DNA from: Candidatus Saccharimonadota bacterium
GTDB lineage: Archaea > Nanohalarchaeota > Nanosalinia > Nanosalinales > Nanosalinaceae
Assembly: GCA_001761425.1 (NCBI GenBank)
Contig: CP012986.1
Location: forward strand, 180,001-212,000
DNA: 32,000 nt
Direction: 5' to 3'
The stretch's first letter is position 1. Every line of letters begins with the position of its first letter. A program made the translations under genes and the position numbers. The notes under the pieces are model-generated. The model worked only from the letters and a program-made list of their open reading frames with translations. It did not search any database and was not told where the DNA came from. Below, piece by piece: positions 1 to 32,000 of the stretch.

Positions 1-8279: not shown

Positions 8280-9051
8280 TTTTCAGGTTATTCTCTATCG
8301 CAGTTTTTATACTCTGGTAGTCGTTTCCGACCTGCTGGCCGTTCACGTACACGGTCGGGGTGGACGTAACTCCGTTACCGTTGGCGATCCTCTGATCCGC
8401 CTGTAACTCGTTAGCTGTGCTCTGGCTGTCGAGGCCTTCCCTGATTTCTTCTGCTGTAAGATTGGTTGTCTCTGTAGCTGTATTGACAATAATTCCTTGA
8501 TTCAACCTTGTTTCTGTTCCGTAGAGTTTACTGTGGAAGTCCCAGAAGTTGTCTCTGTCGTTCTCCCAGATGTATTCTCCGGCTCTGGCGGCAAGGCCTG
8601 ATGTCTCGTCTATTACCGGTAGGTTGATGTAGTAGAACTTTACATCTCCGCTGTCTATGTACTCGTTTTTCAGCTTTGGCTTGATCTCGCTGTCAAACGT
8701 TTTGCAGTGAGGACACTGGTAGTCTCCGAACTCCACTACTGTCACAGAAGCGTTTTCATCGCCCAGCATAGGCTGTCTGTAGAGTTCAAAAGGACTGGAC
8801 TGGAACATTGACATAACCTGGGGTAGGACAAGAGCCACGAATATGATCAGTGTGACGCCTGTAAGGCCTTTCAAAAGAAGATTTCTGCGTCTTGACCTGT
8901 TTATTTCTTCTTTCTGTTCTTTTTCTCTTTTGGCTTTCTTTGTTTTTTCTTTTTGGTGGGAGTTGAGTTCGTCTTCATGTTTTTCTTCCCAGTGAAGGTG
9001 CAGATCTTTTCCTGATTCAAATTTTTCGCCGCAGAATTTGCATTCCTTCAT
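8269..9051 (-). CDS. membrane-anchored DsbA-like thiol:disulfide oxidoreductase with N-terminal C2H2 zinc finger
   Basis: 260 aa. The classical finger is 'CKFCGEKFESGKDLHLHWEEKH' (C-x2-C-x3-F-x5-L-x2-H-x4-H). It is followed by a K/R/E-rich linker and one TM ('GLTGVTLIIFVALVLPQV'). The thioredoxin-fold domain carries 'YQCPHCKTF' and a DsbA-like tail. Confidence 0.8.
   Translation of the reverse strand: MKECKFCGEKFESGKDLHLHWEEKHEDELNSHQKEKTKKAKREKEQKEEINRSRRRNLLLKGLTGVTLIIFVALVLPQVMSMFQSSPFELYRQPMLGDENASVTVVEFGDYQCPHCKTFDSEIKPKLKNEYIDSGDVKFYYINLPVIDETSGLAARAGEYIWENDRDNFWDFHSKLYGTETRLNQGIIVNTATETTNLTAEEIREGLDSQSTANELQADQRIANGNGVTSTPTVYVNGQQVGNDYQSIKTAIENNLKNGN
8921..9000 (-). repeat. near-identical 80-nt segment shared with 9665-9745 (N-terminal zinc-finger/linker module of two adjacent genes)
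   Basis: By hand alignment, 8921-9000 and about 9665-9745 differ at 6 of 80 positions. The rest of the two genes is unrelated. Confidence 0.8.
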
Positions 9052-9100
9052 ATAAAGAATAAATGATGGACGGGGTATAAACCCGTTCTGATACAGTTTT

Positions 9101-9796
9101 CTAACTCATGGATTGAGACTGCGTGGTCACCTGAGACTGCAGTTCGCCGATCTCTTCCTCTGTGTAGTTTCCGTAGGTGAGCAGGATCTGGTCGCCGGTC
9201 TCGAACCTGAAATCTGTGGGTTCGATCTCTCTCCAGTCTTCGTCAGTGTTCACAAACATCCTTACTTCTCCGTTCTCGCCTTCACGGTAAGTGTCGCCTG
9301 GAGTCTGGAGGAAAGTGCTGTTGTAGTCAAAGCCAAGTGTCCTCATGAAGAATCTGAAATGCGCTCCAGTAGCATGGGAGTGGACTACGTCTCCGTTACC
9401 GCCCTCTACGTGAGCTTTAGATGACACCACCTGGTACTCTGAACGGGAGAAATCAATTTCCTCGCCCTCAACAACTACAGAGAAATCAGCGTGGTAGTGA
9501 GCAGAACCTGCAGGGCCTACATTCCCAGGTGCTTCAGGCATGGAAGAGGTAAGCTGTGGAGCTAACATGGCACCTCCGCCTACCAGAGCTACAAGTATTA
9601 CACCTAGCACAGCATAATTTCTGTACTCTTTCCTCTTTGCCCGCTTCCGCTCCCTTTCCTTCTTTTTTTCTCTTTTGGCTTTCTTTACTTTTTCTTCTTG
9701 ATGGGAGTTGAGTTCCTCTTCATGTTTTTCTTCCCAGTGAAGATGAAGTTCAGTCTCATCCTCAAACTCTTCCTCACAGAATTCACATTCAACCAT
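9101..9796 (-). CDS. membrane protein with N-terminal C2H2 zinc finger and His-rich extracytoplasmic domain
   Basis: 231 aa. 'CEFCEEEFEDETELHLHWEEKH', then a K/R-rich linker and the TM 'AVLGVILVALVGGGAML'. The external domain contains 'SAHYHADFSVVVEGEEIDF...AHVEGGNGDVVHSHATGAHF'. The N-terminal module is about 92% identical at DNA level to that of the neighbouring gene. Confidence 0.7.
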   Translation of the reverse strand: MVECEFCEEEFEDETELHLHWEEKHEEELNSHQEEKVKKAKREKKKERERKRAKRKEYRNYAVLGVILVALVGGGAMLAPQLTSSMPEAPGNVGPAGSAHYHADFSVVVEGEEIDFSRSEYQVVSSKAHVEGGNGDVVHSHATGAHFRFFMRTLGFDYNSTFLQTPGDTYREGENGEVRMFVNTDEDWREIEPTDFRFETGDQILLTYGNYTEEEIGELQSQVTTQSQSMS

Positions 9797-9854
9797 AAAA
9801 CCAGATATAAAGTTCGAAATTTATATCATAAATCACTCGGAAGAGAAAAAAGAT

Positions 9855-10121
9855 ATGCTGGAAGGAACATTACTCGATAAAGGCCTGCACATGATAACTG
9901 TTGTAGCAGCGACAGGCCTCTTCACAGTATCCTACACAGCTTATAAGAAACAGGAGAACAAAAAATTCCTGTATATACTACTGGCTTTCGCGGTATTCGC
10001 ACTTAAAGAAACCTTGATAGCGATAAACTCTTTACACGTAAACAGTGCGACGCTTACGACGGCCGCTCATCTCCTGAACCTGGCTATCTTAGGCCTTTTT
10101 TACAGAGGCACGGTACAATGA
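9855..10121 (+). CDS. small membrane protein (2-3 TM), hypothetical
   Basis: 88 aa and hydrophobic. Its stop overlaps the next ATG (ATGA at 10118-10121), which suggests translational coupling with the regulator. Confidence 0.55.
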   Translation: MLEGTLLDKGLHMITVVAATGLFTVSYTAYKKQENKKFLYILLAFAVFALKETLIAINSLHVNSATLTTAAHLLNLAILGLFYRGTVQ

Positions 10122-10579
10122 GACAGCAGATACTTGAAACTGTAGAACAGAATCCTGGAATACATTTTAGACAGGTGCAGAGAGAACTAGGTTGTTCTTC
10201 AACCACGCTTAACCACCACATCAGCTCTCTGAACGTGAAGGAGAGAAATTTCAGAGGGTACAGGCGTTTCTATCTGCAGGATATTTCAGAGAAGATGGAG
10301 AGGCCTCTGGCAGCTCTGAATCATAATGTAAGAGGGATTATGCTTTACCAGATGCAGGGCGGTATCTCGCAGAAAGAGCTTGTGGAGAACTTTGATCTCA
10401 GCAAGTCCACTGTTTCGTCTCACGTGAAAGTTATGAGAGAAGACGGTGTTATAAAAGAGGAGAGAGAGGGAAGATCGAAGAAGCTTTTCCCTTCAGAAAG
10501 TGCCTGGAAGGCCTTGAACGGTTACGCGTCCCAGATACTTGGTGGAGCGTCTGAAGGTTTCATAGAGATGTGGGGCTAG
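10118..10579 (+). CDS. transcriptional regulator with two winged-helix (ArsR-like) modules
   Basis: 153 aa. The two modules are 'ILETVEQNPGIHFRQVQRELGCSSTTLNHHISSL' and 'ISQKELVENFDLSKSTVSSHVKVMREDGVIKEE'. Confidence 0.75.
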   Translation: MRQQILETVEQNPGIHFRQVQRELGCSSTTLNHHISSLNVKERNFRGYRRFYLQDISEKMERPLAALNHNVRGIMLYQMQGGISQKELVENFDLSKSTVSSHVKVMREDGVIKEEREGRSKKLFPSESAWKALNGYASQILGGASEGFIEMWG

Positions 10580-10631
10580 TTCGGCAACTGTTTCACTAGC
10601 TTATTAATAGCCTCATCTAAATTTTAACGGT

Positions 10632-12260
10632 ATGAAGAAAGTATTTCCCGCTCTCATGGTGGTTTTCACTTGTCTAATATTTTTTGTCTCAGGGGCTTTT
10701 GCTCATTCTACAGGTGGTGGGAACGTCCAGGGATTCGAGAAAGCGCCTGCGACTCAGAATGCCGAGGTTCCTGTGCCTGAGGAGAAGTGTCCTAACGTTA
10801 ATGATTCCTGGAGACAGGCCCAGAGCTTTTACGGAGTCCAGGTTGATGAATCTCAGCAGTGTATGCCTGATAACCCTAAGCTTGTAGCTGCCGTCACTGA
10901 AGGTACTAATAATGTTCCTATGATGGATCTTATGGATTTAGGCCTTTCCAAGGACGCTGTGAGTAAAGGAGAAGATCTTGATGGAGATGGCGATCCTGAT
11001 GTTATCAATATCACGCTTGAGGTTCAGGAGATCAATGGTAGAAGCCCTTCCGGCAGTTCTGTTGAAGGAATTTCTCAGGAGATTGCTCCAGGTATTAGCC
11101 CTGGTTTCTGGGTTTTTGCCCCGAAGACACGCGGGATGGCGACAGAGGGGGCCTCGGCTTCAAGTATTGTAAGATCTCCTTCTCCCACTATACGTGCTGA
11201 GGAAAGTGATCGTGTGAATATTAAACTTGAGAATACGCATTATTTCCCTCACACGATCCATTTCCATGGAGTTGACCACGATTTTGAAGTGAATGGAAGT
11301 GGTAACGACGGTGTTCCACAGGTAAACGGTGAACCGGCGATGCCGGGAGGCACACAGGAGTATTCTTTCAAGCCTGAACAGCCTGGTTCTATGTTTTACC
11401 ATTGCCATGTTCAGCCGAATACGCATGTACTGATGGGTCTTCAGGGAATGTTCAGTGTAGAAGAGGAAAGGGACAACAATACAGTCCAGACATTTAACAT
11501 AGGCGGTGGAAAGGTCAGAAACCCTTCAGAAGCCGTTGAACAGGAGTATGATAATGAATACGATATGATTTACAGAGGCCTCGATAAGGAACTTCATAAC
11601 AAGATAAAGAAATCGAACGATCCCCGGGTTATTGCGGAAGGAGTAAACAAGGAGTACGATGTGACAGAAAGAAACCCGGATTATTACCTATTAAACGGTA
11701 AATCCTTCCCGTATACAGTGAGGGAGTCTCAGGTGGTGGTTGAGGAGAACGAGACCACAAAGATGAGAGTCCTGAATACTGGAAGCGAAGGCCTTTCACT
11801 GCATCCTCATGGACACAAACCGACAGCGACGCATTATGACGGTGTTGAAGTAGATGAAGAGGCCCGGATTCAGAGAGATGTCTTTGATATATCGGCAGCA
11901 CAGAGAGTGGATCTGGAGATCAACTCTACGGAGGATGGGTTGAACTCTTATGGGCCTGGCGCGTGGTTTATGCACAATCATAAGGAGGAGGCAGTTACTA
12001 CAGATGGGATAGCTCCGGGAGGAGATGTCACACTTCTTACATACGAGTCGTATCAGGGGGAGGAGAATCTTCCTCAGAAAGGTGTGTCCTGGGATCAGTT
12101 CTTCACTGAGAAGTACTACGAGGGAAAGATACCTATGTGGCAGGGCCTCAGCGACAAATATGGGAATATAGAGGTCCAGCCGGCCTCGACCTCTACGGTA
12201 GTGCTGATAGGATTGATGGGCCTTATTCTTGGAGCTCTAGGCGCAATGGTGGTAGTCTAA
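10632..12260 (+). CDS. two-cupredoxin-domain multicopper oxidase, secreted, C-terminal membrane anchor
   Basis: 542 aa with a signal peptide ('MKKVFPALMVVFTCLIFFVSGAFA'). Copper motifs occur in the order 'HTIHFHG' (HxH), 'YHCHVQPNTHVLMG' (T1/trinuclear HCH), 'LHPHGH' and 'WFMHNH'. The C-terminus is hydrophobic ('VVLIGLMGLILGALGAMVVV'). Confidence 0.85.
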   Translation: MKKVFPALMVVFTCLIFFVSGAFAHSTGGGNVQGFEKAPATQNAEVPVPEEKCPNVNDSWRQAQSFYGVQVDESQQCMPDNPKLVAAVTEGTNNVPMMDLMDLGLSKDAVSKGEDLDGDGDPDVINITLEVQEINGRSPSGSSVEGISQEIAPGISPGFWVFAPKTRGMATEGASASSIVRSPSPTIRAEESDRVNIKLENTHYFPHTIHFHGVDHDFEVNGSGNDGVPQVNGEPAMPGGTQEYSFKPEQPGSMFYHCHVQPNTHVLMGLQGMFSVEEERDNNTVQTFNIGGGKVRNPSEAVEQEYDNEYDMIYRGLDKELHNKIKKSNDPRVIAEGVNKEYDVTERNPDYYLLNGKSFPYTVRESQVVVEENETTKMRVLNTGSEGLSLHPHGHKPTATHYDGVEVDEEARIQRDVFDISAAQRVDLEINSTEDGLNSYGPGAWFMHNHKEEAVTTDGIAPGGDVTLLTYESYQGEENLPQKGVSWDQFFTEKYYEGKIPMWQGLSDKYGNIEVQPASTSTVVLIGLMGLILGALGAMVVV

Positions 12261-12871
12261 TGAGAAATAAAGCTTTGTTGATCACGGTAGTTTTTGCAAT
12301 TCTGGTAAACCCGGCTTCAGCCAGTGTCATGGGGCAGAACACAGATAAGATGCCTCCTGGATGTGAAAGCATTTCAGGCACAGCCAATATAACTGTAGAG
12401 GCAGGTACAGATCACGCAGATAAGTTCCCCTCGAAGATGTACACCTACAGCGACAGAAAGATGCAGTTTGAACCATGTACAAAGCTGACAGTCAACTTCA
12501 TCAACAATGACTCGGTCAGACATCAGTGGATGGTGCACGGACTTCCCAAGGAAACATATCCTATGGGAATGTTCATGCTCGAAGTCACAGGACCAGGAGA
12601 GGAAACGGGAACATTCATCCTTCCAGCCGGGGACGAATCTCTCATGATCCACTGCGGACTCGGACAGCACATGCAGAAAGGAATGAAAGCCCAGCTCACA
12701 GTAGGAGAAGGAGATGGCAAAGTATCAAACATTCCAGGCCATACAGCAGCATTCAACGAACACGGCTACGAAAGTGAAAGCGTAGTGCCGATGGCAGCAA
12801 CAGTTGGCCTACTGATGATGTTGCTCGGAGCAGGAATAATAGTAATCCTGGAAAGAAAAACAGAAGAATAA
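12260..12871 (+). CDS. cupredoxin (type-1 blue copper protein), secreted, C-terminal membrane anchor
   Basis: I take the internal ATG at 12260, which overlaps the oxidase stop (TAATG) and gives a signal peptide ('MRNKALLITVVFAILVNPASA'). The T1 ligand pattern is 'HQWMVHG ... IHCGLGQHMQKGM' (H, C, H, M). The C-terminal TM is 'VGLLMMLLGAGIIVIL'. Confidence 0.8.
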   Translation: MRNKALLITVVFAILVNPASASVMGQNTDKMPPGCESISGTANITVEAGTDHADKFPSKMYTYSDRKMQFEPCTKLTVNFINNDSVRHQWMVHGLPKETYPMGMFMLEVTGPGEETGTFILPAGDESLMIHCGLGQHMQKGMKAQLTVGEGDGKVSNIPGHTAAFNEHGYESESVVPMAATVGLLMMLLGAGIIVILERKTEE

Positions 12872-12875
12872 AGAA

Positions 12876-12898
12876 AGGCCTCAAAGGCCTCTATTTTT
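12876..12898. terminator. hairpin from two adjacent AGGCCT copies plus a T-run; likely bidirectional terminator
   Basis: AGGCCT (12876-12881), CAA, AGGCCT (12885-12890), followed by CTATTTTT. The complementary strand also has a U-rich tract after the stem. It sits between the convergent cupredoxin and lpdA genes. Confidence 0.55.
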
Positions 12899-12919
12899 CG
12901 TATTCAATTTTTTGGGTTC

Positions 12920-14335
12920 TCAGAAAGAATGTATTGACTCGTCCTTGGCGGCCTCGGCAGCATCAGCTAGTGCCTCAGGGAATGTCGGATGTGCATGAAT
13001 CGTGTTAGCGATATCATCCAGGTACGCGTTCATCTCCAGAGCCAGTGTAGCCTCTGCAATCATGTCAGAGGCCCTTGCACCGACTATCTGGGCTCCGAGA
13101 AGTTTCTCTTCAGAATCTGCGATAACCTTTACAAAACCTGAATCCTTGTCAATTGAGAGAGCTCGGCCTGAAGCGGACATAGGAAACCTGCCGATCATAG
13201 GATCGTCGTACTCCCTACGAGCCTCTGTCTCGCTAAGGCCTACAGAAGCAACTTCAGGATCCGTATACATTACAGCAGGGATGTACTGGTTATCGAAAGC
13301 AGCAGGTTTCCCTGCAGCGACCTCCGCAGCAACCTTTCCCTGGCGGTAGGCCTTGTGAGCCAGAAGAGGCTCTCCGGAAGAGTCTCCTATGCAGAAGATG
13401 CTTTCATCCGTTGTCTTCATATGCTCATCTGTCTCAACGAATCCTTCATCGTTTACCTCGACATCAGTGTTTTCCAGGCTCAGGTTTTCGAGGACAGGTT
13501 CTGTTTCACGGCCTGCGGCAACCAGGATATAGTCTCCTTCAAGTTTCAGCTCCTCTCCTTCCTGGTCAGCTACAAGGACAGGTCTTCCATCGTCAGTATA
13601 CTCAACGTTTTCCGCCATCGCGTTAGTATAGATTTCATCATCGTACATGTCACTCGTCTCCTGAATGGAGTCTACAATCTCTTCTTCAAACATTCCAAGG
13701 ACACGATCACGTGCCTCAACGACCTTCACAGTCGCTCCGAACTTACAGAACTTTGTAACGGCCTCCATGCCGATATAACCGCCTCCGACGACCACTATCT
13801 CGTCGGGAACCTCTTCAAGATCCAGAATTTCACGAGAAGAGATAACACCATCCTTATCGAACTCGAGGCCTGGAATCTCTACAGGCCTTGAACCTGTGGC
13901 AATAATTGCTCTGTCAAACTCCACGTTCTCGGCGTTATGTTCCTCTTCAACTCGGACAGTGTTGGAATCAAGGAAACGGGCCTCACCCTCCATGTACTCA
14001 ACTCCGTGATGATCCAGTATATTCAGGATGCCATTGTCAAGACGTTCAATGGCTGAATTCTTCCACTCCTGGATCTCCTGGAAATCAATCTCTTTGCACT
14101 CTGTATGTATCCCTATGTCGTTCCAGTGCTCAATATCTTTCTGGAAACCTGCTGCGTGGATCAAGGCCTTTGCCGGTATACAGCCATGGTTCAGACAGAC
14201 TCCGCCAACCCGCTCTTTCTCTACAAGAACGACGTCAAGACCTTTCTGCGCTCCTCTGATGGCTGCAGTATAGCCTCCAGGGCCTGCTCCGATGACTACA
14301 AGATCTGCTCCGGTGGTAATATCGCCTACTACCAT
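12920..14335 (-). CDS. lpdA: dihydrolipoamide dehydrogenase (E3)
   Basis: 471 aa. FAD site 'VIGAGPGGY', redox-active disulfide 'GGVCLNHGCIPAK', NAD site 'VVVGGGYIGME' and C-terminal 'HAHPTFPE'. Confidence 0.92.
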   Translation of the reverse strand: MVVGDITTGADLVVIGAGPGGYTAAIRGAQKGLDVVLVEKERVGGVCLNHGCIPAKALIHAAGFQKDIEHWNDIGIHTECKEIDFQEIQEWKNSAIERLDNGILNILDHHGVEYMEGEARFLDSNTVRVEEEHNAENVEFDRAIIATGSRPVEIPGLEFDKDGVISSREILDLEEVPDEIVVVGGGYIGMEAVTKFCKFGATVKVVEARDRVLGMFEEEIVDSIQETSDMYDDEIYTNAMAENVEYTDDGRPVLVADQEGEELKLEGDYILVAAGRETEPVLENLSLENTDVEVNDEGFVETDEHMKTTDESIFCIGDSSGEPLLAHKAYRQGKVAAEVAAGKPAAFDNQYIPAVMYTDPEVASVGLSETEARREYDDPMIGRFPMSASGRALSIDKDSGFVKVIADSEEKLLGAQIVGARASDMIAEATLALEMNAYLDDIANTIHAHPTFPEALADAAEAAKDESIHSF

Positions 14336-15733
14336 TTAAATCTCCATAAGCATCTCTTCAGGCTCCTCAAGATTTTCAATTACATTGTTCATAAAGCGAG
14401 CAGCTTCTGCGCCGTCTATGACTCTGTGATCGTAGCTAAGTGAGAGTTTCAAGGTATTTCTCACCTGGATTTCTCCATCGACAACTTCAGGAGTTTCCTG
14501 AATCTTTCCAACCCCCAGGATCGCTACCTGCGGATAATTAATTATTGGAGTGAAGCCTTCGCCCCCAATCGCACCGATATTCGTAATCGAGAACGTTCCT
14601 CCCTGCATCTCACCCGGAGAAATATCTCCGCCCTGGGCCTTATCCACAAGATCCGAGATACCGGAAGCCAGTTCAACCAGGTTCTTCTCATCAACCTCTT
14701 CGATCTTCGGCACAAGAAGGCCTCTATCAGTATCGACAGCTATATTGAAGTCGTAGTACTTCTTCCTGACAATTTCATCTTTTTCCTCATCAAGCTCCGC
14801 GTTCAGATCCGGATGATCTTTCATGGCAACGTAACAGGCCTTCATGATGAAAGGAAGATACGTCAGATGCTCGCTAATATCATCCTTTACGCTCTCCCGC
14901 AGCTTGACGAGCTTCGTGACATCTGCAGTATCCATATGGGTAACATGCGGTGCTGTAAACCTTGCCTTCTCCATCTTCGAACCAGTCATCTTTTTGACCT
15001 GGTTCATCTCTACACGTTCAACCTCGCCTTCTCCAGTCTCCACTGAATGAGTCTCCGATGAAGGCCTTTCATTTCCAGAACTCTCGTCCTTTGCAGCCTC
15101 CAGAACATCGTTTCTCAGGACTTCGCCGCCACGTCCGGAACCATCTATCTCTGAAATATCGAGGCCTTTCTCCCGTGCCAGTCTTCTGACAGAAGGAGAG
15201 GCATTCAACCCCCTGCTTTCGCCTGGAACCTTTGAACTGCCGTCAAAAATCTCTTCCGAGGCCTCAGATTTTCCTTTTTCCGCGTATTCGATTAATTCTT
15301 CCTCTGTTATCCTTTCGCCTGTCTTGATATCTCCAAGTTCTATTCCTTTTTCCTCGGCAAGCTTCCGGACCTTAGGCAGTGCCAGAACATCTCCAGAGGT
15401 TGAAGAACTGAAATCTGTAGACGAGGCCTTTGAATTCTCTGGAGTTTCCTCTTCCCCTTCCCCAATTTCTTCTTCAGGGCCTTCTTCTATGTTTTCCTCT
15501 GTCTCCATTTCGAGTATTACCTGGCCGACTTCAACTCTGTCTCCCGGTGAGGCCTTGAAATTTTTCACGACGCCGTCTGCCGGTGCTGGGATCTCCACTA
15601 CTGCTTTATCGGTTTCTGCTTCGGCTATTACCTGGTCTTCTTCGACTTTGTCGCCTTCTTCTATCTTCCAGTCTAGGAATTTTCCCTCAGTGACTCCTTC
15701 ACCGGTGTCTGGAAATTCGAACTCTAGACTCAT
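14336..15733 (-). CDS. pdhC: dihydrolipoamide acyltransferase (E2)
   Basis: I chose the start 'MSLEFEFPDTGEG' at 15733, 4 nt after the E1-beta stop. It has a lipoyl domain ('ETDKAVVEIPAP') and two peripheral-subunit-binding-like segments ('LPKVRKLAEEKGIEL', 'SPSVRRLAREKGLDISEI'). The catalytic motif is 'SYDHRVIDGAEAARF'. Confidence 0.9.
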   Translation of the reverse strand: MSLEFEFPDTGEGVTEGKFLDWKIEEGDKVEEDQVIAEAETDKAVVEIPAPADGVVKNFKASPGDRVEVGQVILEMETEENIEEGPEEEIGEGEEETPENSKASSTDFSSSTSGDVLALPKVRKLAEEKGIELGDIKTGERITEEELIEYAEKGKSEASEEIFDGSSKVPGESRGLNASPSVRRLAREKGLDISEIDGSGRGGEVLRNDVLEAAKDESSGNERPSSETHSVETGEGEVERVEMNQVKKMTGSKMEKARFTAPHVTHMDTADVTKLVKLRESVKDDISEHLTYLPFIMKACYVAMKDHPDLNAELDEEKDEIVRKKYYDFNIAVDTDRGLLVPKIEEVDEKNLVELASGISDLVDKAQGGDISPGEMQGGTFSITNIGAIGGEGFTPIINYPQVAILGVGKIQETPEVVDGEIQVRNTLKLSLSYDHRVIDGAEAARFMNNVIENLEEPEEMLMEI

Positions 15734-15737
15734 CTTG

Positions 15738-16706
15738 TTAAAACTCCAGAAGTTCTTCAAGGCCTTCTAAAGCTCTTTCTGCGTTTGGCATGTAGTAATC
15801 CTCCAGGGTGTAGAGCGGATAAGGTACATCAGGCCCTGTAACTCGTTTAACAGGTGCTTCCAGGTTCAGGATCGCTTCCTCGTTTATCCTTGAGGCGATC
15901 TCAGCTCCGAAACCTGAAGTTTTAGGGGCCTCGTGAAGTATCATCGCCCGTCCTGTCTTTTTTACAGAGTCTATTATTGTCTCAAAGTCAGTAGGGTAGA
16001 TAGTTCTCGGATCAACGATTTCTATATCCGCATCTATCTTTTCTGCAGCTTCCTCTGCTACTGGAACCATTGCACCCCACGTGATCAGGGTTGCGTCTTC
16101 TCCTTCCTGTACAGTTCTTGCTTTCTCCAGTTCTACTTTTTTCTCTCTATCGACTTCTTCCTTGAAGGCTCTGTAAGTCTTTTTCGGCTCCAGGAAGACT
16201 ACAGGATCGTCCAGCTGGATCGACTTCCTGAGGAGAGAGTAAGTATCCTGTGGAGTACTTGGTATAACGACGTGAAGGCCTTCAGCATGCGCAAAGAACG
16301 ATTCAGGAGACTCCTGGTGATGCTCTAGTGCCGAGATCCCTCCTCCATAAGGTGCTCTGATTGTCATAGGAACTTCGAGGTCTCCACGAGATCTAATCCT
16401 GAAACGAGCAGCATGTTCCTTGATCTGGTGGAAAGCCAGGTAAGAGAACCCCGAGAACTGGATCTCCGGTACAGGCCTCATACCTTTCAGAGCCATGCCT
16501 ATGCCGGTTCCCACGATACCGGATTCCGCGAGAGGACTGGAGAAAACTCTTTCACGACCGAATTCATCCTGAAGGCCTTCCGAGGCCCGGAATACTCCTC
16601 CATCCTCTCCGACGTCCTCTCCGTAGACCACAACGTCTCCATCGTTTTCAAGCTCGTCTTCCAGAGCTGCATTGACTGCTTCGACAATATTCATTTCTTC
16701 TGGCAT
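15738..16706 (-). CDS. pdhB: 2-oxoacid dehydrogenase E1 component, beta subunit
   Basis: 322 aa with a transketolase-like pyrimidine-binding fold ('VVYGEDVGEDGGVFRASEGL', 'FSSPLAESGIVG'). The gene order is that of an E1a-E1b-E2-E3 operon. Confidence 0.92.
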   Translation of the reverse strand: MPEEMNIVEAVNAALEDELENDGDVVVYGEDVGEDGGVFRASEGLQDEFGRERVFSSPLAESGIVGTGIGMALKGMRPVPEIQFSGFSYLAFHQIKEHAARFRIRSRGDLEVPMTIRAPYGGGISALEHHQESPESFFAHAEGLHVVIPSTPQDTYSLLRKSIQLDDPVVFLEPKKTYRAFKEEVDREKKVELEKARTVQEGEDATLITWGAMVPVAEEAAEKIDADIEIVDPRTIYPTDFETIIDSVKKTGRAMILHEAPKTSGFGAEIASRINEEAILNLEAPVKRVTGPDVPYPLYTLEDYYMPNAERALEGLEELLEF

Positions 16707-17764
16707 TATTTTTCGCCTCCGTAGAAGTTCTGGAACTGTTTTTTCTCCTTTTTCAGCATTTTCGGCATATTCTTGTACACATAATCGAACATCTCTTCCA
16801 TCTCAGGATCATCGGCTTCTATCGCCTCGTTTGAGGCCTTCTTTATCTTCTCTTCCGCTTCTTCCTCAAATTCCTCTAGTTCATCGTTCCAGATATCGTT
16901 TTCTTTCAGGTATTCTCTGAAACGCTTCATAGGGTCTTTTTCCTTCCATTTCTCTACTTCTTCCTCATCTCTGTAACGTGTCGAGTCATCTGAGGTTGTA
17001 TGGTCTTCAAGCCTGTATGTTAAGGCCTCAAGAAGCACTGGGTCGCCGTCTCCTGCCTTCTCCAGAGCTTCTCTTACTCCTTTGATCACTGCGATTATAT
17101 CGTTTCCATCGACCTGTATTCCATCGATTCCGTGTGCTACTGCCTTCTGAGCCAGAGTTTCTGATTTGGTCTGCCTTTCGATAGGCATCGAGATCGCGTA
17201 CTGGTTGTTCTGTACGATAAATACGTTATGACCTGAGAAGACACCTGAGAAGTTCAGTGATTCATGGAAATCTCCCTGAGAGGTGCTTCCGTCTCCTGTA
17301 AACGAAACTACGGCGTTTTCCTCCCCCTGCTTCTCCATGGCCATTCCTATTCCCGCGGCATGAAGATTCTGGGTTCCTACAGGTATTGCGACAGGGAGGT
17401 CGTTTTCAAGGCCTTTCTGGCCGTTAGCATCTCCCATCCATCTCTGGTAGATCTTGTCCAGAGGTGCTCCTCTTGCTATATAAGCTGCTGTTTCCCTGAA
17501 ACTTGGAACCATCCAGTCCTCATCGTTCATCGCGAAGACAGCACCGATCTGAACAGCTTCCTGGCCTTTATGAGGTGCGTAAGTCGATATCTCACCTCTT
17601 CTCTGAAGTGAGAAAGCTCTTTCATCAAATTTTCTCGCCAGCATAATCTGCCTGTAAAGTTCCCGAAATTCTTCGTCACTGATGCCGTGATCCTTGTCCT
17701 CGTCTTCAGTATCCAGAATTTCGATCTTCTCTACTGTCGCTGTATTTACCTCTTTTCGAACCAT
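16706..17764 (-). CDS. pdhA: 2-oxoacid dehydrogenase E1 component, alpha subunit (TPP-binding)
   Basis: 352 aa with the TPP motif 'FTGDGSTSQGDFHESLNFSGV...VQNNQYAIS'. Its stop overlaps the pdhB start by 1 nt. Confidence 0.92.
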   Translation of the reverse strand: MVRKEVNTATVEKIEILDTEDEDKDHGISDEEFRELYRQIMLARKFDERAFSLQRRGEISTYAPHKGQEAVQIGAVFAMNDEDWMVPSFRETAAYIARGAPLDKIYQRWMGDANGQKGLENDLPVAIPVGTQNLHAAGIGMAMEKQGEENAVVSFTGDGSTSQGDFHESLNFSGVFSGHNVFIVQNNQYAISMPIERQTKSETLAQKAVAHGIDGIQVDGNDIIAVIKGVREALEKAGDGDPVLLEALTYRLEDHTTSDDSTRYRDEEEVEKWKEKDPMKRFREYLKENDIWNDELEEFEEEAEEKIKKASNEAIEADDPEMEEMFDYVYKNMPKMLKKEKKQFQNFYGGEK

Positions 17765-17790
17765 TATAATAGACGAAAGGCCTCGACTCG

Positions 17791-17800
17791 TATATAAAAA
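17791..17800 (-). promoter_or_regulatory. TATA-like box for the 2-oxoacid dehydrogenase operon (leaderless spacing)
   Basis: tatataaaaa at 17791-17800 lies 27-36 nt upstream of the pdhA ATG at 17764. A second AT-rich box, ctattaatt (about 17842-17850), lies 23-31 nt upstream of the divergent ATG at 17873. Confidence 0.35.
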
Positions 17801-17872
17801 ATCGTTTGCGACCCAGGAGTGAACAGAGAACAGGCCTTAACCTATTAATTCAGGGAAAAAGAAATCTGACTT

Positions 17873-19909
17873 ATGCTTGATAAACTCTTCAACCCGGAGA
17901 CTGTAGCGGTCGTCGGAGCCTCCAGAGAGGAGGGAAAGACCGGTCATGAAATATTCGACAATCTTGTCCACAGCTTTGACGGAGAGGTGGTGCCAGTCAA
18001 TCCGAACGCCGAAAAAGTACACGGGGAAAAGGCCTACGATGAGATACCGCGTGGAACAGAGCTTGCAGTTATAGCTGTTCCTGCAGAGATAGTTCCGGGT
18101 ATAATAGATCAGTGTGGCGAGAAAAAAGTCAGATCAGCGATCGTAATTTCTGCAGGTTTCTCAGAGATTGGAGATCAGGGCCTTGAACAGGAGGTACTGG
18201 AAAAGGCAGAGGAAAACGGTATAAAGCTACTTGGGCCGAACGTTTTAGGCCTTATCAATACTGAAAACGGGATGAACGCGTCTTTCGCTTCTAAGATGCC
18301 GGGTGAAGGCGATATCTCTTTCATGTCTCAGTCCGGGGCTTTCTGTACCGCTATTCTGGATTATGCCAAGGCTGAAAACATTGGATTCAGAAATTTTGTG
18401 TCTCTCGGCAATAAATCGATGATAGATGAGATCGATCTACTGAAGAAATGGAGGGAAGACGGTACTGAGGCCATACTTTCATACACTGAAGGGATAGATG
18501 ACGGAAGAGAGTTCCTGAGGGAGGCAGAGCATACTTCCAGAGAAACTCCGATAATAATGGTTAAGTCAGGCAGGACAGAACAGGGAGGTACGGCAGCTTC
18601 CTCTCATACAGGTTCTATCGCAGGGAGCTATCAGGCCTACCAAGCTGCTTTCAGGAAATGCGGTATAATCGAAGCAGAATCGAACAGAGAGCTTCTCGAC
18701 TACGGAAGAGCTTTTGCCTATCAGCCGCTTCCACAGGGAGAGAATGTTGCGGTAGTAACGAACGGAGGAGGAGCAGGAGTTATCACGGCAGACGAGATAT
18801 CGGAGAGAGGCCTTGAACTTGCTAGTTTCACATCTGAAACCTCCAGAAAGCTGGAGGAATCGATGCCAGATGAATCAGGAAAGACTAATCCTCTTGATGT
18901 TATAGGTGACGCCGGACATGACCGCTACAGGGAAGCTCTCGATGCAGTGATAGATGATGAAAGAGTTGACTCTGTAATAGTAATACTGACTCCTCAGGCA
19001 AATACAGAAATCAAGAAGACAGCGAAAACAGTAGTAAAGGCCTCAGAAAGCACTGAAAAGTCTGTCATGTCATGTTTTATGGGAGAAAAAGATGTTCAGA
19101 AAGGCATAGATATTCTGGAGAAAAATGATATACCGGACTTTGAAGATCCTAAGGACGCTGTCAAGGCCTTGAAGGAGATGAAAGAGTACAGAAAGTTCAG
19201 GGAAGAGTTCAGGGACTACAGTAAATATGGATATGATGAGGAAAAGGCAGAAAAAGCCCTGGAAGATCCATCAGGTTATGAAGACTACGAGAAACTTCTA
19301 AGAGCTTACGGGTTTAAATTTCCTCTGACAAAAATAGCTGAAGCACCTAATCCAACTGCAGAAGCCGTGCAAGAGGTCGGATATCCTGCCGTTATGAAGA
19401 TCAGAAGTCCTGACGTACAGCACAAGACTGATATCGGCGGGGTCAAGACCGGGATAGAAAGCAGGAAAGAAGCGAAAGAGGCCTTTGACAAGATAGTCGA
19501 AGACATTTACGATCACAGGCCTGGAAGCGAGATCAACGGTGTTCTTGTACAGGAGCAGATGGAAGGCCTCGAAGTAGCACTCGGTATGAAGCGAGATCCT
19601 CAGTTCGGCCCGATGATAATGGTAGGTCTCGGCGGTATCTACATAGAGGCATTACACGATGTCTCCTTCGGCATCGCACCGATCTCTGACCAGGAAGCAG
19701 ACCAGATGATAGAGGAACTTGAATCCTCAGATCTTTTTGAAGGCGTAAGAGGCGAAAAATACAGTCTGGAAACAGTAAAAGACGCTATCATAAGGCTTGG
19801 GGAACTTGCGATGAACCATGAAGAGATACAGGCCATAGATATCAACCCACTCATCCTGAAAGAAAAAGAGGCCTACGTAGCCGATATAGAGATGGAATTC
19901 GAGGAATAA
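17873..19909 (+). CDS. acetyl-CoA synthetase (ADP-forming), fused alpha/beta (acetate--CoA ligase, NDP-forming)
   Basis: 678 aa. CoA-binding N-terminus 'LFNPETVAVVGAS', 'SQSGAF', the phosphohistidine segment 'AASSHTGSIAGS' and a C-terminal ATP-grasp ('GYPAVMKIRSPDVQHKTDIGGV'). Confidence 0.9.
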   Translation: MLDKLFNPETVAVVGASREEGKTGHEIFDNLVHSFDGEVVPVNPNAEKVHGEKAYDEIPRGTELAVIAVPAEIVPGIIDQCGEKKVRSAIVISAGFSEIGDQGLEQEVLEKAEENGIKLLGPNVLGLINTENGMNASFASKMPGEGDISFMSQSGAFCTAILDYAKAENIGFRNFVSLGNKSMIDEIDLLKKWREDGTEAILSYTEGIDDGREFLREAEHTSRETPIIMVKSGRTEQGGTAASSHTGSIAGSYQAYQAAFRKCGIIEAESNRELLDYGRAFAYQPLPQGENVAVVTNGGGAGVITADEISERGLELASFTSETSRKLEESMPDESGKTNPLDVIGDAGHDRYREALDAVIDDERVDSVIVILTPQANTEIKKTAKTVVKASESTEKSVMSCFMGEKDVQKGIDILEKNDIPDFEDPKDAVKALKEMKEYRKFREEFRDYSKYGYDEEKAEKALEDPSGYEDYEKLLRAYGFKFPLTKIAEAPNPTAEAVQEVGYPAVMKIRSPDVQHKTDIGGVKTGIESRKEAKEAFDKIVEDIYDHRPGSEINGVLVQEQMEGLEVALGMKRDPQFGPMIMVGLGGIYIEALHDVSFGIAPISDQEADQMIEELESSDLFEGVRGEKYSLETVKDAIIRLGELAMNHEEIQAIDINPLILKEKEAYVADIEMEFEE

Positions 19910-19936
19910 TTTAAGTTTGGAGGGCGATATTAAGAT

Positions 19937-20113
19937 ATGAATCAGGAAGCCATTGGGGGCGGTATTGGGGCAATTTTTGGCGGATTGATTCTACAGAGGA
20001 TGATTGAAATTGCGTCTGCAGGATCATCTATAGCAAGTATATCATGGATGCCTCCATTGCTTGTGATTTTGGGGGTATTCGTCGTAATAGCTGGCATCTT
20101 CGGAGTAGAATGA
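19937..20113 (+). CDS. small hydrophobic protein (58 aa), hypothetical; not in the ORF track (below its length cutoff)
   Basis: My translation is 'MNQEAIGGGIGAIFGGLILQRMIEIASAGSSIASISWMPPLLVILGVFVVIAGIFGVE*', with two Gly-rich TM segments. Its TGA (20111-20113) overlaps the ATG at 20110 of the next ORF (ATGA). Confidence 0.45.
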   Translation: MNQEAIGGGIGAIFGGLILQRMIEIASAGSSIASISWMPPLLVILGVFVVIAGIFGVE

Positions 20114-20493
20114 TTCCTGAACCGCTCAAAAATTTTGCCCCAGAAATACCGCTCGAAGCAGTTTACCTGCTGGTTTTGGGATACTTACCGCTGACAGTAT
20201 CATTACATGTTTTAGGTAGAGATGAGAGTTTCAAGAAATGGGGTAAATTGCAAAAATTCTCCCTGACATTTTCCAGCGGTTTCGTCTTGGCCTTCATTTA
20301 TACTCAATTAATTAAGTTCTTCGGAATGAAAGCACAAATTTTCAGTTTTTATGGTATAGTGTTTATAATCGCATCCATAGTAGTTACAGTACCTTTGGAA
20401 CTTTTCTGTTTCTATTTCATAAAAATTTGTAGTGAAGTCAGTTACTTCGAGGATATAGAGGATAGAATTGAGCAAAGATTAGAGGATTTTTAA
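20110..20493 (+). CDS. hypothetical membrane protein (127 aa)
   Basis: I chose the internal start 'MIPEPLKNF' of listed ORF 20044..20493, because the upstream 22 codons are Arg-rich and overlap the small ORF. It has 3 predicted TM segments and an acidic C-terminal tail. The DNA is clearly more AT-rich than its neighbours. Confidence 0.5.
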   Translation: MIPEPLKNFAPEIPLEAVYLLVLGYLPLTVSLHVLGRDESFKKWGKLQKFSLTFSSGFVLAFIYTQLIKFFGMKAQIFSFYGIVFIIASIVVTVPLELFCFYFIKICSEVSYFEDIEDRIEQRLEDF

Positions 20494-20515
20494 AGAAAAA
20501 GAAAGTAAAAAGAGA

Positions 20516-20541
20516 AGGCCTCTGGGATCTAGGCCTTTTTT
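20516..20541. terminator. AGGCCT-pair hairpin plus T6; likely bidirectional terminator
   Basis: AGGCCT (20516-20521), a 9-nt loop, AGGCCT (20531-20536), then TTTTTT to 20541. An A-rich tract upstream gives a U-run on the other strand. It lies between convergent genes. Confidence 0.55.
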
Positions 20542-21342
20542 CTAGTTGAAGTTGATGTCTGCGTTTGCTGAGGCTTCTGCCTGGGCTTCTGTGTTGTTTT
20601 CTTCTTCAGATTCGTTGTTTCCCTGTGTTTCTGCTTCAATTTTTGCCTCGAGTTCTCCTTCGAGCTCTCCTTTTTCCATTTCTACCTCGAATTCGTCTCT
20701 TTTAGATACGTTAACGGTGATCTGGCCTTCTGTGTCAGTTGTTCCTACTTTCTGTCCGTTTACTGTTACAGATGCGTTGGCGACTGCGTCTCCGTTACTT
20801 GTTGCTTTCAGTGTGGCTTCGTTCTCTGCCTCTAGTTCTTCGGCGACGCTGATCTGGATCTTTCCTTTTGCTTCAGCTTCTCCTTCTGTCTCTTCATTTT
20901 CTGCGTCTCCGGAGTTTTTCGCTTCGTCTTTTGCCTGATCGTCGCTGTTACCTGAGAGGAAGTTACCGATTGCTTCGAAGATTCCTCCCTGGTCGCCTTC
21001 CTGAGCTTCTGCTGAAACTTCTGCTCCCGCTCCATTACTACTGTTACCGGTGTCTTCAGGAGGTCCCTGTGCCTGAGAGCTGGAGTCTGCTTCAGCTTCA
21101 GCTGAAACACTGGCCTCTATACTGTTAACCTTGTTCTCGAGGCTGGTAAGCCTGTCCTGGATATCAGCCAGCTGTTCCTGGATATTTTCCAGTGCGGCCA
21201 TAATGCCCGTATCTGCCGAGGCCTCTGCATTAGCCCCGAGATCTGCGCTCGCGTTGTCCTGTGCAGCTGCAGGAGCTGCAAGGCCCAGTAGCATAACTGC
21301 TACCAGGGAAACTGCCGTAAACTTGTCATCTAATTTCATCTC
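20542..21342 (-). CDS. secreted, highly acidic low-complexity protein with coiled-coil and a beta-sandwich-like segment
   Basis: I chose the start at 'MKLDDKFTAVSLVAVMLLGLAAPAAAQ' (signal peptide). Also present are 'ALENIQEQLADIQDRLTSLENKV' (coiled coil) and 'ANASVTVNGQKVGTTDTEGQITVNV' (CarboxypepD_reg-like pattern). Confidence 0.6.
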   Translation of the reverse strand, partial: EMKLDDKFTAVSLVAVMLLGLAAPAAAQDNASADLGANAEASADTGIMAALENIQEQLADIQDRLTSLENKVNSIEASVSAEAEADSSSQAQGPPEDTGNSSNGAGAEVSAEAQEGDQGGIFEAIGNFLSGNSDDQAKDEAKNSGDAENEETEGEAEAKGKIQISVAEELEAENEATLKATSNGDAVANASVTVNGQKVGTTDTEGQITVNVSKRDEFEVEMEKGELEGELEAKIEAETQGNNESEEENNTEAQAEASANADINFN

Positions 21343-21463
21343 GTTTTCACCAACCACAAATACATCATCTACCCTTAAGAGGAATATCCAGAAACAAGCG
21401 TTAAAACACGTTGAAAAACCGTTCAATAGCGTTTAACTGGAGTCAGTAACTGTTCAGATAGGT

Positions 21464-21853
21464 TCACCGTTGCTGTTTCTTCAACTCCTCCCGGTTCGCC
21501 TCAATCAGATAGGTATTTGCCTTTTTCTTCTTGATAACAAGATTTCTATCAAACAGTTCAGAAACAGCATTACTCACAGTAGCCTTGGAAACACCTAACT
21601 CATCGGGCAGCTCACTCTGAAGCATACCTTCCTCCAGGACAACATCCAGGACTTCCTCACCTCTCCGTGAAAGGCCTATATTATCTGTCTCCAGTTGCTT
21701 ATCTTCTTCGTCTTTCTCCCCGTAATACTCTTCGTCAAGAAACTTCTGAAGCTTCCAGATGTAAAGGCCTGAAGCAGCGGTCAACGCGATGAAAGCACCC
21801 AGCATCATATAGATCAGTATCTCAAACTCTGCCTCAGGAAAAGGTACTGCCAT
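21464..21853 (-). CDS. membrane-anchored winged-helix (MarR/TrmB-like) regulator
   Basis: 129 aa with an N-terminal TM ('ILIYMMLGAFIALTAASGLYIW'). It then has an acidic linker and the wHTH 'MLQSELPDELGVSKATVSNAVSELFDRNLV'. Confidence 0.7.
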   Translation of the reverse strand: MAVPFPEAEFEILIYMMLGAFIALTAASGLYIWKLQKFLDEEYYGEKDEEDKQLETDNIGLSRRGEEVLDVVLEEGMLQSELPDELGVSKATVSNAVSELFDRNLVIKKKKANTYLIEANREELKKQQR

Positions 21854-21887
21854 ATCTGTTTAACCTGAAGAATAATTACGGCCCAGA

Positions 21888-22697
21888 CTACAAAAGGCCT
21901 TTCCCGGCTTCATCTAAAGGATTTTCACTTCCCTCCTCGTTTTCAGAACCGTCACTGCCTCCAGAACTGTTATCGAGATTTCTCCCGGGAACATCAGGTC
22001 TTGCAGATTTATTCTCTTCTGAAGGCCTTACATCCAGGCTCTCGTTTAAATTATCTCCTGTACCTGACCTGTTTCCTTTTTCCGTGAGATTATCCAGTTC
22101 TTGATCCTGTGATTCGCCTTCGGATCCTTTTCCAGGTATACTTTCATTCTTCAGAGGATTCTCCGAATCTTTACCAGGGTTTTTCCTGTTTTCAGGCTCT
22201 TTAAGGCTTTGAGGCCTTCCTTTCTGCCTTGACTTGTTAATAGCTTTATTTACCCTGTCTTTTGCCTGTTCAGGGACTTTTCTCTTTATTTTTTCCAGTT
22301 TCTCAACGTTTTTCTCGGAGATATTTCCTATCTTGCTGGAGAGATTTTTGTTTCCGTTTTTCTCCGCTAGCTCTCGGGATCTGTTGATCTCTTCCGAGTA
22401 TTTCTGTGTCATCTCCGCTGCCTTCTCCGATCTGTTCCTCTCAGCCAGTTCCTCGGCCTCCGCAAGCTTTTCCTCAGCGTTGTTTGCCACAGCCTTCGCC
22501 TTGAAATCCTCACCGCCCACAAAACCGGCCATAGAGGCCTCAAGATCTTCAACGAAGCTCTCAACAGGATAGAAAAAATCTCCCGGTATCAGGCCTGGAC
22601 CAACTGAACTCGAGTTCTGACTCTGCTGGGCCGAAGCCGAAGCAGCCATCAGGACAGCGAGTAAGATAAATGCCAGAACTTTTCCACTAAATTTCAT
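21888..22697 (-). CDS. secreted protein, DUF5667-like helical N-domain and low-complexity tail
   Basis: 269 aa with a signal peptide ('MKFSGKVLAFILLAVLMAASASA'). 'PGDFFYPVESFVEDLE...AKAVANNAEEKLAEAEELAERN' resembles DUF5667. The family assignment is from memory and tentative. Confidence 0.55.
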   Translation of the reverse strand: MKFSGKVLAFILLAVLMAASASAQQSQNSSSVGPGLIPGDFFYPVESFVEDLEASMAGFVGGEDFKAKAVANNAEEKLAEAEELAERNRSEKAAEMTQKYSEEINRSRELAEKNGNKNLSSKIGNISEKNVEKLEKIKRKVPEQAKDRVNKAINKSRQKGRPQSLKEPENRKNPGKDSENPLKNESIPGKGSEGESQDQELDNLTEKGNRSGTGDNLNESLDVRPSEENKSARPDVPGRNLDNSSGGSDGSENEEGSENPLDEAGKGLL

Positions 22698-22801
22698 ACA
22701 AAAACAAAAGCCTCCTAACGGTTTTAAAACAGATATGTAAACGGTCGTTAAAAAACAGGTTATCCAGGGCCTCAGAAGATCTGAAAACAGGTTTGGGCTG
22801 T

Positions 22802-23632
22802 TTAATCCTGTTCATTTCGGTCATTTTCTTTTTTCTCTGTTTCTCCAGAGGTTTCTTCCTTCTCCCTGTTTTCGGCCCCGAAACCGGCACTGAGGATTCT
22901 GGTAAGGGCCTGTTCTGCGGATTCGTCTGTCTCCTCTATCTGGCTTTCATCCAGTTCAAGCACAAGGCCTGAGGTTATGTTCGGTGCGGTCGGTAGAAAA
23001 ATAATTTCCCGGCCATCCTCGGTCCTGTTACCTGTCTTGAAAGCATTCAGCCGGAATTGACCGTGCTCGATTTTCACAGGCTTTGAAAGATCCTCCGCTC
23101 CGCCCAGCACTGTCTCTGTGGTAACTTTGGTAAGGTTGTAGACTGTTCCGAGGAAAGGTATCTTATCGAAGGCCTTGTCAAGCCATTTTTCTGCCTTGAA
23201 ACCTTTCTGGGTTTTCACGAACCTTCCTGCTCCTGTCACGATTAGTGCGCCGATTATAAGGAACATGGCCAGTTTAAAACTCTGGTTTAGGTAGTAGTTG
23301 ACGGTCTCGTTAATGTAGATGATGTTGGAGATGTTGAATATGTCTCCTCCGGGCATCTGCTCTATCTTGTGGAAAAGCCAGTCAACTACAATCAGCACTG
23401 CCAGTACAGGAAGCAAAACGATGAGGCCTGCCGAGGCAGGCTTCTTGGGATTGCCTAGTCTTCTTGAGAAGTCTTTAATCAGGTTTGAACGGTTTTTCTT
23501 GTAGTAATCAAGTTTCTTTCTCTGTTTTCTTCCCTGTTTGAGGCCTTGTTCGAGAACTTTCTTTCCTCCTTTCTCAAAATGCTTTCTGCTTTCTTTGAAG
23601 TGTTCCTTTCCTGGTTTTTCCTCATCGTTCAT
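22802..23632 (-). CDS. DUF502 (COG2928) family membrane protein
   Basis: 276 aa with a basic N-terminus and two TM segments. 'IPFLGTVYNLTKV' and 'IIFLPTAPNITSGLVLEL' match the DUF502 signature (PT-PNPTSG). Confidence 0.7.
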   Translation of the reverse strand: MNDEEKPGKEHFKESRKHFEKGGKKVLEQGLKQGRKQRKKLDYYKKNRSNLIKDFSRRLGNPKKPASAGLIVLLPVLAVLIVVDWLFHKIEQMPGGDIFNISNIIYINETVNYYLNQSFKLAMFLIIGALIVTGAGRFVKTQKGFKAEKWLDKAFDKIPFLGTVYNLTKVTTETVLGGAEDLSKPVKIEHGQFRLNAFKTGNRTEDGREIIFLPTAPNITSGLVLELDESQIEETDESAEQALTRILSAGFGAENREKEETSGETEKKENDRNEQD

Positions 23633-23789
23633 ATCTCTGTATTGTTGGAGAAGAAATTTATCTTCACCGGATCAGAACCTGCTTCAGGGTTGTTCAAGGC
23701 CTTTTTTGCTGTGTTCAACTGTATCTGAGAGAGTGCAGCTGTCTCCTTTTCCGTTATTTTTATACGGATAGTTTCAGAATATTTTCCTG

Positions 23790-24215
23790 ATGCAGGCGAA
23801 TAAGTGGAGAAATCTTTTTCTGTACATGATCACTTTGATCTCGGCTCTGGTGCTTTTCTTCCAGGCTGTACCATCTGAGGAAGCTTCAGGCCTTGAAAAC
23901 TATAGTCTGGAGGCACAGCGGGGCGAAACCAGTTTTGACTCCGGGAACCTTACCGTACAGGTCTCAGGTAATACTTCACTGCCTGATTCGGCCTCAGAAC
24001 TGGTCCTGGAGTCTGTGAATTACTCTGAGGAGGAAGGCCTTCTGGAGGTCCAGCTTGGAAGCGTAGATACTTCGGAAAACGGTACAGCAGTTCCTACGGT
24101 TGTTCAGGAGCCGGTTCCGTATACTTTTACAGCTAATTTCTCAGGTGAGATTCCAGAGTCTGTCATGGTCTCAGGAGTTTTTAGAGAAGTGGAGGCCTTT
24201 TCACCGGAGCAGTAG
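23790..24215 (+). CDS. hypothetical signal-anchored extracytoplasmic protein
   Basis: 141 aa with an N-terminal TM ('LFLYMITLISALVLFF'), followed by an acidic Ser/Thr/Glu-rich domain. Confidence 0.5.
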   Translation: MQANKWRNLFLYMITLISALVLFFQAVPSEEASGLENYSLEAQRGETSFDSGNLTVQVSGNTSLPDSASELVLESVNYSEEEGLLEVQLGSVDTSENGTAVPTVVQEPVPYTFTANFSGEIPESVMVSGVFREVEAFSPEQ

Positions 24216-24261
24216 GTTCTAGAGGAAATATTTAAGTTTCGCTTGAAACCATTCTTTTATT

Positions 24262-25083
24262 ATGGATATGGCCTTCATCAAGGATCAGAGAAAAGAGGTT
24301 TTGACGGCATCAGCGGTATTCACTCTGTGGGGTTTGATGCTTGGGATACCGAATGATTGGATCAAAGCTATGCCTGAAATGCTGTCTGGCCCGGTCTCAG
24401 GAGTTTTCTCCAATATGCTGGGATACGTTACCATGAAGGCCTTTGGAGCATCTATGGATCATTACCTGGTAGGGATAATGCTTCTGTTTGTGGCTGTTTT
24501 ACCTCTTGCCTACAGGGAGAGGGGAACTGCATTGCAATTTCTGATCTCGGGAACTATGTCAGTCTATGGTTTTCTGGCGCTGGTACATCTGATAATTCAG
24601 CCTATACCTCTTGTAAGTTCTCAGGTTCTTGGGATGGGCTTTCAGACACTGGTTTTCGGCCTTGTAGCCACAGAGCTTTACAGAAGGGTTCTGGGAGACG
24701 GATCGTTCGCTCTTAATTTTGACAGAGGCCTGTACCTTTCCTCTTTCATAATGGCTCTTACAGGGGTAACAAGCATTGCCTTACTGAGCTTTGTGATCCA
24801 TGGGCCTGAAATGAGTCTTGTCTATCCTGTGGGCGGAACATTGCTTGGGTTGGTGCTGATTTTCTCATCTCTTGAACTTCTTGAAAACTCCGTCCTGGGT
24901 ATCTGGTCCAGCATGATTCTGCTCACTGCGTTGGTGCTGGCATCTCTAGTGCTTTCCCAGTTCATCGTCCCGGCGATAATCTTCCTTTCAGCTGAGATCA
25001 TAATTTGGGAGAGGAAAGATGAGTTTGGCGATATCGAAGCTCCGATCAGCAAGTTCCGTAAGAATTTAGGCAACTGGGGATAA
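24262..25083 (+). CDS. hypothetical polytopic membrane protein (about 7 TM)
   Basis: 273 aa, with hydrophobic segments throughout. I recognise no family. Confidence 0.6.
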   Translation: MDMAFIKDQRKEVLTASAVFTLWGLMLGIPNDWIKAMPEMLSGPVSGVFSNMLGYVTMKAFGASMDHYLVGIMLLFVAVLPLAYRERGTALQFLISGTMSVYGFLALVHLIIQPIPLVSSQVLGMGFQTLVFGLVATELYRRVLGDGSFALNFDRGLYLSSFIMALTGVTSIALLSFVIHGPEMSLVYPVGGTLLGLVLIFSSLELLENSVLGIWSSMILLTALVLASLVLSQFIVPAIIFLSAEIIIWERKDEFGDIEAPISKFRKNLGNWG

Positions 25084-25092
25084 TTCTCTTTC

Positions 25093-26253
25093 ATGGTAGA
25101 AAGAGATGAAGCACTGGATCTTCACAGCAAAAACCCTGGAAAAATCTCTGTAAAACCCTCAGTAGAGATAGGAACAAGGCAGGACCTCAACCTGGTATAC
25201 ACACCGGGAGTCGCAGAACCCTGCAGAGAGATCGATAAAGACAGGAAAAAGGCCTATGAATACACTTCCAAGGGAAACCTTGTAGCAGTAGTATCAGACG
25301 GCTCCGCAGTTCTAGGCCTCGGAGATATCGGGCCAGAGGCCTCAATGCCTGTGATGGAGGGGAAAGCCAACCTGATGAAAAAGTTCGGCGAAGTAAATGG
25401 TTTTCCAGTCTGTATAAACGCAGATTCTGCTGAAGATATAATCGAACACGTCGAGAGAGAAGCTCCGACCTACGGCGCGGTCAATCTGGAAGATATCAAG
25501 GCTCCGCGCTGTTTCAAAGCTGAAGAGGCCTTGAAGAAAAAGCTGGATATACCTGTCTTCCATGATGACCAGCACGGCACAGCTATCGTCGTCCTCGCAG
25601 CACTCAAAAACGCTTTAGAAATCGCCGGGAAAGATCTCTCTAGTGTCAGGATCGCTATCTCCGGTGCAGGAGCATCAGGGATAGCAGTAGCTAACTTCCT
25701 CCAGGAAGCAGGAGCCGAAGAAATAGTGCCGGTTGACTCCTCCGGGATACTCAGAACAGACGATGAAAACAGCTACAAGGCAGATCTCGCCGGGAGAACA
25801 CAGGCCTCAAAAGAACAGGGAGATCTCTCCGACGCTATGGAAGACGCTGACGTTTTCATAGGCCTTTCAGCACCTGGAATTGTCTCAGAGGACATGGTCG
25901 AAGCCATGGCTGAGGATCCTACTGTTTTTGCATTAGCCAATCCTGATCCTGAGATTCTTCCAGAGGATGCGAGAGAGGCTGGGGCTTTCATTACTGCTAC
26001 AGGTAGGAGCGACTTCAATAATCAGGTTAACAACTCGCTCGCCTTTCCAGGAGTTTTCCGCGGGGCTCTGGATGTGAAGGCCTCAACTATTAACGAGGAG
26101 ATGAAGGAAGCTGCTTCTGAAGCTATAAGAAGCTTTATCGACCCTGAGAAGGAGAAGATAGTGCCTGAGACCCTGGACAAGGAGCTGGCGATGGAGATAG
26201 CTGATGAAGTTGCTGAAGCCGCCAGGGAGACGGGTGTTGCGAGAGAAAGGTAA
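25093..26253 (+). CDS. NAD(P)-dependent malic enzyme (short form)
   Basis: 386 aa with 'VYTPGVAEPC', 'VSDGSAVLGLGDIGPEASMPVMEGKA', 'FHDDQHGTAIV' and 'GAGASGIA'. Confidence 0.9.
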   Translation: MVERDEALDLHSKNPGKISVKPSVEIGTRQDLNLVYTPGVAEPCREIDKDRKKAYEYTSKGNLVAVVSDGSAVLGLGDIGPEASMPVMEGKANLMKKFGEVNGFPVCINADSAEDIIEHVEREAPTYGAVNLEDIKAPRCFKAEEALKKKLDIPVFHDDQHGTAIVVLAALKNALEIAGKDLSSVRIAISGAGASGIAVANFLQEAGAEEIVPVDSSGILRTDDENSYKADLAGRTQASKEQGDLSDAMEDADVFIGLSAPGIVSEDMVEAMAEDPTVFALANPDPEILPEDAREAGAFITATGRSDFNNQVNNSLAFPGVFRGALDVKASTINEEMKEAASEAIRSFIDPEKEKIVPETLDKELAMEIADEVAEAARETGVARER

Positions 26254-26303
26254 GGCCTTTCAAGGGGAACTGTTTTTCACTTTTCCTTTCTCTTAGTTTT
26301 TCT

Positions 26304-27194
26304 ATGGAAGAAGAAGTTAAACAGAAATACGTCAGATCTGGCAAAGTCATCCAGAAGGCCAGGAAAAAGGCCCGGGAAATCGCTGAACCGGGTACAGAAT
26401 ACAGAGAGATCGCTGATACCGTAGAGGATCTTATCAGAAATGAAGGCCTTGAACCGGCTTTTCCTGTCAACCTTTCCGCTGACGAGGAGGCAGCACATTA
26501 CTCGCCGGGGACCGGTACTGAACGTGTAATAGGAGAGGATGAAGTGCTGAAGATCGATATTGGTGCTCACTGCGATGGCTATATTGCGGACACTGCTCTC
26601 ACAGTAAATCCTTCAGGAAAGCATCAGAAGATGATCGAGACCAATCGTGAAATCTTGGAGAAGGCCCTGGAGTTTGTCAAGCCCGGTAAAACTGTTGGAG
26701 AGTTCGGTACATTCGTGCAGAACCAGATTCCGGACGAGTACAACGTTGTCAGGAATCTTACAGGACATTACTTGGGTCATTATACCCAGCACGCAGGTGT
26801 TTCTATTCCGAACAACAGGAACGCGTCTAACCATGTTTTCGAGAAAGGAGATGCTATTGCCATCGAGCCTTTCCTGACCAAGGGAAGTGGAAAAATCAAG
26901 GAGGGAAAAGAAGGGAATATCTATCTTGGACAGGGCGGAAACGTCCGTGGAAGAGCTGAGAGAAAGCTTCTGAAGCAGGTTAAAGGTTTTGAAGGCCTTC
27001 CGTTCTCACCGCGTTGGTTTGACAGTTTTTCAGGCCGGGATAAGATGGCTTTGAAAAAACTGGTTCAGTCCGGAGCTGTGAAGTCATATCCGATTCTGAG
27101 AGAGGTCGATAAAGGTATCGTTACTCAGGCAGAGCATACAGTTCTTGTCGGCGTAGATGATGGCGAGAATATAGTTACTACGCGTTCGGATTAG
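26304..27194 (+). CDS. map: methionine aminopeptidase, type 2 (archaeal)
   Basis: 296 aa with 'AFPVNLSADEEAAHYSP', 'KIDIGAHCDGYIADTA', 'GHYLGHYTQHAG', 'AIEPF' and 'AEHTVLV'. The helical insertion typical of type 2 is present. Confidence 0.92.
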   Translation: MEEEVKQKYVRSGKVIQKARKKAREIAEPGTEYREIADTVEDLIRNEGLEPAFPVNLSADEEAAHYSPGTGTERVIGEDEVLKIDIGAHCDGYIADTALTVNPSGKHQKMIETNREILEKALEFVKPGKTVGEFGTFVQNQIPDEYNVVRNLTGHYLGHYTQHAGVSIPNNRNASNHVFEKGDAIAIEPFLTKGSGKIKEGKEGNIYLGQGGNVRGRAERKLLKQVKGFEGLPFSPRWFDSFSGRDKMALKKLVQSGAVKSYPILREVDKGIVTQAEHTVLVGVDDGENIVTTRSD

Positions 27195-27690
27195 CGCAGA
27201 CGTTCGGGTCTCCTGATCTGTGTAGAAGGCCTGCCATTATTGCTATGCCTCCGAGTTTGATCAGGTTTCCGTCGAAAGGCAGAGCTGCGAGGGCTCCTGT
27301 GAATCCGAAGGCTGCTAATAGGCCTAGTCCGCAGCTGGCGCATCCTGTTACAAGGAGGCCTGGCAGGAATCCTCCAAGGTTCAGTATTCCAGAGAATTTT
27401 TTTGTTTTCAGGCTGAGGTATGTGTTTGTCACTGTTATGCCCGTTATTATGGAGTAAGTTATTGTCAGTCCGAGGCCTATTAGTCCTGTGGTGTCTATTA
27501 TTCCGAGTGTTGCCAGTCTTATGATTTCTGGGAAGTAGGTCCAGCTTCTGGAAAGGAGCTGTGAGGAATAGGTCGGTAGTGAGAAATAGGCCAGGATGGA
27601 ATATGCGAGGAAGGAGCCGAAGAAGGTCAGGAGGATCTGTCTCCCGTTTACTGATGCTTCGACTGCCTTCCTGAATTTTGTTTTGGTCAT
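27178..27690 (-). CDS. hypothetical 4-5 TM membrane protein with membrane-embedded CxxC
   Basis: 170 aa with a basic N-terminus. 'FLPGLLVTGCASCGLGLLAAFGF' puts C-A-S-C between two Gly-rich hydrophobic segments, and a third Cys sits in the C-terminal tail ('NVCANPNA'). The start is 1 nt after the stop of the upstream DsbA-like gene. The 3' end overlaps map by 17 nt (convergent). Confidence 0.6.
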   Translation of the reverse strand: MTKTKFRKAVEASVNGRQILLTFFGSFLAYSILAYFSLPTYSSQLLSRSWTYFPEIIRLATLGIIDTTGLIGLGLTITYSIITGITVTNTYLSLKTKKFSGILNLGGFLPGLLVTGCASCGLGLLAAFGFTGALAALPFDGNLIKLGGIAIMAGLLHRSGDPNVCANPNA

Positions 27691-27691
27691 G

Positions 27692-28669
27692 TCAGCTGTT
27701 GAGTTTGGATTCTATGACGCTTTGAACTGCGCTGAACGGCTGTGCGCCGACTAGAGGTTCGCCTGTTTCATCTCCTTCTCCGTAGATGACGGAGCTAGGT
27801 GTTCCGCTTATGAACTGGCTTGCGCCCTGTGGGGTCTGTACAACTGTATCGAAGTTTCTTCCTTCTGTTTTATCTGCGTTGACTTCATCCATAGGGCTTT
27901 CGTTCTCAAGGCAGGTTCTGACTGCGTCTTCGCTTACTCCTTCATCTGATGCCCAGGAAATTATCCGGTCCCGGACGTTGTCAGTGCTGATCGAATCCTG
28001 GTTCTGGAAGATCAACTCCTTCACATTCCAGAACGCATCGTTATCCTGTCTGTAGACACATTCCATGGTCTCTGCCGAAGGCTCCGCCCAGTCATGTCCC
28101 AGTGACGGGAGTGGGAAATCCTTCCAGATAACTTTGACCTGTCCGCTCTCAACGTATTCTGCATTAACTTTAGCCATAGCACCTGTCTCAAACCTTTGGC
28201 AGTAAGGACACTGGAAATCCTCATAGACTACCATAGTTACAGGAGCATCTTCCTCTCCCAGGACAGGCTCGCCCTCGGTCTCAAGATTCGACAGGTCAAC
28301 AGTCTCAGAAGAACCGGAATTACTTCCATCTCCCGAAGGACCGGAATCTCCACTGTCCCCGTTAATCGCACCCGGGGCATCCAGACTCAGTCCTGAACCT
28401 GCAGCAAGAAGGCCTGTAGAAAGACCTACTGCTACACCGAGAACGAAAACACTGAACAGTGCCAGCTCTACCGGTATCTGCAGACGTCTCTCATCTATAG
28501 GGAAATCTCTGTCTGATCCCTCGCTGGCCTCTTCAACTTCTTCGCTTTCAGTAGTACTTTCCTGTTTTTCATCATCCTCGTGGACCTGACCTACGTGAAT
28601 ATGAAGGCCTCTCTCGGAGTCAAACTCCTCACCGCAGTTATCACAAGTATAATTATCCGACATAAACAT
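27692..28669 (-). CDS. membrane-anchored DsbA-like thiol:disulfide oxidoreductase with N-terminal C2H2 zinc finger
   Basis: 325 aa with 'YTCDNCGEEFDSERGLHIHVGQVH' (C-x2-C-x3-F-x5-L-x2-H-x4-H). This is followed by an acidic linker, the TM 'LALFSVFVLGVAVGLSTGLLAAG' and a Ser/Gly/Asp linker. The thioredoxin fold carries 'FQCPYCQRF'. Confidence 0.8.
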   Translation of the reverse strand: MFMSDNYTCDNCGEEFDSERGLHIHVGQVHEDDEKQESTTESEEVEEASEGSDRDFPIDERRLQIPVELALFSVFVLGVAVGLSTGLLAAGSGLSLDAPGAINGDSGDSGPSGDGSNSGSSETVDLSNLETEGEPVLGEEDAPVTMVVYEDFQCPYCQRFETGAMAKVNAEYVESGQVKVIWKDFPLPSLGHDWAEPSAETMECVYRQDNDAFWNVKELIFQNQDSISTDNVRDRIISWASDEGVSEDAVRTCLENESPMDEVNADKTEGRNFDTVVQTPQGASQFISGTPSSVIYGEGDETGEPLVGAQPFSAVQSVIESKLNS

Positions 28670-28734
28670 AATTGACCGCAGAACTGTTAATAAATAGAAG
28701 GGTTACGAGGGAGTATCCCCCGTCTAAAAGGCCT

Positions 28735-31029
28735 CTAGGCGTAATAATCAGGTGTGTCGTCTTCGTCAGTCTCCATCTCGTTCATCTTCTGAGTCATCGC
28801 CCTGTACTGCTCAAGGTTGTCTGAAGTAGCCGTAGGCCTTACATCGGCGATAGCCTCCTCAAATTCCTCCATGGTTGCCTCCCCTGAATCGATGTCGCTT
28901 CTCAACGCGTTCATCCCTGCCTCTCTACAGGCAGACTCTATATCTGAACCGACGTATCCCTCGGTCATTTCTCCTAACTCATCGAGGTCTACATCGTCAC
29001 CGACAGGCATGTCTCGTGTATGGACCTCGAAAATTTTTCTCCTGCCTTCTTCATCAGGGATCTCGACTTCTACGTTCCTGTCAACTCTTCCAGGCCTCAT
29101 TATCGCTGGATCGATCATGTCAGGCCTGTTGGTTGCAGCGATGACTGTGACTCCTTCAAGACTCTCTATTCCATCCAGCTCTGTCAACAGCTGGTTGACC
29201 ACGCGGTCTCCTACTCCTGAATCGCTGCTTCTTCCTCCTCTTCGTGGTGCAATTGAGTCTATCTCATCGATGAACAGGATGCACGGTGCTACCTGACGAG
29301 CCTTCTTGAAGATCTCTCGCACGGCTTCCTCGGATTCCCCGACGTACTTGGAGAAGACTTCAGGGCCTTTGATGGAGATGAAGTTTGCGTTCGCCTCGTT
29401 TGCCACTGCTTTGGCCAGGAGAGTTTTTCCTGTACCGGGCATGCCGTACATCAGGATTCCTTTAGGCACTTCGATACCCATCTTCTCAAACCTGTCCGGA
29501 TACTTCTGAGGCCATTCTACCATCTCCTTCAAACGGTCTTTTGTATCGTTCAGGCCTCCTATGTCTTCCCAGGAGACTTCTGGGACCTCTACCATAACTT
29601 CTCTCATCTGGCTTGGCTCTACGTTTCTCATGCCATCTATCATTGCAGCTCTGCCAACTACAAGCTGTTCAAGCACCTCAGAAGGTATTTCTTCGTCCAT
29701 ATCGATCTCAGGTATCACCTCTCTCAGCACGGACATCGCAGCTTCTTTACATAAGGCCTCGAGGTCGGCTCCTACATAGCCGTGGGTCTTTTCTGCGATC
29801 TCATCGAGATCTACGTCTTCTTCCAGGGGCATATTCCTTGTATGGATCTGGAGAATCTCTTTTCTACCTCCTCTGTTCGGCACTCCGATCTCTATTTCCC
29901 TGTCGAACCGTCCTCCTCTTCTGAGAGCAGGGTCAATAGCTTCTGAACGGTTTGTAGCAGCGATGACTATAACGTTTTCCCTGCTTTCAAGGCCGTCCAT
30001 CTCGGAGAGGAGGGTTGCGACGACCCGTCTTTCTACTTCTCCGCCTGCGTCACCTCTCTTCGGTGCGATGGCATCGATCTCATCGATGAAGATGATAGCA
30101 GGTTCTCCTTCACGGGCCTCATCGAACTTCTCTCTCAACTGTTTTTCAGACTCTCCATAGTACTTGGACATGATTTCAGGCCCGTCAATGGAGAGGAACT
30201 GTGCATCCGCTTCATTAGCAACAGCCTTCGCCAGCAAAGTTTTACCGGTCCCCGGCGGACCCTGAAGTAAAACTCCAGAAGGTGCGTCAATACCAAGCTG
30301 CTGGAAAACCTCAGGATGCTTCAGAGGAAGCTCGATCATCTCACGAACCTTCTGAACTTCCTCATCAAGGCCTCCAATATCCTCATAGGTAACTTCCGGA
30401 ACCTGTACAGAGTCCTCTCCAGGCTCGGAAACAGCCTGTTCCCGGACCTTGATCTCAGTCTCCTGAGTGATCTTCACAGGGCCTGACGGATCTGTAGAAA
30501 CAACAGCTAGCTTTGTCTCACCGAAGCTGAACCTGAAATTATCTCCCATACCGTCAAACATGTCATCAAACAGAGAACGAGCGTTATCCTTCCCGCTCTC
30601 AGGGACAACAATATCTCCCTCAAGTACAGGCCTTCCTACAAGGCCTCTCTTGAAGATATTAGGGTCTTTTACCTGCATCATGACTCCTTCTTCTGCCGGG
30701 GCAAGTGTGATCTGTTCAGCAGCCTTGAGGTCAACTTTCTCAACTTCTACATGCTCTCCCAGGGATGTGCCTGCGTTTTTACGCATGTAGCCGTCCATCC
30801 TTGCGATTCCAAGGCCTTTATCCGCAGGATAGCTCCTGGCTACACGGCCTACTGTTTCTCTACTGCCTTCTAGGCTTACTGCATCTCCCTCTCTTACCTG
30901 GAGTTTTTCCATGATTTTGCTGTCAATTCTAACTATGCCTTTGCCAACATCCTGCTGAGCGTTTGGAGGAACTTCTCCAACCCTCAACCGTTTGGAACTG
31001 TCTTCTTCATCTGTCATCTTGTTCTTCAC
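28735..31029 (-). CDS. cdc48: Cdc48/VCP-like AAA+ ATPase (two AAA domains)
   Basis: 764 aa with an N-domain. D1 has 'GPPGTGKT' and 'IIFIDEIDA'. D2 has 'GMPGTGKT' and 'ILFIDEIDS'. Second-region-of-homology arginines are present. The alternative start 'MTDEED' is at 31017. Confidence 0.95.
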
Positions 31030-31354
31030 CTGGATAAATTTCGTCTAGTATGTCTTTTTCATCGATAACGACCTTGAATCGGTGGAAAGAAACTTTCTCT
31101 CCCCACTCGTTGAAATAAGATACAACTTCGTCGGCAGCCTCTTTTGCAACGATGAAGACACTGTCATCAATCCTGAGGTGAGGTATCTCATCCATCAATC
31201 CATCTTTCTCGTATTCGTAGTGCTTCCCGTTACGTTTGACGGTCTGCGTGTAGCCGAAAAGGCCTCTGTAGAACTTGTTCCGCTCGTAGACGGATTCGAA
31301 GTTCTCCTTCTTCGTTCTGTAGGTCAGAAGGGCCGCAGCCGATTCCCTGGTCAT
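31007..31354 (-). CDS. hypothetical protein, overlapping the cdc48 start
   Basis: 115-aa ORF with normal (acidic) composition. Its 3' end overlaps cdc48 by 11-23 nt, depending on the cdc48 start, which suggests co-transcription. I recognise no family. Confidence 0.55.
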
Positions 31355-31515
31355 ATGGTCACAGGTTATCTCTGAAACTTTATAACTTTTTTATTCATGT
31401 CAGTAAAAAATTCAAATGCTCGAAAACGTGTTGACAGTTCCTGGAGGCGCTGATAAAATCGCTTCTGGTAAACGCTGCCAAGTAGGATATAAGGTTTTCA
31501 CGATAAAATTTCCAT

Positions 31516-32000
31516 GTGGAGGTAGAAAGGCTTTCGACTTCTTGTGAGTCGATCGATGAGCTTCTCAGAGGAGGAGTAGAGAAAGGTATAATCACAAACG
31601 TCTACGGAGAATCCGGTTCAGGTAAGACCAATTTCGCTATCCAGCTCGCCGCGCAGGTAACGAGCGAAGGCCACAAAGTAGCATATGTGGATACAGAGGC
31701 AGGTTTCTCCCCTGAAAGATTTCTGCAGATTGCTGACGAAAAAGCACTGGATAACCTGATGATAAAGGAACCGTACGACTTTGAGGAACAGACAGAAGTC
31801 ATCTCATCGCTTGAAAATTTTGTCGAAGAGGAAAACATCGAACTTGTGATAGTGGACTCCGCAGTCTCACTATACAGGTTGAAGGTCAACGGCGACAACG
31901 CATCCGAGATCAACAACGAACTCTCACAGCAGTTCTCAGATCTCTCAAACATCGCCCGCAAACACAGCATCCCGGTCATCGTCACCAACCAGGTATACAC
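31516..32000 (+). CDS. radB: DNA repair and recombination protein RadB, 3'-truncated by the window edge (absent from the ORF track)
   Basis: My translation from the GTG at 31516 is 'VEVERLSTSCESIDELLRGGVEKGIITNVYGESGSGKTNFAIQLAAQVTSEGHKVAYVDTEAGFSPERFLQIA...LVIVDSAVSLYR...IPVIVTNQVY'. GTG is the first start after the in-frame TAA at 31504-31506. Walker A is 'GESGSGKT', Walker B is 'LVIVDS', and the layout is RadB-like. The listed minus-strand ORF 31602..32000 is its antisense shadow. Confidence 0.85.
   Translation, partial: MEVERLSTSCESIDELLRGGVEKGIITNVYGESGSGKTNFAIQLAAQVTSEGHKVAYVDTEAGFSPERFLQIADEKALDNLMIKEPYDFEEQTEVISSLENFVEEENIELVIVDSAVSLYRLKVNGDNASEINNELSQQFSDLSNIARKHSIPVIVTNQVY

Follow-up and report, generated by a model that had tools for sequence, protein, structure and literature searches.

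Every well-studied DsbA-type enzyme relies on a regenerating membrane protein, namely DsbB or VKOR for oxidation, and DsbD, CcdA, or ScsB for reduction, and the discovery that VKOR replaces DsbB is said to have reshaped the field. DsbA-like proteins are numerous in the genomes of Halobacteria and DPANN archaea, and a literature search for such a membrane partner in archaea and DPANN found no prior description. In the window (the whole stretch of DNA analyzed, 32,000 nucleotides), a gene for a membrane-anchored DsbA-like protein is directly followed by one for a 170-aa membrane protein of an uncharacterized family, which is labeled X here. The locus raises the question of whether X serves as the membrane partner of the DsbA-like protein and, if so, in which redox direction. 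Our preferred answer, to which a probability of about 0.42 is assigned, is that X is a dedicated membrane partner of the co-translated DsbA-like protein, unrelated to DsbB, VKOR, and CcdA/DsbD, and most likely works as a reductive relay of the CcdA/DsbD kind.

Gene pair and junction

The two genes meet in the sequence AGC TGA C ATG ACC, with a gap of exactly 1 nt between the stop codon of the DsbA-like gene and the start codon of X (Table 1), as the original prediction had read from the open reading frames. So short a gap implies co-transcription and translational coupling. The TATA-like element, if real, would make the two-gene transcript leaderless, which is inference only. Translational coupling is, at the same time, typical of any stoichiometric complex, and thereby lends some support to the very doubtful alternative that X is a non-catalytic accessory (scaffold, assembly factor, or regulator) of the DsbA-like protein, with its cysteines having a structural task such as a disulfide within the membrane, metal binding, or the attachment of a lipid. 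This alternative also has a parallel in ScsA, a small membrane CxxC protein encoded with ScsB, ScsC, and ScsD, for which no role in a redox relay has been demonstrated so far (PMC10907172).

Table 1. Features of the gene pair (positions in the window).
Feature	Position	Strand	Basis or remark
Gene for 325-aa membrane-anchored DsbA-like thiol:disulfide oxidoreductase	27692..28669	(-)	ORF; N-terminal cytoplasmic C2H2-type finger, one TM, extracytoplasmic Thioredoxin_4/DsbA domain
Possible archaeal TATA-like element (TTTATTAA)	28687..28694	(-)	centered ~21 nt upstream of the DsbA-like ATG; read by eye, inference only
C2H2-type zinc-finger-like motif, aa 7-30, YTCDNCGEEFDSERGLHIHVGQVH	28580..28651	(-)	zf-C2H2_4, E = 4e-4; weak, below the Pfam gathering score
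Predicted membrane anchor of DsbA-like protein, aa 65-83, IPVELALFSVFVLGVAVGL	28421..28477	(-)	top Kyte-Doolittle 19-aa window; hydrophobic run reaches ~aa 92
Active-site CPYC of DsbA-like domain, aa 154-157	28199..28210	(-)	sequence
G-T-P motif of DsbA-like domain, aa 289-291	27797..27805	(-)	likely Thr-cisPro loop of thioredoxin fold; inferred
Gene junction TGA-C-ATG	27690..27694	(-)	1 nt from DsbA-like stop to X start
Gene for X, 170 aa, uncharacterized family	27178..27690	(-)	ORF; four TM segments, N-in/C-in topology
TM3 of X, aa 104-131, Gly-rich	27298..27381	(-)	model helix broken at C117
Membrane-embedded C117-A-S-C120 of X, core motif GCASCG	27331..27342	(-)	invariant in alignments A1 and A2
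Conserved outer loop LPFDGN of X, aa 137-142, between TM3 and TM4	27265..27282	(-)	P138, F139, and G141 invariant or nearly so
C-terminal motif GDPNVC of X, aa 160-165, with C165	27196..27213	(-)	net-positive tail, predicted cytoplasmic

DsbA-like protein beside X

The 325-aa protein matched the Pfam families Thioredoxin_4 (PF13462; E = 2.7e-25; 89.9 bits, cut-off 23.2) and DSBA (PF01323; E = 1.1e-5; 25.8 bits, cut-off 25.6). Besides this profile match, it shows the CxxC active site and the cis-Pro loop required of the Thioredoxin_4/DsbA-like group, to which it is therefore assigned; the G-T-P motif is read as this loop because it lies near the end of the Thioredoxin_4 match and has an equivalent 'GTP' in relatives. 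A second, structural Cys pair (C204/C253) is probable. As the finger stands before the TM anchor, a cytoplasmic location is predicted for it. The protein is 94% identical to one of Nanohaloarchaea archaeon SW_7_46_7, and its longer relatives consist of tandem DsbA domains without X. The gene had been called the third zinc-finger-DsbA gene, of which the gene type holds (with a weak finger match) and the ordinal does not: among the three zinc-finger-anchored proteins of the window, a DsbA-like domain is detectable only in those of 8269..9051 and 27692..28669, and a Pfam scan of 9101..9796 gave no match, so that the gene beside X is the second. The N-terminal finger module is also present in the ORFs 8269..9051 and 9101..9796, and the other ZnF-DsbA gene is located near a multicopper oxidase.

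The nearest solved relatives in the PDB comparison were BdbD (best match, E = 6.9e-15), Wolbachia alpha-DsbA1, M. tuberculosis DsbA, and ScsC proteins; MdbA and S. aureus DsbA, the latter being a CPYC oxidase, were also among them. Because genuine oxidases (BdbD, M. tuberculosis DsbA, and MdbA) are included in these relatives, the sequence of the partner does not settle the redox direction. It is possible, albeit unlikely in our estimation, that X is an oxidant like DsbB or VKOR, re-oxidizing the DsbA-like protein via its CxxC and passing the electrons to a membrane acceptor, which could be menaquinone in Halobacteria, possibly a host-derived quinone in Nanohaloarchaea, or another compound. 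The best-studied members of the DsbA/BdbD/MdbA-type Thioredoxin_4 family, to which the partner belongs, are indeed oxidases recycled by DsbB or VKOR, and the probable pair C204/C253 would be expected in an oxidizing exterior. Furthermore, a study on VKOR phylogeny reported neither DsbB nor VKOR for Halobacteria (PMC4555120), whose DsbA-like proteins are hence without a known oxidant. For the reductive reading, we count the CPYC active site, which is common to ScsC and DsbG, both kept reduced by DsbD/ScsB (PMC10907172). The X-linked partners in other genomes have CPFC, CPYC, or CPWC at this site.

Cysteines, topology, and conservation of X

X contains exactly three Cys residues, C117 and C120 (VTGCASCGLG) and C165, in agreement with the earlier description of C-A-S-C as its only pair with one more Cys in the tail. 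Four hydrophobic segments are observed, and in a positive-inside count the net charges of the N-terminus, loop 2, and the C-terminal tail were +2.95, +2.29, and +2.05, respectively, with loops 1 and 3 being ~0. From this charge distribution, both termini are predicted to be inside, with the CxxC at about the middle of TM3 and C165 in the cytoplasm, and the charge-neutral LPFDGN loop is predicted to be extracytoplasmic. Neither of the outer loops (1 and 3) carries Cys. In an AF2 model (pLDDT, 85.2), TM3 is broken at C117, with helices assigned by DSSP to residues 103-116 and 118-135, and the model is least certain in the surroundings of the CxxC (block means, 67-79). An earlier model was poor (pLDDT, 65.6; ~44 in the CxxC region), and its Foldseek matches are therefore meaningless. 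The membrane depth and topology of X remain predictions.

This layout bears on the oxidant alternative in both directions. A CxxC in the lipid phase could be reached by a quinone head-group. However, X has a single Cys pair and no Cys in its outer loops, whereas DsbB and VKOR use two extracytoplasmic pairs; an oxidant model leaves its third conserved Cys, on the cytoplasmic side, without a role; and no conserved Arg, His, or aromatic cluster suggesting a quinone site is evident in the alignments of X. Hence, from the wording 'DsbB/VKOR-type partner' of the original prediction, the candidacy as a partner is retained, and the oxidant direction is less favored, given the outer loops without Cys and the cytoplasmic third Cys.

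The X family comprises 517 representative clusters at E<=1e-3. Conservation of the cysteines among homologs, which had been set beforehand as a test, was observed: the CxxC in TM3 is kept by 159 and the tail Cys by 160 of 166 full-length relatives, and in 136 of them the number of Cys is exactly three, with C165 being invariant in alignment A1 and at least 90% conserved in A2. We propose to define the family by a length of ~165-190 aa, four TM segments, a C-[small]-[small]-C motif within TM3, an outer loop with P-F-x-G, and a cytoplasmic C-terminal Cys; X of the window carries every one of these features. Rosetta-stone fusions with a thioredoxin-fold or other domain were looked for, and none was found, the relatives all being ~165-202 aa long. 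In about half of the haloarchaeal operons, a shorter paralog (X') is added, which has GCPICN in TM3 and a C-terminal CxxC predicted to be cytoplasmic. The retention of exactly three Cys at 20-30% identity, as well as a CxxC with small residues in a Gly-rich helix with a kink, points to a chemical function more than to scaffolding, and hence speaks against a purely accessory role. Many family members are from DPANN or CPR organisms, the family reaching Woesearchaeota and CPR bacteria; these lineages typically have no quinone biosynthesis, which speaks against a quinone-needing oxidase.

Searches for known families

No Pfam family was matched by X at E<=1, with DsbB, VKOR, DsbD/CcdA, and MerC/MerT/MerF/MerE included in the scan, or by 62 of its relatives at E<=0.01, and no NCBIfam model was matched by X. 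A profile search of all PDB sequences with the X family found nothing at E<=10; a CcdA structure is among the PDB entries. A Foldseek search of the PDB with the pLDDT-85 model reached an E-value of 5.5 at best, and its matches included no chain of VKOR or DsbB. In hhalign, profile A2 gave a probability of 0.2% with E. coli DsbB and the family profile one of 0.1% with E. coli DsbD, both being weak tests with single-sequence templates; the DsbD alignment extended over 20 columns only, a motif-level match to GLICSPC. Thus, the absence of a DsbB, VKOR, or CcdA signature, asserted from the Cys pattern alone, is upheld by hhalign and by the Cys pattern in relatives, and a confident match to an unrelated transporter family, which would have refuted the proposal, was not obtained with any known family (Pfam, NCBIfam, PDB, and Foldseek). 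The lack of sequence or fold similarity to DsbB/VKOR is a further point against the oxidant alternative. The X family is real and apparently undescribed, and its members probably form a class of membrane redox partners not known before.

Gene neighborhood in relatives

Among 39 genomes representing species from many genera of Halobacteria, Nanohaloarchaea, and uncultured archaea, 38 have a DsbA-like gene directly adjacent to X on the same strand, and in haloarchaeal relatives the two usually overlap by 4 nt. The only exception is locus L030, where the upstream ORF encodes a DUF3592 protein; a second apparent exception, L043, was dismissed after tblastn found the DsbA-like gene hidden inside a spurious long ORF. 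Co-occurrence with DsbA-like genes, typically with translational coupling, is therefore near-universal in archaeal relatives, in line with what had been anticipated, and the gene pair and its invariant or nearly invariant cysteines are far more than chance. Among nine very distant relatives (~20-30% identity), six, including a Woesearchaeota protein, adjoin a Thioredoxin_4 gene, and three have no DsbA-like neighbor; it is the most distant relatives that are without one, among them both bacterial relatives examined. The occurrence of some relatives without any DsbA-like neighbor again argues against a mere accessory of this protein.

In ~10 genome loci, a canonical cytoplasmic thioredoxin (TIGR01068, above cut-off) is encoded ~1.1-1.6 kb from X, with a CoA-disulfide-reductase-like flavoprotein in several of them, and in one haloarchaeal lineage the X pair is located directly upstream of ccmE-ccmA-ccmB and beside ccmF; the usual thiol-reducing pair of archaea is ccmG-ccdA (PMC9084895). 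A rhodanese gene follows X in L045 and L047. These thioredoxin, ccm, and rhodanese neighbors favor a reductive relay without proving the direction, and thioredoxin, CoA-disulfide-reductase-like, and ccm genes in place of respiratory genes are not what would be expected around an oxidant. The thioredoxin, ccm, and flavoprotein genes are, however, found only in a subset of phylogenetically related loci, part of which may represent one mobile island.

The neighborhood also bears on the alternative that X, together with X', is not an electron relay but a conduit of the MerC/MerT type for thiophilic ligands, in which Cu(I), Hg(II), or sulfane sulfur would be passed among the CxxC of the DsbA-like protein (a binding protein like MerP or ScsC), the membrane CxxC, and the cytoplasmic C-terminal Cys. 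In this respect, rhodanese, TusA, a YgaP-like protein, DUF302, and a CoA-disulfide-reductase-like enzyme, all of a sulfur-trafficking type, recur near haloarchaeal or distant copies of X; in L056, the pair is beside cupredoxin-like (weak Pfam match), DUF411, and MarR-like genes; and the second ZnF-DsbA gene of the window has a multicopper oxidase nearby. The architecture of X (four TM, TM-embedded CxxC, and cytoplasmic C-terminal Cys) resembles that of MerC, which is a lead by analogy only. In addition, ScsC-type proteins, found among the solved relatives of the partner, bind Cu(I) tightly (PMC8900818, PMC10907172). Nevertheless, the copper and sulfur genes are present in minorities of loci only, metal-efflux or mer regulator genes are not consistently linked to X, and neither MerC, MerT, MerF, MerE nor any other transporter was matched in the above Pfam scans. 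The haloarchaeal island was also considered as a possible mer operon in which X and X' would transport Hg; this reading was rejected, because the neighboring flavoprotein is CoA-disulfide-reductase-like (433 bits on the CoA-disulfide reductase model) and not MerA (118 bits). The sole universal neighbor of X is a thioredoxin-fold protein, whose usual chemistry is thiol-disulfide exchange. We regard the conduit alternative as quite unlikely.

Proposed role of X

The conserved cysteines, the gene pairing, and the lack of a family match support the proposal that X is an undescribed DsbA partner, oxidant or reductant, with its function being inferred. That X is a thiol-redox partner of the DsbA-like protein in one direction or the other is fairly likely, although their physical interaction and thiol-disulfide exchange are inferred only, as is the direction of the latter. 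The reductive direction taken by itself is tentative, its chance falling somewhat short of even. In the reductive relay, a cytoplasmic thiol donor (thioredoxin, or rhodanese in some lineages) would reduce X via C165 as the shuttle Cys, the electrons would pass to the membrane-embedded C117/C120 pair at the kink of the Gly-rich TM3, and this pair would in turn reduce the extracytoplasmic CPYC of the DsbA-like domain. The reduced DsbA-like protein may thus be kept active as a disulfide reductase or isomerase, or may serve to reduce apocytochrome c or Cu-damaged thiols, and X' probably pairs with X in many Halobacteria. Against this scheme, neither interaction nor electron flow has been demonstrated by experiment or in a structural complex, and the known transmembrane reductants place their two Cys on separate helices of a 6-TM inverted repeat instead of using a single-helix CxxC.

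If X is indeed such a partner, it would account for the recycling of DsbA-like enzymes in Halobacteria, Nanohaloarchaea, and other DPANN archaea, for which no partner is described in the literature searched. Being a protein of ~170 aa with three Cys and near-obligate co-encoding, it is a concrete and easily testable candidate, as well as a minimal model of how redox equivalents (or thiophilic ligands) could be carried through the membrane by one CxxC. The family also offers an annotation handle for >500 sequence clusters now labeled 'hypothetical' and, for some haloarchaea, points to candidates for the thiol-redox step in the maturation of cytochrome c.

Comparison with known systems

MerC and MerT are small polytopic proteins with a TM-embedded Cys pair and a cytoplasmic Cys, which work with a periplasmic CxxC protein, and X resembles them in architecture. 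It differs in having no Pfam match to MerC, MerT, MerF, or MerE, in loci without MerA or MerR context and with a CoA-disulfide-reductase-like flavoprotein nearby, and in a partner with the thioredoxin fold instead of a ferredoxin-like HMA domain.

The ScsABCD system consists in part of the membrane reductant ScsB, the DsbA-like ScsC with CPYC, and the small membrane CX2C protein ScsA. The partner of X likewise has CPYC and is related to ScsC structures, and a copper link is possible in some X contexts; however, no ScsB- or DsbD-like gene adjoins X. ScsA, encoded in the same operon as ScsB/C/D, is described as a proteobacterial protein of ~two TM helices with a lipobox-like sequence and a CLAC motif, its CX2C being predicted to lie concealed within the bilayer (PMC10907172). 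Judged from this description, and not from a ScsA sequence, X differs in being archaeal or from CPR and in having 4 TM, GCASCG, and a tail Cys.

With DsbB (PF02600) and VKOR (PF07884), X shares four TM with a CxxC and the genetic pairing with a DsbA-like protein, comparable to bdbC-bdbD or to VKOR-Trx fusions and neighbors. It has no homology to either. One Cys pair in X stands against two essential extracytoplasmic pairs in DsbB (CxxC and a loop pair), and CxxC plus one tail Cys against the four conserved Cys (a loop pair and the TM4 CxxC) and conserved Ser/Thr of VKOR. The CxxC of X is placed mid-membrane and not at the outer helix end, its third conserved Cys is cytoplasmic, and it has neither Cys in the outer loops nor recognizable quinone-site residues.

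From CcdA/DsbD-beta (PF02683, PF13386), X is distinguished by the lack of sequence, profile, or fold similarity, by 4 TM in place of six arranged as a 3+3 inverted repeat, by a CxxC on one helix (TM3) instead of single Cys in 'PC' motifs on TM1 and TM4, and by the extra conserved Cys in the cytoplasmic tail. It is similar in being small and polytopic with cysteines buried in the membrane, in being encoded beside an extracytoplasmic thioredoxin-fold partner, beside ccm genes in one lineage and near a cytoplasmic thioredoxin in others, and in its predicted connection of cytoplasmic thiols with an outside CxxC protein, an exchange that has not been shown. There is somewhat better than an even chance that, beside DsbB/VKOR and CcdA/DsbD and without evolutionary relation to either, X (with X' where present) represents a third class of membrane proteins that serve extracytoplasmic DsbA-like proteins as thiol-redox partners, built on a single intramembrane CxxC and a cytoplasmic shuttle Cys. 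Without proving the direction, the layout of X resembles the logic of CcdA/DsbD more than that of DsbB/VKOR.

The gene pair in the window and its DsbA-like member

The partner, a zinc-finger-anchored DsbA-like protein of 325 aa, and X, a four-TM membrane protein of 170 aa, are encoded by head-to-tail ORFs on the minus strand, and the junction, read as AGC-TGA-C-ATG-ACC, bears out the 1-nt gap between stop and start reported in the original prediction. The pair is preceded by a gene for a CDC48-type AAA ATPase, and the X gene converges with a methionine-aminopeptidase-like gene; a scan of region 27000-28900 revealed nothing resembling an intrinsic terminator. The GC content of the window is 45-50%, and the encoded proteins, as read from translations, are acidic.

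The partner matched Thioredoxin_4 (PF13462; E=2.7e-25) and DSBA (PF01323; E=1.1e-5) in Pfam, and the architecture previously proposed for it, a finger, a hydrophobic stretch and a DsbA-like domain with CPYC, was upheld, though the C2H2 finger match is sub-threshold. Its identity to a protein from 'Nanohaloarchaea archaeon SW_7_46_7' is 94%, which marks the window as nanohaloarchaeal, in keeping with the GC content and the acidic proteins. In many longer relatives (410-540 aa; among them P0206, P0219, P0271, and P0298) the DsbA-like domain is duplicated in tandem; these come from hypersaline archaea and Chloroflexota, and P0206 and P0219 carry a repetitive, by eye coiled-coil-like C-terminal tail.

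Three genes of this type had been counted in the window, but only two zinc-finger-anchored proteins have a detectable DsbA-like domain, since the third, with a His-rich domain, has no Pfam match. That ORF and the second DsbA-like gene lie beside an HTH regulator, a multicopper oxidase (Cu-oxidase_2/3), and an exported protein that is cupredoxin-like by eye and without a Pfam match; together they may form a copper-related envelope cluster.

Positions of the features discussed in the text (window positions, residues of the partner, or positions within loci of relatives)
Feature	Sequence	Position	Strand	Remark
Partner gene	window	27692..28669	-	ORF, 325 aa
X gene	window	27178..27690	-	ORF, 170 aa
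Methionine-aminopeptidase-like gene	window	26304..27194	+	convergent with X
3'-end overlap with X gene	window	27178..27194		17 nt
Second ZnF-TM-DsbA-like protein	window	8269..9051	-	CPHC
ZnF-TM protein, His-rich domain	window	9101..9796	-	no Pfam match
Neighbouring ORFs	window	10118..10579, 10632..12260, 12137..12871	+	
Possible copper-related cluster	window	8269..9051, 9101..9796, 10118..10579, 10632..12260, 12137..12871		
C2H2 finger	partner	aa 7-30		
Most hydrophobic stretch	partner	aa 65-83		
Active site CPYC	partner	aa 154-157		
G-T-P motif	partner	aa 289-291		likely cis-Pro loop
Second Cys pair	partner	C204/C253		
X' copies	L020	6544-6960		
	L001	5552-5965		
	L008	6560-6973		
	L024	6471-6887		
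	L028	1163-1567		
Island around DsbA-X-X' operon	L001	1141-10555		
	L007	196-10408		
Pair beside ccm genes	L003	383-6502		also in L004, L005
Reversed pair	L056	3046-4824		X first
Rhodanese directly after X	L047	4564-4863		
	L045	6554-6955		
~104-aa ORF	L016	6772-7086		downstream of operon

X belongs to a conserved, unannotated family

X has exactly three Cys residues (C117, C120, and C165). All 24 relatives retrieved by a word-indexed search are labelled 'hypothetical', and an exhaustive profile search with the family yielded 517 representative clusters at E<=1e-3 (108 at E<=1e-10), the best 150 of which are all about 150-195 aa long, fragments aside; Halostella, Candidatus Woesearchaeota, and the CPR bacterium Candidatus Spechtbacterales are among the sources with a name. 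The invariant residues in an alignment of 20 sequences include P110, G111, G116, C117, C120, G121, P138, F139, G141, N142, and C165. When 62 sequences down to 17-30% identity were aligned, C117 and C120 were still invariant, with P138, F139, G141, and C165 at least 90% conserved. Over 166 full-length relatives, the CxxC of TM3 is present in 159, the tail Cys in 160, both in 155, and exactly three Cys in 136; the inner residues of the CxxC are both small (CASC, CAGC, CAAC, CSSC). X is therefore not refuted as a candidate DsbA partner by a lack of Cys conservation, and it belongs to a real, conserved family without annotation.

No match was found for X in Pfam or NCBIfam at E<=1, no meaningful Pfam match for the 62 relatives, and none for the family profile among PDB sequences at E<=10. 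An AlphaFold2 model built on a deeper alignment was confident (mean pLDDT 85.2, pTM 0.77) and consists of four long helices, with TM3 interrupted at C117 (H103-116, H118-135); its best Foldseek hit in the PDB had E=5.5, and an earlier low-confidence model was likewise uninformative there. Profile alignment by hhalign gave probabilities of 0.2% with E. coli DsbB and 0.1% with E. coli DsbD, and no fusion of X to another domain was seen among the relatives. X thus has no detectable relationship to known families, and a confident hit in some unrelated family of transporters, which would have refuted the original prediction, did not appear in any of these searches. As a rival explanation that is not ruled out, X may be a conduit of the MerC kind, carrying Cu(I), Hg(II) or sulfane sulfur. 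In literature searches, neither the X family nor a membrane partner of DsbA-like proteins in archaea was found described.

Association of X with DsbA-like genes

When a single genome was scanned for each GTDB species, 39 X loci emerged, distributed over many haloarchaeal genera (several on plasmids), four Nanohaloarchaea, and three uncultured archaea. In 38 of the 39, tblastn located a DsbA-like gene on the same strand directly adjoining X; at the sole exception, L030, the upstream ORF encodes a DUF3592 protein. The partner gene typically ends 4 nt inside the X gene (ATGA overlap). The upstream product is about 245 aa long in Halobacteria, and 290-340 aa in Nanosalina (L039) and uncultured-archaeon loci, where it has an extra N-terminal CxxC at the place of the zinc finger of the window protein. 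The active sites are CPFC, CPYC or CPWC, except at one uncultured-archaeon locus, whose partner has CPDC and CPSC instead. One haloarchaeal partner (L012) starts with the stretch RRRALI, by eye similar to a Tat signal, which fits an exported domain.

Among nine very distant relatives of X, a Thioredoxin_4-type gene adjoins X in six (four upstream, two downstream), one of them a Woesearchaeota protein, and a rhodanese gene follows X in another. The remaining two have no thioredoxin-fold neighbour, one coming from a CPR bacterium and the other lying on a contig that also has a gene for a bacterial-type DNA polymerase III subunit. These counts mean that an absence of co-occurrence, which would have refuted the proposed partnership, does not apply. 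Toward the margins of the family the association becomes weaker. What is established is a conserved module of two genes, sometimes three, encoding X and a DsbA-like protein that is exported or anchored.

In L056 the order is reversed, the DsbA-like gene beginning 1 nt after X. Genes for a cupredoxin-like protein (its Pfam hit is weak) and for two MarR-like regulators come before the pair, and DUF411, a copper-associated family, lies nearby on the opposite strand.

The paralogue X' and the genomic neighbourhood

A third gene, X', absent from the window, follows X in 18 of the 39 loci and encodes a product of 134-146 aa without a Pfam or NCBIfam match. Most copies have the predicted four-TM layout of X and, following a basic stretch, a CxxC at the C-terminal end; this CxxC is missing from the Nanohalobium copy. 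The TM3 motif FGCPICN is invariant. The C-terminal halves of X' and X were aligned by hhalign with 87.5% probability (E=3.6e-6); on this sequence similarity X' is probably a divergent paralogue of X, with which it may pair.

In about 10 loci a canonical cytoplasmic thioredoxin is encoded at a distance of about 1.1-1.6 kb from X. Subsets of loci repeatedly show, near X, genes for DUF302, methyltransferases, an M20 peptidase, TusA, a YgaP-like protein, and a CoA-disulfide-reductase-like flavoprotein (433 bits, versus 118 bits on the MerA model). A recurrent haloarchaeal island around the DsbA-X-X' operon (L001, L007, and similar loci, several on plasmids) holds all of these, including two SAM methyltransferases, the YgaP-like TM protein and the cytoplasmic thioredoxin, together with a TrmB-like regulator and a rhodanese-metallo-beta-lactamase fusion, and has the look of a module for thiol or sulfur stress.

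In one haloarchaeal lineage (L003, L004, and L005) the pair lies directly upstream of ccmE-ccmA-ccmB and beside ccmF. Archaeal Ccm systems normally have a ccmG-ccdA thiol-reducing pair (PMC9084895), and the arrangement suggests that the DsbA-like protein and X take part there in cytochrome c maturation, at its thiol-redox step.

A cytoplasmic single-domain rhodanese is encoded directly after X in L047, a distant and probably archaeal relative, and in L045, from an uncultured archaeon, where its C-terminal end, CEFC, echoes the C-terminal CxxC of X'. Four haloarchaeal loci have just downstream of the operon an ORF of about 104 aa (that of L016 is tabulated) with a TM segment 'LSLCCLF' and a C-terminal 'GCAC', which looks MerT/MerF-like, though high GC content could also have produced it as a spurious ORF.

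Predicted topology and direction of the relay

Over the 62-sequence alignment, the net charges are +2.95 for the N-terminus, -0.23 for loop 1, +2.29 for loop 2 (TM2-TM3), +0.10 for loop 3, and +2.05 for the C-tail. The positive-inside rule therefore predicts a cytoplasmic location for both termini and loop 2 and an outward orientation for the conserved LPFxG loop; C165 would lie in the cytoplasm, and no conserved Cys would face outside. TM3 is about 30 residues long, and the CxxC, 13-16 residues into it, would thus lie near mid-membrane. X would accordingly combine a buried CxxC with a cytoplasmic Cys.

The parsimonious reading of the module is a thiol-disulfide relay between X and the partner. 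Exchange between the two is inferred, and X as a non-catalytic accessory protein remains open. As to direction, a reductive flow like that of CcdA/DsbD is favoured, in which a cytoplasmic thioredoxin or rhodanese would reduce C165, C165 would pass electrons to C117/C120, and these to the CPYC of the partner. It is favoured because the partner shares its CPYC with DsbG and ScsC, two proteins maintained in the reduced state (PMC10907172). The thioredoxin, CoA-disulfide-reductase-like, ccm, and rhodanese neighbours also fit a reductive pathway, although such genes occur in minorities of loci, possibly sharing ancestry. The alternative that X is a DsbB-like oxidant would agree with the nearest solved relatives of the partner, which include the true oxidases BdbD, M. 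tuberculosis DsbA, and MdbA, and no known reductant works with a CxxC in a single helix. On the other side, DsbB and VKOR place all four Cys outside, whereas X is predicted to expose none; its third conserved Cys, predicted to be cytoplasmic, would otherwise be unexplained; and the family reaches DPANN and CPR lineages, which generally lack the quinones that a DsbB/VKOR-type oxidase needs. The oxidant remains open, with reductive flow preferred.

Comparison with known systems

No membership criterion that gave a clear outcome assigns X to DsbB, VKOR, CcdA/DsbD, or the Mer transporters. A paper on VKOR phylogeny (PMC4555120) names archaeal VKORs only from lineages such as Pyrobaculum. ScsA, a small membrane CX2C protein of unknown function from the scs operon (PMC10907172), is an intriguing analogue going by its description. 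The hypothesis for X is specific and directly testable, and hence of high interest. We rate X and its DsbA-like protein as a new, non-homologous variant of the pairing of a thioredoxin-fold enzyme with a membrane redox partner, with X itself most similar in working to CcdA/DsbD-beta by operon logic and predicted Cys placement.
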